This document shows positions 1 through 64,000 of a stretch of 64,000 bases of DNA, piece by piece (position 1 is the stretch's first letter; each line of letters opens with the position of its first letter). The notes under the pieces were generated by a model, which did no database searches, had not been told where the DNA came from, and saw only the letters and a list, made by a program, of their open reading frames with translations. Source of the stretch: a bacterium. GTDB lineage: Bacteria > SZUA-182 > DTGQ01. Where the stretch lies: contig JBFLZW010000002.1 in NCBI GenBank assembly GCA_040755755.1, positions 66,397-130,396 of the forward strand. The letters run 5' to 3'. The position numbers and the translations under genes are program-made.

Positions 1-465
1 GTCGTACTTTTCCACTTTTGGCTTTTCATGCTCATCGTATTCAACCCAAAGGTCCGCTTTCCCATCTTTGTTGCTATCCCTGCTGGTGGCGGCCACTTTT
101 TCGTTCTTTCCCAGTTGAACCCAGAGGTCAACGATACCGTTGGCATCCTGGTCCTGCTCCTGCCTTGCCCTGATTCCCTGCTCAAAATAGTCCCAGGTAT
201 CTTTTTTCCCATCAAAATTGGTATCCCGGATCATGGTCAGTATCTTCCCTGACTGGTAGGTCTGCCAGGTATCGATCCTGCCATCGAAATTATCATCAAT
301 CTCGACTCTTTGCAGATTCCCCTGCTCGCTGTAATAGCCCCAGAGGTCAGGCTTCCCATCGTTATTCTTGTCTTCAGTGTGGGGTTTGGCCAGCAGCACG
401 GCGGGATGCAGAAGAATAATCAGCCCAAAGGCCATAAGCCAGGCAAGAGCACGCATTTTTTTCAT
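1..465 (-). CDS. Secreted repeat protein (partial, runs off window start) with six DxDG-type calcium-binding-like repeats
   Basis: Minus-strand ATG at 463-465 and open to position 1. Translation begins MKKMRALAWLMAFGLIILL (signal peptide), followed by NDGKPDLW / FDGRIDTW / FDGKKDTW / KDGKADLW repeats. It is absent from the ORF track only because it has no stop inside the window. Confidence 0.55.
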   Translation of the reverse strand, partial: MKKMRALAWLMAFGLIILLHPAVLLAKPHTEDKNNDGKPDLWGYYSEQGNLQRVEIDDNFDGRIDTWQTYQSGKILTMIRDTNFDGKKDTWDYFEQGIRARQEQDQDANGIVDLWVQLGKNEKVAATSRDSNKDGKADLWVEYDEHEKPKVEKYD

Positions 466-510
466 CTTTCTTAATTCTCCCGAAAGTCGAAACTTACGCT
501 GTCCTGGAAA

Positions 511-580
511 TAAAAAAGCCATGAATCTTCTCTCCGGCCTTTTCTTGCCGGAAGAAGCCTTCATGGCTTCAGCTTTTTTC
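511..580. terminator. Imperfect hairpin flanked by an A-run and a T-run (bidirectional terminator-like)
   Basis: aaaaaagccatgaatcttctctccggcc ... ccggaagaagccttcatggct ... tcagctttttt. Confidence 0.3.
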
Positions 581-799
581 TCGTTTTGTACGGCAGCCAC
601 CCATTTTTTCACCCCAGGTGAGCTGCCGGGAAATCAGACCAGCTTTTTATAAGCGGTAATTTATTGCCAGACGGTGCTTTTCCCGACCATCAAGGTTGTA
701 ATGTAATCTTCCTGATTACAGACAATGACCAATACCAGAGATAAATTATGTTTTAACAATACCAGGAGACAGCCATTTTGTCAAGACCAGTTTTTTTAG

Positions 800-867
800 T
801 GGTCAGTGATCAGTGATCAGTGGTCAGAAAAAAAGAAAGTCTTTATTCTGGCTCCTGGCTCCTGATT
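800..867. repeat. Heptamer-based intergenic repeat, family A (CAGTGAT / CTGGCTC-CTCCTGA modules)
   Basis: ggtcagtgatcagtgatcagtggtcag - A-run - ctggctcctggctcctga. Related mosaic copies lie at 9488-9612 and 15868-15963. Confidence 0.6.
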
Positions 868-953
868 AAAATTTTATGATTTTCTTGAGAGCAATAAACA
901 AAATAATATGGTATACTATTTCTGGTTAATAGAATAAAAAAGGGGGGGATACT

Positions 954-2048
954 ATGGCGGGCATCAGAAAAAAGGCAGGTCTCTTGCTTGGTATGATTCT
1001 TGGCATGATTTTCCTTTTCGGCGTCTCTTCTGCACTGGCGGCTTTTCCGCCTGTCCAGCCGGCACAGGGGCCGGGAGGTGCGGACTACATTCATGGCAGG
1101 GTTATCAAAACGGTCCAGGGCTCCGGCGACCAGGCATATTATCTCTTCGAGCCGGATGAGCCAAGGCCGGATACTGCACCTTTGATTGTCTTTCTCCACG
1201 GCTGGGGAGGAACCAATCCGGACTATTACCATACCTGGATCGAACATCTGGTGAAGAAAGGTAATATCGTTGTCTTTCCGGTCTATCAATCCTGGGGTTC
1301 CCTGCTGAGCAGCAACAGGTACAACTCCAATTGCCTTGAGGCGATCACGGCGGCAATCAGGATGTTGCAGAGCGGGGACCATGTCAGGCCAGACCTTGAC
1401 CGTCTGGCCATTGTCGGGCATTCGGTTGGAGGAATCCTGGCCCTCAACATTGCAGTCCTGGCCCAACAGTCCGGATTACCTGTTCCCAAGGCGATTATGT
1501 CGGTTGAGCCCAAACGGGCTCCGATGCTCTCCCTGGAGGATGTATCCGCTATTTCCTCCCGCACCCTGCTTCTGGTGGTCACAGGCGACCAGGATGGCCT
1601 CTCGTCCGATGATGCAGCCAGGATTTTCCGCAACACGAGCCAGATACCGCTGAAGAATAAGGATTTTGTAACCCTGGTTTCCGATGATTACGGGGATCCT
1701 CCCCTGATTGCCGATCATCTGGCCCCGGTCAGCAACGCTGCCGGCGGCAGAATCTTGCTGGGCATTGTCGGCACGGCCTGCACCGATGCCCTCGACTATT
1801 ACGGCACCTGGAAGCTGTTCGATGCTCTTACCGATGCCGCTTTCTTCGGAAAGAACCGGGAATATGCCCTGGGAAATACCGTCCAGCAGCGGTACATGGG
1901 AAGGTGGAGTGACGGCAGGCCGGTAAAGGAATTGATTATTACCGATCATCCCCAGCCAAGATCACGGAACGGGTTGAGACAGCTTATTCCACGGTTAAGG
2001 TCCCGGGAGCGACAAAGTGCGGAGACTGGACATCGGGGTGGCTCCTGA
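954..2048 (+). CDS. Secreted alpha/beta-hydrolase (esterase/lipase-like)
   Basis: Signal peptide, then HGWGG and GHSVGG (GxSxG nucleophile) motifs. RBS aaaaggggggg lies upstream of the ATG. Confidence 0.75.
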   Translation: MAGIRKKAGLLLGMILGMIFLFGVSSALAAFPPVQPAQGPGGADYIHGRVIKTVQGSGDQAYYLFEPDEPRPDTAPLIVFLHGWGGTNPDYYHTWIEHLVKKGNIVVFPVYQSWGSLLSSNRYNSNCLEAITAAIRMLQSGDHVRPDLDRLAIVGHSVGGILALNIAVLAQQSGLPVPKAIMSVEPKRAPMLSLEDVSAISSRTLLLVVTGDQDGLSSDDAARIFRNTSQIPLKNKDFVTLVSDDYGDPPLIADHLAPVSNAAGGRILLGIVGTACTDALDYYGTWKLFDALTDAAFFGKNREYALGNTVQQRYMGRWSDGRPVKELIITDHPQPRSRNGLRQLIPRLRSRERQSAETGHRGGS

Positions 2049-3153
2049 GAAAGCGCTGGATATTCAGGAGATCATCCAGGTTCAGGCAGCGGTGGGACGG
2101 AGGTTTGCGGTCCAGGTACGAACCGAGCCGGACATCGTGCTCGAAAACCCTGCAGGCCGCTGGTACTTTCCAGACCGGTAATCCGCAGTATTCGAACAGT
2201 GCCTTGACCACCTCGTGAGGTCTGGCTATCAAATCCTCGTAGCGCAGGCCGATCATGGGAACACCCCGCCGGTAGAGGTCCAGGTAGCGGTGCATGACCG
2301 ACAGCCACATAATGAGGGCAATGCCCACACTGCCGAGATCTTTATAGGCCCTGGATGGGTAATCCTGAATGAGTGGAATAAGGCGGCTCATCGATTTCTT
2401 CCTCCGGGCGATGAACAACCGGAGCCAGAATCTGGCAAGGTGCGATTGCTGTGCCGCCCGGAATGTCCTGCCCCAAAATCCCTGATCACCGAAGGCGCGG
2501 ATCAGGGACTCAATCACATCCTCTGCATTCCGGTAGAGGAATATGTTCCGTGCCTGGGGAAAGATGCCGTGCATGAGGTCTCCAAGCTCGATGCCGAAAC
2601 TGCGGAACTTGATCGCCAGATTGGGCTTGCGTCCGCCTGCGCCAGGCTTGCCGAGAATGCGGGTGCAATCACGGAGCAGCCTGGAAAGCTCAGAATCGCG
2701 GCTCCCATCAGGATTTCGCAGGCCAACCACCTGAGTAAAAATATCCGGCTCGGACAGACTGACAACTCCAGGCACCTGATTGAACACCCTGCTGAGCAGC
2801 GTGGAGCCGCAACGCCCTACCGAATAGATAAGAATAAGGTTGTCAAACGGGTCGCCCATCGCCCTGGCCAGTGAGTGTATATCCTCATAGGACACGGCAA
2901 CCAGCCGGATGGCGTGCTGAAACTGAGCCTGATAATAAAAGGGTGCTTTGGAAAGGTCAATGCCGGGTGATGTTTCAACGAAAATCACCCGCTTTCCTGG
3001 ATCATCCAGACAATACGGGCTGATGTCAGGATTGCTGATAATAACTCCAGGGTCAATGCTCTCCCCCTCCTGGCAGCGAAAGTTGCTGAACCGGGCCCAG
3101 CTTTCCGGAGGAAGAGAAAGCTTTCGCTTAATATGCAAAACCTTTGCGCTCAT
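1984..3153 (-). CDS. Sulfotransferase-family protein
   Basis: YSVGRCGSTLLSRVF matches the 5'-PSB P-loop-like motif and YRNAEDVIESL is 3'-PB-like. The 389-aa size fits. Confidence 0.55.
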   Translation of the reverse strand: MSAKVLHIKRKLSLPPESWARFSNFRCQEGESIDPGVIISNPDISPYCLDDPGKRVIFVETSPGIDLSKAPFYYQAQFQHAIRLVAVSYEDIHSLARAMGDPFDNLILIYSVGRCGSTLLSRVFNQVPGVVSLSEPDIFTQVVGLRNPDGSRDSELSRLLRDCTRILGKPGAGGRKPNLAIKFRSFGIELGDLMHGIFPQARNIFLYRNAEDVIESLIRAFGDQGFWGRTFRAAQQSHLARFWLRLFIARRKKSMSRLIPLIQDYPSRAYKDLGSVGIALIMWLSVMHRYLDLYRRGVPMIGLRYEDLIARPHEVVKALFEYCGLPVWKVPAACRVFEHDVRLGSYLDRKPPSHRCLNLDDLLNIQRFLRSHPDVQSPHFVAPGTLTVE

Positions 3154-3344
3154 GGATGTATAAATTTATCTGGTTATTTGCCTGTTGCTTATCTGACTGC
3201 ATGAGGATACGGTAACTTCAACCAGCATCATTTACGACTGATGATTTTCTTTCGGTTTATCTTGCTATTTCTCATGACCCTGAAAGCAGGGAAACTGATA
3301 AAAAGGCTGGCAATTATCGAAATATTTTTCAACCGAGAGCCCGT

Positions 3345-4241
3345 TCAGACAGCATTATTCACAAAATCCCAGAATGCCTGAGCTGGCGGAGAGAGGGTTT
3401 TCGCCAGGAGGTGCACCAGATAGAAATTCCGGGTGAGCCGGACATCGGACAGAGGGACGGATTTAACCATATTGGCCCTGGTCTCGAAGGCAAGGGCGGC
3501 CTTGGGGATAAACGAAATGCCAAGACCGGCAATCACGGCCCGCTTCACCGCCTCGATGCTGCCCAGCTCAGCCACAATCTGAAGCTCGCCGCGAGAAAGG
3601 TTTATCCGGGACAACTCGTTTTCGAAAAGACGTCTGGTCCCCGATCCCTCCTCTCTCAGAATGAGGGGAAACTCCATCACCTGCGCCAGCGTGATCTTTG
3701 GCGGCATTTGAGGAAAATGGGCAGGAGAATAGGTGAGCAGAAGCTCGTCAGTACCCATAATGCAGGAGGTAAACTGCTCTTCATCGGGTGTACTGCCGAC
3801 AGCCCCAAGCTCTATTCTCCCCAGGCAGATATCGTGGAAAATACTGCCCGTATTTCCCGAGGCCATATGAACGGTGACCTTTGGGTAAGTCTTGAGAAAC
3901 CTGACAATTATTTCCGGCAGGATATAGGAGGCCGGAATCGTGCTTGCACCAAGGCCGATTGTTCCCTCGATCCTGCCCAGAAAATTGTTGACCGCACACA
4001 TGGCTTCCTTCCGGGAAGCGATGACCTTCAATCCCTGCCGGTACAGGACTTCGCCCACCGGGGTAAGATGGACCCGGCCTTTGCGGCGGTCGAAAACCTG
4101 AGCCCCGATTTCGGATTCGACCGTCTTGATATGGGTGCTGACCGTGGACTGGCTGATGCCAAGAGTCTGCGCAGCTTCCGAGAAGCTCCCCAGCTCGGCA
4201 CAGGTGCAGAAAACCTCCAGATGATGGATATCGATATTCAT
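3345..4241 (-). CDS. LysR-family transcriptional regulator
   Basis: N-terminal HTH (LEVFCTCAELGSFSEAAQTLGISQSTVSTHIKTVE) followed by a LysR substrate-binding domain. Confidence 0.9.
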   Translation of the reverse strand: MNIDIHHLEVFCTCAELGSFSEAAQTLGISQSTVSTHIKTVESEIGAQVFDRRKGRVHLTPVGEVLYRQGLKVIASRKEAMCAVNNFLGRIEGTIGLGASTIPASYILPEIIVRFLKTYPKVTVHMASGNTGSIFHDICLGRIELGAVGSTPDEEQFTSCIMGTDELLLTYSPAHFPQMPPKITLAQVMEFPLILREEGSGTRRLFENELSRINLSRGELQIVAELGSIEAVKRAVIAGLGISFIPKAALAFETRANMVKSVPLSDVRLTRNFYLVHLLAKTLSPPAQAFWDFVNNAV

Positions 4242-4277
4242 AGAGAACTATCCTTTCTTATCTCCTTATTGTGTACT

Positions 4278-4979
4278 TTACTGGATATTATTATTATACG
4301 ATAGCTCGACTACCGTGTCAGCAATTCTCTTCACCTGATCCAGGTAATGGGAAACCGTCAGGATGGTGCAATGTTCTTTAATGTTCAGCAAAAGCTCCTC
4401 AATGACAGCTCCGGCTTTGCTATCCAAAGATGAAGTGGGTTCATCGAGGAGCAGGATTTCCGGTTCCAGAACCAGTGCCCGGGCAATACAAAGGCGTTGC
4501 TGCTGCCCGCCGGATAGAGCAAGTGCACTGTCTGCCAGCCGGTTTTTAACTTCCTCCCACAGATGGGCATTCTTCAGAGCCTGTTCAACCTTGTGACCGA
4601 TGAGACTTTTGTCTTTTATTCCAGCCAGTTTTAAGGGAAAGGCGACATTTTTATAAATGCTCATCAGCAAAGGATTGGGCACCTGAAAGACCATGCCGAC
4701 CGTCCGCCGTAATTGCGGCAGGGGATAGGACCGGCTATAAATATCATGGAAATTCCCATTAAATTTAATTTCTACCATCCCCTTCATTTTAGCCCCTGGT
4801 ATGCCTTCCCACAATCGATTGAGGGTCATCAGAAAGGTCGATTTACCGACCCCTGAAGGACCGATGATGGCAGTGATGGAATTTTCGATAAACTGGACTG
4901 TAATATCGCGAAGGACATAGTGATCATGGTATGAAAAATAGAGATGCGCAGTTTTTATCTTTACCGTCTTCTCATCCAT
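4278..4979 (-). CDS. pstB: Phosphate ABC transporter ATP-binding protein PstB
   Basis: Walker A GPSGVGKST, signature LSGGQQQRL, Walker B LLLDEP. The start was taken at the internal MDEKTVKI. Confidence 0.9.
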   Translation of the reverse strand: MDEKTVKIKTAHLYFSYHDHYVLRDITVQFIENSITAIIGPSGVGKSTFLMTLNRLWEGIPGAKMKGMVEIKFNGNFHDIYSRSYPLPQLRRTVGMVFQVPNPLLMSIYKNVAFPLKLAGIKDKSLIGHKVEQALKNAHLWEEVKNRLADSALALSGGQQQRLCIARALVLEPEILLLDEPTSSLDSKAGAVIEELLLNIKEHCTILTVSHYLDQVKRIADTVVELSYNNNIQ

Positions 4980-4984
4980 AGGGC

Positions 4985-5866
4985 TCAGACGCGATAGAGG
5001 ATTTGATAGGCCAACTGCCTTTTGATGACAAAGGCAAGCAGAAAGAGAACAATGCAAATAGTCAGGAGAATGAGCGAAGCTCCATATCCGGTCAAAAGTT
5101 CCCGGGTGTTTGAATATTCGGAGGAGATGTAATAGATGTAAAATGGGAGCGCTTCATAGGGTGAAAGCAAAGACCTGGGCAATCCGGCTGTAGCCACGAC
5201 GCCGGTGAGCATGATCACGGCTGTGTCTTCTGCACAACGGCCGATGGCCAGGACAAGGCCGCTCAGGATGCCTGAGAGCGATTGAGGAATGAGGACATAA
5301 AAGATGTTCTGAAGCTTTGTGCCCCCCAGAGCCAGGGCTGTAAGGCGTGTCTTTAAAGGCAGGCTTTCCAGAGAAACCTGAGTTGCGCGAATGATATATG
5401 GCAAGACCAAAAAAGAGAGGGATAGACTGGAGATCAAAAGGGAGGGATAGATGCGCTCGGAGTAGTGTTTATGCAGGAAAACAGCCAGGGCAAATCCTGA
5501 GAGACCAATCACGATCGAAGGAATGCTGGCCAGAATATCGAAAAAGAGATTGAAAAAGGTTTTTGTTTTACCCTGAGCATACTCCGCCAGGTAGATGCCG
5601 CAAGCCAGTCCCACCGGAGCCGCCCAACTGACAGATAAGACTACGAGACAGATGGTCCCTGCCATAGCCGGAAACAGGCCGTGAAAGACCTGTTTCCGGA
5701 AAATGAGCGCTTCGAGAGGCCTGGTTTCACCAAAGACAAGCTGCATATTTACCGTGCCAATACCTTTGAAAATCAGATAACCGATAATATACGAAATAAC
5801 GCTTACCAGAGTTATTCCACATATCCACGAAAAGACTACCACCAGCTTCTCTCCTGCCCGGTTCAC
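4985..5866 (-). CDS. pstA: Phosphate ABC transporter permease PstA
   Basis: Polytopic permease adjacent to pstB and pstC. Confidence 0.85.
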   Translation of the reverse strand: MNRAGEKLVVVFSWICGITLVSVISYIIGYLIFKGIGTVNMQLVFGETRPLEALIFRKQVFHGLFPAMAGTICLVVLSVSWAAPVGLACGIYLAEYAQGKTKTFFNLFFDILASIPSIVIGLSGFALAVFLHKHYSERIYPSLLISSLSLSFLVLPYIIRATQVSLESLPLKTRLTALALGGTKLQNIFYVLIPQSLSGILSGLVLAIGRCAEDTAVIMLTGVVATAGLPRSLLSPYEALPFYIYYISSEYSNTRELLTGYGASLILLTICIVLFLLAFVIKRQLAYQILYRV

Positions 5867-6729
5867 CTTTTTTCTCTCCCATCCCCTGATCCTGACAACG
5901 ACCGGGCTCCCAAAACAAGAATGGTCGTAAACAGATAAAGCACTATACCACAGGCAAAGATGGATTTAAATTCCAGACTTTCATAATCAGCGGCGAACAC
6001 CAGGGCGATGTGAGATGTCAAAGTTCTGGCTGAATCCAGAACCGAGCCGGGAATCTGAATTGCATTTCCGGCAAGCATCAAGGCAATAAGGGTATCGCCG
6101 AGAGATCGCCCCAGGGCAAGAATGAACCCGGTCAGGACACCCCTAAAGGCGCAGGGCAGGATGACATACAGAAATTTTTGCACTTCGGTTGCGCCTAAAG
6201 CGTCAGCAGCATCACGGTAGGATTTTGGCACATGATCAAAGCTATCGGTGAAAAACAGGATCATGGTCGGAGAAATAAGGACCGCCAGCATCAATGAAGC
6301 GGAGAGGATGCACATTCCTGAACCGCTCTGGAACATTTCCCTGATTCTGGGAACCAGAAGGAACACGCCTACAAACCCATACACAACCGTGGGTATGCCT
6401 GTCATAAGCTGAACCGCTTTTCGCAGGAACCGGCTGAATATTGCGGGACCAAGAACACTGATCAGTGCGGAACACCCCAAACTCAGCGGAAAAGCGAAGA
6501 CCAGGCTCAAACCGGCAATAGTCAGCGTGCCCGCGATCATGGGATAAATACCGTATGAACCGGAAGCGGGTTCCCACGGCTGAGCCAGGAGGTCAAAAAA
6601 ATGTCCCCCTCTGATGAGAGGGAGACCCAGGAACACCATGAATCCCAAAATGATAATAGTTAGAGAAACACTGACCACTGCCGAGAGGAGAAACAGTTTC
6701 TCGGCGATCTTTTCACGGATGGTAACCAT
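5863..6729 (-). CDS. pstC: Phosphate ABC transporter permease PstC
   Basis: Polytopic permease with 4-nt overlap onto pstA. Confidence 0.85.
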   Translation of the reverse strand: MVTIREKIAEKLFLLSAVVSVSLTIIILGFMVFLGLPLIRGGHFFDLLAQPWEPASGSYGIYPMIAGTLTIAGLSLVFAFPLSLGCSALISVLGPAIFSRFLRKAVQLMTGIPTVVYGFVGVFLLVPRIREMFQSGSGMCILSASLMLAVLISPTMILFFTDSFDHVPKSYRDAADALGATEVQKFLYVILPCAFRGVLTGFILALGRSLGDTLIALMLAGNAIQIPGSVLDSARTLTSHIALVFAADYESLEFKSIFACGIVLYLFTTILVLGARSLSGSGDGREKR

Positions 6730-6744
6730 GTGAATGGGCTGTAA

Positions 6745-7581
6745 TCATTTGACCGGGATAAAGCCATTGCTTTCAACGATCTTCTGACCTTCGGGCGTGA
6801 AAAGATAATCGATGAACTTTTTCGTCAGACCTGAAGGCTGGCCTTTGGTATTGCTGTACAACCCTCGACTGACGGTGTACTTGCCCTGTTTTACGTTATC
6901 CAGAGTTGGCAATACCCCATCGAAAGCTACCGGGGCCACCGTCTCATCGATATGGCCCACAGAGACATAGCCTATGCCATAAGGATCCTTTGCTATGGCT
7001 GATTTCATTGCTCCGTTGGAGGCGACAAAATTGGCTTTGGGAGTGATCGCCCCCTTGTCGAGGGCCTTTTCCCAGAAGACTTCACGGGTACCGCTTGCCT
7101 CGTCTCTTGTATAGACATTAATTCCCTTATCTGCTCCGCCAAGGAGTTTCCAGTTGTCGATCTTCCCTGAGAAGATATCAATAACCTGAGCTTTGGTCAG
7201 CTTTTTCACTTTGTTATCCGGATGATTAATGATACCTACACCGTCAATGGCCCACTGGAATATCGTGAGATTATACCTGGTAATTTCCTCATCGGTGGGT
7301 TTGCGTCCGGAATTCCCTATCTGGACCAGACCTTCCCCTACCTGCTTGATTCCAACCCCCGAACCACCACCGGCAATGGTTATCTGAATATCCGGATTGA
7401 CCTCCATAATCTTTTTGGCCGCCTCCTGCATCACCGGAATATGAGCTGTACCTCCGGCTATTTTCAAGGTTCCCTTTTCATCCCTGAAGGAGTCCAGTTC
7501 TCCAGCCTGTAAACTCATACCTGCGCCAATGATTAAACAAATCGTCATCGACAATGCAATCAGAATATACTTTCGCTTCAT
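6745..7581 (-). CDS. pstS: Phosphate-binding protein PstS
   Basis: Signal peptide followed by a PBP-like domain. RBS aggtaaggagag. Confidence 0.85.
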   Translation of the reverse strand: MKRKYILIALSMTICLIIGAGMSLQAGELDSFRDEKGTLKIAGGTAHIPVMQEAAKKIMEVNPDIQITIAGGGSGVGIKQVGEGLVQIGNSGRKPTDEEITRYNLTIFQWAIDGVGIINHPDNKVKKLTKAQVIDIFSGKIDNWKLLGGADKGINVYTRDEASGTREVFWEKALDKGAITPKANFVASNGAMKSAIAKDPYGIGYVSVGHIDETVAPVAFDGVLPTLDNVKQGKYTVSRGLYSNTKGQPSGLTKKFIDYLFTPEGQKIVESNGFIPVK

Positions 7582-7633
7582 GACACTCTCTCCTTACCTG
7601 ATGGTGATAATCGTAGAACTGGCAATACCAGTT

Positions 7634-8779
7634 TTAACTGTTATTTCTCATATAAGACTTCAGGACCTTGATGGCAATATCGATCTCCCGCTCGGTGTTA
7701 AAGTAGGAGAGGGAGAACCGGACCGTGCCGTGGGGAAAGGTGCCCAGGGTCTGGTGCGCCAGAGGCGCGCAGTGCAGGCCCGGCCTGGTGCATATTTCCC
7801 ACTCGCGGTCAAGGTAATGGGAAACCTCGGAAGCCATTGCCCCTTTCAGATTGAACGATACTACAGCCACCCGGTCGGCTTCGGGAGCATAAACCTGAGC
7901 TTCATCGATTTGCTTCAGCTTATCGAGCAGATAGTGTGTCAACTGATGCTCCCGGTCGATGATCTGCTCAAGCCCTTCGGCCAAAATGAATTCAATGCCG
8001 GCTGCAAGACCCGCGAATCCCGGAGTATTGACTGTCCCGGCCTCGAATTTATCCGGTGGAAAGTCCGGCTGGACGGTCTTTTCCGACAGGCTGCCGGTGC
8101 CGCCGCACAGAAAAGGCTCCAAGGTATCAGTATCCCTGATGATCAGAGCCCCGGTTCCCTGCGGTCCGAAAAGATGCTTATGCCCGGTTATGGCCAGAAA
8201 ATCGAATGGGGTCCTGGCCAGATCGATCTGTATTGCCCCGGCACCCTGGGCAGCATCGACCAGAAGCTTCACCCCCCTGGACCGGCTTACCTGGTATATC
8301 CCATCCAGGTCAAGCTTTGTGCCGCATACATTGGAAGCGGCGGTAACCGCAATGAGCCTGGTGTCAGCACTGATGGCTGCTTCGATCTTTTCCGCAGATA
8401 CCAGGCCGTTTCTGTCTCCCTCGACAATGGTGAGCCTGATCAGGCCCTTGTCTTTCAGGCGGTTGAGCGGCCTCAGAACGGAATTATGCTCCATCGAGGT
8501 GGCTATCGCCTCACCCCCTCCCGATGCCAGCGTCCCGTAAATAGCCAGATTCAATGCCTCGGTCGCATTTTTGGTCAGGATGATTTTTTCCGTTTCGGGA
8601 AAGTTGAAAAGCTCACCAATGGCCTCACGTGCCCGATAGATAATCTCGGCAGCCCTGATGGACAGAGAATGCGAAGACCTGCCCGGATTGGCATTGGCAT
8701 GCTTCAGACAATCGACCATAGCCTCGATCACTGATGGAGGCTTGGTGCCCGAAGTGGCTGCATGGTCAAAATAAATCAT
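7634..8779 (-). CDS. Cysteine desulfurase (aminotransferase class V, NifS/SufS-like; possible selenocysteine lyase)
   Basis: MIYFDHAATSGTKP, and the PLP-lysine context ITGHKHLFGPQGTGAL. Confidence 0.85.
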   Translation of the reverse strand: MIYFDHAATSGTKPPSVIEAMVDCLKHANANPGRSSHSLSIRAAEIIYRAREAIGELFNFPETEKIILTKNATEALNLAIYGTLASGGGEAIATSMEHNSVLRPLNRLKDKGLIRLTIVEGDRNGLVSAEKIEAAISADTRLIAVTAASNVCGTKLDLDGIYQVSRSRGVKLLVDAAQGAGAIQIDLARTPFDFLAITGHKHLFGPQGTGALIIRDTDTLEPFLCGGTGSLSEKTVQPDFPPDKFEAGTVNTPGFAGLAAGIEFILAEGLEQIIDREHQLTHYLLDKLKQIDEAQVYAPEADRVAVVSFNLKGAMASEVSHYLDREWEICTRPGLHCAPLAHQTLGTFPHGTVRFSLSYFNTEREIDIAIKVLKSYMRNNS

Positions 8780-8819
8780 GGCTGGTTCTCTGTTTGTGTT
8801 CTTTGCTGAAAGTGGGTAC

Positions 8820-9467
8820 CTAAATCGTAATCACTTTGGCTGATTTGAGCAAAGTTTCGGAAATATCGTACATGTTGGAAATCCTGCCAGCGCCAAGCTC
8901 CTGGGTGAGATTGAAGTAATTCAGGCAGGTTCCGCAGACCAGAAGCTCAATCCCTTTCTCTTCAAGCTCCTGCAGGCAGGACAGGGTCGGGGCTCCTTTA
9001 ACCGCCAGTTTCACTCCGCTGTTCATGAAACAGATGGTTTTCGGCTGGACGGACAGATCCCGGAGAGTAGCGACAAACGCATCGAGAAGGTTCATGCCCA
9101 GCTCATCACTGCCGGACCCGATCCGGTCCCTGGTGATAAAAACCGCCGTCCCGGTTCCGGAAGGATGATCGGTGCAGGAGTAATCTTCAGGCGCAAGCTC
9201 CACGGCTGACAGAGCGGTTTCCCGGCCAGCAGCCGGACTCTTTTGATCAGAGCCGCCCCTGGTATAAATGTGAAATTCGTTCCCTCGCTCTTCCACCCGG
9301 TCAATTTCAACCCCATTGCGCGTAAGAAACCGGGTGACATTCTCCTTCGAGGCCGCGCTGCTGACCATCACCACAAGAGGCTGACCAGCCGCCTGCTCGA
9401 AAGCTTCCTTTGTTTTCACTACTGGTTTGGGACAATCCAAACCCCGTGCATCAACCGTTATAGCCAT
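8820..9467 (-). CDS. YedF-like selenium/sulfur-metabolism protein (TusA-like N-domain with CPxP, fused to a DsrE/DsrF-like C-domain)
   Basis: N-terminal ARGLDCPKPVVKTKEAF (TusA CPxP motif). The C-terminal ~120 aa are DsrE-like. Confidence 0.7.
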   Translation of the reverse strand: MAITVDARGLDCPKPVVKTKEAFEQAAGQPLVVMVSSAASKENVTRFLTRNGVEIDRVEERGNEFHIYTRGGSDQKSPAAGRETALSAVELAPEDYSCTDHPSGTGTAVFITRDRIGSGSDELGMNLLDAFVATLRDLSVQPKTICFMNSGVKLAVKGAPTLSCLQELEEKGIELLVCGTCLNYFNLTQELGAGRISNMYDISETLLKSAKVITI

Positions 9468-9487
9468 GCGAAATCTCCTTATGTTCC

Positions 9488-9612
9488 TGCTGACTCCCAG
9501 CTCCTGACTTCTGACTACTCTTCACTGGCCACTGATCACTGGCCACTGGTCACTCTCTCCTGACTCCTGGCTTCTGGCTTCTGGCTCCCGACTCCTGACT
9601 CCTGACTCCTGC
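9488..9612. repeat. Heptamer repeat, family A copy (overlaps the 3' end of the activase ORF)
   Basis: ctcctgacttctgact...cactggccactgatcactggccactggtcact...ctcctgactcctggcttctggcttctggctcccgactcctgactcctgactcctg. Confidence 0.6.
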
Positions 9613-10370
9613 TTTAAAGCATACACTGCCGCACCAAGCGCGCCGATAATCTGGGGATTTTCCGGCACAATCAGGTTTCCTCCCAGCCGATCCTCCAGAA
9701 GTTTTACCAGACAGGGATTCAGGGCTCCGCCACCGGCAAAGAGTATTGGCCGCCTGCGGCCAAGCCGGTTGATCATGGTCTCTATCCGCTCGACTACGGA
9801 TTGATGAACCCCCAGGGCAATGCTTTGAGGGTCTTCGCCTTTAGCCAGCAGTGAAATCACTTCAGATTCAGCAAAAACCGTGCACATGCTGGTAACCTTG
9901 ATCAAACCGCCAGCCGTAAGAGCGAAAGCTCCAAACTGGCCGATGTCAATCTCGAACGAATGAGCCATGATCTCCAGAAACCGGCCGGTTCCGGCAGCAC
10001 AGCGGTCATTGATGCCGAAATTGTCAAAGGAACCATTCCCGTCCAGAGCAATGACCTTGGTGTCCTGCCCCCCGATATCGATCACCATCCGGACATCCGG
10101 GTACAGGTAATGCGCACCCAGGGCAAAGGCTTTGATCTCGGTTATGGTCTGATCAGCCAGGTCTTTCCGGGCAAGATGCCGTCCATATCCTGTGGCCACA
10201 ATGCCGGGCCGCCCGGCCGCTTTCATAATGCCTTCTTTTTCCAGGGCGCGGCGAAGCTTTTCCAGAGGATGAACACCGCCATCCATAACCTGAAAGGCAA
10301 CCAGGCCACTCTGGTTCAAAATTACATACTTGGCCGTCCGGGAACCAAGATCAATGCCTATGGAAGTCAT
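9522..10370 (-). CDS. BadF/BadG/BcrA/BcrD-type ATPase (CoA-substrate-specific enzyme activase, HgdC-like)
   Basis: MTSIGIDLGSRTAKYV and VIDIGGQDTKVI actin-fold ATPase motifs. The last ~30 codons are encoded by the family-A repeat. Confidence 0.8.
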   Translation of the reverse strand: MTSIGIDLGSRTAKYVILNQSGLVAFQVMDGGVHPLEKLRRALEKEGIMKAAGRPGIVATGYGRHLARKDLADQTITEIKAFALGAHYLYPDVRMVIDIGGQDTKVIALDGNGSFDNFGINDRCAAGTGRFLEIMAHSFEIDIGQFGAFALTAGGLIKVTSMCTVFAESEVISLLAKGEDPQSIALGVHQSVVERIETMINRLGRRRPILFAGGGALNPCLVKLLEDRLGGNLIVPENPQIIGALGAAVYALKQESGVRSREPEARSQESGESDQWPVISGQ

Positions 10371-10398
10371 ACACTGTGGCATTGTATCATATCTTATC

Positions 10399-11673
10399 TT
10401 ACGGTTTAATCCGCTCCAGAAATGCCTCGATCCTTGTCTGAATCTGCCCCGCGTCTTCGGCGGTGTAGTCAGTCTCGATCTTCAGGACCGGAAAGCCTGC
10501 CTCTTTCAGCGCCTTTTCAACCCTGGCGTACTCCACGTTATAGGTATGGCAGAACTGAAGGGTGTTATAGATCACGCCATCGGCATGATACTCCTGAGCA
10601 TACTGGATTATCTGTTCGGTTCGCTCATGGTTCGGAGTAAAACAGGAGCAGTTTATCGACAGGTATCTCTGAGCCAGAGCATCCAGTTGGGCATTCAAAT
10701 CCGCCGCCGACTCATCGACCAGGGTTTCGAAATAGCGGGTCCCCGTGCAGGCTTCCTCGACCACTACCGCTGCCCCCAGGCTTTCGATGATATGATGCAG
10801 TTTCCAGTTGGGCACCACACTCGGACAGCCGGAAAGCATAATGCGGGGGGCATCCTTGGCAAACGGGCTGATGCCTTGTGCAATCCGGCCGGTCAGCTCT
10901 CCGGTCAGTTTATCCACCGAAGCGGTAAACCGGGCAACATCATCGTAAAACGCAACCTGTGAAATCAGCAGGGCATCTTTTCCACTGATGGGTGAGGGCT
11001 GACACTTTCGGGTTTCATACAGCCTGGCCAGGGCCCTCCTTTTATTGTTCATGAGCTCGATGGCTTTTTTCACCGCATCAAAGCTGATTTTCGTCCTTCC
11101 CGCCTCCTCCAGCATTTTCACCAGCCTGTCAAGCTCTGCGCGATATACTCCCCGGCCTGCATCATCCTTCCTGTGGGGGACCTGCACGACCCTGGTGGGA
11201 ACGAAATCGTTTAAAATTTCCCAGGCTTTCTTTTTGCCGTCGCAGGTGGTTTCTCCGAGCAGAAAGTCAGCGGATTCAAAATAGGGGCAGATTTTCGCCA
11301 GCTTAAACCCGACCGATGACTTTATCAGCGGGCAGATGTTTCTCGGCAGGTATTCTTCCGCCTTGGAGATGGTGAGGTCCGCCCCGCCGCACAGGCCGAT
11401 CGGAAGACCTCCAGCCGCAAGGATCAACTCATCGGGGATGAAAAGACAAAAAGCTCCGGCAATGAATCCTCCCCTGGCCTTGTGCTCCAGGAGCTCCCTG
11501 ATACGAAGACCATGAACCTCGCTCAGGACAAAGTCAAAATACTCCATAGCTTCGGGCCGGTTATCCTGCTTCAGGTAAATGTCAGAATAGACCTGCCCAA
11601 GAACGTTCAGAAGGTTGCAATGCGGATCAAGATCAATATTCAGGCTTCTCCACATATCGTCGTAATTACTCAT
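10399..11673 (-). CDS. 2-hydroxyacyl-CoA dehydratase family protein (HgdA/HgdB-like component)
   Basis: A 424-aa protein with dehydratase-family Cys-containing regions, directly upstream of the activase. Confidence 0.7.
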   Translation of the reverse strand: MSNYDDMWRSLNIDLDPHCNLLNVLGQVYSDIYLKQDNRPEAMEYFDFVLSEVHGLRIRELLEHKARGGFIAGAFCLFIPDELILAAGGLPIGLCGGADLTISKAEEYLPRNICPLIKSSVGFKLAKICPYFESADFLLGETTCDGKKKAWEILNDFVPTRVVQVPHRKDDAGRGVYRAELDRLVKMLEEAGRTKISFDAVKKAIELMNNKRRALARLYETRKCQPSPISGKDALLISQVAFYDDVARFTASVDKLTGELTGRIAQGISPFAKDAPRIMLSGCPSVVPNWKLHHIIESLGAAVVVEEACTGTRYFETLVDESAADLNAQLDALAQRYLSINCSCFTPNHERTEQIIQYAQEYHADGVIYNTLQFCHTYNVEYARVEKALKEAGFPVLKIETDYTAEDAGQIQTRIEAFLERIKP

Positions 11674-11690
11674 TATCTGCCCTCGTTACA

Positions 11691-11957
11691 TTAGATGAAT
11701 TTGAATTTCTTCTTCTTTTCCGCCTCATCATCCCTCTCCCACCGAAAAATCTGATCGATCTCCACCTGGCTGTCGGTGAGGATTTTTTCAATCTCTTCCC
11801 TTTCCGGCCAGGGCACCTTGCAGCAAAAACCGCAGTTGGAGCTGAATTCCCTCGGCACCGGGATCATTTCCGGTTTTCTGCCGCTCTTGTCAAGCACCCG
11901 TTTGGCCTTCAGGGCAAAATGGGTGGTGTGAAAGGTGATGATTGCATAGACTGCCAT
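11691..11957 (-). CDS. DUF3343 (putative Se/S carrier-like) small protein
   Basis: MAVYAIITFHTTHFALKAKRVLDKSGRKPEMIPVPREFSSNCGFC fits the DUF3343 pattern. Start taken at the ATG with GAGG 8 nt upstream. Confidence 0.65.
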   Translation of the reverse strand: MAVYAIITFHTTHFALKAKRVLDKSGRKPEMIPVPREFSSNCGFCCKVPWPEREEIEKILTDSQVEIDQIFRWERDDEAEKKKKFKFI

Positions 11958-12099
11958 ATACAAGCCTCGGAATGAGGAAAAATCAAAGCTGCACCAGGAT
12001 ATTGCTAATACTCGATAATACCCAATAGTTTTGGGAAGTCAAGGGCATTATTGAAGAAATCTATAATGCCTATAGATGTATTCAATATCACGGTGGTGC

Positions 12100-12855
12100 T
12101 TATTTCCGTTCCGCGGCAGAATCGCCGGTGATGGATAGAACTACAGAGATAACCACCTCCGGTGTGGTTTTACTGTCTGTTTTAACAACTACCTGACCAC
12201 TCGTAAGGGAGCTGTTGTCCATTGCTTTTGCTGACACAATAATCGTCAGGGATTCGTTCGGTTTGAGACTTGCCGGCAGTTTGGTCTGCTCCGATGCTGC
12301 TTTGGCTGTAACAGCAGCGGCAGGAGTGGTTTCAATCGATAAAATCGACATGCTCTCCTGGCCGATATTCTTCAGCACAACCTCCTGAGTGGCATCCTGG
12401 TCCTTTGCTGCCCGGTTGAAATAAACATTGGCAGGAGTGGCTTCCAGATCGACTTTGACTAATGCTTCAATAGTTATTTGCGTAATTGGATTAACCGGGT
12501 CATTGGAATGGACATAGATGACTTTCTGTTGTTTCCCCTTGCGATGGGCGGAATTGAAAGTGACTTTAATCTGCCCGGTCTCACCCGGATTGATTGTTTT
12601 TTGAGAAAGCACAGCAGCGGTGCATCCGCAGGATGTCTTTACTTGTTCGATGTTCAGCGCCTGGTCTCCGGTATTCTGAAAGGTAAAAACATGGGTAACC
12701 GCTTTATTCTGGTAAATTTGCCCAAAATCGAACGAGGCATTGGAGAATGCGATACGGGGGGCGGCTGCGGCAGGTGCCGGACAGAATACGGACAACACTA
12801 TGGGAAAACTTATCAGGAGGACTGATAAGACTATTAAGGTTCTATTCTTTTTCAT
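12100..12855 (-). CDS. Secreted DUF1573-domain protein (two copies)
   Basis: Signal peptide, then the hallmark SCGCT motif (VKTSCGCTAA). Confidence 0.7.
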   Translation of the reverse strand: MKKNRTLIVLSVLLISFPIVLSVFCPAPAAAAPRIAFSNASFDFGQIYQNKAVTHVFTFQNTGDQALNIEQVKTSCGCTAAVLSQKTINPGETGQIKVTFNSAHRKGKQQKVIYVHSNDPVNPITQITIEALVKVDLEATPANVYFNRAAKDQDATQEVVLKNIGQESMSILSIETTPAAAVTAKAASEQTKLPASLKPNESLTIIVSAKAMDNSSLTSGQVVVKTDSKTTPEVVISVVLSITGDSAAERK

Positions 12856-14806
12856 GGTTTATCTCTCCTTTACTTTTTGGGCCTTTACTTTTCGGGCCTC
12901 TCAGTATCCGAATATCGCCGATCCGCATGGTGAAACCAATGGAATCGAAGTATTCCAGAATCTGAATGGTTTTTATTCGGCCCAGATCCATTACTCTATC
13001 ACGAAAATCGATAACGGTAAGACTCCCTTCCTTTTGGATATATGCCTTCACCATCTCCCTGAGCTCATGGAGAGGTTGGCTATGGATGATGGTATTTGGT
13101 GCGATTCGAATGACAACACTCTGATCTATGAGCATCTTTAATAATCTGTCCACCTCCTCCCCGGCGCAATTGATATTTTGATAAAGTTGACTTATGGGCA
13201 GCGGTCTGTAACCGCTGGATAGAAGCGCCCTTTCAATTTCGCTGATAACCTTCTTCTGCCATGAACTGAACGACAGGCTATGATTGGCAAGCCTGATAGC
13301 GGGACCGTCGATCGCTATTGTCTGCCTCATCTCAAGGTCCCTGAGCAGGTGATGGAAAAGCCGGCTGTCCATTTCCCCTGCTGTCTTTGACTTGAGCAGT
13401 TCTCTCCCCATACCTTTTTCAAGAGGGTTTTGGCTGTGAAAGTCTTTCAGGGCAGCGATAATTTTTTCTTTGATATGTGTTACCTGCCTGGTGGCAATAA
13501 AGAATTCCTCATCATCAAGACAGTAAATAACGCCTTCACTCTTTAACCGGGCAAGGATATCGACGAGTTCTGACCGAGTAAGGGCGGTCTTTCGTAACAG
13601 TTCACTCTGACTGCAAGGATGGAATTGGTATCGTGAAAGTGTCTCGATGATGAAGTCCCTGAATTTTCCCTGTTCCAGGTGCTCGATCCGAGTGACTCTG
13701 CTTTTACCTTCTGAGGCACTGTACCGCCTGGGGTAAGTATCCAGGATAACTCCTCCGCCAATGGTACGGGAAGGGCTGAGAGACCGGATAATATATCTGT
13801 CGAATACCCGAGGCGAAGCCTTTTCTTCCAGCCTGAACTGGACAACAGCCATTTCACCGGGTTGAATCTTATCCCTGTCCATGCAGATCACCCTGGCTAT
13901 AATCTCGGTAGTACCGGTATGGAGGCGTACCCTGGCTTTCGTGGACAAAGGAGATGCGTTCGATTCCAGGTATCGGAGTCTGGCATCCAGTATGCCGGTG
14001 GGCATGAGGGATTCCGGCGGGGCGATGACATCTCCTCTCTTGACCTGGGAGGTGGCGATACCGGCCAGGTTAAAGCCGACCCGCTGTCCGGCATGGGCTT
14101 CTTCGACCCACTGGTTATGCACCTGAAGTCCACGGATTTTGACTTTATAACCTTCGGGATATACCATTGCTATGGCTCCGGAACTTACAGCACCATTTAC
14201 CAACGTGCCGGTAGCTATTGTGCCGTAGCCTGCTACTGAAAAAACCCGATCCACGGGAAGCCGGAATTCGCCCCTCTCAAGTTTGGTTTTCTCAACCTTG
14301 CCGGTAAGCTCCATCAGGGCCGTCTTCAATTGATCGATTCCCTCTCCGGTCCGGCATGAGCAATCGATTACCGCTGCCTCCCGGAGGAAACTCGGCTCAA
14401 CAAGCCGGGCGATTTCCCCGTGAATCAACTCCAGCCAGTCCCTGTCCACCAGATCGATCTTGTTGACTGCCACAAGGCCGTGTCTGATTCCCAGCAGGGA
14501 AAGAATATCAAGATGCTCGCTGGTCTGGGGCATGGGGCCGTCATCGGCTGCAATAACCAGTATGGCCATATCGACGCCGGATATGCCTCTGAGCATATTC
14601 TTGATAAATTTTTCGTGACCCGGACAATCGACAATACTCACCACCTGTCCATTGGGAAGCCGGCAGGGTGCAAAACCTGATTCTATCGATATTCCCCGGA
14701 CCTTTTCCTCTTTCAGCCGATCGGTGTCTATACCAGTGATGGCCTTGGTCAGAGCGGTCTTGCCATGGTCAATATGCCCGGCCAAGCCTATAACCAGATT
14801 TTTCAA
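12842..14806 (-). CDS. selB: Selenocysteine-specific elongation factor SelB
   Basis: GTPase motifs GHIDHGKT, DCPGH, NKID, then winged-helix C-terminal domains in a 654-aa protein. TTG start. The C-terminal GPKSKGPKSKG comes from a short tandem repeat. Confidence 0.9.
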   Translation of the reverse strand: MKNLVIGLAGHIDHGKTALTKAITGIDTDRLKEEKVRGISIESGFAPCRLPNGQVVSIVDCPGHEKFIKNMLRGISGVDMAILVIAADDGPMPQTSEHLDILSLLGIRHGLVAVNKIDLVDRDWLELIHGEIARLVEPSFLREAAVIDCSCRTGEGIDQLKTALMELTGKVEKTKLERGEFRLPVDRVFSVAGYGTIATGTLVNGAVSSGAIAMVYPEGYKVKIRGLQVHNQWVEEAHAGQRVGFNLAGIATSQVKRGDVIAPPESLMPTGILDARLRYLESNASPLSTKARVRLHTGTTEIIARVICMDRDKIQPGEMAVVQFRLEEKASPRVFDRYIIRSLSPSRTIGGGVILDTYPRRYSASEGKSRVTRIEHLEQGKFRDFIIETLSRYQFHPCSQSELLRKTALTRSELVDILARLKSEGVIYCLDDEEFFIATRQVTHIKEKIIAALKDFHSQNPLEKGMGRELLKSKTAGEMDSRLFHHLLRDLEMRQTIAIDGPAIRLANHSLSFSSWQKKVISEIERALLSSGYRPLPISQLYQNINCAGEEVDRLLKMLIDQSVVIRIAPNTIIHSQPLHELREMVKAYIQKEGSLTVIDFRDRVMDLGRIKTIQILEYFDSIGFTMRIGDIRILRGPKSKGPKSKGEINHEKE

Positions 14807-14863
14807 TGGAAGGTCACCCGACTTTTTATCATCTCTACTCTTGTGTCATAGGGAGAGAGGTAA

Positions 14864-14954
14864 AGAGGGTAAGGGGAATCGAACCTCCTACGGCCCTTGC
14901 ACAGGCCGACCAGCGGATTTGAAGTCCGTGGGGCACACCAGTACCATTACCCTC
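14864..14954 (-). tRNA. selC: tRNA-Sec (anticodon UCA)
   Basis: 91 nt. The 8-bp acceptor stem GAGGGTAA/TTACCCTC, the anticodon loop cUUCAaa, a long variable arm and the GGTTCGATTCC T-arm are all present. It sits immediately upstream of selB. Confidence 0.75.
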
Positions 14955-15505
14955 GGTCATTCTCGATCATGACAGCTCGACAGCGTAAACAGTGTAAAAA
15001 CTTTGGAAAATGATAAGTAATATTAAATATATCAGAAACTTACCGTGACCGGGTGATATAAGGAAACATGCTCGAAGTGGAGTGAGGATTGGAAGATGCA
15101 TGCAGTTGCGGACCGGATCGAATATAGCCGACCTGCATTCAGGGATTGAAAAACGGATGGAATTTAAAAATGAAGTCTGATTTTTTTGAAAAGATTGCAC
15201 TATAGGTAAAGATAGATATGAGAAAAGCATAATGGGTTTCCTGTTATTGCCCCGACCACCGGTCAGAGTTACCTGATACAGAGTCAATATTGTCCAACAA
15301 ATCCGTGTAAGTGAACCTTTTTCAAGTACATAATTGTTCCTCTCTTAAAATTTGGAATCAATTTATGGAAACTACCGCTTCTTTACCCTACCGACATTCA
15401 TTAATGAATACAATTAAACCTGTTAATAGAGATTCCTTAAAAATATAGGGGATATTTTTACCATAACCTGGATTATACGTCAATAAGGAATTTTCAATTT
15501 TCATC

Positions 15506-15534
15506 TTGACATCGAAAATGCATGGAATTAAAAT
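15506..15534 (+). promoter_or_regulatory. Sigma70-type promoter (TTGACA-17-TAAAAT)
   Basis: ttgacatcgaaaatgcatggaattaaaat, located about 35 nt upstream of the riboswitch aptamer. Confidence 0.6.
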
Positions 15535-15567
15535 GAGCCCAAAAGCCGAAATTGCTGATAATTGCAT

Positions 15568-15630
15568 AAAGGCGAGGGAGTTCCGCCATAAACCGTTCCG
15601 GCCAGGGCCGGAGCTAATGACTCCTACGAG
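15568..15630 (+). promoter_or_regulatory. Fluoride riboswitch (crcB RNA motif)
   Basis: GGCGAGGGAGUUCCGCCAUAAAC...GGAGCUAAUGACUCCUAC. The B. cereus crcB aptamer is GGCGAUGGAGUUCGCCAUAAACGC...AGCUAAUGACUCCUAC, with the pseudoknot GGAGU/ACUCC. Confidence 0.85.
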
Positions 15631-15682
15631 CAGGTAAATATACCCTTGGGAGGAGTTATACAGTTGCTGGCAATCAAACTTT

Positions 15683-15723
15683 GAGCTCTTACCAGGGCCT
15701 AGTACCTGGTGAGAGCTTTTTTT
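15683..15723 (+). terminator. Rho-independent terminator (riboswitch expression platform)
   Basis: gagctcttaccagg-gcctagta-cctggtgagagc followed by ttttttt. Confidence 0.7.
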
Positions 15724-15785
15724 ACCCCGTAGCAGGAAGAACCTGTAACGGTAGGGGGGATTTATCTCAAAGGGAGGAACAAGAA

Positions 15786-15929
15786 ATGGCAGAAATCAAA
15801 GAAGTGAAGGCAAGAGAGATGTTATACCATTTCTCACCTGAAATTGAGCATAAACCGGCCAAAGGAGTCAGAATACAGAATACAGAAGTCAGAAGTCAGG
15901 AGAAACGAAAGCCTTATTCTGAATTCTGA
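15786..15929 (+). CDS. Small ORF (47 aa) downstream of the fluoride riboswitch; its 3' end runs into the family-A repeat
   Basis: Strong RBS aaagggagga then ATG. Translation MAEIKEVKAREMLYHFSPEIEHK..., with no recognisable family. Confidence 0.3.
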   Translation: MAEIKEVKAREMLYHFSPEIEHKPAKGVRIQNTEVRSQEKRKPYSEF

Positions 15930-15963
15930 CTCCTGAATTCTGACTCCTGACTCCTGAATTCTC
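15868..15963. repeat. Heptamer repeat, family A-like (CAGAATA / CAGAAGT / CTGACTC / CTGAATT units)
   Basis: cagaatacagaatacagaagtcagaagtcaggag ... ctgaattctgactcctgaattctgactcctgactcctgaattctc. Confidence 0.6.
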
Positions 15964-16202
15964 TACTTATGCTGCAGTTGAATGTCGAAAAATGGTATTA
16001 GCTCAGGGGGAAACATACGACTTGTCCTGGATTCAGGCGATGAATTTCCATAATGCGTTCTTGTTCACTTCGGTTAATGAAGCCCTTCGCAGCCTGGTGG
16101 CAATTATCAAGAGGCAAAGCAAGGCCGAACAGGGGCGTGGAGAGGGGCGCTCGTAAACTGGAGAAAAGAAGAAAAGAGAAGAAAACGGTAATTCACTTGA
16201 GA

Positions 16203-16619
16203 TTATTTTTCGGTCTCATTTTTCAGCATGGCCTCGGCAAAATCGAGGAAATCCTGCAAATGTTCCTCTACAATCCGCCTGACAATGTCAAGGTTCAGTG
16301 CCTGATAGTCGTGAACAGCAATGTTTCGGAACCCTGTCATGGCCATCATGCGTTCTGCCAGCCCTTTGGTTATCAGACCGACCCGCTGAAGCAAAGTGAA
16401 TGCATCCCTGCTTTCCTGGGGAATTCCCAGCCGGCGGAGGCGGATCTCATGCATGGCCAGGTCTATGGCTGCCTCACAGGCCCTCTGGATATTTAAAATT
16501 ATCGAGTCCTGTTTGGTATAATTCTCATAGAGGTTTTTCTCGTCTTCTCCATATTCTTCACGTATGCGGGCTATGCATCGCTCAATGGTGGCTGCTTTAT
16601 TGAGTTTTACGTCGTCCAT
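16203..16619 (-). CDS. HepT-like HEPN toxin (DUF86)
   Basis: Rx4-6H motif FRNIAVHDY. Start taken at MDDVKLNK. Overlaps the end of the upstream NTase gene. Confidence 0.75.
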   Translation of the reverse strand: MDDVKLNKAATIERCIARIREEYGEDEKNLYENYTKQDSIILNIQRACEAAIDLAMHEIRLRRLGIPQESRDAFTLLQRVGLITKGLAERMMAMTGFRNIAVHDYQALNLDIVRRIVEEHLQDFLDFAEAMLKNETEK

Positions 16620-17019
16620 AAACTGTTCCCCGGCTCTGGATATCCTGAATAATCTCCCGGCGCTCCTCATTCAGACGAGCGTAGGCACTGTAAACGTAAT
16701 CTTCAAAGCGTTCTCTCTGTCCCGGATCCCCCTCGTACCAGCACTGTCCTGTAGAAACGACCTGCATCCGCAATACGGTGGAAGCCTTTCGCAGGTCAAC
16801 GAGATCAACCTCCCGCCTGAGCGCTCCGGCCAGGTGCCGGGCCATCGACCATCTCTCCCAGGGGTCCAGGGGGTGCCGGGGAAGGATCGCCAGGTCGATG
16901 TCACTCTCCGGCATCATCTCCCCTTGCCCCGCTGACCCGAATACATAGATGGCCACAAGATCCGGGTATTTCTCCCGAAGGAGTCGAACGATAAGTTCCT
17001 GTTGAGTTTCTTTGACCAT
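16597..17019 (-). CDS. MntA-like nucleotidyltransferase antitoxin
   Basis: FGSAGQGEMMPESDIDL (GSx10DxD) NTase motif. Confidence 0.75.
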   Translation of the reverse strand: MVKETQQELIVRLLREKYPDLVAIYVFGSAGQGEMMPESDIDLAILPRHPLDPWERWSMARHLAGALRREVDLVDLRKASTVLRMQVVSTGQCWYEGDPGQRERFEDYVYSAYARLNEERREIIQDIQSRGTVYGRRKTQ

Positions 17020-17059
17020 GATTACCCTTAATTAATCACAGAGTTTTTCACCCTCCCCC

Positions 17060-17145
17060 GCTCTCACTCCTCTGCTTTTCTCTGTATACCTCTGTGCCTC
17101 AGTGTCTCTGTGGTGTCCTTTGTTTTGTCTTGTCTTTGTCTTTAC
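17060..17145. repeat. Heptamer repeat, family B (CTCTGTG units plus GTGTCCTTTGT / TTTGT tail)
   Basis: ctcactcctctgcttttctctgtatacctctgtgcctcagtgtctctgtggtgtcctttgttttgtc. Near-identical copies at 47550-47625 and 30970-31032 (reverse complement). Confidence 0.65.
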
Positions 17146-19202
17146 AGCCTCCGGTACAGGGCCTCCGGGATATAGTAATTTTTGCGGTTCAGTATCACAC
17201 CCATGATCGGCACTGATCCGCTCAGCATTCCCTTGACTCTTCGGACGGATTCCATGCTGGTCCTGCCTGCATGGACCACCAGGATGAGGCCATCCAGGTG
17301 CGCTCCCAGCAGGATCGGATCGGAATAGGCGTTCAGGGCGCAGCAATCGAATAAGATATAGTCGAAGTGTTCTTTAAACTCCTGGATTGTTTTCTCCAGA
17401 GTGGCGGATTTCAGCAGATACAGAGGATTGATCGCCGGCTCCCCGGCGGTGATGATTGAAAGATTGGGAATTTTGCAGGACCGCAAAACATCCTTCCATC
17501 CGACCTTTTCCCGGATTACTTCCCCCAGCCCTTCTGATTTTGGCAGGCCGAAAAGGCTGTGGAGCTTCGGGCTCCGGAAGTTGGCATCCACCAGGAGCAC
17601 CCTGGCCTCTTCGGTCAGCGCAGAGGTAAGCGCGAAGTTGGCGGCCACGCTGGAAGTGCCCTCACCGGAGTTTGAGCTTGCAAACATCAATGCCTGGAGC
17701 CTGCTGCCCGGATTGGCCAGGTAAAGGTTATTCTTGATCCTCTGATACTCCTCGATGATTTTTGACGGCGGGGAGTAAATTTTCTGCTCCAGCCCCAAAA
17801 GACGGCGACTGCGCTGTATCAGGAAGCGGGGAAGAAACAGCAGCCACCCTTTCAGCCCTTCTCCCTGTTCCCTCCCCGAAGGGAGAAGGTTCAACGATTC
17901 AAACCGTTTGATATATTCCGGGGAAAGAGGTTTCGGTCTGGCTGGTTCTGCTGTCCTGAAATTTTCTGAAGGCTGATCATTCTGAAGAAGGGAGCCCTCC
18001 TTCTCCTGTCCAGGGGGGGTGCTCTGCTGCCTGGTGGCCTCGAAGGCTTTCTGCTGGCGGGCTGTCCTGCTGGCCGGCGGCAGTCCGCGGGGCGGACCCG
18101 GACTGACCATGAAGTCCTTTTCTCCTGCGGCATGTTCTCCCGGTTTTCTTTCCTGCTGCTGTTCCTGCCCATACTGCCCCAGAATTGCCCGCAGACCATC
18201 CCGCAGAAATCTTTGAGCTTCATCTTCCTCCCCTGCTGCTCCTGATGTCCGCCAGGGATACATCCTTTTGCCTGAATTGATAAGCCGGTATCGATAGTCT
18301 GGCATCTGAAACCAGTAAGCTCTCGCTTCTGCGGGTGAACCGGCAGCAGGCAGATGACTTCTGCTTCGCTGAACGAGGCGCGACTGGTCAGGTTGTATCT
18401 CCGGGCTTTCGAAGAGTGAGGAAAGATCCTGAATGATATCCTGATCGATAAGCTGCTGCTGGCGGCTGAACCCCAGGAGCAGTGCCTTGTCGCATATATT
18501 ATTGATGAGCCTTGGAATTCCCTGGGACCGATAGTAAATTTCCAGCAGCGCTTCATAGGAGAAAATATCCTGCTGGTCCCGTCCTGCGCTTTGCAGGCGG
18601 TATTCAACATAGTGGAAGCTTTCCGATTCGGTCAAAGGATCGATCCGGCAGCTCAAATCTACCCGCTGCTTGAGCTGCTGGAACGCGGGCTGGTTCAATT
18701 TGGTTTGCAGCTCCGGTTGCCCCGCCAGGATGATCGACAGGAGTTTCTGGTCAGCCGTCTCCAGATTGAGCAGCAGCCTGATTTGCTCCAGTTGCCGCCA
18801 ATCCAGGTTTTGTGCCTCATCGATAACCAGGACCACTGATATCCCCTGCTGGAGCTGGTGCAGCAGTCCCTCCCGAAGGAGCCCGAAGCTGTCTCTGGAT
18901 GCCCCTATGCCGGTAACTCCGAGCTTTTCCAGGAGATGGCCAATGAGTGCGTTGTTCCCTGACCCGGTATCGAGGAAAAAGATCATCTTAACCGCCTGGC
19001 CGATCTCCTTTTGAATGACCTGGAGAAGGGCTGTCTTCCCGGTACCTGCCTTGCCGGTAACCGTGATCAGCCCCTTCTTTTCCCGGATGGCATACAGAAG
19101 GAAAAGGAGTGTGCGCTGATGGCCGGAGCTCATGAAGAAGAAATCAGGATCAGGGGTATTGTTAAAAGGAGGACCGGTAAGCCCGTAGAATGTGGTGTAC
19201 AT
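17142..19202 (-). CDS. ExeA/GspA-like AAA+ ATPase fused to a BY-kinase/ParA-like C-terminal domain (EPS-locus ATPase / tyrosine autokinase)
   Basis: N-terminus VTGKAGTGKTALLQV...VLVIDEAQNLD (ExeA-type AAA). A Q/P-rich linker follows. The C-terminus is a CpsD/Wzc-like P-loop domain. Confidence 0.65.
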   Translation of the reverse strand: MYTTFYGLTGPPFNNTPDPDFFFMSSGHQRTLLFLLYAIREKKGLITVTGKAGTGKTALLQVIQKEIGQAVKMIFFLDTGSGNNALIGHLLEKLGVTGIGASRDSFGLLREGLLHQLQQGISVVLVIDEAQNLDWRQLEQIRLLLNLETADQKLLSIILAGQPELQTKLNQPAFQQLKQRVDLSCRIDPLTESESFHYVEYRLQSAGRDQQDIFSYEALLEIYYRSQGIPRLINNICDKALLLGFSRQQQLIDQDIIQDLSSLFESPEIQPDQSRLVQRSRSHLPAAGSPAEARAYWFQMPDYRYRLINSGKRMYPWRTSGAAGEEDEAQRFLRDGLRAILGQYGQEQQQERKPGEHAAGEKDFMVSPGPPRGLPPASRTARQQKAFEATRQQSTPPGQEKEGSLLQNDQPSENFRTAEPARPKPLSPEYIKRFESLNLLPSGREQGEGLKGWLLFLPRFLIQRSRRLLGLEQKIYSPPSKIIEEYQRIKNNLYLANPGSRLQALMFASSNSGEGTSSVAANFALTSALTEEARVLLVDANFRSPKLHSLFGLPKSEGLGEVIREKVGWKDVLRSCKIPNLSIITAGEPAINPLYLLKSATLEKTIQEFKEHFDYILFDCCALNAYSDPILLGAHLDGLILVVHAGRTSMESVRRVKGMLSGSVPIMGVILNRKNYYIPEALYRRL

Positions 19203-19220
19203 GCTCCATCTATACCTTTT

Positions 19221-20792
19221 CTACTCTTTAATATCCGGAATCGAACCCAGGACCGGCAGGTCAATCGACGCCTCAAGCTCCTCCGCTGACTCTACCGAGT
19301 GGTCAAGCATTTCCGATATGAGGGCAACGCCCAGGCTTGCGGTAATTCCCAATATAATGGCCATAAAAATTCTGAGGAGCTTGTTGGTTTTTCGCGGCAC
19401 CAGGGGAACCAGGGCAGGTTCGATGATACTGATATTGGCAAAGCGGGCTGCATCCATAGCCTCAGAAATACGGTTTTCTTCCACTTTCTTCCGATAGAGC
19501 TGATAGTTTTCTTCATCGATTTTGAGCTGGCGCTGCAGCTGATTGAATTCCAATTCGATCTTGTTGAGATCGGCCAGTTTCTGACTGCACAGGGCCAGGT
19601 TTTTGGCGAGATTGTCCTTCCTGGCCTCAAGGGCTTCCAGATCGACCTGTTTTTTCATGATCTCTTCAGTCAGCTTGAGGTAGATATCATTGAGCCCGAC
19701 ATGCACTTCGTATTGTACCGGACTGCTCAGCTCACACAACTGCGATTCCACTTCCTCAATCTCTTTTCGAATGTCGAGGATCTTGCGCTGATTGGCATCG
19801 GCATACATATTCATCATTTGGGTTTCACGGAGTTTGAGCTGGGAAAGCTGAGAGTTTAACTGATCTTTCAGGGGATCCTGCCGGGAAATCTCGGTCAGCA
19901 GAATTCTTTCCTTCTGGGCAGCCAGTTGTTCTTTCTGCTGCCGTATCTGCTCTCTGATCCCCCTGATGGTACTCTGGGTGGCCTCCAGGCTGCTTTCATA
20001 CTCCCCCTCCTGCCTGATAAGGATATCCCGCTGTAAGCTTAACTCAGCCAGGGAGAATTGTTTTTTAAATTCTTCCAGCCTCTGTTCCGATGCATCCAGC
20101 TTTTGCTTGAATTCAATAGCCTGCTCGGAAAAGAACTGATATGCCCCCGGGGTCTTATACACATTCAGGTGCTGATCGAGATAAAAGTCCAGCAGGGTAT
20201 TGACAACATCAGCGGATACCGCGGGTTCAGGGTCGGAAAAGCTGACCATAATTACGTTGGATTGGTTTACGATACTGACCGCAAGGTTTTTTTGGATCCG
20301 AAGCACCGCTGATTTAAAAGGTGACAGGGCCTCCTGAGGTGCAGGGGCAAGGGGGAGTATATAATACAGAAGATTTTTCACCTCATGAAAAATCCTGGTC
20401 AGGGTCTGGCGTATGCCGGAGCGGGGGGGAGTTTTTCCTTTCCCGGTTTTGCCTGGCGATTTCGTGAGGTCAACACCCAGCTTTGCTACCACCTTCTCGG
20501 CCAGCACTCTGCTGCGAAGAATCTCGATTTCCGAATTGATATCTTCCAGGCGGGTAATATCCATAATCCGCTCCGGAGTAGTCATCACCGCTGTGGTGGG
20601 AATAGCGTTTTCCCTCCCCTCTTTGACCAGGATTTTTGCTGTACTTTCATAGACCGGCACCTGGTTGACGATGATGAAGACAGCCAGTGATGTCACCGCC
20701 ACGAAGGTCAGCAGGATTTTCCCTTTGTGCTTAAAGAAAATCGCGAGTAAATCCCGCAATGACCTGTTGATAGTCTTCTGCTCATCCATCAT
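19221..20792 (-). CDS. Polysaccharide chain-length determinant protein (Wzz/GumC-like)
   Basis: N-terminal TM helix, long coiled-coil periplasmic region, C-terminal TM helix (FMAIILGITASLGVALI). Confidence 0.7.
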   Translation of the reverse strand: MMDEQKTINRSLRDLLAIFFKHKGKILLTFVAVTSLAVFIIVNQVPVYESTAKILVKEGRENAIPTTAVMTTPERIMDITRLEDINSEIEILRSRVLAEKVVAKLGVDLTKSPGKTGKGKTPPRSGIRQTLTRIFHEVKNLLYYILPLAPAPQEALSPFKSAVLRIQKNLAVSIVNQSNVIMVSFSDPEPAVSADVVNTLLDFYLDQHLNVYKTPGAYQFFSEQAIEFKQKLDASEQRLEEFKKQFSLAELSLQRDILIRQEGEYESSLEATQSTIRGIREQIRQQKEQLAAQKERILLTEISRQDPLKDQLNSQLSQLKLRETQMMNMYADANQRKILDIRKEIEEVESQLCELSSPVQYEVHVGLNDIYLKLTEEIMKKQVDLEALEARKDNLAKNLALCSQKLADLNKIELEFNQLQRQLKIDEENYQLYRKKVEENRISEAMDAARFANISIIEPALVPLVPRKTNKLLRIFMAIILGITASLGVALISEMLDHSVESAEELEASIDLPVLGSIPDIKE

Positions 20793-20835
20793 TGCTTCTT
20801 CCCTTCAGAATCCCTGCGCCTGACGCTCCGCGCCA

Positions 20836-21582
20836 TCATTTCCCCCGGATCAGGTCAGTAAATACCTCACTGGGGACAATCTGGTTCATATATTGATCGA
20901 CAAACTGGTCTACCTTGCCGATCAGCGTCTTGGGCACATAAACTACATCGTTCGGCTGGAGCTGAAGGTCATTTTTCACCAGCCGCTTGCTGAGAAACAG
21001 TTTCATAAGATCGACTTTGATTACCCGAAAGCCCGGCTGTCCGATATTTCTCAGGACCAGCACACTGCGCATTTCAGCGGTATTCTTAAACCCGCCTGCC
21101 GCAAAGATGGCCTGGAGCGCTGTCTTGCCGCTGCCAAGATTGACCATCTGCGGAGTGGATACCTCTCCGCCAACGTAAACCTGATGGGAATAACTTGCGA
21201 CCGCGACCGTAACTTCAGGATCACGGAGGATTTTTGCATATTTCTCCCGAATGATCTGCTGGGCCTTTGAGGATGAAAGCCCTTTCACCTTGACATCTCC
21301 AATGAGCTGCAGGGTGATCAGTCCATCGGGCCGGATAACCGTTTTGGTGTTGAGCTCCGGATGGTAATACAGGCTGATCGCCAGCTCATCCCCGGTCTGA
21401 AGGAGGTATTCGGTTTCCGACGGCTCCCCCTGGTAATTCGAGCGCATGACCTGCATCTCACCGATGTCGTCATAGGCGTAGTGCGGGCTGCATCCCAACA
21501 GGCTATGGCATACCAGGATAATGCCAGGGACCATCAGCCACCACCACCAGCCCGATCGACGGTTCCCAGTCATCTTGTGCAT
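20836..21582 (-). CDS. Polysaccharide export outer-membrane lipoprotein (Wza/EpsE-like)
   Basis: Lipobox LLGCS, polysaccharide-export and SLBB domain pattern (PDGLITLQLIGDVKV...NDVVYVP). Start taken at the internal Met. Confidence 0.7.
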   Translation of the reverse strand: MHKMTGNRRSGWWWWLMVPGIILVCHSLLGCSPHYAYDDIGEMQVMRSNYQGEPSETEYLLQTGDELAISLYYHPELNTKTVIRPDGLITLQLIGDVKVKGLSSSKAQQIIREKYAKILRDPEVTVAVASYSHQVYVGGEVSTPQMVNLGSGKTALQAIFAAGGFKNTAEMRSVLVLRNIGQPGFRVIKVDLMKLFLSKRLVKNDLQLQPNDVVYVPKTLIGKVDQFVDQYMNQIVPSEVFTDLIRGK

Positions 21583-22049
21583 CCCTGCATCCCCATTCGA
21601 TAAGCTGTCTTTTGGATGTCCGCCGGTGGAGGTCGTTTTTGGATTTTTCTGGTCAAGTTTTTTCCACCTGCCATGATAATTGGTCATTTATCGACCACGG
21701 TCTTCACCGCTGAATCACTCTGGTTCGAAGACGCTACCCGGAATAGCGTTCAAGAATTCCTGGACCTCAGGATGGATAAGTAAGGCAGAGACCGGATATT
21801 TTCTGTACCGGGCTATGCCTTTTTTACGCAAAATTCGTACCAAAATTTGGTTCTGAGCCCTCTGCAGCCCATAAAGTACCGATAGAAGGGCTGGCCCGAA
21901 AATCAGCCTTGAGCTACCCAAACAGAGAAAAAGAAACCACATCCGCAAGGGTTACAGGAAGGACTTGGTCGCGTATATTCCCCACGCTCTTGTCTGAATT
22001 TCAACAGGTTGTTGAGATTCAGACGCTATAGTATTGAGTTATCCTCGTG

Positions 22050-22078
22050 TTGACAAGGGAGTCTAATGGTTGTAAAAT
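22050..22078 (+). promoter_or_regulatory. Sigma70-type promoter upstream of dnaJ (TTGACA-17-TAAAAT)
   Basis: ttgacaagggagtctaatggttgtaaaat. Confidence 0.5.
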
Positions 22079-22229
22079 GGTGAACCGATAAAAGTAAAAC
22101 ATCTGATAATATAATTATTAATCAAAAGGTTGATAGAGTCAATCTTTTATTTCTGAAAAAGGCCGAATAGTACCATGAAACATCAGGGGGAAACAGGAGA
22201 AAGGATAAGGCGAGGGGGTACGGTATATT

Positions 22230-24713
22230 ATGATCAAGAAGGATTACTATGAAATCTTGGAAGTCCCTCGGAATGCTGCCCCGGAAGAGATAAAGAAAGC
22301 CTATCGGAAAAAGGCGCTCCAATATCATCCGGACCGCAATCCGGGCAACCCGGAGGCGGAGGAAAAATTCAAAGAGGCTTCCGAAGCCTACGAGGTTCTG
22401 AGCGATGCCCAGAAGAGGAGCCTCTACGATCAATTCGGCCATGCAGGCCTGCAGAATTCGGGCTTTACCGGCTTTAACTTCGATGATATATTCGGGAGTG
22501 ACCTTTTCAGCAGTTTCGGTGATATTTTCGGAGATTTCTTCGGGTTCAGAACCGGAAGGTCCGGCCGTCCGCGTCCGGCACGGGGAGCGGACCTTGGGCA
22601 GGAGGTAGCGATCTCTTTTCGTGAGGCGGCCTTTGGACTGGAAACCGATATTGAAGTGGAAAGACACGAAACCTGCCCGACCTGCCAGGGGAGCGGAACA
22701 AAACCCGGCACGTCACCACAGGTCTGCCGCATCTGCGGCGGACGGGGGCAGGTGCAGCGCACCCAGGGCTTTTTAAGCATTACCACCGTTTGTCCGCAGT
22801 GCCGGGGCACCGGTCAGGTGATAGAATCCCCCTGTCCGCAGTGCCGGGCAATGGGCAAAGTACCCCAGAAGAGAAAACTGCATGTCAAGATCCCCGCTGG
22901 TGTAGATAATGGCTCCCAGCTCCGGCTGCTGGGAGAAGGAGCGCTCGGAGAGCGGGGAGGTCCCCCCGGTGATCTTTACATCACCATTCAGGTCAAAGAG
23001 GATGATTTTTTCTCCCGCAAGGATGACGATGTGCTGTGCACTGTTCCCATATCCTTTGCCCAGGCTGCCCTGGGAGCGGAAATCGAGGTTCCGACACTCT
23101 CCGGGCCGCATAAACTGGAAATCCCCCGGGGAACGCAGAGCGGTACCGTGATGCGGATTAAAAAAGCGGGCTTTCCCAATGTCTACGGCAAGGGAAAGGG
23201 AGACCAACTGGTAACGATCGTCGTGGAGGTCCCCACCAGTCTTACGCCCCGGCAGGAAGAGCTGTTGCGCAAATTCGACCAGGCAGGGGATGAAAAAAAG
23301 CCGCATCAGGAGGAGAAACAGCACAAGAAGGGTTTTTTCCATTTTCTGGGATTGTTGTCGCTGGTTTTTTTTCTGCTCCTGACTTCGACTTCCCCGGCCG
23401 GGGCATCGGCGGATGCTGCCCGTGAGGGTCGCAAGACGCCAATTGTCAAAGTGGTCGAGAAGGTGAGCCCGGCGGTAGTCAATATCAGTACCGAACGGAT
23501 TGTGCGGGAGAGAGTCAATCCTTTTGGCAATCCCTTCTTCGATAATTTTTTCGATAATTTTTTCGATACCTTTCCTCCGAGGAGCTACAAGGAGCAGAGC
23601 CTGGGATCGGGAGTTATCATTGATCCCAAAGGACACATTCTGACCAATGAGCACGTTATCCTCAAGGCCTCCAAAATCAAAATCACCCTGGCCGACAACC
23701 GCGAGTTCGAGGGGAAACTGGTCGGTTCTGATCCCCGCTCGGATCTGGCCGTCGTGAAAATAGATTCTCCGAAAAACCTGCCCTATATCACTACCGGACA
23801 ATCCGAGGATCTGATGGTGGGTGAAACGGTAGTGGCCATCGGAAACCCTTTCGGCCTCTCTCATACCGTAACCACCGGGGTGATCAGCGCTGTCAACCGC
23901 ACGGTAAAGGTTAACGAAGACCTTGTCTACCACGGTTTCATTCAGACAGACGCTTCCATCAATCCCGGAAACAGTGGAGGGCCGCTGATGAATATCACCG
24001 GGGAGTTGATCGGCATTAATACTGCCATTTACCAGAAAGCCGAGGGGATAGGTTTCGCTATTCCCATCGACCGGGCCAAAAGAATTATTGCCGACCTGAT
24101 CACCTATGGCAAGGTCCGCAAGGTCTGGCTGGGGATTCGTGTTCAAAATCTTACCAGGGACCTGGCAGGCTATTTCAACCTCAGTCATCCGGCGGCAGGG
24201 GTCATTGTCACCCGCATCATCGACGGCAGTCCGGCTGAGAAGGCAGGGCTTCAGCGGGGAGACATCATCCAGAAAATCAATAGCGATCAGATCGCTTCCC
24301 AGGAGGTTTATTCCTCGGTTGTGGCCGGATTTACCGCGGACAGTGAGATGAAAATCTCGGTGTTGCGGGAAGGAAAGCCCCTGACCATCGACATTAAACC
24401 TGCCCGGCTGACCCAGGAGATTGCTGAAAAAATTGCCAAAGACCTGCTTGGTTTGACCGTCAAGGGGTTTAGCTCTTCATTCGGGGGAATGGGCGAGCGG
24501 GACTCCGGCGTGGCTGTAAGCTCTGTCCGGGGCAGGAGCCCCGTTGCCAAGGCAGGCATCCAAAAGGGAGACATCATCCGCCGGATCAATGATAAGGAGA
24601 TACAAAACCTGAAAGATTTTCAGGAAGTTATCATTGCCAATGCCGATCGGGACAGCCTGCTCCTTCTGGTCCAAAGAGGACCTTATATTTATCCGGTCAC
24701 GATCGGTTTCTAA
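22230..24713 (+). CDS. dnaJ: Single 827-aa ORF fusing full-length DnaJ (J domain, G/F region, 4x CxxCxGxG zinc finger, C-terminal domain) in frame, through a hydrophobic segment, to a DegP/HtrA serine protease with two PDZ domains
   Basis: J domain: DYYEILEV...HPDRN. Four zinc-finger CxxCxGxG motifs. DnaJ part ends near residue 350. Hydrophobic stretch [29 protein letters not shown]. HtrA catalytic triad (TNEHVI, DLAVVKI, GNSGGPL) and two PDZ domains. No stop codon between the two parts. Confidence 0.7.
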
Positions 24714-24972
24714 GATCATACCGATAAAAAGGATGTCCTCATCTTTAACCATGACCTGTTCGATTTCCTGTCTCTTCTCCGCAGATGGAGAGCATGGATC
24801 TATTCATATATTCAATTTTGACTGCCAAAATTATCGATAACTGAAATTTATACACCGGCACAAAAGTTGCTCCTTCCGTAAAGCATATGATCGAGGCAAT
24901 CGTATGCGGCTCGCGAACATAGGCTAGATAAGAACCGTTCCCGTTGTTATCCGTTGCGGTAAGGAGATCAAG

Positions 24973-26034
24973 ATGAAGAAGTGCAATTCCCTGGGTCGGC
25001 TGCTGGTAATTTCAACCGCTTATACTGTGCTCTTATTCCTGCTGACTATGACTATCTCGCCTGGCAACTGCCAGGTACCGTCTTCCTACCCATATACCAC
25101 GTATCCTTATACAACGTATCCGACCGGCACTACGAGCGGATATCCCTACACGGTGTATCCGAGCCAATCTGCTACATCTTACTCTTACTCACCGCTGACA
25201 GGTTACACTGTTAATCCCTATACTCAGGCGACTGCCGCGGTCCCTTATGGGACCACATACGGGACTACCTATCCGCAGTATGGTACTTCCTATACTACGG
25301 TGCCATCCTACGGCACTTCGGCCTATGGCCTGCCTGTATATGGTACTTCCGGATATAATATCCTGGTGATCGCTGCTCCTTCGAATTCTTATACCAATCC
25401 CTTATCCTCGTATCCTGCCATAAGTACCTATCCAGGCACATATCCTTTTGATGGCAGAATAGCGGCCATTTATCTGCCGACGCAGAGCACCTATCCTGCG
25501 TATCCGACATACCCTGCGTATCCTGCGTATCCGACGACGCCTGCGTATTCGACCTATCCGACCTATCCTGCGTATCCGACGACGCCTGCGTATTCGACAT
25601 ACCCGACCTATCCGACATACCCGACATATTCTACGTATCCGACCTATCCGACATACCCGACGACACAGACGTATCCGACCACACCTACCTATTCAACGAG
25701 TGTATCGGGCGGGTGGAGCGGTTCCTGGGTAAGTAACGGAACCCAGGGAGGCGCTTCTCTTACCCTGACTCAGAGCGGAACCACGCTGACTGGCACGATA
25801 AACCTTACATCTTCGAATGGTCAGGCCAAATTGAACGCCAATGTCAATGGAAGCATGAGCGGTACTACCCTGCAGCTTTGGGCAACTATTAATGGAGGTA
25901 CGGATATCTTCAACCTGAGTATCATCGGAAACATTAACGGAACCGTGCTGAACGGCAATTACCGGATTACCAACAACAGCAGTATCGAGCTGGAATCCGG
26001 GACGCTTAACCTGGTCAAATCATCGCTCTATTAA
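24973..26034 (+). CDS. Secreted Tyr/Thr/Pro-rich repeat protein (TYP(A/T)YP tandem repeats) with a C-terminal Thr/Asn/Gly-rich beta-like domain
   Basis: Signal peptide, then PAYPTYPAYPAYPTTPAYSTYPTYP... encoded by tandem DNA repeats at 25490-25680. RBS ggtaaggagatcaag. Confidence 0.7.
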   Translation: MKKCNSLGRLLVISTAYTVLLFLLTMTISPGNCQVPSSYPYTTYPYTTYPTGTTSGYPYTVYPSQSATSYSYSPLTGYTVNPYTQATAAVPYGTTYGTTYPQYGTSYTTVPSYGTSAYGLPVYGTSGYNILVIAAPSNSYTNPLSSYPAISTYPGTYPFDGRIAAIYLPTQSTYPAYPTYPAYPAYPTTPAYSTYPTYPAYPTTPAYSTYPTYPTYPTYSTYPTYPTYPTTQTYPTTPTYSTSVSGGWSGSWVSNGTQGGASLTLTQSGTTLTGTINLTSSNGQAKLNANVNGSMSGTTLQLWATINGGTDIFNLSIIGNINGTVLNGNYRITNNSSIELESGTLNLVKSSLY

Positions 26035-26242
26035 CCTGAGATGAGGTAAAGCAGTATGGAGTGATTCCTGTTCACAAAACAAAACAGAGCTCCGTCTCGA
26101 AATACGACATCCTGCGCTGCTGAGGCTGCAAAAAAGGCAGGCTGGAAATCAGAATCGTCCGAAATGTATAGCTGCTTTTACTCCGGATCCGAGAGCACAA
26201 GTTCAACCAGGTATCATTCACCAGGAGAAGAGAAGGAGAATC

Positions 26243-26569
26243 ATGAATAAGGAAGAACTCTCGAAAAAGTTGAATACAAGCAAGGAAAAGCTGCAACTTC
26301 ATCTGGAAAGATTCAACTCGCTGAGGGAAGAAGGGAAAACCCAGGAGGCCCTTGAGGAACTGAAAATCGCCCTCAGTTTCGCTGCTCAAACGCTGGAATA
26401 CTCAAACTCCATACTGCAGGAGATCCATACTGATCTCACCAGTATGCCCCAGGAAACCAGGCAAAAAACCCTGCAGGCAATCGAAGGCAATTGCACCCGG
26501 ACACTCAAGATCCGTTCGGAAAATCCTTTGTTGAATATCCATGTCCCGGAGAAAAAGACCCTGCATTAG
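26243..26569 (+). CDS. Hypothetical coiled-coil protein (108 aa)
   Basis: RBS aggagaagagaaggagaatc followed by ATG. No family recognised. Confidence 0.4.
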   Translation: MNKEELSKKLNTSKEKLQLHLERFNSLREEGKTQEALEELKIALSFAAQTLEYSNSILQEIHTDLTSMPQETRQKTLQAIEGNCTRTLKIRSENPLLNIHVPEKKTLH

Positions 26570-26592
26570 TACAACGAGACATGGAAGAAGGA

Positions 26593-26668
26593 TCTCCCGC
26601 AGAGACGCAGAGGCGCAGAGAATGACCCAAAATGATATCCTCTGCGCCTTTGCGTCTCTGCGGGAGAA
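26593..26668. repeat. 76-bp palindromic element, family C (CTCCCGCAGAGACGCAGAG...CTCTGCGTCTCTGCGGGAG)
   Basis: tctcccgcagagacgcagaggcgcagagaatgacccaaaatgatatcctctgcgcctttgcgtctctgcgggaga. Second copy at 32563-32638. The arms are shared with the MITEs at 37030 and 46140. Confidence 0.7.
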
Positions 26669-26763
26669 ATACCAAACAGCACAGGAATTCCCGCTCCCGC
26701 TTAAAACCTGCGGGAACAAGCATCGCGGGAAAGAGGGGTATACAAACAGGAAAACAGCACCTG

Positions 26764-26794
26764 AAAAAAAGATACCCCTCTTTCGAGGGGTATC
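26764..26794 (-). terminator. Terminator-like hairpin plus T-run on the minus strand
   Basis: Minus strand reads gatacccctcgaaagaggggtatc then ttttttt. Confidence 0.35.
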
Positions 26795-27140
26795 ACTAAA
26801 GATGTATATATAAACTAGGGGTAGGAGGAGAGCCTTACCTTGAGTTCGTTTGTTCCTCACTCATCTGCCTTAATAGACGAGAATGAAGTGCATTCATTAC
26901 ACAAAATGGAGAAAAAATTTTACGGAACTATCAACACGGTGTATGAGTATCCCTCATTTGAGATAATCCCGTCTCCTTGATCCATATTTTCTTGCAGCAG
27001 AGGATATTTCACAGGTATATCCCTCCTTTACAAGAGCTTTTTCTTGTGCTAACATAAGGTTTTGTGCTGGTATATCAAACTGAGTAAAAATGATTGATTC
27101 AATAAAGGCTTACTGCAAATTAACGTGCGGGAGGGTAATT

Positions 27141-27410
27141 ATGCCACTTGCTAAAGAGAAAAAACAGGAAATTATCTCTTTGTTTCGTAAACATGAGAAG
27201 GATACGGGTTCTCCGGAAGTGCAGATTGCCATTTTGAGTGAGAGAATCAGCTATCTGACAGAACATTTCAAAGTCCACAAGGGAGATCATCACTCCCGGC
27301 GGGGATTGCTCAAAATGGTTGGACAGAGGAGAAGATTGCTGAATTACTTAAAAAGCAGCAGTGAGGATCGTTATCGAGAAGTCATTACCCGGCTTGGTAT
27401 CAGAAAGTAG
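27141..27410 (+). CDS. rpsO: 30S ribosomal protein S15
   Basis: [70 protein letters not shown]. Confidence 0.95.
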
Positions 27411-27522
27411 GCAATTACGCATTATTATCAAATATCTTCTCCTAAATCGACCTCTAAGAGTCAATGTTCCATGAGAGCAAGCGGATTAGAAGATTGCGGA
27501 AAAGGTGGAGGCTTACCTTATT

Positions 27523-29694
27523 ATGATTAAATCTTTACAGGTGGAGTTGGCACAAAGAACTTTCACTATTTCAACAGGATTAATGGCCAAGCAGGCTAAC
27601 GGGGCCGTTACCGTCCAATATGGAGAGACGGTGGTGCTTGTTACTGCGGTCTGCGAAGCCAAGCCGCGCGAGGGAACGGACTTTTTCCCCCTGACGGTTA
27701 ATTACCTGGAAAAATCCTATGCAGCAGGAAGAATTCCAGGCGGGTTTTACAAGCGGGAGGGCAGGCCCTCGGAAAAGGAAGTTTTAACTTCCCGCCTGAT
27801 CGATAGACCTCTGCGGCCATTATTTCCGGACGGATTCCGGAATGAAGTACAGATTATTGCCATGGTCTTATCAGCGGACCTTGAAAACGATCCGGATATT
27901 CTATCAATCATCGGGGCCTCAGCGGCTCTGGTGGTTTCGGATATTCCTTTCACGCAGCCGGTAGCGGCTGTGCGGATTGGCCTGATCAATAATGAGCTTG
28001 TTCTGAATCCCAGTAACAAAGATCTTGAGAACAGCCGGTTGAACGTTGTGGTTGCGGGAACACGGGATGCAGTGGTAATGGTGGAAGGGCAGGCGAGCGA
28101 GATTTCGGAAGAAACCATGAAAGAGGCGATCTCCTTTGCTCATCGATCTATGCTTCCGCTGCTTGATCTGCAGGATGAATTGCAGCGGCAGGTGCAAAAA
28201 CAAAAGATAGAAGTTCCCCAGAAAACTATTGATGAGGAGCTGGTAAACCAGCTGCGGGGAGCTTTTCAAGAGAAATTAAAAAAGGCTATTCTTATCCCAG
28301 GAAAAATGGATCGGCAAAAAGGGATAAACGAGGTCATCGATGAAGCTGTCGCTGCTTTTGGCCAGGAGGATGATCTTCGGGAGAAAGAAATCAAGGCTAT
28401 CCTCGAATCTTTGGAAAAAGAAGAGCTTCGTCGGTTAATCATCGAGGAAGGGATCAGGGCTGATGGCCGTACCCTGACCCAGATACGTCCGATCGATTGC
28501 CAGGTTTCCGTGCTTCCCCGTACTCACGGATCAGCTCTGTTCACCCGCGGTGAGACCCAGTCCCTGGCGATTGTCACGCTGGGAACCACTGAAGACGAAC
28601 AGCGCATGGATGAGCTGGAGGGAGAGACTTCCAAAGCCTTTATGCTGCACTATAATTTCCCTCCATTCAGTGTCGGAGAGGTCGGCATGCTGCGCTCTCC
28701 GGGCCGCAGAGAAATCGGTCACGGCCTCCTGGCGGAGCGGTCGCTGAAGGCCATTCTGCCAAAACCGGAGGATTTCCCCTATACCATCCGCATTGTTTCC
28801 GATATTCTGGAATCGAACGGCTCTTCTTCCATGGCCTCGGTCTGCGGAGGAACACTCGCCCTGATGGATGCCGGGGTGCCGATCAAATCCCCGGTGGCTG
28901 GCATTGCCATGGGACTGGTCAAAGAAGGAGACAGGGTGGCCATCCTGAGTGATATCATCGGCATGGAAGACCACAACGGAGACATGGATTTCAAGGTGGC
29001 CGGAACCAGAGAGGGAATAACCGCCTTCCAGATGGATGTAAAAATCAAGGGAATCAGTGAAGAGATCATGGAAAAAGCCCTGGCCCAGGCCAGAGCGGGG
29101 CGGCTGTATATCCTCGACCGGATGATCGAAGCCATTTCAAGCCCCCGGGAGAATATCTCAACCTATGCTCCCCGGATATTCTCGATCCAGGTCAAGAGTG
29201 ACAAGGTCGGCACGGTAATCGGTCCGGGTGGGAAGATGATCCGCAGCATTATCGATCAAACCGGCGTCAAGATTGACATCGAAGATGACGGCAAGATTAT
29301 CATCGCTTCCAGTGACGAGGCCTCGGCTAAAAAAGCCATTCAGCTTATCCAGAACCTGGTGGAGGAGCCGGAAGTAGGCAAGATCTATCAGGGGAAGGTC
29401 AAGCGGATTGTCGATTTCGGTGCCTTTGTGGAAATTATTCCGGGCACGGACGGCCTCCTGCATATCTCCCAGATTTCACAGCAGCGGCTGCGAAGAGTCG
29501 AAGATGCACTGAAAGAGGGAGATGAAATCGAGGTTAAAGTCATCGAGATCGACAAGCAGGGCAAAGTCAAGTTGAGCCATAAGGCCCTGCTGGAGAAATC
29601 GGAAGAGCACCGGGAGCACGGAGGGTACAGAGAACACCGGGAGCATAGAGAGCACCGGGAGAGAGAAGATCGGACCTACGGGAACCGGCGATGA
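27523..29694 (+). CDS. pnp: Polynucleotide phosphorylase
   Basis: Two RNase PH domains, KH and S1 domains. RBS aaaggtggagg. C-terminal EHREHGGYREHREHREHRERE tail from a short tandem DNA repeat. Confidence 0.95.
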   Translation: MIKSLQVELAQRTFTISTGLMAKQANGAVTVQYGETVVLVTAVCEAKPREGTDFFPLTVNYLEKSYAAGRIPGGFYKREGRPSEKEVLTSRLIDRPLRPLFPDGFRNEVQIIAMVLSADLENDPDILSIIGASAALVVSDIPFTQPVAAVRIGLINNELVLNPSNKDLENSRLNVVVAGTRDAVVMVEGQASEISEETMKEAISFAHRSMLPLLDLQDELQRQVQKQKIEVPQKTIDEELVNQLRGAFQEKLKKAILIPGKMDRQKGINEVIDEAVAAFGQEDDLREKEIKAILESLEKEELRRLIIEEGIRADGRTLTQIRPIDCQVSVLPRTHGSALFTRGETQSLAIVTLGTTEDEQRMDELEGETSKAFMLHYNFPPFSVGEVGMLRSPGRREIGHGLLAERSLKAILPKPEDFPYTIRIVSDILESNGSSSMASVCGGTLALMDAGVPIKSPVAGIAMGLVKEGDRVAILSDIIGMEDHNGDMDFKVAGTREGITAFQMDVKIKGISEEIMEKALAQARAGRLYILDRMIEAISSPRENISTYAPRIFSIQVKSDKVGTVIGPGGKMIRSIIDQTGVKIDIEDDGKIIIASSDEASAKKAIQLIQNLVEEPEVGKIYQGKVKRIVDFGAFVEIIPGTDGLLHISQISQQRLRRVEDALKEGDEIEVKVIEIDKQGKVKLSHKALLEKSEEHREHGGYREHREHREHREREDRTYGNRR

Positions 29695-30965
29695 CAGGTG
29701 AACCGGTCCGTAAGGTTGTCTTTGAAAACGGCCTGAGGCTGATTACCGAGCACATGCCGTCAGTGCGGTCTATTTCGGTTGGTTTCTGGATTCTGGGCGG
29801 ATCACAGATAGAGGAAGCTGCAGAAAGCGGAATTACTCACTTTATCGAGCATATGCTCTTTAAAGGGACGCCAACCAGGACCGCCTACGATATTGCCAGG
29901 GAAATGGACTCACTGGGCGGGCAGATGGATGCCTTTACCAGCCGGGAGTATACCTGCCTGTTGGCTACGGTATTGGACGAGCACCTGCCCACGGTTATCG
30001 ATATCCTGACCGATCAACTGAAAAACTCGGTATTCGACGAACAGGAGATGAACCGGGAACGGGATGTGATCCTGGAGGAGATTAAAACAATCGAAGACAG
30101 CCCCGATGAGCTGGTCCATGACATCTGCATCCAGAGCCTGTGGCCGGACCAGCCGATTGGCCGGTCCATTATCGGACGTCAGGAAAACGTCGAGGGATTT
30201 ACCCGGCAAAACCTCCTTGATTATTTCGAGCACAATTTCCTGCCGGAGAACATTATTATTACCGCCGCAGGAAACGTCGATCATGATGCTCTCATGAGGT
30301 TGATTCAGAAAGAAAATCTGCCTTCCCCGATCTCCGCCGGGGAAGAGGCGGAGACATCGGGCCGCCCGATGGTCAAACATCAAATCACCTGCATCCGGAA
30401 AAAACTGGAACAGGCCCATGTATGCCTGGCCATTGACGGCATCCCGCAAAACCATGACCTGCGCTTTGCAGGCTATCTCATGAATTCCATCCTGGGTGGG
30501 GGCATGAGCTCCCGCCTGTTTCAGAAAATCCGGGAGCAGCGGGGGCTGGCTTATTCCGTTTACTCCTCCTGTCACTCCTTCCGGAATGCCGGCCTGTTTT
30601 CCATTTATGCCGGAACCCGACCCCAATCCCTGCACGATACCGTGCAGCTCATCCTCGATGAGCTTGTCCTTCTCAAGGAACAGACGGTGACTGAAGAGGA
30701 ACTGCAACGCGCCAAAAACCAGCTCAAAGGCAGCCTCATGCTGGGGCTTGAGAGTACAGCCAACCGGATGAGCAAACTGGCACGGCAGGAGATATACTTT
30801 AACCGGAACTTCTCCCTCGACGAGATCCTGGCAAAAATCGATGGAGTAACCCAAGAAGATATACTTACGCTGGCCAGCCTGCTCTTTTGCAGCCAAAACC
30901 TGAGCATGGCTGTGCTGGGAGATGTGACAGAACCGGCATGGCCCCTTGAGGCACTGCGATGTTAG
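29691..30965 (+). CDS. M16-family zinc peptidase (insulinase-like)
   Basis: HFIEH (HxxEH) zinc motif. ATGA overlap with pnp. Confidence 0.85.
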   Translation: MTGEPVRKVVFENGLRLITEHMPSVRSISVGFWILGGSQIEEAAESGITHFIEHMLFKGTPTRTAYDIAREMDSLGGQMDAFTSREYTCLLATVLDEHLPTVIDILTDQLKNSVFDEQEMNRERDVILEEIKTIEDSPDELVHDICIQSLWPDQPIGRSIIGRQENVEGFTRQNLLDYFEHNFLPENIIITAAGNVDHDALMRLIQKENLPSPISAGEEAETSGRPMVKHQITCIRKKLEQAHVCLAIDGIPQNHDLRFAGYLMNSILGGGMSSRLFQKIREQRGLAYSVYSSCHSFRNAGLFSIYAGTRPQSLHDTVQLILDELVLLKEQTVTEEELQRAKNQLKGSLMLGLESTANRMSKLARQEIYFNRNFSLDEILAKIDGVTQEDILTLASLLFCSQNLSMAVLGDVTEPAWPLEALRC

Positions 30966-30969
30966 GATA

Positions 30970-31032
30970 AACACAAAGCAAATACAAATACAAATACAAA
31001 GGACACCACAGAGACACAGAGACACAGAGAAA
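30970..31032. repeat. Family B heptamer repeat (reverse orientation)
   Basis: aaatacaaatacaaatacaaaggacaccacagagacacagagacacagagaaaag. Confidence 0.6.
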
Positions 31033-31134
31033 AGCGGATGAGAACAGGTCATTCTGGGACGGCTCCAATTACCAATGACACCACAGAGTAATTAAATGTA
31101 GATTTATCATGCTGTGTGTTAAACGACAAACCAT

Positions 31135-31584
31135 ATGGAAAAGATAGAAATCAAGATAAAAAAAATGGCAGGCTGTGAGGATATTCCCCTTCCCGCCTAC
31201 ATGAGTGAATTGGCTGCCGGGATGGACGTTTTTGCCGCTGTCGAGGACGCGGTAAAAGTTATGCCGGGAGATTGGATGGCTGTTCCGACCGGGTTTTCCA
31301 TCGCCATACCTGCGGGGTATGAGGCCCAGATCCGACCACGCAGCGGCCTGGCCCTTCGCCACGGCATCGGCCTGATGAACAGTCCGGGGACTATCGATGC
31401 GGATTTTCGGGGTGAAGTTAAAATCATTGTCGTCAACCACGGCAAAGAGCCGTTTGTCATCAAGAGGGGAGACCGTATTGCCCAGATGGTTATCCATCGG
31501 GTCTATGCAGGCTGTTTCGAGGTGGTTGAAGACCTGCCGGAAACGAAAAGATCGGATGGAGGATTCGGCCATACCGGAGTGTGA
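31135..31584 (+). CDS. dut: dUTP diphosphatase
   Basis: dUTPase motifs AAGMDV, RSGLA, IDADFRGEVKIIVVNHG, GDRIAQMV. Confidence 0.9.
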   Translation: MEKIEIKIKKMAGCEDIPLPAYMSELAAGMDVFAAVEDAVKVMPGDWMAVPTGFSIAIPAGYEAQIRPRSGLALRHGIGLMNSPGTIDADFRGEVKIIVVNHGKEPFVIKRGDRIAQMVIHRVYAGCFEVVEDLPETKRSDGGFGHTGV

Positions 31585-31731
31585 CGGGTAATGCCACCGA
31601 CTTAAGTACATGCCGCGGGAATTAACCAACCAGGTGGCCTAGCCGCCTCTCAATTGTATTCTTTCATCTTTGTTCGTGCATCTTACACCCCTATACCGTG
31701 AGGAGGGCGAGAGATCAGTTTTCGGGTCTGT

Positions 31732-32499
31732 GTGCTAGGAAGCGGCAGTGCCGGTAATTCGATCCTGGTATGCTCGGAGAAAACCAAAATTCTGGTGGAC
31801 GCGGGCTTGAGTACCGGCGAGATTGTCAATCGGCTGGCAATGGTAGCCACCCGGCCCGATGAGCTGTGCGCGATCCTGATTTCCCATGAGCACATCGATC
31901 ATATCTGCTCAGCCGGAGTTCTGGCCCGAAGATACCGAATTCCTCTGTATCTGAATACTGCAACCTTCGAGGCAGCAAGTGTTAAGCTCGGCAAGTTGCC
32001 TCATTGGGAAATTTTTGACGCCAACCGCAGGTTTGAGCTTCAGGACCTCCTCATCGAGCCCTTCTCTGTGCCGCACGATGCTGCGGACCCGGTAAGCTTT
32101 TGCCTGCACCTGAAAAACCGCAAATTAGGGATCGCCACCGACCTTGGCAGGCCCACGACCCTGGTGCGGCAGATGCTCACGGCATGCCACGCACTGATCC
32201 TGGAATCAAACCACGATCCCGAAATGCTCCTCAGCGGCCCATACCCCTGGTGGCTCAAGCAGAGAATCCGGGGGGGATTCGGGCACCTGTCCAACGAGGG
32301 CTCACAATCCCTGCTGCGGGAAATTCTTCACCAGGAACTGAAAAATGTCATCCTCGCCCACCTGAGTGAAAAAAATAACCATGTCGCCCTGGCTCATCAG
32401 ACAGCCATGCAGGCTTTACAGGAGCGAAGCGACCTGAGCCTGAAAGTGACCCTGAGCATCGCCAGCCAGCATCGGGTCGGGGCGGTGATTGAGGTGTAG
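31732..32499 (+). CDS. MBL-fold metallo-hydrolase
   Basis: GSGSAGNS N-terminus and HEHIDH (HxHxDH) motif. GTG start is uncertain. Confidence 0.75.
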   Translation: MLGSGSAGNSILVCSEKTKILVDAGLSTGEIVNRLAMVATRPDELCAILISHEHIDHICSAGVLARRYRIPLYLNTATFEAASVKLGKLPHWEIFDANRRFELQDLLIEPFSVPHDAADPVSFCLHLKNRKLGIATDLGRPTTLVRQMLTACHALILESNHDPEMLLSGPYPWWLKQRIRGGFGHLSNEGSQSLLREILHQELKNVILAHLSEKNNHVALAHQTAMQALQERSDLSLKVTLSIASQHRVGAVIEV

Positions 32500-32562
32500 G
32501 GGGGAGGGAGACGATATAAGGAATTCGCTTTTATGGGAAAGATGACACGGCAGTGTTGTATT

Positions 32563-32638
32563 TCTCCCGCAGAGACGCTGAGACGCAGAGGATATCATTT
32601 TTGGTCATTCTCTGCGCCTCTGCGCGTCACTGCGAGAG
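32563..32638. repeat. 76-bp palindromic element, family C copy
   Basis: ctcccgcagagacgctgagacgcagaggatatcatttttggtcattctctgcgcctctgcgcgtcactgcgagag. Confidence 0.7.
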
Positions 32639-32798
32639 ATCATTCTTCTATCCTTAAATACGTGCTATCATAGCGTTTGTTAAGGATGTGCCTAAACCAA
32701 AGAAGCAATAAATCTCCAATTTTCAATATATTGGACCAGCTTTCCACTTCCATGATATCTATTACTATTTAACTATTAGAGAATATTGGTTACAGGCA

Positions 32799-33560
32799 GT
32801 GAGTTACCAAGTAATTGAAATCACAAATGAATATAATACCATTGAACAGCTTGGAACAAAGGCAAAATTCTGGTTTTATGATAAAAGCGATAACACCACA
32901 AAATCATTTAAAATTGGCAGACCTGGCACTGGAGAAAATTGGGCGGAAAAAGTTGCGTGTGAGTTAGCAAAGCTCCTGAATTTACCGTGTGCCGAGTATG
33001 AATTTGCAATCTGGAAAGGAAAAGAAGGTGTAATATCGCCATGCTTTGTTCCTCCAGATGGCAGACTTGTTCATGGGAATGAAATACTGGCGAAACTCAT
33101 TGAAAGTTATCCTAAAAAGGAACTTTATAAGGTTCATGAATACCAGCTTTCAACAGTTTTGGAGGTTATAAGTAGGGAAATACCTAATTTGCCATTAGGT
33201 TATGAAAGAGGTACAATAATTCAGAAGCCATTGGAACTTTTCGTAGGCTATTTAATGTTTGATTGTTGGATTTCCAACCCTGATCGTCACCATGAAAACT
33301 GGGGATCGGTACTTGATAATACAAGTAAAAAAATGCACCTTGCACCGACATACGATCATGCATCAGGATTGGGATGCAGAGTATCTGATACCGAAAGAAC
33401 AAAAAGACTAACTACCAAAGATACAAGGTATAATATAGAAGCGTTTGTTAGAAAAGCAAAATCTGCTTTTTACGATAAAAACTCGATACAGTTAGATACA
33501 ATCGAAGCATTTACTTATGCTGCCAAGCAAAATAGAAGGGCAGCGAACTTCATGCATTAA
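32799..33560 (+). CDS. HipA C-terminal-like Ser/Thr kinase domain protein (HipT-like, 253 aa)
   Basis: WISNPDRHHENWG matches the HipA catalytic motif (IGNTDAHAKNFS). AEKVACELAKLLNLPCAEYEF matches the HipA helix region. The segment is AT-rich. Confidence 0.55.
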   Translation: MSYQVIEITNEYNTIEQLGTKAKFWFYDKSDNTTKSFKIGRPGTGENWAEKVACELAKLLNLPCAEYEFAIWKGKEGVISPCFVPPDGRLVHGNEILAKLIESYPKKELYKVHEYQLSTVLEVISREIPNLPLGYERGTIIQKPLELFVGYLMFDCWISNPDRHHENWGSVLDNTSKKMHLAPTYDHASGLGCRVSDTERTKRLTTKDTRYNIEAFVRKAKSAFYDKNSIQLDTIEAFTYAAKQNRRAANFMH

Positions 33561-33645
33561 TTAGTGAGCCAGCAATCAATTTTGCATTGGAAATCTTGGC
33601 AGCAAACAAAAAGCGCTTATTAGACTCAAAAACAAGGTCATAAAA

Positions 33646-34434
33646 ATGGACATGACTACCGTACTTATCTTAGCCTGGCAAAACCCGCATAATCGTGGAT
33701 GGGTGCCTGTCGGAAGATTGCAGTATAAGGGTACTCGATACATCTTCCAATATACCATTGGCGCAAAACAAGCAAAAGACTTCGTGCCATTTAACCTGAT
33801 GACTGATTTAGCCAGTTCATACGAGTCAGAAGAGTTGTTTCCGATTTTTCAGAATAGGCTGCTCTCGAAATCGAGGCCGGAATATAATGACTACCTAAAT
33901 TGGCTCAGCCTGGAAAAAGATACAATTTCCCCTTTCGAAGAGCTCGCCAGGACAGGAGGAATCAGAGCCACTGATTCCCTCCAATTGTTTCCGATTCCCG
34001 AAGAGAGAAATGGAAAGTATGAAGTCATATTTTTCGCTCATGGGATCAGTCACTTGGCACCTGGCTATATTGAAAAGGTTAATCAGCTCAGTCAGGGAAC
34101 GAAGCTCTATGTAATGAGAGATATTCAAAACGAATTTGCCCCTTATGCACTTACCTTGAGAACCGGTGACACCCGGGAAATCGCAGGTTACTGTCCAAGA
34201 TTTTTTACCCGGGATTTCGGGAGGCTGATTGATATTAACGGCGCAGAAAATGTGGAAGTTACCGTTGTTAAGGTTAATGTAAACTCACCATTACAATTTA
34301 AGCTGCTCTGTAAGTTGAGCACATCCTGGCCAAGTAAATTTGTCCCTTTTGCGGATGAAATCTTTCAGCCCATCATAGACAGAGAAGACATACAAAAACC
34401 GGCAAAGGCCAAAGGCATCGACATCAAACCATGA
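33646..34434 (+). CDS. HipA N-terminal-domain-like protein (HipS-like N-region plus a ~150-aa extension)
   Basis: LILAWQNPHNRGWVPVGRLQY...FQY and LFPIFQNRLLSKSRPEY resemble HipA N-terminus (VTWMNNQRVGEL...FKY and VFNFFDNLLPDSPIVRDRI). ATGA overlap with the next gene. Confidence 0.4.
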   Translation: MDMTTVLILAWQNPHNRGWVPVGRLQYKGTRYIFQYTIGAKQAKDFVPFNLMTDLASSYESEELFPIFQNRLLSKSRPEYNDYLNWLSLEKDTISPFEELARTGGIRATDSLQLFPIPEERNGKYEVIFFAHGISHLAPGYIEKVNQLSQGTKLYVMRDIQNEFAPYALTLRTGDTREIAGYCPRFFTRDFGRLIDINGAENVEVTVVKVNVNSPLQFKLLCKLSTSWPSKFVPFADEIFQPIIDREDIQKPAKAKGIDIKP

Positions 34435-36974
34435 TCTCAGAAAAACCTCTACCTCAGACAGATCTATTCCAGTCCCTGCCGGAAGAGGCACGGAATCAAC
34501 TGAAGAGCTTCTTTACCCTCAAAAAATTTCAGGCGGGTGATGTGATCATCCGTCAGGGGAGCAGGGAGACTCAGTATTTCTATATCGTTGCATCTGGACT
34601 GGTGGAGCTTTTCGTTGATGAGGAGGATGGCTCCCGGATTCATCTGGCCTCCATAGGCCCTGGTGATTACTTTGGCGAGCGGGCACTGCTGGTGGAGGAG
34701 GACAGCTCCTGCAACGTCGTTGCCCGTGAGGATACGGAGGTCTATGTCCTCACCAGGGAGCATTTTTATCAGTTTCTGACCGCCCATCCTGAATTGAGCC
34801 GTCACTTCGTCTGGACCTTTACCCAGCGCCTTCACAGAACCAACCTGCTCCTTGAGGAAAAGGAATACAAGGAGGCCATGATCGACCTCCTTTCCGAAGA
34901 GTACAAACCGTACACCGAAGCCATTTTTATTGCCAGAAGCCGCGCCATGCGGCCGGTGCTTGAAGGTATCAGGCGGGCGGCCAGTAATTCTTCGCCTGTC
35001 CTGATCGAGGGTGAATACGGGTCCGGCAAGCAACTTTTGGCCCGCCAGATTCATGCCAAAACGGCGCGATGGAGGAAAGCCTTTATCCTGGTGGACTGCG
35101 GTGCACTGATGGAGGAGGAAAACCGGGAAGAAAGTCTCTTTGGCCGGGAGCATGGCCAGCCGTTTCACCTTTCGGAGCATGCCTTTGGGTATCTTGAGCT
35201 GGCTGAGGGCGGAACCCTGTTCCTGAAAAATATCGATCAGCTTTCTCTTGAGGTCCAGCAGCGGATCCGGGAAGTAGTTGAAACCGGGTCTTACACCCGG
35301 CTTGGGTCAACGCAGGTCCGGAAGGCTGACTTTCGGCTCATAGCCAGCACCCGCGCGAACTTACGTGAAAAGGCCGCAGCGGGGGAATTTGATTCCAGGC
35401 TCTACGGGCTTTTGAGCGCCAATCATATCCAGTTGCCCCCCTTGCGAGAGCGCAAGAACGCTATCCCCAAGCTGGTCGATTACTTTATCAAAAAATATGC
35501 CAGACTGGTCAATAAAAACGTTACCGGCGCTACGCCGGAAGCCATGCAGGCACTCCTGAAGCATGATTATAAGCTTGGCAATATCAAGGAGCTCGAACAG
35601 ATCATCGAGCGTGCCGTTGCGCTGCCGAGCGATGATAAAATCTGGCCGCGACATCTTTTCCTTGGGGCTCCGGCTGTCAGGCCGGATAGCTGGTATTTTA
35701 ACCTTTTGAAAATCAAGCCCTTTGGCCGATGGGTGATGAATAAGATCTATCCGGACAAGCTTCAGTATGCAACTGCAACCTTCTTTATGCTCCTGATTCT
35801 TCTCTGCTTTCTGGGACCGGCGAGCGCAGCACGCAACCCTGCCGCTTTTCTGGTCTGGCGGGTCTGGTGGCCGATGATGTTCCTGTCATTTTTCTGGGTT
35901 GGCCGCACCTGGTGCTCTATCTGCGCCTATGCGGCTTTTGGCCGCAAGTTTCAAAAGCTCAAGCAGTATCAGCTTCCTGTTCCCGCATTTATCCGGGACC
36001 ATGATGCCCTTCTGGTAACCCTGGCCTTTCTGACCATTCTCTGGGCTGAAGAGATCACCCACATGCGCTCCTCACCCAGGGCCACGGGTTGGCTGATGGT
36101 CACCATGCTGTCTCTGGCTATGGTCAGTGCGGTCATTTTCCGGCGGGAGAGCTGGTGTCGATACTTGTGCCCTATGGGCGGGCTGATCGGGGTCTGCTCC
36201 ATGAGCTCCATTATTGAGCTGCGCTCTGATACCACGCTCTGCGCAAACCAGTGCAAGGGGGCCGAGTGCTATAACGGGACCCCGGAAAACCCCGGCTGTC
36301 CTCTCTTTCAGCACCTGCTCTTTGTTGATAACAATCAGAATTGCAAATTATGTTTGCAGTGCATCAGAAACTGCCCCAACCATTCGGCATCCCTGAACCT
36401 TCGTCTGCCGGGGCGTGAAATATGGCTTTCCAATCAGGTTCGTGACAAAATGTCATTCTTTGTCTGTGCCCTGCTTGGATCCCTTGTGCCGGTCATTTAC
36501 CTTGAAGCCAGGAACATTACTCTGCAGGGGGGAAGGGTGAAAGCGCTCTACACCCTGGCCCATTTCCTGCTCCCGGTTATTGTAGCCGCAATACTGTATA
36601 TTCCCGGCCTGCTCAGTTCTCCCGGAACAAAATCCCTCAATTGGCTTCGCTTCTGGCATACCTCGTATGCCTATGTTCCCCTGGCCCTGGCAGCTCACCT
36701 TGCCCACCAGATGCAGTTTGTTCCCGGCGGAGAATATTTCCAATACCTCATCCGGTCAAGGGCTGGTGGAATAATCCAGGGGCCAATTGTTCAACCGCTC
36801 CAGACAATGGCTCTGATTTCGGGATTGTTATTTTCCTGGTTTTGCCTGTGGCAGATCTACCAGCATCGACGGCAGAAGAAAACCTTCGAGGCGCAATGGT
36901 GTTTCTGGCTGGGGCATGCTTTTTTGATGAGTCTTTATGCAGCTATGGTATTTCATCTGATGGTTTTTCGGTAG
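34431..36974 (+). CDS. Multidomain fusion: cNMP-binding domain, then a sigma54-interaction-type AAA+ domain with degenerate GAFTGA and no HTH, then a NapH/RdxA-like membrane polyferredoxin
   Basis: cNMP pocket GDYFGERALL. Walker A GEYGSGKQLLARQIH. ESLFGREHGQPF sits where ESLFGHEKGAFTGA is expected. More than 8 TM helices carry WCSICAYAAFG, SWCRYLCPMGG and CKLCLQCIRNCP (CxxCxxCxxxCP). Confidence 0.65.
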   Translation: MISEKPLPQTDLFQSLPEEARNQLKSFFTLKKFQAGDVIIRQGSRETQYFYIVASGLVELFVDEEDGSRIHLASIGPGDYFGERALLVEEDSSCNVVAREDTEVYVLTREHFYQFLTAHPELSRHFVWTFTQRLHRTNLLLEEKEYKEAMIDLLSEEYKPYTEAIFIARSRAMRPVLEGIRRAASNSSPVLIEGEYGSGKQLLARQIHAKTARWRKAFILVDCGALMEEENREESLFGREHGQPFHLSEHAFGYLELAEGGTLFLKNIDQLSLEVQQRIREVVETGSYTRLGSTQVRKADFRLIASTRANLREKAAAGEFDSRLYGLLSANHIQLPPLRERKNAIPKLVDYFIKKYARLVNKNVTGATPEAMQALLKHDYKLGNIKELEQIIERAVALPSDDKIWPRHLFLGAPAVRPDSWYFNLLKIKPFGRWVMNKIYPDKLQYATATFFMLLILLCFLGPASAARNPAAFLVWRVWWPMMFLSFFWVGRTWCSICAYAAFGRKFQKLKQYQLPVPAFIRDHDALLVTLAFLTILWAEEITHMRSSPRATGWLMVTMLSLAMVSAVIFRRESWCRYLCPMGGLIGVCSMSSIIELRSDTTLCANQCKGAECYNGTPENPGCPLFQHLLFVDNNQNCKLCLQCIRNCPNHSASLNLRLPGREIWLSNQVRDKMSFFVCALLGSLVPVIYLEARNITLQGGRVKALYTLAHFLLPVIVAAILYIPGLLSSPGTKSLNWLRFWHTSYAYVPLALAAHLAHQMQFVPGGEYFQYLIRSRAGGIIQGPIVQPLQTMALISGLLFSWFCLWQIYQHRRQKKTFEAQWCFWLGHAFLMSLYAAMVFHLMVFR

Positions 36975-37029
36975 ATAAAACTATGCAGGCTTGAGAAGCG
37001 AATCGCTTGCAGGCTTCCAGATTTAAACG

Positions 37030-37295
37030 GAATGTCACTTACATAAGCCAAGCTTATAATTATAGAGAGAACACAAAGCGCACAGGGAAAAACGATCTCC
37101 CGCAGAGACGCAGAGGCGCAGAGAACAACCAATCCGACAAGGCCCTGATGAAAGTCGGGATATGCCGATGTGTCAACGGCCTGGAAGCAAGCAAAAAGTA
37201 AAAAGGCACAAGGAGGAACTTATTTTACTCTTACTTTTCAATGACATCCTCTGCGTCTCAGCGTCTCTGCGGGAGAATTACTAATTCTTATGTAA
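37030..37295 (+). mobile_element. MITE-like element (266 bp) with terminal inverted repeats and a 9-bp target-site duplication
   Basis: TIR gaatgKcacttacataag. TSD atttaaacg at 37021-37029 and 37296-37304. Internal family-C palindrome arms. Near-identical inverted copy at 46140-46415. Confidence 0.75.
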
Positions 37296-37349
37296 GTGCC
37301 ATTCGATTTAAACGCCATTCAAGATAAAAAGAAGGGAGGCTTTTTGAGC

Positions 37350-38123
37350 ATGTCTGACAGTATTGACTATACAATTTACGGCGATGATATGCAGCTTGTC
37401 GAGATTGAATTAGATCCTGCTGAGGGAGTGAGAGCTGAAGCAGGGGCCATGATGTATATGGACGAAGGAATTGAGATGCAGACCTCTACCGGTGGCGGCG
37501 TATTTAAAGGACTCAAACGGATGATCACCGGAGAGAGTTTTTTTATCACCAGCTTCCTGAACAGTGGGAGAGGCAAGGCACACGTTGCCTTTGGTGCTCC
37601 CTATCCGGGGAAAATAATCCCTCTCGAATTGGATAAACTGGGAGGCAAATTCATTTGCCAGAAAGACGCTTTCCTGTGTGCAGCCCAGGGGATTGAAATT
37701 GAAATTGCTTTTACCAAAAAGATCGGTGCAGGGCTCTTTGGCGGCGAGGGGTTTATCCTGCAGCGGCTCGAAGGTGACGGCATGGCTTTTGCTCATGCAG
37801 GAGGAACGATTATCAGACGGGAGCTTCGAGAGAACGAGGTACTGCGGGTAGATACCGGCTGTCTGGTAGCCTTTTCCCCCTCGGTGGATTACGATATCCA
37901 ATTTGTTGGAGGATTCAAGAACGCTCTTTTTGGCGGGGAAGGGATATTCCTGGCCAGGATGACCGGCCCAGGGCTCGTTTACCTGCAAAGCCTTCCCTTT
38001 TCACGCCTTGCGGATCGCATTTATGCAGCCTCCCGCTTTCAGCAAAGAGATGAGCGAAAAGGCATTGCCGGTATTGGTGGTGGTGTGTTGGGTGGAATCC
38101 TGGGAGGAGACCGCTCTTTTTAG
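37350..38123 (+). CDS. AIM24-family (DUF124) protein
   Basis: Gly-rich beta-rich pattern (GEGFILQRLEGDGMAF...GGEGIFLARMTGPG). RBS gaagggagg. Confidence 0.6.
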   Translation: MSDSIDYTIYGDDMQLVEIELDPAEGVRAEAGAMMYMDEGIEMQTSTGGGVFKGLKRMITGESFFITSFLNSGRGKAHVAFGAPYPGKIIPLELDKLGGKFICQKDAFLCAAQGIEIEIAFTKKIGAGLFGGEGFILQRLEGDGMAFAHAGGTIIRRELRENEVLRVDTGCLVAFSPSVDYDIQFVGGFKNALFGGEGIFLARMTGPGLVYLQSLPFSRLADRIYAASRFQQRDERKGIAGIGGGVLGGILGGDRSF

Positions 38124-38193
38124 CGTCCTGGCAATAAGGAGTAAAAAGAGGCTGTCGCCGCTCTCTAACGCTCCTACTTAAAGAAGGATTAAT

Positions 38194-38580
38194 ATGCAGG
38201 TAGTTACTGCCGCGGTTATTGAAAAAGGTGGTAAGCTCCTGATTGCTCGAAGGAGGAAAGGGGACCACCTGGAAAATAAGTGGGAATTTCCTGGAGGCAA
38301 ATTAGAGCGGGGAGAAACTCCGGAGCAATGCCTGAGAAGAGAGCTGTTCGAAGAGTTTGGCATTGAGACGAGGATCGGAGACTTTATCTGCTCAAGCAGA
38401 TTTGTGTACAGCCACATCTCCATCGAGTTATTGGCTTACCGGGCAGAGCATCTCTCCGGAGAGTTTACCGTGCATGAACATGAAGAAATACGATGGGTAT
38501 GGCCACGCGAACTTGAAGCTTATGATTTTGCCGATGCGGATATTCCTATCGTTAAGAAATTGGTGCAGGGTTGCCCATAG
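38194..38580 (+). CDS. NUDIX hydrolase (MutT-like)
   Basis: Nudix box GGKLERGETPEQCLRRELFEEFGI. Confidence 0.85.
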   Translation: MQVVTAAVIEKGGKLLIARRRKGDHLENKWEFPGGKLERGETPEQCLRRELFEEFGIETRIGDFICSSRFVYSHISIELLAYRAEHLSGEFTVHEHEEIRWVWPRELEAYDFADADIPIVKKLVQGCP

Positions 38581-38700
38581 GGTGCGGATGGATATTGAGC
38601 GGTATGATTTCAAGGATAGGCGATTATACTGCAAAATTCCTTTATTCATATTCCTGGCATTGGAGAAATAACTGAAAGAAATCTGTGGACAAAGGGTCTC

Positions 38701-39360
38701 ATGACCTGGGATGACTTTTTGGATAACCGGCATGGGAGCGGCTTTGGGATTCAGAAAAGAGAGGCAATTTCGAAATACCCGCTCCTCTCCAAAGAGGCTC
38801 TTTCCTCTCGAGATTACCGTTTTTTTGAGGATTGCTTCCCCAATAAGGAAAAGTGGCGGTTATTCGATGAATTTAAAGGTCATGTGGCCTACCTGGACAT
38901 TGAAACCACAGGTTTATCCCCCTGGGAGGGCTCCATAACCGTCATAGGTTTGTACGATGGAGAACAAGCGAAAACCTTCGTTCAGGGAGACAATCTTCAG
39001 GCGTTTACTGATGAAATAGAACGATACAAAATGATAGTCACCTTTAATGGGGCGCGGTTTGATATACCATTTATCAAACAATCCCTCAACGCGCGACTGG
39101 ACCAGATCAATATTGATCTCATGTACCCTTTAAAGCGGCTTGGCTATTCAGGAGGCTTAAAAGCAATTGAGCAAACGCTTGGCATCTTTCGCCCGATTGA
39201 GATTGGAAATATAGATGGTCTTGAGGCTGTGAGGCTTTGGTTTGAATATCACAGAAAGGGTAATCAAAGAGCACTGGAAAGGCTCATAAAATATAATCTT
39301 GAGGATACAAGAAACCTCAAGGGGTTAATGGAACTGGTTTACGAGAGGCTCAAAGAGTGA
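38701..39360 (+). CDS. RNase H-like superfamily 3'-5' exonuclease (YprB-like)
   Basis: AYLDIETTGL DEDD-like motif and FNGARFDIPF. Confidence 0.6.
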   Translation: MTWDDFLDNRHGSGFGIQKREAISKYPLLSKEALSSRDYRFFEDCFPNKEKWRLFDEFKGHVAYLDIETTGLSPWEGSITVIGLYDGEQAKTFVQGDNLQAFTDEIERYKMIVTFNGARFDIPFIKQSLNARLDQINIDLMYPLKRLGYSGGLKAIEQTLGIFRPIEIGNIDGLEAVRLWFEYHRKGNQRALERLIKYNLEDTRNLKGLMELVYERLKE

Positions 39361-39572
39361 ACCTTTCCATTTCTTTAATCCTTTGTAAGATGAGCAGGTA
39401 TGGAAGCATGGGTTTGAGCGATAGAGAATATAAGCGCTCTTTTTTGATTTATGGGAGACGATGGAGCGTCAGCGGAAAGAGTGCGCCAGACTCAGAGGAG
39501 AGAATGTTGAGCTTGATCATTGCTTAAGTCAGCATATTACATTATAATTTAAAGATAACAAATGTTTTAACA

Positions 39573-39745
39573 GGTTTCGTTACCGGACACTTTTTTCAAT
39601 TCCTGTAATCAACCGCGAATGCACACGAATAGACGCTAATAAATTCTTTTGATTTGCATTCATTATTGAGTCCTCTTTGTTCAGTTCGCGTTCATTCGCG
39701 TTCATTTGCGGTTGTTACCTCAAAAGTGTCCGGTAGCGAATAACA
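39573..39745. repeat. Large (~170 bp) imperfect palindromic intergenic element
   Basis: ggtttcgttaccggacactttt ... aaaagtgtccggtagcgaataac, with inner arms caaccgcgaatgcacacgaat ... attcgcgttcatttgcggttg. Confidence 0.55.
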
Positions 39746-39811
39746 GATATTTAATGCCGATAACCAGATTACCGAGTATCGGTATATGACATCTATTTCG
39801 CAAGGCAAGAA

Positions 39812-40189
39812 ATGAAGGCTACAGCTATTAAAGAGCAAAGAACAGGGGCATTGATTCCTTCGGAAACGATTTCTGCTGTTATCCGGGCTATCGCTGAGAG
39901 CTTCTCCCCCCAGAAAATTATTCTCTTTGGCTCATATGCATCAGGGCATCCAACACCAGACAGTGATCTTGATCTTTTGGTCATTATGGAGAGTGACCTG
40001 CCGCGACACAAACGGGCTGTCCCGATTCGGCGGCTTTTTCGTCCGACTCCCTGCGCCATGGATATCCTGGTTTATACGCCGCAGGAGGCGGAATACTGGA
40101 ATGGGGTAGCTAACCACATTATTACCGAGGTATTCGAAACGGGAAAGGTTGTGTATGAAAGACCAAACAATGAGAGATCGAAACCGTGA
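39812..40189 (+). CDS. Nucleotidyltransferase-domain protein (MntA-like antitoxin)
   Basis: LFGSYASGHPTPDSDLDLLV. Confidence 0.75.
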   Translation: MKATAIKEQRTGALIPSETISAVIRAIAESFSPQKIILFGSYASGHPTPDSDLDLLVIMESDLPRHKRAVPIRRLFRPTPCAMDILVYTPQEAEYWNGVANHIITEVFETGKVVYERPNNERSKP

Positions 40190-40578
40190 GTTGGCCCTGC
40201 AATGGCTGAAAAAGGCAGATCACGACCTGATCACGGCCAGACAAACCCTTGCACTGCCGGATGGCCCGACCGATACTCCCTGCTTTCATGCCCAGCAGGC
40301 TGTGGAAAAAGCATTAAAGGGCTATACTGACTTTTCATCAGATTGCTTTCCCCAAGATTCATGACCTGATGAGGCTCATAGATATGGTAATCCCCTCATT
40401 GCCAGCTTTGGAAGGTTGCCGAGAGTCACTGGCTGAATTGTCGGAGTATGCAGTAGAGATCCGTTATCCAGGAGATTGGTTTGAACCCTTACGGAGTGAA
40501 GCAGAAAAAGCTTTTGCAGTTGCTGAGCAGGTTGTGAATATGGCCAGGGAGTATATGGCAGATAAAATGCAAAAATGA
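40155..40578 (+). pseudogene. HEPN-domain protein gene interrupted by a frameshift near 40325-40335
   Basis: Frame A reads ...HAQQAVEKALKGY then a stop. The +1 frame continues TFHQIAFPKIHDLMRLIDMV...EIRYP, which is HEPN. Confidence 0.6.
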
Positions 40579-40605
40579 ACCTGGCTCAACTCAACACCTG
40601 CGGGG

Positions 40606-41178
40606 TTAAGCCCGTGAAATATAGCGTACATCCCGGGTATCAATCTTGATCCTTTCCCCTTCTTTCATATAACTTGGCACCTGGAGCGTCAGGCCGGTCT
40701 CGGTCCGGGCCGTTTTGCTCTGGGCTTGAGCCGTCGCTCCCTTGATCACCGGATCGCATTCGACGATGGTTTGCTCCACAACCTGGGGGAGATCGACATT
40801 GACCACATTCCCCTTATAGATATGCAGGATAACATCCAGGCCATCCATCAGAAACAGTTTCCGGTCCCCGATAGTTTCCTCCGACAGGCTCACCTGATCA
40901 TAGGTTTCCTTATCCATAAAGACAAAATCTCTCCCGTCGGCATAGAGAAACTGGCCGCTTCGTCGCTCGAAATCGGGCTGCTCTACCTTGTCACCCCCCC
41001 GGAAGGATTTGTCGAATACCTGCCCGGTGAGTAAATTCCTGCACTTGACCTTGACAAACATATTTGCCCCGCGTGCCGAAGGGGTCTGAAAAGCCAGATC
41101 AAGGACTTCAAAGGGAGCATCATCTATCTGGAAAATTTCACCTCGCTTCAGGTCATTTACCACTATTACACCCGCCAT
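40606..41178 (-). CDS. efp: Elongation factor P
   Basis: 190 aa, recognised by overall EF-P similarity. Confidence 0.95.
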   Translation of the reverse strand: MAGVIVVNDLKRGEIFQIDDAPFEVLDLAFQTPSARGANMFVKVKCRNLLTGQVFDKSFRGGDKVEQPDFERRSGQFLYADGRDFVFMDKETYDQVSLSEETIGDRKLFLMDGLDVILHIYKGNVVNVDLPQVVEQTIVECDPVIKGATAQAQSKTARTETGLTLQVPSYMKEGERIKIDTRDVRYISRA

Positions 41179-41404
41179 CCTTCTTTCTCCTCCTTATATC
41201 ATGTGGCTACCCTTGGTAATCGTAAATTTACAGAGTTTTTTCTTCGGAGTATACTGGTATCCTGACCTTCCGTCAAGAGGTTGGTTGTCGCCAATAAATT
41301 TGTTTCCGTTTGACCTGCAAAGTATGGTATTCTACGAGCATTAGGTTATCCAAGGGCCTATTAATGTTACTGGATTCTAGCCTGAAGCTTATGGAGATCG
41401 AATT

Positions 41405-42559
41405 ATGATTGTCTCTCGCCTTATCCTCAAGAATTGGCGTAACTTCCAATCAGTAGACGTCCAATTGGGCGATCGGGTTTTTTTGGTTGGCCCGAATGCA
41501 TCGGGCAAATCGAACCTGCTCGATGTGTTCCGCTTTCTGCGAGATATTGCTACCAGGCAGGGAGGAGGTTTGCAGAAGGCAGTCAAGGACCGGGGTGGAA
41601 TATCTAAGATACGCTGCCTGGCTGCTCGGAGATTCCCGAATATTGAAATTGAAATCCACCTGGCTGAAGCTGCCGGTAAGGGGCCACTTTGGAAGTACGG
41701 CATTGGGATTACCCAGGAAACCAGTGGCTACCGCCAGCCAATTCTGGCCTACGAGCGGGTATGGGAGCGGCAGGAAGGCGACTTGCTCATCCGCCCGGAT
41801 AATCAGGATAGAAAAGACAAGGTGCGGCTGACTCAGACACACCTGGAGCAAATTAATGCTAATAAGTGCTTTAGAGGCATCGCTGAATTCTTTGAATCCG
41901 TTCTCTATCTGCATCTTGTGCCTCAACTGCTCCGCCACCCTGAAGCTTTCTCAGGGCCTGGCATTTCAGGAGACCCCTTTGGCCGGAGTTTTTTGGAACG
42001 TGTTGCCTTAATGCCTTCCAAATCCCGTACTTCACGTTTAAAGAAGATTGAGGAGGCTCTCCGCGTTGCAGTTCCACAACTAAAGCAGCTTACCTTTCAA
42101 AAAGATGAGCTCGGCATCCCGCATCTTGAGGCAATTTATGAACATTGGAGGCCCAAGGGGGCCAAGCAGCGTGAAGATCTTTTCTCCGATGGTACCTTGC
42201 GACTGATCGGCATGCTTTGGTCACTTCTTGAGGGAGATTCATTATTGCTGCTTGAGGAACCGGAGCTATCGTTAAACTCCGGTATTGTCAGCAAACTGCC
42301 CGGCCTGATGGCTAAACTGCACAGGGCAAAAAAAAGGCAGATTATTCTCAGTACTCACAGCGCTGATCTGCTTTCGGACAAGGGCATAGGCGGTGAAGAG
42401 GTTCTTCTCTTAACTCCTGACCCGGAAGGCACAAAGGTTGAAGAGGCATCCTCTATTCAGGAGATAAAGGACCTGCTTGAAGGAGGATTGAGCATAGCCG
42501 AGGCAGCCCTGCCTCGAACAGTACCCCGGGGAATAATTCAACTGGAGCTTTTTAAATGA
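41405..42559 (+). CDS. AAA_21/ABC-type ATPase (OLD/AriA-like) of a putative two-gene defence module
   Basis: Walker A GPNASGKSNLLD, Walker B LLLLEEPE, ILSTHS. 384 aa. Confidence 0.75.
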   Translation: MIVSRLILKNWRNFQSVDVQLGDRVFLVGPNASGKSNLLDVFRFLRDIATRQGGGLQKAVKDRGGISKIRCLAARRFPNIEIEIHLAEAAGKGPLWKYGIGITQETSGYRQPILAYERVWERQEGDLLIRPDNQDRKDKVRLTQTHLEQINANKCFRGIAEFFESVLYLHLVPQLLRHPEAFSGPGISGDPFGRSFLERVALMPSKSRTSRLKKIEEALRVAVPQLKQLTFQKDELGIPHLEAIYEHWRPKGAKQREDLFSDGTLRLIGMLWSLLEGDSLLLLEEPELSLNSGIVSKLPGLMAKLHRAKKRQIILSTHSADLLSDKGIGGEEVLLLTPDPEGTKVEEASSIQEIKDLLEGGLSIAEAALPRTVPRGIIQLELFK

Positions 42560-43056
42560 CAGTACCCATCTCCATCGACATTGCCGTCGAAGATTCACTC
42601 AGCGAGGCGGTTTTACGAAAAGTCATTGATCAATCAGGACGGCATTGGCAGGTTGGTACCTGCCACCAGAGGGGTGGCTTTGGCTATTTGAAGCAAAAAA
42701 TAGAAGGATTTAACTCTGCCGCCAAAGGGAAACCTTTTTTGGTGCTCACAGACCTTGACAGGGCAGATTGCCCGATTGCACTCATTCAGGAATGGCTGAC
42801 GGTTCCCAGACATCCTGACCTGCTGTTTCGAGTGGCAGTAAGGGAGGTTGAATCATGGCTTCTGGCCGACCGCACCGGGTTAGCTCAATTCCTTGGCATA
42901 CAGGAATCGCTGGTGCCGGGTGATCCTGATACGATTCCGGACCCAAAACAGTGCTTGATTAGCCTCGCAAGAAAGTCGCGATATCGGGCTTTGCGTTCGG
43001 ATATCGTTCCATTACCCGGAAGTACCGCAAAACAGGGTCGAAATTACAATGGGTGA
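42556..43056 (+). CDS. DUF4276-family (Toprim-like) partner protein
   Basis: IAVEDSLSE (the VEG-E equivalent), LVLTDLD (DxD), REVESWLLAD (EFEAWLLAD-type motif). ATGA overlap with the ATPase gene. Confidence 0.65.
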   Translation: MTVPISIDIAVEDSLSEAVLRKVIDQSGRHWQVGTCHQRGGFGYLKQKIEGFNSAAKGKPFLVLTDLDRADCPIALIQEWLTVPRHPDLLFRVAVREVESWLLADRTGLAQFLGIQESLVPGDPDTIPDPKQCLISLARKSRYRALRSDIVPLPGSTAKQGRNYNG

Positions 43057-43475
43057 CTAATCTCATTTGTCCAAAAATCCTGGGACCATTGGATAGCCAT
43101 GCATCACTCACCCAGTCTGTACCGTACAGTAAACGCCATTGCTCAATTTCAACTAAACCAGTAAAATTCATCCTGTCTTCTTCAGTGGCATGACAATTGC
43201 TATTTTATACTGCATGAGGTGAATTTTTCTTTCCCATTACCGTGCCCTTAAGGTCGCAGAAAAAAATTTTTGCGTAATCATGCCGGTCAAGTGAAGAAAA
43301 TTCCCAAGTGGATTGATTCTCAGGACGAAATCATTTATAGTAGGGTTACTTTTTTATGCCCTGTGCAACTCTGCTCTTTGCCAGTACATTTTATACTCCA
43401 CGAGAAACAGACTTCATCTCGAATAATACTTGAAATGATTTAATATGGACGATAGTAAGAGGAGATTCATTTCTT

Positions 43476-45365
43476 ATGAAAGTGAAGTTGAATTATGTTG
43501 TGCTCACCTGCCTTATTCCTTTCCTGTGTACGGCTATAATCGGATGTTCCCAGGCATTGCTGCCGACAGCGGGAAACCATTCCTCTCAGGAAGCTGACAC
43601 TTCCCAGGGCGAAGAATTTTTCGAAGAAAATAAGGAAAATCATTCTCAAAAAAAATTTTCTCCCTCACGCAGTCAGGAGGAGAATCATGCCCTGGCTGAA
43701 AAACAAATAAAAAGCTCGACCGCTTTTCAGCCCCCGGATGTGCGGGAGTCTGATCTCCAGGCAACGGATATCAACCCGGACGATCAAGCTGAAGCTCAAG
43801 AAGAAATCGATTCTTCAGAGGATTATCAGGATGCGGAGTCAGAAAATGGTGACGAAACACCCCTGGAAGAGGATGTCGAGGAAAGCTCCCCGCAGGAGAA
43901 GCTGGATGCTGCTCTTCAGCTCTGTCAGGAAGCTCAGAAGCAGTGGGAGGGAGGCAATTCGGACGGGGCTATGGAGAGTCTGGATAGTGCCTATGAGTTG
44001 CTGACGTCCGTTGATCCTGATAATGATGCTGACCTGTTGCAGCAAAAGGATGATATCCGGTTTCTGATTTCCAAACGGACGGTGGAGATATACGCCTCCC
44101 GGCAAAATGTGGTCAATGGGACACACCGTGAAATCCCCCTGGCCATGAACGAGCATGTAAAAAGAGAAGTCAATTCCTTTCTGGGAATCGAGAGAGAACA
44201 CTTTCTGGAGGCTTTCAGCCGCTCCGGGCTCTATCGCCCCATGATTGTCAAGGAACTGAGTGATGCCGGTCTTCCAACCAAGCTTTCCTGGCTGCCGCTT
44301 ATTGAAAGCTACTTTAAAGAAAAAGCCTTCTCCCGGGCCCGTGCTCTGGGTTTATGGCAATTCATTCCTTCAACCGGCTGCAAGTTCGGCCTCAAGAGGG
44401 ATAAATGGGTCGATGAGAGAATGGATCCGCAAAAATCAACCCGGGCGGCCATTGAATATCTCAGGCAACTGCATCAGATGTTTGGCGACTGGACTACGGT
44501 CCTGGCCGCTTATAACTGCGGAGAAGGGACGGTCATGCGGGTAATCCGCAATCAACATATTAATTACCTGGATAACTTCTGGGACCTTTATGATCGCCTC
44601 CCCCAGGAAACCGCCCGCTATGTTCCCCGGTTCCTGGCTGCCATTCAGATCATCGAAGATCCTAACCGGTTCGGTATCGATTTAGACCCGCCACTTCCCC
44701 CCCTTGAATACGAAACAATCACCGTAAAGCGGCAGATCCCCCTGAAAGGCCTGGCCGAGAAACTGGGGATCGGCGAAAAATTATTGACTGACCTGAACCC
44801 TGAGCTCCGCTATCAGATAACGCCAGACTACGAGTACCGGTTGAAGATTCCCCTGAATACCAGAGAACAAGTCCTCGCCTGCCTGGAGTCGATTCCTGAA
44901 ACCCCTCCGCCGGAACCTGAAGATACGCAGATTGAGCGAATCAAGCAAAAAGCCAAGAATACTCTGGCAAAAACTAAACCAAAGCCCGCACCTGAGGCAA
45001 TTACCGTCCGGCTGAGGAAGGGAGACACCCTCAATAAATTAGCCCGGAAGTACGGGACCACGGTCAAAGCAATTGCGGCAGCTAACCGCATCAAGAGCAC
45101 CAAGCGGCTTAAGGCTGGCCAGCAGCTTCGCATTCCACTCAAGCCTGACAAGGTACTCTCTCAAAATAATTCCTCTCCTGCTCAGAAAGGGAAGAAGAAG
45201 GCTGATGTCAGTCGATACCAGGTCTACTTGGTTAAAAAAGGAGACTACCCAGCAAAGATAGCCAAAAACCATAATCTGGATTTGGCTGAATTTTTAAAGC
45301 TCAATAAGCTTTCTTCCAGGAGCACCATTCGCCCTGGTCAGCGTGTCCTGGTTAAGATTGATTAG
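43476..45365 (+). CDS. Membrane-bound lytic murein transglycosylase (MltD-like lipoprotein) with two C-terminal LysM domains
   Basis: Lipobox IIGCS. SLT motifs ES.F....S.ARALGLWQF and AYNCGEG. LysM repeats with conserved GDTL and GD positions. Confidence 0.8.
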   Translation: MKVKLNYVVLTCLIPFLCTAIIGCSQALLPTAGNHSSQEADTSQGEEFFEENKENHSQKKFSPSRSQEENHALAEKQIKSSTAFQPPDVRESDLQATDINPDDQAEAQEEIDSSEDYQDAESENGDETPLEEDVEESSPQEKLDAALQLCQEAQKQWEGGNSDGAMESLDSAYELLTSVDPDNDADLLQQKDDIRFLISKRTVEIYASRQNVVNGTHREIPLAMNEHVKREVNSFLGIEREHFLEAFSRSGLYRPMIVKELSDAGLPTKLSWLPLIESYFKEKAFSRARALGLWQFIPSTGCKFGLKRDKWVDERMDPQKSTRAAIEYLRQLHQMFGDWTTVLAAYNCGEGTVMRVIRNQHINYLDNFWDLYDRLPQETARYVPRFLAAIQIIEDPNRFGIDLDPPLPPLEYETITVKRQIPLKGLAEKLGIGEKLLTDLNPELRYQITPDYEYRLKIPLNTREQVLACLESIPETPPPEPEDTQIERIKQKAKNTLAKTKPKPAPEAITVRLRKGDTLNKLARKYGTTVKAIAAANRIKSTKRLKAGQQLRIPLKPDKVLSQNNSSPAQKGKKKADVSRYQVYLVKKGDYPAKIAKNHNLDLAEFLKLNKLSSRSTIRPGQRVLVKID

Positions 45366-45377
45366 TGGCTTCACTGC

Positions 45378-45416
45378 TCTCCTCCCCCCTTGAAGGGGGA
45401 GGCTGGGTGGGGGTGA
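45378..45416. repeat. GC-rich palindrome, family E partial copy
   Basis: ctcctcccccctTGAAgggggaggctgggtgggggtg. Related to 60965-61011. Confidence 0.45.
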
Positions 45417-45499
45417 TGGTTATTTTCACCTTCCTCATTGATAAAAGGGAAATGGACAATTATCTTTACTGATAACTGAAGACTGATAGCTTCTTTTCA

Positions 45500-45883
45500 T
45501 CAGTGCCTTTTGGCATCCTCAAAATACTGCGCATAAGCGCTGTCTGACTCCCATACCCGAACCGAAGATACCCGAGCCGATGATCCCTGGAGCTCCTCGC
45601 TGGCCTGCTCGAATATATATTTGGCAATGTTTTCCGAGGAAGGATTATGCTCCTCGAAGGGAGGCAGGGTATTTAAGTTTGTGTGATCAAGGGTCTGCAG
45701 GATATCGTGCAGACACTTTTTCAGATGCTTAAAATCCAGGGCCAGCCCCACCTCGTTGACCTGTTCCGCGGTGACATAGAGCTGAACCCTCCAGTTATGC
45801 CCGTGCAGTGATTCGCATTTTCCCCTGTAGCCCCGCAACTGATGGGCTGCTGCAAAGCTTGCACTGACCATGAGTTTATACAT
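45500..45883 (-). CDS. queD: 6-carboxy-5,6,7,8-tetrahydropterin synthase QueD
   Basis: CESLHGHNW (CxxHGH) zinc motif. Start taken at MYKLMV with RBS ggaggag. Confidence 0.85.
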   Translation of the reverse strand: MYKLMVSASFAAAHQLRGYRGKCESLHGHNWRVQLYVTAEQVNEVGLALDFKHLKKCLHDILQTLDHTNLNTLPPFEEHNPSSENIAKYIFEQASEELQGSSARVSSVRVWESDSAYAQYFEDAKRH

Positions 45884-46139
45884 GCTCTCCTCCATCCGGT
45901 TGGTGATTCAATTGCTTCCTATTTTGAATATTGCCGAATGTGCATCTTTCGTTTTGAGCTATTTTATTTTAAAATGTCATTAGCTGAGCGCTATGCACCA
46001 TAATAAATCCTTCACCCCAACCCTCGCCCCTCATGGGCACATGGCTATCCCTCCAAGGCTAACGGTACGCCTCTCGGCGATGCTTTACCCGACATTCTCT
46101 TTGACCCTCCAATCTTGCGGGCACCAACAGGTCTAGGGA

Positions 46140-46415
46140 GAATGGCACTTACATAAGAATTAGTAATTCTCCCGCAGAGACGCTGAGACGCAGAGGATAT
46201 CATTGAAAAGTAAAAGTAAAACAAGTTCCTCCTTGTGCCTTTTTACTTTTTGCTTGCTTCCAGGCCGTTGACACATCGATATATCCCGACTTTCATCAGG
46301 ACCTTGCCGGATTGGTTGTTCTCTGCGTCTCTGCGTCTCTGCGGGAGATATTTTTTTCCCTGTGTGCTTTGTGTCCTCTCTATATTATAAGCTTGGCTTA
46401 TGTAAGTGCCATTCG
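46140..46415 (-). mobile_element. Second MITE copy (inverted orientation), approximate 7-8 bp target-site duplication GTCTARG
   Basis: Reverse complement is near-identical to 37030-37295. Flanks are gtctaggg and gtctaagc. Confidence 0.75.
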
Positions 46416-46436
46416 GTCTAAGCCGTTTATAGTATA

Positions 46437-47507
46437 TCACAGCTTCATCCCGGTCATCTCTTCGATCTGGGCAATCAGGGCTGGAAGCAGTTCTGCCTCA
46501 CTGCGTTTATCGACAATTTTACCGTTTCGGAAAACGACCCCGATCTGCCGGCCTCCGGCAATTCCGACATCGGCTTCTTTTGCCTCTCCGGGGCCATTTA
46601 CCACACAGCCCATAATGGCCACCTTCAGAGTTTGCGAAAGGTGGCCGATTCGCTCCCGGACCTCTGCGGCCAGCTTCTGGATATCGATTTCACAGCGGCC
46701 GCAGGCAGGGCAGGAAATAATTTCCGGCCCGCGCTGACGGATCCCCAGAGCGCGCAGGATTTCATAGCCTGCCCGCACCTCAAAAACGGGATCCGCGGTC
46801 AGAGACACCCGCATCGTATCCCCGATCCCTTCAGCGAGCAAAATTCCCAATCCGACAGCGGATTTGATTCCGCCGCAGAAGGCATCTCCGGTCTCGGTAA
46901 TGCCAAGATGGAGAGGATAATCCATTTCTTTGGCGATCAGCCGGTATGCTTCAATCGTGTCCGGTACCGAAGAGGATTTCAAGGATATTTTGATCCGGGA
47001 AAATCCCATCTCCTCAAGAAGTTCGACTTTCCGCCGGGCACTTTCCACCATAGCTTCGGCTGGTGCTCCGCCGTATTTCTGATACAGGTCCTTTTCCAGC
47101 GACCCGGCATTGACTCCGACGCGGATAACGGTACCGCGGTCGAGGGCCACCCGGATCAGCTCCTGTAAATGGGTGCGTGATCCGATATTGCCCGGATTGA
47201 TGCGAAGCCCCTCGACGCCGCCTTCCATAGCCATGATAGCCAGCCGGTAATCGAAGTGGACATCGGCAATGACCGGAATCGGGCTGTGCTGAACGATGTA
47301 GGGAATCTGCCGTGCAGCATCCCGGTCGGGCACGGCTACCCGGATGATTTCGCAGCCAGCCTGAGCCAGCCGCCTGATCTGGTCCACCGTAGCCTCACGG
47401 TTCCGGGTGTCGGTTTTGGTCATGGATTGAACCGAGATGGGGGCACCATCACCGATTTTCACCTCCCGCAGCCAGATGGACCTGGTCGTCTTTCGCTGTA
47501 TGTTCAT
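46437..47507 (-). CDS. ispG: 4-hydroxy-3-methylbut-2-enyl diphosphate synthase IspG
   Basis: APISVQSMT and CPACGRC motifs. Confidence 0.95.
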   Translation of the reverse strand: MNIQRKTTRSIWLREVKIGDGAPISVQSMTKTDTRNREATVDQIRRLAQAGCEIIRVAVPDRDAARQIPYIVQHSPIPVIADVHFDYRLAIMAMEGGVEGLRINPGNIGSRTHLQELIRVALDRGTVIRVGVNAGSLEKDLYQKYGGAPAEAMVESARRKVELLEEMGFSRIKISLKSSSVPDTIEAYRLIAKEMDYPLHLGITETGDAFCGGIKSAVGLGILLAEGIGDTMRVSLTADPVFEVRAGYEILRALGIRQRGPEIISCPACGRCEIDIQKLAAEVRERIGHLSQTLKVAIMGCVVNGPGEAKEADVGIAGGRQIGVVFRNGKIVDKRSEAELLPALIAQIEEMTGMKL

Positions 47508-47549
47508 GGTTTATGTACCTTTTGTTTGTTTTGCCTATTCATTTCTCCA

Positions 47550-47625
47550 CATTCTCACTCGTCTCCTGTGCTTTTCTCTGTGTTTCTCTGTGCCTCTGTG
47601 TCTCTGTGTTGTCCTTTGTATTTCC
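47550..47625. repeat. Family B heptamer repeat (overlaps the tsaE 3' end)
   Basis: ctcactcgtctcctgtgcttttctctgtgtttctctgtgcctctgtgtctctgtgttgtcctttgtatttcctc. Confidence 0.65.
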
Positions 47626-48133
47626 TCGAAAAGAGCCGATGCCGAAATCGCCCTAGAAGTTTCTCTGAATCTTCCCCCCGTGCAATAAAAAGTAACCGGC
47701 GGCTGTCAGTTCCAAGATACTCCAGAACCACCGTAAGGTGGTCTTCGGGCAGAAGATCTTCGATTTTCTCCGCCCATTCCACCAGGGTGACTCCCTGGCC
47801 GAAAAAATATTCCTCGTAGCCGAGCTCCTCCAGCTCTTGCGGGCTTGCGAGGCGGTAGACATCGAAGTGATAGACTGGAACGGTCCCCCCGTACTCGTTG
47901 ATGAGGGTAAAGGTAGGACTGGTCAGGTAGCGGTCCTGCACCTTCAGGCCCCGCAGGATGCCCTGGACCAGGCAGGTTTTGCCTGCTCCCAGATTGCCGG
48001 ACAGGGCAACGAGCTGGCCGCGGGATGAGGATTCACCCAGTAATTCACCCAGCACTTTTCCCAGGTCATGGGTTTCCTGCGGGCTTAAGGTGAATATGAT
48101 TAATCTCCTGATTTTCCGATCTTCCCTGTTCAT
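47555..48133 (-). CDS. tsaE: tRNA threonylcarbamoyladenosine biosynthesis protein TsaE
   Basis: LSGNLGAGKT P-loop. The C-terminal ~20 aa (KGQHRDTEAQRNTEKS) are repeat-encoded. Confidence 0.8.
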   Translation of the reverse strand: MNREDRKIRRLIIFTLSPQETHDLGKVLGELLGESSSRGQLVALSGNLGAGKTCLVQGILRGLKVQDRYLTSPTFTLINEYGGTVPVYHFDVYRLASPQELEELGYEEYFFGQGVTLVEWAEKIEDLLPEDHLTVVLEYLGTDSRRLLFIARGEDSEKLLGRFRHRLFSRKYKGQHRDTEAQRNTEKSTGDE

Positions 48134-48144
48134 CAATAATCGTA

Positions 48145-48981
48145 TCACTCAAGGCGGAAGCTGAAGGGGATAATCCCCCATTCCAGATCGCCCCTTCCTT
48201 TGCTCACCGGCTCAAACCGATACTTGCGTAAATACTCCGTAGCCACTACATCCAGCCGGGGGTCCAGTTTCTGCATCGGCACCACCCGGACGACAGACCC
48301 CTGGCTGTCTACCCAGAATTTCAGCCGAATCCGGCCCTGTGTCTGGCCCTGATAGCCTTCCGGATAGCGTGGAGGATAGGGTGGTTTATACAGGATGCGG
48401 CGGGGCTTTCCCGACCATTCAATATCAGCGCTGGCTGAAGAGAAGAGGGTCTCTTTGGCCACTTCTTCCGCTGCCTCCTCATCGCCAAAGTCCACTTCCT
48501 CCGGCACTGGCTTTGGCAGGCTCTCTTCCTTTTTGACCGCATCCTCAACCGGTTTTGGCGGCGGCTGGGGCGCTGCTGCCGGGAGCTGTTTGGGCTGGCT
48601 GGCCATCTCATCTGCCAGGGTCTGATCGATCACTTCATCCTCCAGGGTTTTGTCTGCATGGGGCAGGGGGGGCGATTCTTTCCGCTGCGGCCGGGGTGGG
48701 GGCGCAAAGGAAGGCATCTGAACATCCCGGACAGCTTTCATCCGCTCCAGGAGCTTCGGGTCAATTTCAGGGGCAGGAACATCCCCCTGAGCCTGCGGTC
48801 GGGCTTTTTTCTTCTGAACCGGCGAGAGTGCGGTCTGAATGAGATGGACCTGAGTACAGGGTGATCCGCCGATCCGCTCTTCCGGGCTTATCGGCCTGAA
48901 TTTCGGTATCAGATAGATAAGGAGTGCATGCATCAGGAGAGAGACAGCTATAAATGTGGGTAAGCTTCTATTCTCCATCAT
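48145..48981 (-). CDS. TonB-family energy transducer
   Basis: N-terminal TM helix, Pro-rich linker, TonB C-terminal domain (RIRLKFWVDSQGSV). Confidence 0.75.
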   Translation of the reverse strand: MMENRSLPTFIAVSLLMHALLIYLIPKFRPISPEERIGGSPCTQVHLIQTALSPVQKKKARPQAQGDVPAPEIDPKLLERMKAVRDVQMPSFAPPPRPQRKESPPLPHADKTLEDEVIDQTLADEMASQPKQLPAAAPQPPPKPVEDAVKKEESLPKPVPEEVDFGDEEAAEEVAKETLFSSASADIEWSGKPRRILYKPPYPPRYPEGYQGQTQGRIRLKFWVDSQGSVVRVVPMQKLDPRLDVVATEYLRKYRFEPVSKGRGDLEWGIIPFSFRLE

Positions 48982-49022
48982 AGGGACCAGTTATTCGTCG
49001 TCAAAGGTATTTATTATTATCA

Positions 49023-49436
49023 TCATTTTTCATCCTCCGGCCTGGTGGCGATAGCCAGGGTTTCAATGCCCGACTTTTTGGCTATGTCCATAACCGAAAC
49101 AACCAGTCCGTGGGGGACAACCTCATCTGCCTTGACGATCAGGACGGACTTGCTTCCCTGACTTCGGGCCTTGATCAGCCGGTCGGGCAACTCGGCCAGA
49201 GAAACCATATCTTCGTTCAGGTAAATTTTTTTCTCCCTGGTGATGGTGGCCACCAGTTCCTTTTCCTGTTGCAGGTCCTTGGTGCTGGCCTTGGGGAGCC
49301 TGACATCGATGCCGGTCTGGGCCATAAAGGAAGTGGTAATCATAAAGAAGATTACCAGCTGCAAAGTCACATCGATCAGGGGAGTGAGATTGATATCCAG
49401 TTTGGATCCACCGTCGTAGTCATTCGAAAAATTCAT
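49023..49436 (-). CDS. ExbD/TolR biopolymer transport protein
   Basis: INLTPLIDVTLQLVIFFM. Confidence 0.85.
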   Translation of the reverse strand: MNFSNDYDGGSKLDINLTPLIDVTLQLVIFFMITTSFMAQTGIDVRLPKASTKDLQQEKELVATITREKKIYLNEDMVSLAELPDRLIKARSQGSKSVLIVKADEVVPHGLVVSVMDIAKKSGIETLAIATRPEDEK

Positions 49437-49449
49437 TGTTCTTCCCCTT

Positions 49450-50091
49450 TCACCTCAAGGCATCCCGGTGGGCAAAGCTTTTTGGGCTCTCTTCTTTTTT
49501 CAGAATATCAAGAAGCTCCATGGAGGTATTTTCCATATCCGAGATGTATCCGTGGGCTTTCTTGGAGAAGTAGTTATGGGCAACCAGCGCAGGGATGCCA
49601 ATGATCAGACCCGCGGCAGTGGTAATCAACGCCTCGCCGACTCCGCCAGCCAGGTCTTTGGGATGGCCGACTCCGATGGTTGCCACTACCTCAAATGCCT
49701 TGATCATTCCGGTTACGGTCCCCAAAAGTCCGAGCAGCGGAGCGACCGTGGCCACGGTGGACAGGGGAGCGAGGTGTTTTTGCAATTTTGTCGATTCCCT
49801 TTTGCCCGCATGCTCGATGGCCTCCTTAATCTCATCGCGTGAGGCATGGATCTTTATGATTCCTGCCTCGATAATTTTCGAGATGGCAAAGGAACTGTTG
49901 CCGCAAATGGCAATAGCCTCATTCATCTTGCCCTCATGGAGCAGTTTTTTTATTTTGCTGACAAACTCAGGGGGATGGATCCTCGACTCCCGCAGACTAT
50001 AAAGCCGTTCAAGTACAATAGCCAAACCCAGCACCGAGCAGAAGAGGATAGGAACCATTACCCATCCTCCCTTAATAATATAGTCAATCAT
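49450..50091 (-). CDS. ExbB/TolQ/MotA proton-channel protein
   Basis: Three TM helices, LGLLGTVTGMIKAF. Confidence 0.85.
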   Translation of the reverse strand: MIDYIIKGGWVMVPILFCSVLGLAIVLERLYSLRESRIHPPEFVSKIKKLLHEGKMNEAIAICGNSSFAISKIIEAGIIKIHASRDEIKEAIEHAGKRESTKLQKHLAPLSTVATVAPLLGLLGTVTGMIKAFEVVATIGVGHPKDLAGGVGEALITTAAGLIIGIPALVAHNYFSKKAHGYISDMENTSMELLDILKKEESPKSFAHRDALR

Positions 50092-50131
50092 GCCTTCCTC
50101 CTTGGTTTATATCATATATGGTAAAAATATG

Positions 50132-53100
50132 CTATTTCTTTTTCTTCTTCGATGCAGAGAGCACGCTGATCCTTCGGATGGCTTCCTTCTGTAATTCAGC
50201 ATCCCGGGCACCCTTGACTACCTTCTGATAGGCACTCTTTGCCTGTTCGCTGTTTCCCTGCCGCTCATAGAGCTCCCCTACCCGGTAGTAAACCTTGATT
50301 TTCCACTCTTCCTCGTCAGGATAGAGGTAGGGGATTTTCAGGTAATCGGCGATGGCCTGTGAATAATTTCTCAACTGGGTTTTCGCCTCTCCGAGATGGA
50401 ACAGGGAATTAAGCCTCATTTCCTTGTTCGGGGATTTGGCAGAATCACTGAAGGCGCGTGCTGCATCCTCGTAGTGGGCTTCGCTGAAAAAGGCCTGGCC
50501 GAGTTTGAACTGGACCTCGTGAAAGAAGGGGCCTTCGGGAAATTTCTCAGCCAACCGAAGGTAATTCTCCCTGGCTTCAGCCTGATTTCCCAGTTTCTCA
50601 TTGGATGCTCCCCGGTAGTACAGTGCCTCATGGAGGAGAACCTCGGGTTTTTCAAATTTCAAAACAGCATCGCACTCTGCAATGGTTTTTTGAAACTGGT
50701 CCAGAGCAAAGTATGCCCTGGCCAGGCCAAGGTGAATATCCATTGCCCGTGTGGTTTGCGGAGACATCTCGATGAGTTTGATAAATTCCTCAATAGCCCG
50801 CTCATGCTCACCCGCCTGGAGATGGATTGAGGCAACCTTGTACATGGCCTCATCCAGCAGTTTTCCTTTGGGGAACTTCTGGACCAGAGTCTGGTAATTT
50901 TGAATGGCTTCCGGAAGATTTCCCCGGGTGAAAAGCGTTTCGCCAATCTGGAACTGCAGTTGCTCACTGATCGGGTTATCTTTATATTTCTCGATGAAAT
51001 TCTTGGATGTGTCCAAATACTGATCAATCATTCCCAGCCGGTCGTAGCAGAGGATCGTCCCGTATTCAGCCTCGATTCCCACCGAAGTATTGCCAAGTTT
51101 TGCACTCAGCTCCTGATAGCGCGAAAGGGCCGGTGCATATTGTCCGAGGTTATAGAGGCAATCGGCTATTCTGATCTGCGCCTGCTCGATAAAACGGCTC
51201 TTTGGGTAATCCCGCAGAAGGATCTGAAATTCCTTCATGGCCTCCTGGAATTTACTGTCCTGGAAAAAGGTCAGCCCGATGTAATACTGCGTCTGGTCCC
51301 GTAAATCGCTCTGAGGAAACTTGGTGAGCATCCGGCGGAATTGCCTGATCGCTTCCTTCGTCTCGCCCATCCGGGAATAGGTCAGGGCATAGCGGAAAGC
51401 GGCTGTATCGATGAGCGATGATGTGGGGAATCTGGCCATCAGTTCTTCGAGGCATTTCTGGGACTTGGCATATTCTTTCAGGTTATGCAGACATTCAGCC
51501 TGGCGGAAAAGGGCATCCGGTACAAGCTGGCTGTCCGGGAAACTCGTGGCCATCCGGGAAAACTCTCTGGCCGCCTGGGTCCAGTCTTCCAGCCGGTAAT
51601 AGGCCCAGCCGATCCCATGCTGTGCCGGGGCGCTCCATTTGCCTTCCGGATACTCGTCCAGGAGCTGTGAATAACTGCGAATGGCCGCCTGGTAATTCCC
51701 CTGGCGGAAATAGGATTCCCCGATCCAGTAAATCGCCTGATCGGCCAGACTGGTGCCCGGATATTCATTGAGTAATTTTTGCAGGTCCACAATAGCCCTG
51801 GCATACTGCTCAAGGAGAATGGAACAGGTTCCTGACCGGAAATAGGCAGTTTCCGTGTACTCGTTCGAAGCCGCAGGCGGAGTTAATTTGTTATACCAGG
51901 TTGCGGCTTCCGCGTACTGCTTTTGATTATAACAGGTTTCGGCCAGCATGAAAATCCCGGAGATCCGCAGGGGCTCTTCGATCCCCTGACGGTCCAGCAG
52001 GGTTTTGAGCTTCCCGGAAGCTGCCTGGTACTCCCCGGTCTTAAACAGGGACCAGGCAACCCCGAAGAGTGCCTGATTGTAAACGGGAGACGTGGGATAG
52101 TCGGCCAAAAGCTGCTCGTAGGCTTTTTGTGCCTGCGGGTAATCTTCCAGCATGAAGTAACATCGCCCCTGGCGAAACAGGACCTGAGAGATCAGGCTGC
52201 TGTTCGGGTATTTTTCCCGCAGAACCTTGAGCCGGTCAAGAGAATCCTGAAACCGGGAGGTCTTGAAGCTGATCCAGGCCAGGCCATACAGGGCAGATTC
52301 CGCCAGGCTGTGGGAGGGATATTTGGAAAGAAATTCCGTATAGAGCTTTTCACTGGTTTCAAATTCATTGAGGTTGAAAAAACACTCCGCCTGCCAGAAG
52401 ATGCATTGAGAGAGAAAAGGGCTCTGGGGAAATTCCCGGATCAACTGCTGATAGTTGCGGGCAGAATCCCGGTATTTTCCGAGGTGATAGAGATCTGCGG
52501 CCAGAAGATAATAGGCTTTTTCCCGCAGGGGGCTTAACCCGAACAGATTGATTACGGATTGAAGATGCTGGCTGGATGCCTGGAACTCTCCCCTTTGAGC
52601 GTAAATCCACCCCAGGGAGTAAAAAGCATAGTCAGCATACTGCGACTGGACGGAGCGGGCAATGACCCGCTGATAGGAGGAAATGGCCTTATCCATCTCT
52701 TTCAGGTTAAAGTAGGATTCTCCTGCCCAGTAAGCCGCCATCCCTTTGTAAGGGCTGTTCGGGTATTTTTTAATCAGCTTTTCAAAGGCTGATGCGGCCT
52801 GCCGGTAATTCCCCCGGGAATATTCATGCTTTCCGTACTCATAATAGCCATTGTCCCGCAGGACAGTCCGGGAAAAGGCTCCGCCGCACGGCATACCAAA
52901 GAGGCAGCCAAACTTGGGCTTGATCGCGGGTTTCATTTTTTCTTCCGCACCGATGACCGGCGCGATACCTGCCTTGGCCGCTTCGCTGGGAACATCCTTG
53001 ACTCCCAGGGCCGACATGGCCGGCATCTGCAAGCTGGTTTTATCCTCTTTGAATTTTAATTGATAATCCCCCGTGACCACCACTTCCGGCAGGGTAATCC

Positions 53101-53242
53101 CCGGTTTGGTCTCACCATCGGTAGCTCGAACCAATGAGGGGTGAATCCAGCAGATTATCGCCCAGCATGATACCAAAATCCAGAACCTTACCGATAAGCT
53201 TTTCTGTGCGGGGCACAGCCCCTGGTGTGTTATCCGCTTCAA
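50132..53242 (-). CDS. Very large TPR-repeat protein (1036 aa)
   Basis: About 20 TPR units (YY/LG/A patterns) after an N-terminal signal-anchor. Confidence 0.8.
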   Translation of the reverse strand: MKRITHQGLCPAQKSLSVRFWILVSCWAIICWIHPSLVRATDGETKPGITLPEVVVTGDYQLKFKEDKTSLQMPAMSALGVKDVPSEAAKAGIAPVIGAEEKMKPAIKPKFGCLFGMPCGGAFSRTVLRDNGYYEYGKHEYSRGNYRQAASAFEKLIKKYPNSPYKGMAAYWAGESYFNLKEMDKAISSYQRVIARSVQSQYADYAFYSLGWIYAQRGEFQASSQHLQSVINLFGLSPLREKAYYLLAADLYHLGKYRDSARNYQQLIREFPQSPFLSQCIFWQAECFFNLNEFETSEKLYTEFLSKYPSHSLAESALYGLAWISFKTSRFQDSLDRLKVLREKYPNSSLISQVLFRQGRCYFMLEDYPQAQKAYEQLLADYPTSPVYNQALFGVAWSLFKTGEYQAASGKLKTLLDRQGIEEPLRISGIFMLAETCYNQKQYAEAATWYNKLTPPAASNEYTETAYFRSGTCSILLEQYARAIVDLQKLLNEYPGTSLADQAIYWIGESYFRQGNYQAAIRSYSQLLDEYPEGKWSAPAQHGIGWAYYRLEDWTQAAREFSRMATSFPDSQLVPDALFRQAECLHNLKEYAKSQKCLEELMARFPTSSLIDTAAFRYALTYSRMGETKEAIRQFRRMLTKFPQSDLRDQTQYYIGLTFFQDSKFQEAMKEFQILLRDYPKSRFIEQAQIRIADCLYNLGQYAPALSRYQELSAKLGNTSVGIEAEYGTILCYDRLGMIDQYLDTSKNFIEKYKDNPISEQLQFQIGETLFTRGNLPEAIQNYQTLVQKFPKGKLLDEAMYKVASIHLQAGEHERAIEEFIKLIEMSPQTTRAMDIHLGLARAYFALDQFQKTIAECDAVLKFEKPEVLLHEALYYRGASNEKLGNQAEARENYLRLAEKFPEGPFFHEVQFKLGQAFFSEAHYEDAARAFSDSAKSPNKEMRLNSLFHLGEAKTQLRNYSQAIADYLKIPYLYPDEEEWKIKVYYRVGELYERQGNSEQAKSAYQKVVKGARDAELQKEAIRRISVLSASKKKKK

Positions 53243-53307
53243 GGGTTACTCATCCTCCCTTCACAAAGACAATGACTGTCTGAAGAAAACAAGCAAGCGA
53301 TATAAGT

Positions 53308-54804
53308 TTAAGGACTTCCTTTGATTTGAGACCGCAATTTTTCAATCCTCTGGAGGGCGGTGGGCCTGAGCTGATTTTCACTTTTACTCTTGGCCACCTT
53401 CTCGTAAAGCTCCAATGCCTTGTTAAGCTCTCCGCGATGCTCGTAAATTCCCGCTGCCCTCATTTGCGCCATAACCGCCCAATGTGCGATCCCATCATAT
53501 TGCCGGGGAATCTGCAATAAAATTTGAACAGCCTTATCGTAATTTTTCTGGCTCGCCCAGGACTCTCCCAGCCAGTAAAGGGCCTCCGCGGCCACATTCC
53601 GGTCGGCTGATCCTGAGGCGCTTTCGTAAGCCCTGACAGCCTGAGGAAACTGCCGGGACTGATAGGAAATGGCCCCCAGTTGAAGCCACGCACTGTCAGC
53701 GATCGGATTACTTTTAAATTCTCTGACAATGCGGTTCAACTGCTGCCCGGCCAGATCCTGCTTTCCCAGTTTCTGATTGCTGAGGGCAAGATAATACCAG
53801 GCTTCAGGCAAGTACATGCTTTTCCCATAGCTGTGGATAAATGCCTCCAGTCTGCCGGCGGCCAGGGAATATTTTTCCAGCTTAAACTCCATGAATCCGC
53901 TTTGAAAGGCTGCCGTTTCCGCCAAATCATCCTTCGGATATTTCTCCAGAAACTGCTGGTACATCTCCAGGGCTTTTGGAAACTGCTGAGCCTGGTAAAA
54001 TGACAGCCCCGCTCCATACAGGGCCAGCCGGATATCGGGGGAATCGGGATAATCATGCACAACTTTCTGGTAATTCTGAGCCGCCTTACCGTAATTCCCC
54101 GATCGATATTCAACATCCGCCATATTCAACCAGGCTTTGGCAACTTGTTGTTTATTTTGTGGATACCTGGTAGTCAATTCCTGAAAGGCTTTCAATGCCT
54201 GCCCCTCATCCTGCAATTTCAGATAAGCCGACCCCAGGCCATAGGCTGCATCGGCAGCATGGCTGTGATTCGGGTAATTGTTGAGGAATTGCCGGTAAGA
54301 TTGGCTTGCCTCCTTCCATTTTCCAGCCTGACTGTTCGACTCCGCTGACCAGAACAGGGCATCGCCAGCCAGCCTGCTGCCGGGACACTGGCCGAGCAGC
54401 TTCTGGTAAAAGCTGTCCGCCTTCTCATAATCTTTTTTGAAAAAATACAGTTGGCCCAGCCGGTACAGGGCTTTGTCCAGCAGGTCGCTCTTGTCTGGAT
54501 ACTGATCGAGCAGTTTTTGATACCAGGTGAGAGACTGTTCGTAATTTTTTTGCTTGAAATACGACTCTGCAATCCGAAACTGAGCATAGGGAACCTTGGG
54601 CGAGTTGGGATACAGCCGCAGCAATTGGGAAAACTGGTCAATAGCCAAATCATGGAACCCATCCTTATACGCGCCAAGGGCAACCGCATACAGACTATTC
54701 TCATCAGTGCCCTGAGCAGAGGATATCCGTGCGGATTGAAGAAACACCATACCAGCCAGCAGCACAGAGCACACAGATACGAGGAGAGCTTTCTGATCGG
54801 TCAT
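53308..54804 (-). CDS. TPR-repeat protein (YbgF-like)
   Basis: Signal peptide followed by TPR units. Start taken at the internal Met. Confidence 0.7.
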   Translation of the reverse strand: MTDQKALLVSVCSVLLAGMVFLQSARISSAQGTDENSLYAVALGAYKDGFHDLAIDQFSQLLRLYPNSPKVPYAQFRIAESYFKQKNYEQSLTWYQKLLDQYPDKSDLLDKALYRLGQLYFFKKDYEKADSFYQKLLGQCPGSRLAGDALFWSAESNSQAGKWKEASQSYRQFLNNYPNHSHAADAAYGLGSAYLKLQDEGQALKAFQELTTRYPQNKQQVAKAWLNMADVEYRSGNYGKAAQNYQKVVHDYPDSPDIRLALYGAGLSFYQAQQFPKALEMYQQFLEKYPKDDLAETAAFQSGFMEFKLEKYSLAAGRLEAFIHSYGKSMYLPEAWYYLALSNQKLGKQDLAGQQLNRIVREFKSNPIADSAWLQLGAISYQSRQFPQAVRAYESASGSADRNVAAEALYWLGESWASQKNYDKAVQILLQIPRQYDGIAHWAVMAQMRAAGIYEHRGELNKALELYEKVAKSKSENQLRPTALQRIEKLRSQIKGSP

Positions 54805-55060
54805 AAGCAGTATACCTGGTACTGTGCCGGGCACTCCATTGGGTGATAACCTGGGCATAATAACTTTAAGTTTATGTATTTCCATCGGTAAAGAACTATG
54901 CTCCTCAGTTTAACATACTTTGCTGAGAAATTCAATTTTATCAGGCAGCAGTGATAGAACCGACATTCCGCTCTGATACAATTCTCAACTACTGGGGAAA
55001 GAAGATAAGATAAAATGGGCGAGAGCAATTAAGAACCGCTCTAACATGAGAGAGCCCGCT

Positions 55061-56782
55061 CTACCTGAGGAGCGGAGAAATTGTTTCTATGGACCATTGC
55101 TGCAGCAGGGTCCCTTCGCAAATCTGGAGATCGATAAAGGCTTCGATCTGATCGATAATAGCCGTGACCTCGCGGACCCGGGCTTCGGTGAGATCCCGCT
55201 GGGCCTGAAAGACCAGCAGGTTTGTGGACCTGCCTACCCGGAATTTTTCCTGTTCGACCTTCAGTTTTTCTTCCTGTTTGCTGCGATTGGCCTGCAGGGC
55301 GAAAATCTGTTCCCGGCAGCGCTCGATTTCCCCAATTGCCTTGCGGACCTCGACCTGGATAATCTGTTTCAAGTTCTCGATGCTTTCCAGGTATTTGAGG
55401 CGGCTTAAGCCGGCCCTGCGGGACTGAGCTTTGGCCTGGGTATTTTCAAGGGGCCGTGACAGGTTCAGACCGACAATATAGTCGGAGTCATCGAATTCAC
55501 TGATGGATTGAGGAAATTCCGGGCCGGAGGCCATGTTTTTCAGGGTGATGAAAAAATCCAGCCGGGGAAGGAGCCCGTTTCGGGTCCGCACCACTTCAAG
55601 ATCCCCTTTCTGGAGATTGAGATAGGCCTGTGCAAGGTCGGGCCGAGACCGGAATGCCGTGGCCACGTGCTCCTGAACATTGCCGGTTTCCCGGTCAATG
55701 GGAGCGGGAGGTGTGGTGAGGCTGACCTTCCGGTCCCAGAGGGTATCAACATCAGGGTTGAGGAGGCGGAGAAAATCGAGGGTCCGCTGGGAGAGTGCGC
55801 TTTTGGCATCGATGACCTTTCCCTTTTCGGCAGCCACTTCGGCCTGGGCAAAGATAAGCTCTGATTCGGCCTGTTTTCCCAGTCTGATCCTCTCCTGGGT
55901 TTCATCCATCTGTCGCTCGGATAATTCCAGAGATTTTTCCCGGATATTCAGGGTCTCTTTGGCCAGCACCAGATCCCAGTAATTTTTCTGAACCCTGGCC
56001 ACCAGTTCGATGATGTATTGTTGCAGCTCATAGGCGGAAATCTGCTGATCGAATTCCGCCTGACGGACGAGTGAGAGATTGACCTTTCTCCCCACCCCCT
56101 GGAGAAGAGGCTGGGTCAGAGTCATGCTGGCGGAGGTGGAATAGCGGGTGGATGATGTCGATGATTTTTCGTTGGGTGAATCCGTTTTCCTGATCAACTG
56201 ATTTTTTTCTTCATCGGAATATTGGCTTCCCAGGTCGAATTCCAGCTTGGTGCCGGTCGAAAAGAGTTTGGAAAATCCCAGAACTCCTCCATACGATTGC
56301 GTCTCCTTATCGAGGGTCGCCTTCTGTACATCGCCAAAGTACTCATCATAGTATTGCTCGAATATGTCATCCGGCATATTGGGGTATTCATCGCGGACAT
56401 TTTTGCGGATATCCTTCCGGTTGAGGCTGGTTTCATCCGTGGTTTGTTCAGCCTGCAGTTTAATGAACGGCGAAAAGTCAAACGGGGCTTTCCGTTCTTC
56501 GACCGCGGTCTCGGCAATCTTGGGATTGACGATCTGGACCTTGAGGTCCCGGTTGCGGTTTAAAGCCAGTAAGATTGCATCTTCCAGCGTGAAAGACAAC
56601 TCCTGCGGGCCGGAGGGTCCCGGTTCTTCGGCTGGTATATCCTCCTCCGATTCCGAAGGCTCCCGGTCAGGTTCCGAAAGCTCCCGGGTTGTCCGTGGAG
56701 GCTCTTGTGCCCTGGCCTCCGGAATGAAAAAGACTGGCAGCAGGGATAGAAGTAACCAGATAACAAGCGGGCTGATCTTCAT
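55061..56782 (-). CDS. TolC-like outer-membrane efflux protein
   Basis: Signal peptide and two OEP repeats. Lies downstream of the macB-like permease. Confidence 0.75.
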   Translation of the reverse strand: MKISPLVIWLLLSLLPVFFIPEARAQEPPRTTRELSEPDREPSESEEDIPAEEPGPSGPQELSFTLEDAILLALNRNRDLKVQIVNPKIAETAVEERKAPFDFSPFIKLQAEQTTDETSLNRKDIRKNVRDEYPNMPDDIFEQYYDEYFGDVQKATLDKETQSYGGVLGFSKLFSTGTKLEFDLGSQYSDEEKNQLIRKTDSPNEKSSTSSTRYSTSASMTLTQPLLQGVGRKVNLSLVRQAEFDQQISAYELQQYIIELVARVQKNYWDLVLAKETLNIREKSLELSERQMDETQERIRLGKQAESELIFAQAEVAAEKGKVIDAKSALSQRTLDFLRLLNPDVDTLWDRKVSLTTPPAPIDRETGNVQEHVATAFRSRPDLAQAYLNLQKGDLEVVRTRNGLLPRLDFFITLKNMASGPEFPQSISEFDDSDYIVGLNLSRPLENTQAKAQSRRAGLSRLKYLESIENLKQIIQVEVRKAIGEIERCREQIFALQANRSKQEEKLKVEQEKFRVGRSTNLLVFQAQRDLTEARVREVTAIIDQIEAFIDLQICEGTLLQQWSIETISPLLR

Positions 56783-56810
56783 AGGTTCTCCTTTGCGTGG
56801 ATACAGGGGG

Positions 56811-58019
56811 TTACTCATATCGTAAAGCCTCGATCGGGTCCTGTTTGGCGGCCCGCATAGCCGGATAAAAGCCGAAAAAAGTTCCGACGGCTGCGGAAAA
56901 GGAAAAAGCGATTATTACATAGACCGGCTGGATAAAGGTAGAAAAGGAAAAAAGAGCATCGATCAGATAGCAGGCCCCGGTGCCAAGTGCGATGCCGATT
57001 CCTCCACCGATGAGGCTGATCAGGGTGGACTCGAAGAGAAACTGCCGCAGGATATCGCGGTTGCGGGCCCCCAGTGCCTTGCGGATGCCGATTTCCCGTG
57101 TTCTTTCGGTCACCGTGACCAGCATGATGTTCATGATCCCGATTCCTCCTACCAGCAGGGAGATGCTGGCAATCCCGCCAAGCAAAAGGGTCAGGGCCAT
57201 GGTGATGGAGTTGAGCGTGTCCAGAACCTCGGCCTGGCTCTGCAGGGTGAAGTCGAGGGGCATATCCGCCGGGATCCGGTGCTGATACCTCATCACGGCC
57301 GTGATTTTCTCCTTCGCTTTCTCAGGATCGACTCCCTTTTTGATCTGAAGATCGATGCCTCCCAGGTAATCAAGCCCGAAGAGCTGCTTCATGGCCGTAG
57401 TATAGGGAATGATGAGCTGATTGTCCGGATTGTACCATCCCTCGTCACCCTTAACGCTGAGAACTCCGATGATCTTGAAATTCAGGCCGTTCACCTTGAC
57501 TATCTTGCCGATGAGGTCGCGTTTTCCGAACAGGTCGTCGGCGGTCTGGGAGCCGATAACAGCTACTCTGGCCTGTTCTCTGGTTTCGGTTTCATCGAAA
57601 ATCCTCCCCTTCTGGAGGGTAAAGTTTCGGATCGGGAAATAGGTCACCGCCGCGCCGGTTATCGGCACGCGGGTGTTCTGGTTCAGGTATTTTACCTGAG
57701 CACTGCCCCGGAGTACGGGTGAAAGATGCAGAACATCAGGAACCTTGTGCAGTATGGCCTCAGCGTCTTCCAGCCTGAGCGTGTCGTAGGAGCTGTTCTG
57801 GACGCCGCGGCTCCCTTTTTGGCCGGGCCGCAGGATCATCAGATTGCTCCCCAGGGAGGAAACCTTCTGGGTAATCTGCCGCTTGGCCCCTTCTCCAAGG
57901 GCCAGCATGGCAATTACCGCCCCCACGCCGATGATGATGCCAAGGGTTGCCAGAAAAGAGCGCATCTTATTGGCCCACAGGCTTTTGATGGAAACCTTGA
58001 TCAGGGTCCACAGCAGCAT
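56811..58019 (-). CDS. ABC transporter permease (MacB/FtsX family)
   Basis: MacB periplasmic domain and FtsX C-terminal TM bundle. Start taken at [10 protein letters not shown] with RBS aggag. Confidence 0.85.
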
Positions 58020-58032
58020 TCTTTGGTTCTCC

Positions 58033-58686
58033 TTACATGATCTGGCCATCGCGGATGCGGATCTGGCGCTGGCATTTTTGGGCAATTTCCTGTTCATGGG
58101 TGACAATGATAATTGTCCGCCCCTCCTTGTTGAGGTACTGCAAAACCGCCATGATCTCTTCACTGGACTTGCTGTCCAGATTACCCGTGGGCTCATCGGC
58201 CAGAATTATGGACGGATTGGTTACCAGAGCCCGGGCAATGGCCACCCGCTGCCGCTGTCCGCCGGAGAGCTGGTTCGGCTCATGGTGCATGCGGGAAGTC
58301 AGGCCGACCTGCTCAAGTGCCCTGGCAGCTTCCATCTTGGCCGCCGGATGTCCGGAATAGAGGAGCGGAAGCTCCACGTTTTCCAGGGCGCTCATGCGGG
58401 GAAGAAGATTAAAGGTTTGAAAAACAAAGCCTATTTCGCGGTTTCGGATTTTAGCCAGCTCATCCTTCCCAAACCTTGATACATCCTTGCCATTGAGAAA
58501 ATAGCGGCCGGAGTCAGGGTGGTCCAGGCAGCCGAGAATATGCATGAGCGTGGATTTCCCGCTCCCCGAAGCACCCACGATGGCCAGCATTTCGGATTTT
58601 TCCACCGTGAGAGAAACCCTGTTGAGGGCCAGGATTTCCTGCTCGCCCATCCGGTATTTTTTGGTAACTTCATCAACCACCAGCAT
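58033..58686 (-). CDS. ABC transporter ATP-binding protein (MacB/LolD-like)
   Basis: [29 protein letters not shown]. Confidence 0.9.
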
Positions 58687-58706
58687 GAAAGACCTCGCTT
58701 ACTATC

Positions 58707-60059
58707 CTACTCCCCCCCCGAACCTCTTCTCAGACCCAAAAGGGGCCTTTTTTCTTCCTGGTCCGCATCCTTTTGCCTTCCGGTATTTGACCATTTGCTG
58801 TGAACCTGCCCTGAAATCAGGCGGACTTCTTCCCCTTCCTCCAGGCCGCTGATTACTTCGGCTGTTCCGCCGTTGTCAAGCCCCAGGGTAAGGGACCGGG
58901 TTTCAATCCTTCCGTCAGGTAAAACTACCTGGACTTTCGGGCCTTCGGATGAAAACTCGACCGCATCGTCCGGAACCAGCACCACATTGGCTTTTTCTCG
59001 TGAAACAATCTGGACATTGGCCGTCATCTCCGGCTTCAGGAGGGATTTATTCTTTCCCAGAACCTCGATCTTGACGTCAAAGGTCACAACATTGCTGATA
59101 TTGACTCCCCGGGTGGCGATTTGAACCACCTGGCCGTCAAAGTGCACATCCGGGTAGGAATCCACGGTAATCTTTGCTTTCTGACGCAGTTTGACCTTGC
59201 CGATGTCACTCTCGTCAACCGAGGCTATGACAAAAATCCGGGAAAGGTCCGACAGGGTCAGAATCGTGGTCCCGCCGCCGATATTGTTGATTCCTGATGA
59301 GATGATCTGGCCGATCTGCACATTCCTGGCGGTCACGGTCCCGTTCACGGGCGAAAGTATCCGCGTATCCTGAAGACGCTGCCTGGCGATTTCAAGATCC
59401 ACCCTGGCGGCCCGGACCCGGCTCTCCTCGAGCTGGACAGCATGCCGCCTGAGCTCGATCTCCATTTCCTGGGTCTTGAATTCTTCCTGCTTGACCAGGG
59501 CTTTTTCGTGGGCGGCTTTGGCCCGCACGGCCTCGGCTTTGCGGGTATCCAGCTCCTCCTGGCTCGACAGTTTTTTCTGAAAAAGCTGCTCCTCCCGTTT
59601 GGCTTTGTTTTCCGCATCTTCCCAGGTAGCCCTGGCGGAGGATATCTCGGCCTGAATATTCAGTTTGGTGGTTACCAGTTGATTTTCGGCAATAGCCAGA
59701 TCCTGCCTGGCATTGTTGAGCTGGGAGGTGGCCGCTTCCAGGGCGGCCTGGGCTTTTTCCAGATTCCGCTGCTCATCCGTGGGATCCAGTTCCACCAGAA
59801 GATCAGAGGCACGGACGAAGTCGCTGACATCAAAGGGGAGCTTCTTCACCTCTCCACTGGCCTTTGATTTGATTTCCACATCCTGGTTGGAAACCACCTT
59901 CCCCGTGCAGGCAACGCTTACCTGAATGGCCCCCCGTTTGATTTGAGCTATGGCAAACTCTTTCTCCTTCTCTTCTCCCTGTGAGGACAGGGTTCTTAAC
60001 CGTATGATGACCACAGACACCAGGAGAACCAGGATAATAAGGATAATCCAGCGCTTCAT
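58707..60059 (-). CDS. Efflux periplasmic adaptor (MacA/HlyD family)
   Basis: TM anchor, long coiled coil, beta-barrel domain. Confidence 0.8.
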   Translation of the reverse strand: MKRWIILIILVLLVSVVIIRLRTLSSQGEEKEKEFAIAQIKRGAIQVSVACTGKVVSNQDVEIKSKASGEVKKLPFDVSDFVRASDLLVELDPTDEQRNLEKAQAALEAATSQLNNARQDLAIAENQLVTTKLNIQAEISSARATWEDAENKAKREEQLFQKKLSSQEELDTRKAEAVRAKAAHEKALVKQEEFKTQEMEIELRRHAVQLEESRVRAARVDLEIARQRLQDTRILSPVNGTVTARNVQIGQIISSGINNIGGGTTILTLSDLSRIFVIASVDESDIGKVKLRQKAKITVDSYPDVHFDGQVVQIATRGVNISNVVTFDVKIEVLGKNKSLLKPEMTANVQIVSREKANVVLVPDDAVEFSSEGPKVQVVLPDGRIETRSLTLGLDNGGTAEVISGLEEGEEVRLISGQVHSKWSNTGRQKDADQEEKRPLLGLRRGSGGE

Positions 60060-60126
60060 AGCTTGACCTCCCATACAGCCCAAAATTATTCAGGAAAGCA
60101 TCTTATTAGTGAGAAATCATGGCATT

Positions 60127-60783
60127 TTAAAAATCATCCCTGCTCATCCTGTCCCGCAGCTCATCAAGGTGGCAGGTATCGTTCAAGCCGGTCAGGATAA
60201 ATTTTCCTGATTGATAATCCAGCATGGACAGGGCCGCAGTGTCCTGCCTGATCTGCCAGAAATGCGAATTGTCCAGGCCGAGGACGGCGCAAAACAGCAT
60301 CTTGATGACGACCCTGTGGGAAACAAGGACAAGCGGGGCCTGGTTCTCTGTCTGGTCATGCTGGATAATCAGCCTGTCCAGGAAGGTTTCAACGCGCTGT
60401 CGAACCGAGGACAGGCTCTCGCCATCCGGAATATGAACCATATGCGGGGCCTCAAGCCACTCCTGATACAGGTCCGGATACTCCTGCTGGACTTGAATGT
60501 GCCCCTTCTTCTCCCATGATCCGTAATCGATGTCGATCAGCATATCCTCCTGCATGATCGGGGGAGATTCTGACTGTTCTCCCTGAACAGCCAGGGCCGT
60601 CTCGACAGCCCGCTTGAGGGGGCTGGTATAGATGCCCTGAATCGGCTGCCCGCGAAGCCTTCGTCCCAAAAGACTGACCTGCTGACGTCCGGTTTCACTG
60701 AGGCTGATATCTACCCGGCCTCGAAAAATCTTTTCTTTGTTCCAGGAGGTTTCTCCATGACGGATAACAAGGATTCTTAACAT
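60127..60783 (-). CDS. Histidine phosphatase family protein (PGM/CobC-like)
   Basis: RHGETSWN catalytic motif. Confidence 0.85.
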   Translation of the reverse strand: MLRILVIRHGETSWNKEKIFRGRVDISLSETGRQQVSLLGRRLRGQPIQGIYTSPLKRAVETALAVQGEQSESPPIMQEDMLIDIDYGSWEKKGHIQVQQEYPDLYQEWLEAPHMVHIPDGESLSSVRQRVETFLDRLIIQHDQTENQAPLVLVSHRVVIKMLFCAVLGLDNSHFWQIRQDTAALSMLDYQSGKFILTGLNDTCHLDELRDRMSRDDF

Positions 60784-60964
60784 TGCTGGTCACCTTTCTT
60801 CTCCAGAAAAGGTAATGTTACCTTTTCGGTTAAATGTGAATTTTATCGCCAGGGCGAGAATATATTTTTTCTCGTTCTCTATCAAGATATGGATTTCCGC
60901 TCCCTGCTTAACACTACACTACATCAAGACTTTTCTGTGGTGATAGAGGAATTGCCATAATACA

Positions 60965-61011
60965 TCACCCCCACCTCACCTCCCCCCTCAAGGGGGAGGT
61001 GAGGTGGGGGT
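60965..61011. repeat. GC-rich perfect palindrome, family E
   Basis: cacccccacctcacctcccccctcaagggggaggtgaggtgggggtg. Confidence 0.6.
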
Positions 61012-61347
61012 GAATAAAACCAACGGAGTCCTCTAACCAACTCCTCTTATGTGAGGGAAAAGGAAAAAGTCTCGTTGCAATACTAAAAGCTGCGGGGACA
61101 GGCTTCGCGGGAATGACGGCAGAAGCCTCTCTATTTTTTCATAAAAGTGTCCGGCAGTAAATAATTATAATAACCATATCACCAAAAATTACAACATATC
61201 AAATACTCTCCATGCGATTGCCCTGGATTGTGAGCTTGACACTGCTCTCTTTTTTTTATATCCTTGGAATAAAGGTTTTAGTCTCTAGCACGATAAGGCA
61301 AATAGCAGGGGGCCATGATTGTCCCTTGATGATAGGAGAATGGATGC

Positions 61348-61914
61348 ATGAAAACACGAGATACTGCTCTGCATCTGGATACCAAATTCACCTATGAGGA
61401 TTATCTTCATTTTCCGGAAGATAAAAGGTATGAGATTATCGATGGGGAGGTTAGTTTGGCACCATCACCAGATAGAATCCATCAGGATATATTAAGAGAT
61501 TTGGGGTTCATTCTCTGGGAATTTGTCAAAAAAAACGATCTTGGCCTGGTGTATTATGCCCCCTTTGATGTGGTCTTATCTGATACCGATATCGTTCAGC
61601 CCGATCTTATCTTCGTCTCCAAAGAGCGAAAGCTTATCCTGACGGAGAAAAATATCCAGGGTGCTCCGGATATTGTCGTTGAAATCCTCTCTCCCTCATC
61701 ACAACACAAGGATACAGTGATTAAAGCCAAGTTGTACAAGAAATTCGGGGTAAGGGAATACTGGCTTATCGATCCACAGGAAAAGCAAATCACCCTCCAT
61801 GACTTCAGCTCATCCCAAAGGAAGCCATCCACGGCCATCTATACCTTTGATGAGATTTTCGAATCACCTCTTTTGCCCGGGCTGAAAATAAGCCTGAAAG
61901 AGCTTTTCATATAG
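61348..61914 (+). CDS. Uma2-family endonuclease (DUF820)
   Basis: EIIDGEV...PDL.FV...PDIVVEILSPS motifs. Confidence 0.8.
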   Translation: MKTRDTALHLDTKFTYEDYLHFPEDKRYEIIDGEVSLAPSPDRIHQDILRDLGFILWEFVKKNDLGLVYYAPFDVVLSDTDIVQPDLIFVSKERKLILTEKNIQGAPDIVVEILSPSSQHKDTVIKAKLYKKFGVREYWLIDPQEKQITLHDFSSSQRKPSTAIYTFDEIFESPLLPGLKISLKELFI

Positions 61915-61999
61915 CTGTTAGCTGGTATCACCAACCTGTACTTGCCTGCGGCCCTGTCTCCCTCTCCCCTCTTTTGAGGCAATTTTATTCAGTTAAGGT

Positions 62000-62110
62000 C
62001 TCCCCCACCAGTAACGCCCCTCACCCCGACCCTCTCCCCAGAGGGGCGAGGGAGAAAAATGCTACCCTGCGAATAGCATTGCCCCTTAAAGGGGGAGAGG
62101 GGCGGGGAAT
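62000..62110. repeat. GC-rich nested inverted repeats (family-E-like)
   Basis: cccgaccctctcccc...ggggagaggggcgggg and ccccttaaaggggg. Confidence 0.35.
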
Positions 62111-62165
62111 AACCGGCCGCCTATTGATTGCGCAGCGTGCAAAGCCCTCACAAGGTATAAAGCCC

Positions 62166-63626
62166 TCAACAGAGCTGATAATCGTAGGAGGAAATGATTG
62201 TGCCTTCAAGGTCAGCAGGAGGCTCTACCCCCATGATATGGAGGATAGTGGGAGTTACTTCCAGGATGTCGAAATAGCCGGGGTTTTTCACTGGAGGACC
62301 CTGGTAATCCGGATCATGCAAAATGAATATTCCCTCCTGGGCATGATTGGCATCGTCCGGGCCGGTGTCGTTCTCGAAGGTATGAATGGCGGGAAGTCCC
62401 ACACTGCCCACCGATCGCCAGTCCAGGTTGCCAAAATAAACGATCAGGTCAGGGGCGATGCCGTTGACCTTCGGATAAATTTCCTGCGGCTTGAACACCC
62501 TGGTCCCGATGTCGTTTCCCTGTTCATCGGTCAGAGCTTCCAGCCTGGCTATAAGCTCATCCCGCACTTTCTCGTAATCCTGCGGCGGAATCACCCCTTC
62601 CGGCTCCCGTCCCTGGACGTTCAGAAAGAGGCGTCCATAATAGCCGCCTTCTCCCCAGCATTTGGTTTTGGACCAGTCAACCTTTGCCTGGTCGAAGCGA
62701 ATGACCGTGGACGGCTGCTCCTTGAGCGTAAGATATCCTTCCCGCTGGAGCCACTCGTTGATGGCGATTCCACCTTCCATCTTCTTTGCGCCATGATCCG
62801 AGACTATCATGACTGCGGTCTGATCGTCGAGGAAAGAGAGAAGCTCACCGATACGCTCATCGATATACTGGTAGTATTTCCTGATGGACTGCTCGAAGGG
62901 ATTTCCCGGTTCAAACTGGCGGTGCTGCGGATCGATGAATTTCCAGAATCCATGATGAATCCGGTCCACGCCCATTTCAACCATCATGAAAAAGTCCCAC
63001 TCCTTCTGCCTCAGAAGGTAGCGGGCAGCTTTGAACCGTTTTTCAGTCATCTCGTAAATCTGGTTGAGCAGTTTTTCTTTATCGTTGGTGCGAAAGTTTT
63101 CCACATCAATAATATAACCGCCGGTCACCAGCTCGATCTCGGTCTTCAGGGTCTTGGGATGGGTATACTGACAGCTAGTATCCGGAGTGAGAAAGCAGGA
63201 TACCATGCAGCCATTGATGGGGCGAATCGGATAGGTCTGAGGAATGCCGAGCAGAATGGATTTTTTGCCCGCCTCACCGAGCATGTCCCACAACGTAGGC
63301 TCCTTGACCGTGGTTGAATTGCACATGACCATTTTGGAATACGAGTAATCAGCCCGGTTGCGGAATCCGTAGAAGCCAAGAGTGCCGGGACACTTACTGG
63401 TCATCATGGACATCCATGCCGGGCAGGTTATGGCTGGAACGGTACTTCTCATGGGGCCATAAATTCCCTTGTCTATCAGGGCGCGGATATTGGGCAGGTC
63501 ATCCTTCCACTGGTCGAAAACCAGTTGCGGGGCAGCACAATCCAGTCCGATTACCACCACCTTTTTCCCCTGGCGGGCAGGGTGGGCATGGCGGGCCGGG
63601 TGAGCCGGGTGAGATTGATAAGGCAT
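62166..63626 (-). CDS. Alkaline-phosphatase superfamily protein (type I phosphodiesterase / nucleotide pyrophosphatase family)
   Basis: VVIGLDCAAP...TCPAWMSMMT metal-site region and SDHG motif. His-rich N-terminus. Confidence 0.7.
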   Translation of the reverse strand: MPYQSHPAHPARHAHPARQGKKVVVIGLDCAAPQLVFDQWKDDLPNIRALIDKGIYGPMRSTVPAITCPAWMSMMTSKCPGTLGFYGFRNRADYSYSKMVMCNSTTVKEPTLWDMLGEAGKKSILLGIPQTYPIRPINGCMVSCFLTPDTSCQYTHPKTLKTEIELVTGGYIIDVENFRTNDKEKLLNQIYEMTEKRFKAARYLLRQKEWDFFMMVEMGVDRIHHGFWKFIDPQHRQFEPGNPFEQSIRKYYQYIDERIGELLSFLDDQTAVMIVSDHGAKKMEGGIAINEWLQREGYLTLKEQPSTVIRFDQAKVDWSKTKCWGEGGYYGRLFLNVQGREPEGVIPPQDYEKVRDELIARLEALTDEQGNDIGTRVFKPQEIYPKVNGIAPDLIVYFGNLDWRSVGSVGLPAIHTFENDTGPDDANHAQEGIFILHDPDYQGPPVKNPGYFDILEVTPTILHIMGVEPPADLEGTIISSYDYQLC

Positions 63627-64000
63627 TGCTTGTCTCCTTGTTATGATGGGATTAAAAGAATAATGGCACTTCAGGATTGACTATAACATAGTAATGATAT
63701 CGGCATCAATGACCGGGAGGGGGGACCCCAGCAATTCTAATTATGGAAATTGCATATTTTCAAAAGTATAGTTTACTTAAGCATGGAGGGCTAGCTACCT
63801 GTCAGTTTTATAGGGAATAAAAAATCTCCTCTTTCAGAGGTAAAATGGAGTAGTAACCACTAAAAGAGGAGATGATATGACTATTACTTCTGCAAACAAA
63901 GCTCTTAAAAATCTTTTACTATGCATGGTAGTCTCCCAATCGAGTGAAAACTGGGTCATGCCTTGAATTATGAGCTTGGGAGATACATTCACGATTCAAG

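Follow-up and report, generated by a model that had tools for sequence, protein, structure and literature searches.

A chromosomal hipIN cassette with a 3'-truncated kinase gene: a probably decaying member of the PDC-M03 family

The AT-rich segment at 32640-34434 of the window (the whole 64,000-nucleotide stretch analysed here) contains two co-oriented + strand genes, hipI' (253 aa) and then hipN (262 aa), with a third gene next to them. We consider it probable, at a little over 0.6, that this segment is a chromosomal and partly decayed hipIN cassette (PDC-M03), a putative toxin-antitoxin locus that is an ordinary member of a known family. A preliminary description of this DNA had suggested a new arrangement of HipA-like genes, but the arrangement is already known as hipIN (PMC8262856) and as PADLOC PDC-M03. 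The architecture is therefore not new, and the new point is the 3' truncation of hipI within a known cassette. The features of the locus are listed in Table 1.

Table 1. Features of the hipIN segment and its borders (positions in the window).
Feature	Position	Strand	Remarks
REP-like imperfect palindrome	32560..32640	.	34-nt arms, 13-nt loop; inverted-repeat search
Leader of hipI	32641..32798	+	AT-rich; presumed promoter-bearing; no HTH ORF
hipI' (truncated HipA-superfamily Ser/Thr kinase core)	32799..33560	+	253 codons, GTG start
Deletion junction	33551..33556	.	69 nt (23 codons) of relatives replaced by 5 nt
Out-of-frame hipI 3' remnant, LISEPAINFALEILAANKKRLLDSKTRS and stop	33557..33643	+	reads LISEPAINF…
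hipN	33646..34434	+	262 aa
Predicted HipS-like N-terminal domain of hipN, about residues 1-115, including FPIFQNRLLSKSRPEY	33646..33990	+	Foldseek
HIRAN domain of hipN, residues 128-223	34027..34314	+	Pfam and Foldseek
C-terminal tail of hipN, residues 247-262	34384..34434	+	predicted disordered; TGA overlaps next ATG

The kinase gene precedes hipN and no HTH or HipB ORF is found upstream of hipI, as the preliminary description had stated. The GC content of the segment is 0.396 and that of its flanks 0.532 and 0.540; the value is the minimum among the 1245 same-length sliding windows of the window and lies 3.5 SD under the window mean. The AT-rich island reported earlier is thus real, but its figure of 37% is true for the first gene alone (hipI 0.371, hipN 0.437), and the whole segment has about 40%. 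GC3 is 0.295 in hipI and 0.46 in hipN, and it ranges from 0.59 to 0.68 in neighbouring genes. The leader of hipI has a 19-nt inverted repeat (32642-32660 / 32766-32784) and presumably bears the promoter. Scanned for promoters and terminators, the sequence gave nothing above shuffled expectation, and no site upstream of the hipI start was convincing; Rfam gave zero matches. There are no tRNA genes nearby, which argues against tRNA-linked integration.

The product of hipI' matches PADLOC PDC-M03A with an E-value of 1.2e-96 over profile positions 4-253 of 305, and it matches Pfam HipA_C with 29.1 bits, slightly under the cut-off of 30.5. HipA_C was found in 32/32 members of the hipI family, which consists of kinases of ~300 aa carrying HipA_C alone. 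The HipA kinase signature noted earlier, NPDRHHENWG, is present. The catalytic motif D162-R-H164-H-E-N167 and the Mg-binding D186 are invariant in 32 sequences and align with the corresponding motifs of HipT(Lp), DxHxKN and YD, and a Gly-rich-loop-like motif, LGTKxKFW, is found at hipI residues 18-25, reading LGTKAKFW in hipI'. With respect to the catalytic motif the active site is therefore intact, as had been supposed, but the gene itself lacks its last ~52 codons. Among solved structures, the HipI family comes closest to CtkA (JHP0940) from Helicobacter pylori (PDB 3AKJ/3AKK/3AKL), with a profile E-value of 1.2e-14 over positions 46-299, C-terminal helices included, and an identity of 17-19%; the profile match to HipT(Lp) is weak. 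A Foldseek search with the model of a full-length HipI homologue (pLDDT 91) gave the same order, with CtkA (TM about 0.75-0.82) ahead of HipA and HipA ahead of HipT. CtkA is a secreted pro-inflammatory kinase and is not described as the toxin of a toxin-antitoxin system.

Loss of the 3' end of hipI can be traced to a single junction, where a net deletion of 64 nt shifts the reading frame and generates the TAA at 33558-33560. In tblastn, the homologue P0003 aligns in two pieces, with residues 5-255 at 32799-33551 and, in a different frame, residues 279-304 at 33557-33634; in blastn, positions 6752/6822 of the relative L086 correspond to 33550/33556 of the window. The ancestral hipI stop, TAA at 33641-33643, lies 2 nt before the hipN ATG, and the spacing between hipI' and hipN, formerly these 2 nt, is now 85 nt. 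The missing part of ~52 residues (P0003 256-308) holds the nearly invariant W256, F272, P276, I280, F287 and N295 (P0003 numbering). It corresponds to predicted helices 250-262, 265-273 and 282-307 (pLDDT 96-98), which are conserved in homologues, pack into the kinase C-lobe in the model and align with the C-terminal helices of CtkA. A complete kinase domain including these helices is absent from hipI'. The 64-nt deletion and the loss of the helices lead us to regard the locus as a degraded hipIN member, in which truncation has most likely inactivated or destabilised the HipI' kinase. Its first 251 residues retain all catalytic and invariant positions, and for this part dN/dS is 0.17; because of this the 253-aa kinase may have residual activity. 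A literature search on whether a shortened C-terminus alters HipA toxicity found nothing useful. Programmed frameshifting was considered as a rescue of hipI' and was rejected, because the product would still lack 23 conserved residues.

HipN matches PDC-M03B nearly end to end (E 3.1e-87), and its AF2 model has a pLDDT of 88 and a pTM of 0.83. Searched as a profile against PDB sequences, HipN gave no match even at E ≤ 10, and a fold search was therefore needed. In Foldseek the model matched 7vkb_B, which is HipS(Lp), with an E-value of 3.2e-3, a probability of 1.0 and a target-normalised TM of 0.74. At the sequence level, Couple_hipA matches HipN weakly (E 0.13) and is found in 15/33 family members (best 0.002), and an hhalign comparison of the HipN family with 12 HipA N-termini from Table S1 of Gerdes et al. 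2021 was not significant (E 0.021, probability 2%). This one Foldseek match, with marginal similarity in sequence, suggests that the N-terminal domain of HipN is HipS-like. The likeness to the HipA N-subdomain proposed in the preliminary description thus holds for the predicted fold and is marginal for the sequence. The following ~150 aa, which had been called an unknown extension, contain a HIRAN domain, detected by Pfam with 34.1 bits (cut-off 24.7) and in 33/33 family members. Foldseek matched it to 3k2y (E 3.5e-5), to HLTF (4xzg/4s0n/6kcs/5bnh) and to Rad5 (6l8n), and the HIRAN domains matched include that of lp_0118. The tail of HipN has a pLDDT of <50 and is missing from most homologues, which are 242-248 aa long.

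The hipIN modules were described in silico as a HipI kinase with HipN, a putative antitoxin composed of a HipS-like part and HIRAN (Gerdes et al. 2021, PMC8262856). The HipI kinases of that study are HipA-superfamily cores of 279-321 aa without the HipA N-subdomain-1, assigned to a HipI subclade within main clade XI, for which Table S1 gives 81 kinases, and the study lists 14 modules. The window locus has the same composition, with a short kinase without N-subdomain-1 encoded first, a predicted HipS-like domain together with HIRAN at the C-terminus encoded downstream, and no HipB or HTH protein. It differs in the loss of the last ~52 codons of its kinase gene, and the family is far bigger than the 14 modules listed. 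We found 961 HipI and 904 HipN clusters at 90% identity and 1,719 HipN representatives at 50% identity; the HipI homologues are typically 297-309 aa long. Adjacent hipI-hipN pairs without HipB occur at hundreds of loci elsewhere, including plasmids (one of Nostoc) and Vibrio prophage-like elements, and pairs with abutting or overlapping genes are found in MAG contigs (one of them beside CRISPR-cas) and in Sulfurospirillum deleyianum. hipIN/PDC-M03 is therefore a large (at least 1,700 HipN clusters at 50% identity), widespread and mobile family. PDC-M03 is a candidate defence system in PADLOC, and the two adjacent genes of the window match its components PDC-M03A and PDC-M03B nearly end to end. 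In the searchable literature on hipIN, HipL and PDC-M03 we found bioinformatic mentions only and no experiments.

Other HipA-related systems resemble the locus less closely. In HipBST (PDB 7AB3, 7VKB, 8EZR), HipS is an antitoxin of roughly 100 aa that blocks the Gly-rich/P-loop. As in HipBST of E. coli O127:H6 and Legionella pneumophila, the core kinase in the window is split from a HipS-like protein, and the predicted folds match HipS(Lp) and HipT. The window differs in that the kinase comes first, HipB is absent, HIRAN is joined to the HipS-like domain and the similarity to HipT is low (E 0.0035). Assignment to HipBST was rejected because there is no HTH ORF, the kinase gene is first and the HipS-like domain does not stand alone. 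A canonical HipBA system, with a HipA of ~440 aa (Couple_hipA, HipA_N and HipA_C) encoded after hipB, was also rejected; the family here has HipA_C only in ~300 aa, and hipB is absent. HipL carries the kinase core, the HipS-like part and HIRAN in one polypeptide (PMC8262856), that is, the identical three domains in the identical order. The window has two ORFs, with the ancestral hipI stop located before the hipN ATG, and two separate genes are likewise seen in intact relatives, so that the locus is not a HipL. The C-terminal domain of HipN shares the fold of the HIRAN domains of HLTF and Rad5 (PDB 4S0N, 4XZF, 6KCS, 6L8N) at an identity of 9-15%, and DNA binding by HipN is putative.

Syntenic relatives place the truncation in a series of hipI states. 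The 3' end of hipI is intact in L095. L086 has an in-frame TAA nonsense codon in hipI, giving a 273-aa allele, and L093, a closer relative of L086, has a near-complete deletion of hipI of ~0.84 kb with hipN intact. All four clade members carry an intact hipN regardless of how hipI has fared, and its dN/dS of 0.14-0.25 indicates purifying selection. Between the window and L086, dS is 0.77-0.87 for hipI and hipN and 0.85 for the flanking MBL gene; because the cassette and its flank have similar dS, the cassette can be taken as vertically inherited. The foreign-looking composition fits the horizontal acquisition proposed in the preliminary description, but the acquisition is old, since a relative has the cassette at the same site with flank-like divergence. 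A strong compositional island signal can thus outlast long vertical inheritance. Comparison of the alleles shows that hipI was disabled independently at least twice, once in the window lineage through the 64-nt deletion and once through the nonsense codon and near-complete deletion in the L086/L093 lineage. Loss of hipI with retention of hipN is the order of decay expected of a toxin and its antitoxin. The series of relatives therefore gives indirect, natural-history support to the roles proposed in 2021, in which HipI is toxic and HipN protective.

A fully functional hipIN module, able to do without the C-terminal helices and with a 253-aa kinase that still acts under the control of HipN, is unlikely. 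Such a module would explain why no catalytic or invariant residue up to position 251 has been lost and why the retained part has a low dN/dS, and the 273-aa allele of L086, also shortened at the C-terminus, might mean that short forms are tolerated or even favoured. However, the low dN/dS mostly reflects the time preceding the lesions, and the lineage of L093 went on to the deletion of hipI, an outcome in keeping with loss of function rather than with selection for a short form. Among the 120 homologues listed, the other short entries are mostly partial or fragments on short contigs and the rest are 288-319 aa long, and the truncation costs the kinase three confidently predicted helices that align with CtkA, as well as six nearly invariant residues. 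An error of assembly or sequencing with a real, intact hipI behind it is very improbable. The window does come from a metagenome-assembled genome, but a loss of 64 nt is atypical of a homopolymer or polishing error, and the relatives bear other, independent hipI lesions. Moreover, a Logan contig found in 4 samples, the product of another assembly pipeline, shows 100% identity to the window over 32595-36560, junction included, which confirms the deletion at the level of assemblies.

The persistence of hipN could also mean that HipN has a selectable, kinase-independent function, which we think rather improbable. HipN may then act as a resident factor for anti-addiction or immunity against HipI of incoming plasmids or prophages, or it may be a repurposed sensor that detects DNA 3' ends. 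hipIN is carried by mobilisable plasmids and by prophage-like elements, which are possible targets, and hipN has stayed intact in the four clade members with purifying selection even between L086 and L093, both without a full hipI (~14 synonymous among 28 changes, 20% expected if neutral, p = 4e-4). But this comparison covers only 28 substitutions and hipI may have been lost only partway along the branch, and decay of the toxin first with temporary survival of the antitoxin is the default, for which no extra function is needed. Barely credible is a new kinase-signalling unit coupled functionally to the downstream gene, which encodes a cNMP-binding / σ54-AAA+ / Fe-S membrane protein. The co-oriented gene starts at 34431 with the 4-nt ATGA overlap with hipN to which the preliminary description had pointed, and this is the evidence for coupling. 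The overlap is present but not conserved. Orthologues of the downstream gene in two MAGs (81% and 78% identity) are preceded by hemB or a HEAT-repeat gene, with no hipIN; the syntenic hipIN relatives have differing downstream genes, including HicB-like and polysaccharide-export genes, and hipIN loci elsewhere are followed by unrelated genes. The DNA homology between the window and L086 ends at 34379, and the HipN tail that makes the overlap is predicted to be disordered. The overlap is thus lineage-specific and probably a by-product of local rearrangement.

A decaying toxin-antitoxin cassette remains our preferred reading, and analogy with HipBST, together with the proposals of Gerdes et al. 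2021, suggests how intact members of the family might work. HipI would phosphorylate an essential component of translation, in the way that HipA phosphorylates GltX and HipT phosphorylates TrpS, and HipN would neutralise its toxicity. The HIRAN domain of HLTF binds DNA 3' ends (as cited in PMC8262856), and the HIRAN domain of HipN might likewise sense free DNA 3' ends, for example those of phage DNA or replication intermediates. Sensing of DNA ends could release the kinase and lead to growth arrest or abortive infection. A translation-poisoning kinase of the HipA type tied to a HIRAN sensor of DNA ends would therefore be a plausible abortive-infection system. At the window locus the module would be decaying, with an orphan-like hipN remaining. 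Because its kinase is damaged, the locus is a poor starting point for experiments and its value is comparative.

An empty site was sought through orthologues of the downstream gene, but upstream synteny is not conserved in L006 and L007 and a clean insertion site could therefore not be defined; synteny was found on the other side, through the hipI homologue in L086. The palindromic element said to precede the segment exists, but it is not the border of the cassette, because it is a dispersed repeat and because the same intergenic site in L086, between the MBL gene and hipI, has no copy. The element is one of the copies of this intergenic repeat and lies outside the cassette proper. Its motif has 19 matches in the window, where 0.07 are expected, with other copies at 26598-26662, 37101-37271 and 46173-46343, and a copy is also present in the relative L087.

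The open reading frames of gene 1 (hipI) and gene 2 (hipN) were both present as first described, and so was the AT-rich island that carries them. The GC content of 32640-34434 is 39.6%, compared with 53-54% in the 2-kb flanks, and is the lowest among 1245 equal-length sliding windows of the 64-kb window. Third-position GC is 0.295 in gene 1 and 0.46 in gene 2, against 0.59-0.68 in neighbouring genes. As the preliminary description had stated, no HTH-encoding ORF was found upstream of gene 1; Rfam families and tRNA genes were likewise not found near 32640-34434.

Features of the hipIN locus and of related sequences
Feature	Sequence	Position	Strand	Remarks
Gene 1 (hipI')	window	32799-33560	+	253 aa, GTG start
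Gene 2 (hipN)	window	33646-34434	+	262 aa
ATGA overlap	window	34431-34434	+	gene 2 end / ATG of gene 3
Gene 3	window	34431-36974	+	847 aa; N-terminal cNMP-binding domain; σ54-interaction AAA+ module with lid; long C-terminal membrane region with Fer4_5 4Fe-4S motif
dUTPase gene	window	31135-31584		between M16 peptidase and MBL hydrolase genes; no blastn counterpart in L086
Spacer facing the dUTPase gene	L086	4712-5210		about 500 nt, no gene called; second indel in the same neighbourhood
Direct duplication	L093	1232-1300		19 nt, CTATATGCAAGTTGACTTA twice, at the hipI deletion scar
Nucleotidyltransferase ORF	window	39812-40189	+	minimal, NTP_transf_2 / Polbeta
Genes after hipN	L093	2564-3922		HicB-like / UPF0150 antitoxin-type genes and small nucleotidyltransferase
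Genes after hipN	L095	1670-2767		as in L093
Dispersed palindromes	window	26598-26662, 32568-32624, 37101-37271, 46173-46343		GC-rich, imperfect
Dispersed palindrome	L087	5574-5648		GC-rich, imperfect
(CACAGAGA)n-like tract	window	31007-31030		short tandem tract between M16 peptidase and dUTPase genes
hipIN beside CRISPR-cas genes	L089	285-5972		intact hipIN
hipIN in Vibrio cyclitrophicus element	L096 (PQ189359.1)	10953-12646		next to integrase

Gene 1 scored 29.1 bits against Pfam HipA_C, slightly below the cut-off of 30.5, and matched the PADLOC model PDC-M03A (E 1.2e-96), with gene 2 matching PDC-M03B (E 3.1e-87). Residues 128-223 of gene 2 exceed the Pfam threshold for HIRAN, and therefore the extension of about 150 aa that had been called unknown is a HIRAN domain; residues 21-75 gave a weak Couple_hipA match. 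This kinase-then-HIRAN architecture was described in silico as hipIN by Gerdes et al. 2021 (PMC8262856), where hipIN modules number 14 of 1,239. In that study HipI is a short kinase without HipA N-subdomain-1, and HipN, encoded after it, combines a HipS-like domain with HIRAN and is both the proposed antitoxin and a possible sensor of phage DNA ends. HipA + HIRAN clusters were again treated as predicted defence genes in a 2025 NAR paper. A literature search found no experimental study of hipIN or PDC-M03. The arrangement, suggested at first to be possibly a new toxin-antitoxin or kinase system, had thus already been described; the window cassette adds one more member, partly decayed, to a known, experimentally uncharacterised kind. 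The original observation stands, and its interpretation is supported in part only.

The truncation of gene 1 had been missed in the first description. Its homologues are nearly all 297-309 aa, and its PADLOC alignment spans only profile positions 4-253 of 305. In tblastn, homologue residues 5-255 found their match in the gene 1 frame (32799-33551), and residues 279-304 in a different frame (33557-33634). In the DNA comparison with the syntenic relative L086, 69 nt correspond to 5 nt in the window. The C-terminal part was lost through a net 64-nt deletion with frameshift. The former hipI 3' end is still readable as LISEPAINFALEILAANKKRLLDSKTRS*, with its stop at 33641-33643, 2 nt ahead of the hipN ATG, which matches the abutting or overlapping layout of intact loci. 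The kinase catalytic motif is retained, and all invariant positions are kept in the remaining 251 residues, including D162, H164, N167 and D186. Six nearly invariant residues are gone from the product, as are three helices (predicted pLDDT 96-98) that align with the C-terminal helices of CtkA. Over 32595-36560 the window agrees at 100% identity with a Logan contig that came from a separate assembly pipeline and is recorded in four samples, so that an assembly artefact is unlikely, judging from assemblies rather than reads. The window kinase is probably inactive, leaving hipN orphan-like.

The AlphaFold2 model of the gene 2 product has a pLDDT of 88.3 and a pTM of 0.83, with disorder confined to residues 247-262. 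Its Foldseek PDB matches are of two kinds: the HIRAN structures lp_0118 (3K2Y), HLTF (4XZG, 4S0N, 6KCS, 5BNH) and Rad5 (6L8N), and also chain B of 7VKB, which is HipS in the HipT(Lp)-HipS(Lp) complex (E 3.2e-3, probability 1.0, TM 0.74 on target). At the sequence level the match of the HipN N-domain to HipA N-subdomain-1 is marginal, with Couple_hipA found in 15 of 33 HipN family members (best E 0.002) and an hhalign probability of 2% for the family against 12 HipA N-termini. The likeness of gene 2 to the HipA N-subdomain, as first proposed, is therefore supported by the predicted fold and weak by sequence, and we call the domain HipS-like in this sense. This is consistent with the separate branch formed by the HipS-like domains of HipN and HipL (PMC8262856). 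The model of P0003, a full-length homologue 71% identical to gene 1 (pLDDT 91, pTM 0.91), came closest to H. pylori CtkA (TM 0.75-0.82), followed by HipA and after that by HipT, and the HipI family profile recovered CtkA (1.2e-14) and HipT(Lp) from PDB sequences. Compared with HipA and HipT, CtkA ('cell-translocating kinase', 3AKJ/3AKK) is nearer the HipI family by sequence profile as well as fold, a resemblance that extends to the C-terminal helices.

L086 and the window have the gene order rpsO-pnp-M16 peptidase-MBL hydrolase-hipI-hipN in common, with DNA identity of about 75-82% in housekeeping genes and hipIN alike. The dS values of hipI and hipN (0.77-0.87) resemble that of the MBL gene (0.85). 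The cassette therefore occupied its present site before the two lineages split, and its inheritance since then has been vertical. Its low GC was not erased, and the L086 copy is AT-rich too (34-35% vs 47-52%). hipN is intact in the window and in all three relatives. In L095 the hipI 3' end is intact and the 5' end lies beyond the contig edge; in L086 an in-frame TAA at the codon preceding LMTEP gives a 273-aa product; in L093, 94-96% identical to L086, about 0.84 kb of hipI is deleted and the tail alone is left. The dN/dS of hipN is 0.14-0.25, and of the 28 changes that separate the two relatives lacking a complete hipI about 14 are synonymous, compared with 20% expected under neutrality (p = 4e-4). 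Kinase-first decay with hipN kept is the pattern that a toxin-antitoxin relationship predicts. The duplication at the L093 scar may be a footprint of deletion or rearrangement.

Our data establish the gene identities, predicted folds, truncation and decay pattern, and we infer the remaining mechanism from HipBST. There, HipS sits beside the Gly-rich/P-loop of the kinase and stops ATP binding; HipA and HipT phosphorylate aminoacyl-tRNA synthetases. By analogy, intact HipI would poison translation and HipN, through its HipS-like domain, would keep it in check, and the HIRAN domain would sense DNA 3' ends, whereupon HipI would be released.

In gene 3, cNMP-binding and σ54 AAA+ domains occur together with Fer4_5 membrane domains, which is unusual for an ATPase of the σ54-activator type, and Pfam detected no DNA-binding HTH in it. 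The ATGA overlap with hipN is present and could be read as a sign of coupling. Close orthologues of gene 3 were found in two unclassified MAGs only (81% and 78% identity), both with different upstream genes and no hipIN, and the genes downstream of hipIN in relatives are unrelated. DNA homology between the window and L086 stops at 34379. The overlap is created by the hipN tail, which is predicted to be disordered and is variable. It is therefore a by-product of the junction and does not point to coupling. From the antitoxin-type genes that follow hipN in L093 and L095, the site 3' of hipN is a small hotspot of toxin-antitoxin genes, which differs between lineages. The nucleotidyltransferase ORF of the window probably encodes one partner of an MNT-HEPN toxin-antitoxin pair, and GC is low as well around it (~39.1-39.9 kb).

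The palindromic element reported ahead of the island was confirmed at 32560-32640, and is a member of a repeat family scattered over intergenic regions (19 motif matches vs 0.07 expected). The family is REP/MITE-like, built of CGCAGAGRCGCWGAGA units and common to a related metagenomic lineage; the (CACAGAGA)n-like tract is a degenerate relative of its unit.

Representatives of HipN at 50% identity number 1,719. The adjacent hipI-hipN pair was found in diverse MAGs, once adjoining type I CRISPR-cas genes, in Sulfurospirillum deleyianum, on a mobilisable Nostoc plasmid and beside an integrase in roughly 14-kb Vibrio prophage-like elements. The CRISPR-associated copy (L089) lies directly 3' of Csc2, Csc1, Cas3, a Schlafen/AlbA_2 ATPase gene and Cas4, a defence-island context. 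L096 and three Vibrio cyclitrophicus elements related to it carry the hipIN pair as accessory cargo, and these 14-kb elements are classified as Vinavirales phages.

Follow-up and report, generated by a model that had tools for sequence, protein, structure and literature searches.

Activators of the NtrC1, PspF and ZraR type (bEBPs) share an order of parts in which a sensor is followed by a helical linker and an AAA+ domain with its lid, and they carry a sigma-54-contacting GAFTGA loop, a Walker B Asp-Glu pair, arginine fingers, a sensor I Asn and a C-terminal Fis-type helix-turn-helix (HTH_8). Several proteins with a Sigma54_activat-type AAA+ domain and a defective GAFTGA motif, namely TyrR, DhaR, HupR, VpsR and NtrX, are misfiled as sigma-54 activators, and such GAFTGA-defective homologues are considered sigma-54-independent (PMC3162934). 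Sigma-54 (rpoN) itself is absent or very rare in cyanobacteria (PMC3162934, PMC2853384, PMC12316311).

Among membrane Fe-S proteins, NapH and MauN combine a four-helix module bearing cytoplasm-facing Cys motifs of the CX3CP type (defined in PMC5928378) with a following cytoplasmic domain that has two four-Cys [4Fe-4S]-type motifs. The same membrane module occurs in NosR/NirI and RdhC (PceC) with an additional domain fused N-terminally, which in NosR and RdhC is periplasmic and FMN-binding; both of these proteins were first annotated as regulators and later re-read as probable electron-transfer proteins (PMC5928378). CcoG/FixG/RdxA (YccM), a membrane protein of the Fer4_5 type, is a cupric reductase: it reduces Cu(II) and holds two Cu sites alongside two [4Fe-4S] clusters. 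Its homologues are widespread without cbb3 oxidase (PMC7558416). Here we describe a protein in which parts resembling bEBPs and NapH-type proteins are joined in one polypeptide.

Domain architecture of the fusion protein

The window analysed is a stretch of 64,000 nucleotides (contig JBFLZW010000002.1, positions 66,397 to 130,396) and includes, as one intact open reading frame with an ATG start, a gene for a protein of 847 amino acids, deposited as "sigma 54-interacting transcriptional regulator". GC content is even along the entire gene. Reading from the N-terminus, a cNMP-type sensor is followed by a bEBP-type AAA+ domain, then by a NapH-like four-helix Fe-S module and finally by a five-helix extension. 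The AlphaFold2 (AF2) model of the full-length protein has a pTM of 0.59, and the geometry between its domains is therefore unreliable. No publication describing this fusion or its family was found in the literature. The features, in window coordinates, are as follows.

34431–36974, + strand: whole gene, sensor/pseudo-AAA+/membrane Fe-S fusion (GenBank MEW6378302.1)
34521–34784, + strand: cNMP-binding-type (CAP/PKG-like) beta-barrel sensor domain, residues 31–118
34662–34724, + strand: phosphate-binding cassette (PBC) equivalent, GDYFGERALLVEEDSSCNVVA
34788–34916, + strand: long continuous helix joining sensor to AAA+ domain, residues 120–162
34929–35657, + strand: bEBP-type AAA+ domain and lid, residues 167–409, judged catalytically degenerate
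35010–35033, + strand: Walker A/P-loop, GEYGSGKQ
35154–35171, + strand: GQPFHL at the site of the GAFTGA loop
35217–35231, + strand: degenerate Walker B, LFLKN (canonical LFLDE)
35388–35414, + strand: arginine-finger segment FDSRLYGLL (canonical FREDLYYRL)
35436–35456, + strand: sensor II segment PPLRERK
35658–35765, + strand: AAA-to-membrane junction (FLGAPA...FNLL.IKPF...YP)
35766–36221, + strand: NapH/NosR/RdhC-type four-helix membrane module with two cytoplasmic-side Cys motifs
35913–35927, + strand: first membrane Cys motif, C495-SI-C498-A (CX2C)
36156–36173, + strand: second membrane Cys motif, C576-RYL-C580-P (canonical CX3CP)
36222–36410, + strand: di-cluster ferredoxin domain, predicted cytoplasmic
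36411–36971, + strand: C-terminal extension of about five helices and a beta-hairpin

A sensor with an altered ligand pocket and a degenerate AAA+ domain

The N-terminal domain is matched by the Pfam cNMP_binding model (PF00027, E=8.4e-25; 87 bits against a cut-off of 27.5), finds PKG, PKA-R and CRP as sequence matches in the PDB, and is modelled by AF2 as a beta-barrel. A sequence-only reading of this DNA had called it a clear CAP-type cyclic-nucleotide-binding domain, which holds for the fold, including the GDYFGERALL stretch, but not for the ligand pocket. In the alignment with the PBC of PKG (FGERALLyDEPRTAs), Glu83 is kept and EEDSSC stands against DEPRTA, with DSSC opposite PRTA and the phosphate-clamping Arg replaced by Ser92. 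Across 118 relatives this column holds Arg in only 29, with Ser in 18 and Ala in 17. Because the clamp residue is Ser here, binding of a cyclic nucleotide by this protein is doubtful, and with its PBC altered in this way the pocket probably does not take cAMP or cGMP in the canonical mode.

The helix that connects sensor and AAA+ domain, predicted by AF2, reproduces the domain order of the bEBPs, and the best Foldseek match is the inactive state of NtrC1 (1ny5), with 282 aligned columns against about 246 for structures of the AAA+ domain alone. The AAA+ domain had been recognised as a sigma-54-activator-type ATPase, and Pfam bears this out with Sigma54_activat at residues 167–333 (PF00158, 3.8e-38) and AAA_lid_14 at residues 339–409 (PF25601, 2.9e-16), as does the Foldseek superposition of the AF2 model on NtrC1 (1ny6_A; TM 0.92, rmsd 2.5 Å, 37% identity). 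It scores higher against canonical bEBPs than against the cyanobacterial members of the fusion family, in a comparison that is biased.

Column statistics were drawn from 110 fusion proteins and 101 canonical bEBPs, supplemented by 55 cyanobacterial and 23 other genome members. Two elements are shared with the bEBPs: the P-loop, which keeps GxxGxGK and has its Lys in 95/110 fusion proteins, and the sensor II segment with its Arg. Other bEBP elements are missing. The G-A-F columns of GAFTGA, invariant in 101/101 canonical bEBPs, are variable or deleted in the fusion family; alignment to NtrC structures places GQPFHL there in the window protein, so the replacement noted earlier is real, and the loop is deleted altogether in 54/55 cyanobacterial members. 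The Walker B Asp and Glu, likewise present in 101/101 canonical bEBPs, give way to K/R/E/Q/H and N/H/D/G/E, respectively. Both arginine-finger positions are lost, and sensor I reads STR in place of ATN, without the Asn. The sequence-only reading had overlooked the change of FLDE to FLKN in Walker B, along with the losses at the two arginine-finger positions, in sensor I and of the PBC Arg.

Judged by these columns, the AAA+ domain is catalytically dead throughout the fusion family, and gating driven by ATP hydrolysis is excluded because the Walker B Asp-Glu pair and both arginine-finger positions are missing family-wide. Nucleotide binding is possible and is at most what remains; the P-loop Gly preceding the Lys is Glu in 39/55 cyanobacterial members, which is evidence against binding in those proteins. 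Of the cNMP- or ATP-gated electron transfer proposed earlier, the ATP-hydrolysis half thus falls and the cyclic-nucleotide half becomes questionable. The reported absence of a C-terminal Fis-type helix-turn-helix was borne out: the canonical bEBPs compared carry HTH_8 (PF02954), whereas a Pfam search of the 847-residue protein at E≤0.01 found none, and the chain ends in a polytopic Fe-S membrane domain instead. The protein shares a defective GAFTGA motif with TyrR, DhaR, HupR, VpsR and NtrX; unlike those soluble DNA-binding transcription factors, it is membrane-integral, has no DNA-binding domain and has also lost the hydrolysis residues.

The membrane Fe-S half

Hydropathy and AF2 both predict four membrane helices, placed by AF2 at residues 439–461, 470–486, 525–542 and 549–569, and Pfam matches Fer4_5 at residues 552–585 (1.9e-5; 25 bits, cut-off 22). 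In hhalign the membrane part of the window protein aligns over residues 488–655 with a NapH/MauN-type relative (P0144) at 98.4% probability (E=6.5e-15), while a Foldseek search of the PDB returned nothing similar to this half among solved structures. This profile similarity marks the C-terminal half as distantly homologous to the membrane module of NapH, NosR and RdhC. The earlier label "NapH-like" is thus apt for the superfamily and fails for NapH itself, since the protein lies far under the NapH cut-offs (TIGR02163, 27.4 against 213 bits; NF007013, 26.1 against 234 bits) and carries an extra five-helix domain. Neither napG nor a nap operon was found beside this gene, whether in the window or at 88 related loci. 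Against NF046105, the NosR model, the protein scores 15.8 bits (cut-off 1000), and whereas the additional domain of NosR and RdhC is periplasmic, here it is a cytoplasmic sensor with a pseudo-AAA+ domain.

The two membrane Cys motifs, described previously as WCxxxCP-type, differ from each other. The second fits the CX3CP definition and coincides with the Fer4_5 match; the first is CX2C rather than the CX3CP of NapH and MauN, and in most relatives the Ala after C498 is Pro (CX2CP). In the ferredoxin domain, the CxxCxxCxxxCP pattern read from the sequence applies to the second cluster motif (C638-xx-C641-xx-C644-xxx-C648-P), and CKLCLQCIRNCP is present in the protein, whereas the first (C604-x3-C608-x4-C613-x9-C623-P) is atypically spaced relative to NapH and MauN. 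All 12 Cys, four in the membrane motifs and eight in the ferredoxin domain, are invariant in 78/78 genomes. The ferredoxin domain follows an even number of transmembrane helices C-terminal of the cytoplasmic AAA+ domain, its loop is Lys/Arg-rich (8 residues), and a check of the protein sequence found no twin-arginine motif; a cytoplasmic position of the Fe-S domain is predicted, by analogy with PMC5449189.

The protein further departs from NapH and MauN in its 410-residue N-terminal signalling region and in the C-terminal extension of about 190 residues. The latter is modelled with pLDDT of about 80–96, has conserved P750 and Q791, also occurs in standalone relatives, and has no match in Pfam, NCBIfam or, by Foldseek, the PDB.

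Distribution and modularity of the family

Beyond the window, an intact single open reading frame of about 830–930 residues encodes the full fusion in at least 78 species-representative genomes (55 from cyanobacteria, 23 from other lineages). Complete or nearly complete genomes are among them (AP018268, AP018288, CP178543 and OY969415; records of 4.7 to 9.4 Mb). The family is seen in many cultured Nostocales and other cyanobacteria, and cyanobacteria account for most of the best 80 loci in the scan. A search with the membrane half gave 1567 representative clusters, about 320 of which match at E≤1e-30, and a word-index search seeded with a Nostoc member gave 2050 proteins. The architecture is thus unusual, as had been stated, relative to the literature but plentiful in nature.

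The junction between AAA+ domain and membrane module has equal length in all clades, with N424, L425, L426 and P441 conserved in cyanobacteria and other phyla and zero indels. This conservation supports a single origin of the fusion; the higher score of the window AAA+ domain against canonical bEBPs, from the biased comparison, speaks against it. Around this constant junction the N-terminal sensor is exchanged among relatives, being of cNMP type, GAF or absent. The membrane module is found, too, on its own, as a protein of about 435–465 residues, and in direct fusion with a cNMP-type domain, the AAA+ domain being absent (P0124 and P0209). From this modularity the membrane part looks like the effector of the fusion. 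No conserved neighbour or partner gene was present in 88 loci, and the gene is self-contained in this respect.

Proposed function and alternative explanations

We propose, at a probability of roughly 0.45, that the 847-residue protein is not a transcription factor but a membrane Fe-S oxidoreductase under signal control, in which an exapted pseudo-ATPase serves as coupler or scaffold. As in bEBPs, information would pass from the sensor at the N-terminus along the linker helix into the AAA+ domain; the direction from sensor to membrane is deduced from domain order and swapping only. The AAA+ domain would no longer remodel sigma-54. It would instead determine how the membrane module assembles or which conformation it adopts, acting as an oligomerisation or conformational coupler that may still bind nucleotide but does not hydrolyse it. 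The membrane module would then pass electrons between a cytoplasmic-side acceptor and either the quinone pool or a partner in the membrane or periplasm; by analogy with NapH, NosR and CcoG, it may oxidise quinol or reduce a metal ion or a partner protein.

Electron transfer could also serve a narrower end, with the protein acting as a regulated CcoG-like cupric or ferric reductase, or a metal-handling protein, whose two Cys pairs bind the metal and whose two [4Fe-4S] clusters reduce it. CcoG provides the precedent (PMC7558416), and some contexts fit: a standalone relative (P0136) has cupredoxin/COX2-like genes on one side and a gene for a PCYCGC protein on the other, two close relatives (L001 and L002) lie near a small cytochrome c and ABC exporters, L001 after a haem-biosynthesis cluster, and 3 uM Cu represses Synechocystis slr1529 (PMC4182526), a candidate relative by a legacy name shared with a Richelia homologue (P0363). 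However, the copper-related context amounts to one locus at 28% identity, the CcoG model TIGR02745 is matched only by one distant relative (P0139, E=0.01) and not by the window protein at E≤1, the Ig-like periplasmic C-terminal domain (FixG_C) is not matched, and no cco genes of the ccoGHIS context were found near the gene in the window or related loci. We regard this specific form as unlikely. Somewhat better placed, if still doubtful, is a signal running in the opposite direction, from membrane to cytoplasm, in which the Fe-S/Cys module would read quinone-pool redox state, O2/NO or metal, the N-terminal domain would be a second input, and the pseudo-AAA+ domain would be an output that binds or sequesters a soluble partner, for instance an enzyme or a transcription factor. 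Fe-S clusters are common sensors, Pfam recognises no catalytic output domain besides the Fe-S module, and the AAA+ fold has been conserved although catalysis is lost, implying that selection acts on a surface or scaffold role. One GAF variant (P0017) also has a hybrid histidine kinase on one side and a response regulator on the other, and the gene of one standalone module (P0130) runs into the start of a gene for an anti-sigma-type HATPase_c_2 protein, with which it overlaps. Yet none of the 88 loci shares a partner gene, the loops with which bEBPs contact partners (L1/GAFTGA) are variable or deleted, and the standalone and directly cNMP-fused modules are hard to square with the AAA+ domain as an obligatory output; NosR and RdhC, too, were called regulators before being re-read as electron carriers (PMC5928378).

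Compared with this sensor, a genuine sigma-54 activator working from the membrane without a DNA-binding domain, as the database name implies, is highly improbable. The strong Sigma54_activat match, the NtrC1 fold and best NCBIfam matches to RtcR, NifA and PspF speak for it, but the top score, 180.6 bits for RtcR, compares with a cut-off of 650, none of the 25 models listed comes near its cut-off, and the family is commonest in cyanobacteria. With GAFTGA and the ATPase residues lost, and with sigma-54 almost never present in cyanobacteria, the sequence effectively refutes this identity, and we consider the name "sigma-54 transcription activator" for MEW6378302.1 wrong. The chance that two or three separate genes were joined by chimeric assembly or a frameshift, a worry raised by the sequence-only reading, is slighter still: solely the unusual domain combination suggests it, and it is refuted by the continuous reading frame in 78 species-representative genomes, the indel-free junction and the uniform GC content.

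Returning to the regulated oxidoreductase, it is possible, though we hold this broader view only tentatively, that the family forms a large unrecognised class of ligand-gated membrane redox proteins in which a dead AAA+ ring, exapted from an enhancer-binding protein, serves as an assembly switch on a NapH-like Fe-S module and so opens or closes an electron path between quinone pool and cytoplasm, or a metal-reduction site. If so, the 847-residue protein would be, for the literature, the founding example of this class, and since the hosts of the family include many Nostocales and, commonly, other cyanobacteria, sulfate reducers, Nitrospirota and anammox bacteria, the family would represent a missing regulated branch of the electron-transport or metal-homeostasis networks of these organisms.

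Domain architecture of the fusion protein

The fusion gene joins an N-terminal sensor, an AAA+ domain of the bacterial enhancer-binding protein (bEBP) type and a membrane Fe-S module in one polypeptide. This three-part order of cNMP-binding, sigma54-type AAA+ and membrane Fe-S domains had been proposed in a sequence-only reading, whose quoted strings were all found in the protein, and it is borne out by the agreement of Pfam domains, hydropathy and AlphaFold2. Hydropathy and the model are concordant on the layout (pLDDT 82 for the full-length protein; pLDDT 87 and pTM 0.88 for the membrane half alone), and both predict four TM helices.

Layout of the fusion gene and its product
Window 34431..36974 (+): fusion gene, single ORF, 847 aa, ATG start
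N-terminal part: beta-barrel sensor (AlphaFold2)
Residues 31-118: cNMP_binding (Pfam E=8.4e-25)
Residues 120-162: single continuous helix (AlphaFold2)
After helix 120-162: AAA+ alpha/beta core and lid (AlphaFold2)
Residues 167-333: Sigma54_activat (Pfam E=3.8e-38)
Residues 339-409: AAA_lid_14 (Pfam E=2.9e-16)
After the AAA+ lid: four TM helices (hydropathy and AlphaFold2)
Residues 552-585: Fer4_5 (Pfam E=1.9e-5; 25 bits, cut-off 22)
Residues 598-660: small Cys-rich domain (AlphaFold2)
C-terminal to the Cys-rich domain: five further helices and a beta-hairpin (AlphaFold2)

The HTH expected of a bEBP is missing, as had been proposed: a Pfam search of the 847 residues gave no match to HTH_8, unlike the canonical bEBPs retrieved in the homology search, for all of which PF02954 is listed. 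The identical protein is deposited in GenBank as MEW6378302.1, 'MAG: sigma 54-interacting transcriptional regulator [bacterium]'.

The description of the N-terminus as a clear CAP-type cNMP-binding domain stands as far as the fold, which is unambiguous, but does not extend to the phosphate-binding cassette. Where PKG has 'FGERALLyDEPRTAs', the aligned cassette of the fusion protein is 'FGERALLvEEDSSCn', in which the Glu is retained and Ser92 takes the place of the phosphate-clamping Arg. Because of this replacement, canonical binding of cAMP or cGMP by the fusion protein appears doubtful. The Arg is present in only 29 of 118 relatives (the 'GEPRSA' type) and is missing from the window's own clade and from those cyanobacterial members that aligned; canonical binding would be likely in a minority of the family. 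In the homologues P0015-19, GAF domains take the place of the cNMP-type domain.

The AAA+ domain retains its fold and has lost its catalytic residues

Superposition of the AAA+ model on active-state NtrC1 (1ny6_A) gave a TM score of 0.92 at 2.5 A and 37% identity, and the fold is thus intact. Pairwise alignment to Aquifex NtrC-family structures confirmed that the GAFTGA loop is replaced, with GQPFHL at that site, and revealed a degeneration that extends well beyond it.

AAA+ motifs in canonical bEBPs and in the fusion protein
Walker A: canonical GESGTGKE; fusion protein GEYGSGKQ (GxxGxGK kept)
Sigma-54 contact loop: canonical GAFTGA; fusion protein GQPFHL
Walker B: canonical FLDE; fusion protein FLKN
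Sensor I: canonical ATN; fusion protein STR
Arg-finger segment: canonical FREDLYYRL; fusion protein FDSRLYGLL
Sensor II: canonical PPLRER; fusion protein PPLRER (kept)

Column statistics for 110 fusion-family and 101 canonical domains point the same way. The Walker B Asp and Glu, each present in 101/101 canonical domains, are replaced in the fusion proteins by K34, R23, E21, Q8 and H5 at the first position, while the second is occupied by N56, H27, D7, G7 and E6. The two Arg-finger columns, R in 100/101 and 101/101 canonical domains, hold D/S/N/H and L/A/I in the fusion proteins, with R in 7. The P-loop Lys, by comparison, is retained in 95/110 fusion domains, and for the sensor II Arg residues the figure is 93-103/110. 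The loss of motifs is therefore a property of the whole family. Decay is more advanced still in the 55 cyanobacterial genome copies: 53 have NN as their Walker B residues, 54 carry deletions of the GAFTGA loop and the first Arg-finger position, and 39 have Glu in place of the P-loop Gly that precedes the Lys.

The fusion protein thus shares its fold with canonical bEBP AAA+ domains and differs from them in the absence of the residues for hydrolysis and sigma-54 contact. Judged by these residues, the domain would be a pseudo-ATPase that cannot hydrolyse ATP by the AAA+ mechanism. The earlier suggestion of ATP-gated electron transfer fails in its hydrolysis-driven form, which the lost Walker B and Arg fingers rule out.

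The membrane half carries an invariant set of cysteines

NCBIfam models matched the membrane half only weakly and in part (NapH/MauN, 27 bits against a cut-off of 213; NapH equivalog, 26 against 234; NosR, 16 against 1000). The NapH-like assignment nevertheless holds as distant homology, since the family profile matched a NapH/MauN-type protein with 98.4% probability (E=6.5e-15) over residues 488-655, a stretch that takes in the two Cys motifs, the ferredoxin domain and TM3-4. The motifs themselves agree in part with those first described. Of the two membrane motifs, expected to be of the WCxxxCP type, the second (C576RYLC580P) is a true CX3CP, but the first (C495SIC498A) is CX2C, with Pro in place of Ala in most relatives; similarly, the second cluster motif is the canonical CxxCxxCxxxCP, but the first is an atypical Cx3Cx4Cx9CP. 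Each of the 12 Cys is conserved without exception (78/78 genome copies).

The Fe-S domain is predicted to be cytoplasmic because it comes after four TM helices that follow a cytoplasmic N-terminus, has many Lys and Arg residues, and belongs to a protein with no twin-arginine motif (only R572 is conserved). The alternative of a periplasmic Fe-S domain exported by Tat was rejected on the missing twin-arginine motif and the even TM count. The clusters of NapH likewise lie on the cytoplasmic side (PMC5449189), and NosR and RdhC, initially taken for transcriptional regulators, are now regarded as electron-transfer proteins (PMC5928378).

The junction between the AAA+ lid and TM1 keeps its sequence, without indels, in members ranging from cyanobacteria to Desulfobacterota, with N424-L425-L426, R432, S437 and P441 as the conserved positions. 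As a test of single fusion origin, this conservation replaced nearest-neighbour BLAST, which was judged biased because the canonical set consists of the best matches to the window protein.

The fusion family is abundant and widely distributed

Word-indexed homology searches had indicated a rare family of ~20-30 proteins, an index artefact overturned by an exhaustive HMMER search and a genome scan. With the membrane half alone as query against 1.84 billion cluster representatives, HMMER returned 1567 matches (889 at E<=1e-10; 320 at E<=1e-30), most of them proteins of 800-1000 aa aligned at their C-terminus. The genome scan, whose counts are lower bounds, confirmed at least 270 relatives in GTDB species-representative genomes. 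Among its 80 best loci, which do not include the window's own clade, ~55 are cyanobacterial, with cultured Nostoc, Scytonema, Fischerella, Xenococcus, Leptolyngbya and Microcoleus strains among the hosts; the others include Thermodesulfobacteriota, Nitrospirota, Ca. Scalindua and Armatimonadota. The architecture had been called unusual, which is true of the literature, where our searches found no description of it, but not of genomes.

Among the retrieved proteins with a membrane module are 83 with cNMP, AAA+ and membrane parts, 49 with AAA+ and membrane parts behind GAF-type or truncated N-termini, 2 with cNMP and membrane parts without AAA+, and 55 with the membrane module alone, some apparently complete at ~435-465 aa. 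The membrane module also occurs elsewhere as a standalone protein and in rare direct cNMP-membrane fusions. The latter are P0124 (621 aa, L008:6001-7866), with genes for a CNNM fragment and a CBS-domain protein upstream, and P0209 (628 aa). A Thermodesulfobacteriota MAG (JBDLJI010000055.1) encodes two full-length paralogues of 928 and 929 aa on the same strand, ~2 kb apart (L009:1174-3960 and L009:6020-8809).

A chimeric assembly or frameshift, raised as a concern when the fusion was first noticed, is refuted because one uninterrupted ORF of ~830-930 aa recurs in nearly all of the best 80 loci and GC content is even along the whole gene, which leaves virtually no probability for an assembly artefact.

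Genomic context

Neighbouring genes differ wholly from homologue to homologue, and clustering of all ORFs from 88 loci yielded no conserved adjoining family.

Genes flanking the fusion gene in the window
32799-33560 (+): HipA_C-like ORF, upstream (Pfam 9.7e-7, under cut-off)
33646-34434 (+): HIRAN-domain ORF, directly upstream (Pfam 2.4e-8)
37296-38123 (+): AIM24-family protein gene, downstream (Pfam 5e-77)
38194-38580 (+): NUDIX hydrolase gene, downstream
38701-39360 (+): RNase_H_2/PolB-exonuclease-like gene, downstream

The stop of the HIRAN ORF overlaps the fusion-gene start codon by 4 nt (ATGA), and both upstream ORFs lie in a low-GC patch (0.443 at 32-34 kb). Because neither gene accompanies the fusion gene in any of the 88 related loci, the pair looks like a lineage-specific insertion, possibly mobile or toxin-antitoxin-like, rather than an operon partner, and the fusion gene behaves as a self-contained unit. 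The three downstream genes are unrelated to it, and their adjacency is not conserved elsewhere.

Genes for a GT4 glycosyltransferase and for ABC exporters recur mildly and are clade-specific or distant. The GT4 gene lies directly upstream in a handful of cyanobacteria (L064, L066, L069 and L083, also L036 and L055; same strand, 13-238 bp away) and ABC exporters recur loosely; neither is found in the window. In the window's closest relatives a GT4-family gene lies 5-7 kb downstream (L001:15957-17117; L002:17442-18446), past two ABC-exporter genes and the gene of a small cytochrome c. The closest homologue, P0002 (81% identical), sits directly downstream of a haem/sirohaem biosynthesis cluster (L001:748-7827; by Pfam family siroheme synthase, cytochrome c assembly protein, glutamyl-tRNA reductase, porphobilinogen deaminase, TP_methylase/HEM4 fusion and ALAD) that is present neither in the window nor in L002. 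Two same-strand genes flank the GAF variant P0017 (L004:5164-11545), one for an 852-aa GAF-PAS hybrid histidine kinase and the other for a single-domain response regulator; upstream, on the opposite strand, is a cytochrome c554-type gene. The standalone module P0130 (436 aa) overlaps the start of a 203-aa, anti-sigma-factor-kinase-like HATPase_c_2 gene in two independent metagenome contigs (L005:442-2360; L006:660-2578). Standalone P0136 (466 aa) has a cupredoxin/COX2-like gene on one side and, on the other, a cupredoxin-COX2-cytochrome c gene that starts right at its stop, with a PCYCGC-motif protein gene upstream (L007:5376-8486); this setting, of a copper or oxidase-biogenesis kind, recalls CcoG.

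Annotation and proposed function

Homology search from a Nostoc member gave 2050 proteins at E<=1e-20, every one automatically named, and many named entries, including some from model-adjacent cyanobacteria, bear the label 'sigma 54-interacting transcriptional regulator', 'nitrogen assimilation regulatory protein' or 'AAA family ATPase'. On their sequences, the family members would be none of these. We take slr1529 of Synechocystis sp. PCC 6803 ('nitrogen assimilation regulatory protein', ntrX) as a gene that may belong to the family; the Richelia homologue P0363 bears the same legacy name. The gene slr1529 is reported to be repressed by 3 uM Cu (0.29x; PMC4182526) and to fall under Fe limitation, along with a co-regulated antisense RNA (PMC3516471), and a knockout mutant is reported to have altered metabolites at 72 h (PMC5318462).

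A true sigma-54 activator, as the names imply, is effectively excluded. The fusion protein falls far under the cut-off of all NCBIfam bEBP models and is predicted to be unable to engage sigma-54. Francke et al. surveyed 29 cyanobacterial genomes and found sigma-54 and its activators in none of them (PMC3162934), the Arthrospira genome paper reports no sigma-54-type factor in cyanobacteria (PMC2853384), and a 2025 survey found rpoN in two cyanobacterial strains only (PMC12316311). The same survey documents that the GAFTGA-defective homologues TyrR, DhaR, HupR and VpsR do not belong to the sigma-54 activators and that their misannotation is routine (PMC3162934).

The invariant 12-Cys NapH-type module, which also occurs alone, the degenerate bEBP fold, the conserved junction and the interchangeable N-terminal sensors (cNMP, GAF or none) suggest a model to which we assign a probability of about 45%. 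The logic of a bEBP would be retained, the sensor acting through the helical linker on the oligomeric state or conformation of the AAA+ domain, and the output would be swapped: instead of remodelling sigma-54, the inert AAA+ would relay the state of the sensor to the membrane Fe-S module, or serve as its scaffold. The module would be the effector, by analogy with NapH, NosR and CcoG moving electrons between the quinone pool or a membrane/periplasmic partner and the cytoplasmic face, and possibly reducing a metal ion. The main rival draws on the same parts with the flow reversed, the Fe-S module sensing redox state or metal and the pseudo-AAA+ serving as a docking output; we consider this unlikely, if the strongest of the competing readings. 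A CcoG-like metal reductase, a specific sub-case, is less probable again; what is known of CcoG (PMC7558416), the tentative slr1529 lead and the single copper-related context, that of standalone P0136, speak for it. Whichever applies, mechanism and substrate are here inferred.

Significance of the fusion family

Searches of the literature by words and Pfam ids found no description of the fusion architecture, and in databases the family is present only under misleading automatic names; the present reading corrects a widespread misannotation. The component domain families are all known and this is not a categorically new system; what is new is how they are combined and, most of all, what has become of the AAA+ domain: a motor of the enhancer-binding-protein type, turned pseudo-enzyme, is hard-wired to a membrane redox module and abounds in a phylum that lacks sigma-54. 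For AAA+ evolution, a bEBP motor has been kept over >240 residues at near-identical fold without the residues for hydrolysis or sigma-54 contact; a pseudo-enzyme that would act as a coupler, joined to a membrane protein by a conserved junction, is a fate not described for the bEBP clade and is likely to surprise bEBP and AAA+ specialists. NapH-, NosR-, RdhC- and CcoG-type modules are poorly understood electron and metal handlers, for none of which we found a solved structure, and the swappable built-in sensors of this family offer a handle on the function and control of such modules in genetically tractable cyanobacteria.

Follow-up and report, generated by a model that had tools for sequence, protein, structure and literature searches.

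Two adjacent genes, here designated A and B, raise the question of whether they encode a new kind of defence system, in which an ATPase is paired with a small Toprim-like nuclease, and whether such a system still operates in this bacterium. The pair was analysed within a 64,000-nucleotide stretch of DNA (the window), for which the original prediction had described an AAA_21-type ATPase followed by a DUF4276 protein. The reading frames of 384 and 166 amino acids, and the ATGA overlap that joins them, are present in the sequence, as are all of the motifs that had been picked out, namely Walker A and B in A, and IAVEDSLSE, LVLTDLD and REVESWLLAD in B. The features of the two genes are as follows.

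41405–42559, + strand: gene A, intact, for an ABC ATPase of HEC-01A type and 384 aa (Pfam AAA_21)
41489–41512, + strand: Walker A motif of gene A, GPNASGKS, residues 29–36 (read from the sequence)
Codon 261 of gene A, + strand: signature-like motif SDGT (read from the sequence)
42242–42259, + strand: Walker B motif of gene A, LLLLEE, residues 280–285 (read from the sequence)
Codon 316 of gene A, + strand: H-loop motif STHS (read from the sequence)
42544–42547, + strand: GGAG before the gene B start (read from the sequence)
42556–42559, + strand: ATGA shared by the stop codon of A and the start codon of B (read from the sequence)
42556–43056, + strand: gene B as now read, 166 codons, HEC-01B/DUF4276 Toprim protein, putative nuclease
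42589–42591, + strand: E12 of gene B, conserved column
42751–42759, + strand: D66-L-D68 of gene B, conserved columns
42841–42852, + strand: R96-E-V-E99 of gene B, conserved columns

Gene A is preceded by its own GGAG, 8 nt 5' of the ATG, and the ATGA overlap between A and B is, as judged from the sequence, one of translational coupling.

A Pfam profile search confirmed the predicted class of A, with 132 bits for AAA_21 (cut-off 27), and the N-terminus of the protein also matched AAA_15. The Walker A, signature-like, Walker B and H-loop motifs are all intact. Sequence and structure prediction together support an SMC/Rad50-like ABC ATPase with the head fold expected of that group, the structure model being only moderately confident (pLDDT 64) and so used at fold level only. 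In an NCBIfam search, A gave only generic ABC matches and a MAD3 match below threshold.

When the PADLOC profiles were searched, both proteins matched the models for HEC-01. The A protein matched HEC-01A (PDLC04180) at 4.4e-157 and 521 bits, with residues 1–382 covering profile positions 1–380 of 382, and B matched HEC-01B (PDLC04194) at 7e-57 and 190.5 bits, over profile positions 1–164 of 204. Moreover, HEC-01 calls for adjacent, co-oriented genes, and the two genes here lie on the same strand with a 4-nt overlap. HEC-01 stands for Hma-embedded candidate 01 and entered PADLOC-DB in version 2 (Payne et al., bioRxiv 10.1101/2024.01.29.577857). The proposal that this pairing had not been characterised experimentally must consequently be withdrawn, since the pair is already in PADLOC-DB as HEC-01 and members have been tested in published work. 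The published phage tests disagree: HEC-01 from Pseudomonas agarici gave no protection (Payne et al., 10.1101/2024.01.29.577857), whereas Escherichia coli was protected by a cold-seep HEC-01 against one or more of T4, T5 and T7. In the microbes of cold seeps, HEC-01 is reported to rank with the most abundant candidate systems. The pair is of this already catalogued kind, and is an ordinary, probably inactivated copy of it; the family-level identity, as read from the sequence profiles, is the firmest part of the explanation developed here.

The assignment of B to DUF4276 holds for the family more clearly than for the protein itself. B aligned with the Pfam DUF4276 profile (PF14103) over residues 17–129 (profile positions 11–139 of 192) with an E-value of 6.9e-5 and 23.6 bits, which is below the curated gathering cut-off of 30.2 bits, and an intact relative (P0002) likewise reached only 23.9 bits. 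Across the family, 29 of the 32 aligned B members matched PF14103 at E<1e-3 (best 1.5e-8), which is indicative of remote homology; these 32 members matched no other Pfam family, and several B family members carry the NCBI name ‘DUF4276 family protein’. B matched no family in NCBIfam, and comparison with solved structures by sequence returned nothing meaningful.

The structure prediction for B favours a Toprim fold of the OLD type. It has an alternating β-α core of four strands that is structurally similar to solved Toprim domains. The acidic residues comprise a Glu after strand 1, a DxD after strand 3 and R96-E97-x-E99 after strand 4; in the family alignment E12, D66 and E99 are invariant, and D68 and E97 nearly so. 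The metal site of HEC-01B has been described as the same as that of Bp OLD (Payne et al., bioRxiv 10.1101/2024.01.29.577857), and the residue-level match of B to the OLD site is taken from that description of HEC-01B. Together, the predicted fold and these residues support the view that B is a small OLD-type Toprim protein and a predicted metal-dependent nuclease.

How the pair relates to other systems of an ATPase and a Toprim protein was considered next. The resemblance to OLD, Gabija and PARIS that had been suggested is borne out at the level of this general logic. HEC-01 is the closest counterpart, being likewise a co-oriented AAA_21/AAA_15 ABC ATPase gene followed by a DUF4276/TOPRIM gene, with its own profiles fitting both proteins. 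The window pair nevertheless belongs to a different subfamily (PDLC04180, PDLC04194) from the tested P. agarici pair, its B gene is truncated, and it lies outside any Hma, MADS or R-M locus, a setting in which HEC-01 was discovered but which the model does not require; Pfam and PADLOC searches found no R-M or Hma matches near the pair. The Mad3/Mad4 pair of Pseudomonas aeruginosa, part of its methylation-associated defence system (MADS), is also an ABC ATPase and a DUF4276 Toprim protein. Deletion of mad3 or mad4 reduces MADS defence, and both are needed for full defence. However, A scored only 63.7 bits against the MAD3 equivalog NF047739 (cut-off 420), and the pair stands alone, with no mad1, mad2 or mad5–8 among its neighbours in the window.

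The remaining systems are more distant. In the OLD proteins (P2 Old class 1, and class 2) and in GajA the ATPase and Toprim domains are fused, whereas they are encoded by two genes here; a search of solved structures by sequence matched A only to the P-loop region of GajA and OLD (1e-5), and there is no GajB/UvrD-like partner near the window pair, as there would be in Gabija. PARIS differs in that AriB is of the DUF4435 type and is about 300 aa long, as against DUF4276 and about 200 aa for the B family; neither DUF4435 nor AriB was matched by B in Pfam or PADLOC. According to its published description, PARIS is frequently carried by viral genomes, whereas the subfamily of the window pair had no confirmed match among 2.9 million viral contigs and no close match among phage records. 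The tRNA-Lys target, Ocr trigger and hexameric scaffold are features of PARIS. AbiL resembles the pair in consisting of an AAA_21-type ATPase followed by a small protein of the Toprim superfamily, and A indeed matched the PADLOC AbiLi model (2e-21). AbiLii is an RloB-type partner, however, and B gave no RloB or AbiLii match in Pfam or PADLOC. The PARIS paper annotates RloB (PF13707) and DUF4276 as separate domains in its tree, and places both Mad3/Mad4 and AbiL among the ABC ATPase plus TOPRIM systems.

The surrounding DNA was also compared with that of relatives. In the window the pair is flanked by efp, a broken NTase/HEPN pair and a gene of SLT/LysM type, and the features around genes A and B are as follows.

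39812–40189, strand not given: NTase gene, neighbour of the pair
40149–40364 and 40369–40578, strand not given: HEPN domain, split over two frames
40606–41178, − strand: efp, neighbour of the pair
41298–43282, strand undefined: acquired segment of ~2 kb holding A and B only, in the ancestral efp–SLT intergenic region (bounds good to roughly ±15 nt)

The decayed NTase/HEPN neighbours and efp are thus as they had been described, with HEPN broken across two frames. In two relatives (L087 and L088) efp and SLT are adjacent and divergent, 420–600 nt apart, and lack A and B. The window can be aligned with the DNA between these two genes as far as ~41297, and the alignment resumes from ~43283; these empty sites therefore show the pair to be an insertion of roughly 2 kb. 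The same comparison revises the ‘AT-rich intergenic region’ that had been noted downstream, which consists mostly of the ancestral promoter DNA of the gene that follows. A conserved stretch 3' of B was considered as a structured RNA and rejected (no Rfam match, folding z-score −0.06), being better explained as the SLT promoter. A scan for terminators found none, and promoter-like sites occurred only at the chance rate. No convincing terminal repeats were found at the ends of the insert, the best being an inverted pair of 17 nt and 82% identity at 41360/43155 that probably arose by chance. Neither mobility genes nor a GC anomaly were found in the insert, and no tRNA gene lies within 25 kb of the pair. 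The idea of the efp–SLT site as a defence hotspot was also rejected, as relatives have either an empty site or housekeeping genes there.

The pair is widespread. At least 549 HEC-01 relatives were found in a search of ~186,000 species genomes, and in a set of 80 species-representative genomes, which span many bacterial phyla and some archaea, an A homologue (57–75% identical) lies directly 5' of B in every locus with room for it. In all 74 loci in which both reading frames were called, A and B are immediate neighbours in the same orientation; at 65 of these junctions they overlap by 1–14 nt (by 4 nt in 37) and at three they abut. The A proteins of this bacterium and of ANME-1 archaea share 70% identity, which is indicative of horizontal spread.

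Whether the family serves in phage defence is less clear-cut. The description of the locus as a small defence islet is weak: about one-tenth of the homologous loci (about 7 of 77) are embedded in R-M-like or Hma-type defence genes, whereas housekeeping genes, ilvC, gatB, gyrB, TGT and TatD among them, make up ~90% of the immediate neighbours in the 77 loci. The only other defence-like matches in the window come from a NUDIX protein (candidate PDC-S07), from the broken HEPN and, weakly, from the NTase, and clustering of 524 neighbours revealed no conserved third partner gene. These housekeeping surroundings would fit an alternative in which the main role of the pair lies outside phage defence, either in housekeeping or selfish nucleic-acid processing, akin to the ATPase/nickase Cran1, or as an addiction-type toxin module. 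An OLD-family ATPase-nuclease with a role in the cell cycle does exist, in the form of the archaeal, chromosome-associated Cran1, and two relatives that have diverged still carry the pair at the same site. The scarcity of the subfamily on mobile elements also counts against defence: beyond its absence from the viral contigs, there is one distant match in sequenced phages (26% identity) and one in plasmids (a Ralstonia megaplasmid, 50% identity). The failed P. agarici HEC-01 points the same way, with the reservation that A is only 24% identical to its HEC-01A and B is related to it at profile level only.

On the other side, four to five loci have the order Mod-A-B-Res, with the pair set between the genes of a type III R-M system, one further locus adjoins an HmaA/BrxH-like SNF2 helicase and one adjoins a type I REase-like gene. 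The positive cold-seep HEC-01 assay and the need for Mad3/Mad4 in MADS are likewise counted for a defence role. Moreover, a patchy, cross-domain distribution at 60–75% identity, taken together with the empty sites, argues for an accessory, horizontally moving pair and not a core one, and the repeated loss of B described below argues against an essential role. A main role outside phage defence is accordingly considered unlikely, and defence by an ATPase-controlled nuclease is the reading carried forward.

At the end of gene B the following features were identified.

43054–43056, + strand: premature TGA, in frame with B at its codon 167, context GGG TGA CTA (from translation)
43057–43164, + strand: cut-off rest of gene B, with 35 codons in frame and then TAA, C-terminal helices LISFVQKSWDHWIAMHHSPSLYRTVNAIAQFQLNQ (from the family alignment)
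43162–43164, + strand: TAA closing the cut-off rest, in frame with B

A 166-aa protein had been reported, and the reading frame is indeed of that length; what had been missed is that it ends at a premature stop. Homologues of B are ~200–210 aa long, and 70 of the 74 keep 196–212 aa. When the TGA at codon 167 is read through, the HEC-01B score rises from 190.5 to 227.4 bits (+37) and the match extends to profile positions 1–198 of 204. The 35 codons that follow the TGA align with the C-terminus of the family, including the invariant L168, F171, V172, W176 and L188. In the model of an intact relative, B is a single compact domain (pTM 0.87), and the part that is cut off here corresponds to helices 164–174, 178–182 and 186–197, modelled with high confidence (pLDDT 92–96). 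In the homologues, the codon-167 column is occupied by Q, R, P, C, K, A, G or E. An alternative genetic code in which TGA specifies an amino acid was rejected, as TGA ends 16 of the 39 long reading frames, including A. Taken together, the alignment and the model suggest that the TGA removes three C-terminal helices, and that the system is for this reason most likely disabled here.

This conclusion depends on the stop codon being real. The source is a metagenome-assembled genome, the rest of B is undamaged, and two close relatives carry an intact B (202 aa in L002 and 209 aa in L085), all of which would be expected if the assembly or its consensus were wrong at this codon, or the TGA only a minority allele, and B were in fact intact at 202 aa. 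However, the same TGA is present in the NCBI protein of the metagenome-assembled genome and in a Logan contig that occurs in three samples, with the qualification that these samples and the assembled genome may share reads or derive from one population. In addition, the TGA differs at all three positions from the CAG of L002, so a single miscalled base would not account for it, and consensus substitution errors are uncommon. A false stop is therefore regarded as highly improbable.

A second alternative accepts the stop and holds that the system still works in this bacterium, either through partial read-through of the TGA or because the 166-aa protein is sufficient. All of the conserved acidic residues of B precede the stop, A is fully intact, the allele recurs in the contig from the three samples, and the 35 codons past the stop show no further damage and are still conserved. 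The dN/dS of these codons was 0.36, against 0.19 before the stop, two values that are not distinguishable in a comparison underpowered by only 16 differences. The TGA is followed by C, and UGA-C is a comparatively leaky terminator in E. coli. Against this, TGA is an ordinary stop in this genome, the lost part contains the five invariant residues and the three helices, and full-length B is kept by nearly all of the homologues. Elsewhere in the family, nonsense codons in B were found at positions 21, 176 and 184, a scatter that suggests decay and not a programmed site. Continued function here is thus thought rather unlikely, though somewhat less so than a role outside defence.

Nonsense codons in B were detected in four lineages, namely the window and the loci L037, L069 (at the invariant Trp176) and L075, and none was found in A among 75 complete copies. 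Since A is 1.9 times longer than B, the chance that all four would fall in B, if nonsense codons arose in proportion to gene length, is 0.345^4, or ~0.014. One account of this bias is adaptive: selection may disarm a self-toxic nuclease while retaining an independently useful ATPase, or the leaky UGA-C may act here as a ‘safety catch’ that permits trace amounts of full-length nuclease. Both versions are very doubtful; if either were true, HEC-01 would be a case of adaptive effector attenuation.

The explanation that is favoured, by a modest balance of probability, is that of an acquired HEC-01 cassette for ATPase-controlled nuclease defence that has been disabled here by the TGA at codon 167. 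The cassette, with its two genes and ~2 kb, would have been acquired horizontally and landed between efp and the gene for a lytic transglycosylase. By analogy with PARIS and with P2 OLD, which is a tRNase held in an inactive oligomer, A and B would be made together through translational coupling, and the ATPase would hold the nuclease inactive and serve as the infection sensor. A phage-derived trigger would then free or activate B, which would cleave tRNA or DNA of both host and phage and so abort the infection. The trigger, the substrate and the A–B complex itself are all inferred from this analogy. The TGA would represent a recent inactivation of a costly effector, with similar, independent events in other lineages.

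A standard PADLOC run would label the pair HEC-01, and as a discovery it is therefore of little value. Conservation within its subfamily is strong, both across bacterial phyla and in ANME archaea, yet its A protein shares only the low identity noted above with the representative that failed. The comparison with empty sites and the restriction of nonsense codons to B provide a small piece of evidence that, in this family, the nuclease is the costly part.

The predicted pair of an AAA_21-type ATPase (gene A) and a small DUF4276/Toprim-like nuclease (gene B) is a real feature whose architecture had been read correctly. Both ORFs were recovered at the positions first assigned to them, as were all of the quoted motifs and the ATGA overlap shared by the A stop and B start codons. 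The features concerned are:

41405–42559, + strand, gene A, ORF of 384 aa
42556–43056, + strand, gene B as now read, ORF of 166 aa
43054–43056, + strand, premature in-frame TGA of B, from translation

A carries GPNASGKS, SDGT, LLLLEE and STHS, and B carries IAVED, LVLTDLD and REVESWLLAD; a GGAG lies 8–10 nt 5′ of both start codons. HMM analysis bore out the ATPase call, with A matching Pfam AAA_21 at 132 bits, far over the cut-off. The DUF4276 call for B stands in part: a Pfam match exists, but at 23.6 bits it lies below the 30.2 cut-off. Published work places DUF4276 in the Toprim superfamily. Gene order, coupling, folds and conserved catalytic-type residues are established for the pair.

Specific PADLOC-DB models exist for both proteins, and the pair is a candidate system already catalogued. 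A is HEC-01A by model PDLC04180 (full length, 4.4e-157) and B is HEC-01B by model PDLC04194 (7e-57). HEC-01, ‘Hma-embedded candidate 01’, comprises an ABC ATPase plus a TOPRIM protein, and the metal site of Burkholderia OLD is also present in the latter (Payne et al.). The MADS defence system includes a DUF4276 protein, Mad4, and an ATPase, Mad3, and defence is weakened if either gene is deleted; in the PARIS paper, ‘MADS3-4’ and AbiL are both listed as ABC ATPase plus TOPRIM systems. The original prediction held that such a pairing was not experimentally characterised, but HEC-01 family members from Pseudomonas agarici and from cold seeps have already been assayed. The P. agarici system failed to protect against a BASEL subset or against several classic coliphages, and the cold-seep system protected E. 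coli B from at least one of T4, T5 and T7, with an effect size not quantified for HEC-01. The P. agarici system differs from the window pair in belonging to a separate subfamily, with 24% identity in A and only profile-level relatedness in B, around the DxD and RExE motifs.

As judged from its sequence, B is a truncated form, a point overlooked in the original prediction. Almost all of the top-scoring 120 among 1908 B homologues are 200–217 aa long; one entry alone has 166 aa, and this is the protein of the window itself, taken from an NCBI MAG that carries the label ‘bacterium’. If the TGA at 43054–43056 is read through, the frame stays open for 35 more codons until a TAA at 43162–43164, and these codons match the family C-terminus column for column, including the invariant L168, F171, V172, W176 and L188. 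With them included, B scores 227.4 instead of 190.5 bits against the HEC-01B profile, and coverage grows from positions 1–164 to 1–198 of 204. Recoding of the TGA as a sense codon was excluded because TGA is an ordinary stop here, terminating 16 of 39 long ORFs of the genome, A among them. A Logan contig known from three samples has the identical TGA. In the close relative L002, where codon 167 of B is CAG, B is intact (202 aa, 79% identical) and is followed in the same order by an SLT/LysM (lytic transglycosylase) gene whose product is 82% identical to that of the window; B of a further relative, L085, is 209 aa. Compared with L002, B has a dN/dS of 0.19 up to the stop; the 0.36 beyond it comes from 16 differences and does not discriminate. 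The lesion is probably recent, since secondary damage is absent, and the window copy of HEC-01 is probably disabled.

A scan of species-representative genomes gave at least 549 relatives, and 80 loci were fetched. These come from bacteria (Cyanobacteria, Acidobacteriota, Desulfobacterota, Planctomycetota, KSB1, Gemmatimonadota and others) and archaea (ANME-1, ANME-2 and haloarchaeal MAGs). An A homologue (57–75% identical) lies immediately 5′ of B in every locus with room, identity being 70% between the window bacterium and ANME-1 archaea, and the two genes overlap by 1–14 nt in 65 of 74 loci (by 4 nt in 37 of those). When 524 neighbours were clustered, no third gene proved to be conserved. 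The 145 immediate neighbours include six mad2-type methylase matches, about four type III methylases and seven ResIII; the remainder have housekeeping roles (ilvC, gatB, gyrB, TGT and TatD, for example). Roughly one-tenth of these loci are embedded in R-M-like systems, as judged from Mod-A-B-Res order at L007, L018, L041 and L054, Res at +1 at L026, an HmaA/BrxH-like SNF2 helicase at +1 at L040 and a type I REase-like neighbour at L071. Viral contigs did not yield the A-B subfamily, and there was a single match (26%) among sequenced phages and another among plasmids, on a Ralstonia megaplasmid. The pair is accessory and horizontally spread. At one otherwise HEC-01-type locus (L049, 9758–10594, Candidatus Competibacteraceae MAG) most of A is deleted, and the first ∼ 80 ATPase residues, through the Walker A region, are fused in frame straight to the B nuclease.

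The local history was followed by a comparison anchored on the SLT/LysM protein. L087 and L088 are related more distantly (efp 85–86% and SLT 64–66% identical); in both, efp and SLT are divergent neighbours separated by 420–600 nt, and A-B is absent. Because their intergenic DNA aligns to the window on both flanks, until ∼ 41297 on the efp promoter side and again from ∼ 43283 on the SLT promoter side, the alignment identifies A-B as an insertion of roughly 2 kb with no other cargo. It lacks terminal repeats and a GC anomaly, and neither a tRNA gene nor an integrase accompanies it. In L086, a third relative, the genes 5′ of SLT are housekeeping ones, so the site does not look like a general defence hotspot. 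The proposed ‘defence islet’ is thin: the only other defence-like matches in the window are a NUDIX protein, a weak NTase match and a frame-split HEPN. The NTase gene (39812–40189) is followed by HEPN pieces in two reading frames, 40149–40364 (profile positions 3–42) and 40369–40578 (positions 66–116); this second disrupted accessory module adjoining efp (39812–40578) is missing in L087 and L088. The NUDIX (MutT-like) protein (128 aa, 38194–38580) is a full-length match (8e-47) to PDC-S07, a single-gene candidate in PADLOC, and adjoins an RNase_H_2-superfamily exonuclease-like gene (38701–39360).

Other elements lie nearby. A 220 nt inverted repeat pair (37085–37304 and 46140–46359, 95% complementary, 8.8 kb between) encloses A-B. 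The repeat has no Rfam match and looks like a MITE, since each copy has its own 28 nt terminal inverted repeats (37096–37123 and 37249–37276). By sequence comparison the 46.1 kb copy is an insertion, because the queD-ispG gap is 541 nt in the window versus 179 nt in L086. Upstream of the SLT/LysM gene, 43288–43435 (core 43300–43345) is conserved above the level of flanking coding DNA; it holds GATTGATTCTCAGGACGAAATCATTTATAGTA, near-identical across four relatives, a promoter-like TTGATT-17-TATAGT and an inverted repeat TGATT...AATCA. It matches no Rfam family and shows no excess of RNA structure; it is therefore probably a promoter with an operator. An 847-aa protein (34431–36974) is an unusual fusion, with PycTIR and TIR-effector model matches at its N-terminus (∼ 22–165), RtcR/PspF-type matches centrally (residues ∼ 155–404) and a C-terminal half that is hydrophobic and cysteine-rich by eye. 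A tandem array at 25489–25704 has a 9 nt period and a 72 nt unit in 16 overlapping copies, and a second inverted repeat pair (88 nt, 85% complementary) lies at 26593–26680 and 32550–32637, 5.9 kb apart.

An ATPase-Toprim architecture is no guarantee of a defence function, since the OLD-family protein Cran1 has a cell-cycle role. In P2 OLD, opening of an inactive oligomer uncovers the Toprim site, and tRNA is cleaved as a result. The analogy with PARIS and P2 OLD suggests that the A ATPase may restrain the B nuclease and sense a trigger; released B would then cut tRNA or DNA, and infection would be aborted.

Nonsense codons interrupt B in three further loci, with conserved sequence continuing past each stop: a TGA at codon 184 in L037, a TAG at the invariant Trp176 in L069 and a TGA at codon 21 in L075. 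These are independent, in three species-representative genomes, and the paired ATPase genes have none. No stop or frameshift was seen in any of 75 complete copies of A, though A is 1.9 times longer than B; by our own arithmetic, with hits assumed proportional to gene length, all four nonsense hits would fall in B by chance with a probability of ∼ 0.014. From these few events we infer a pattern that fits B being a costly, self-toxic component.
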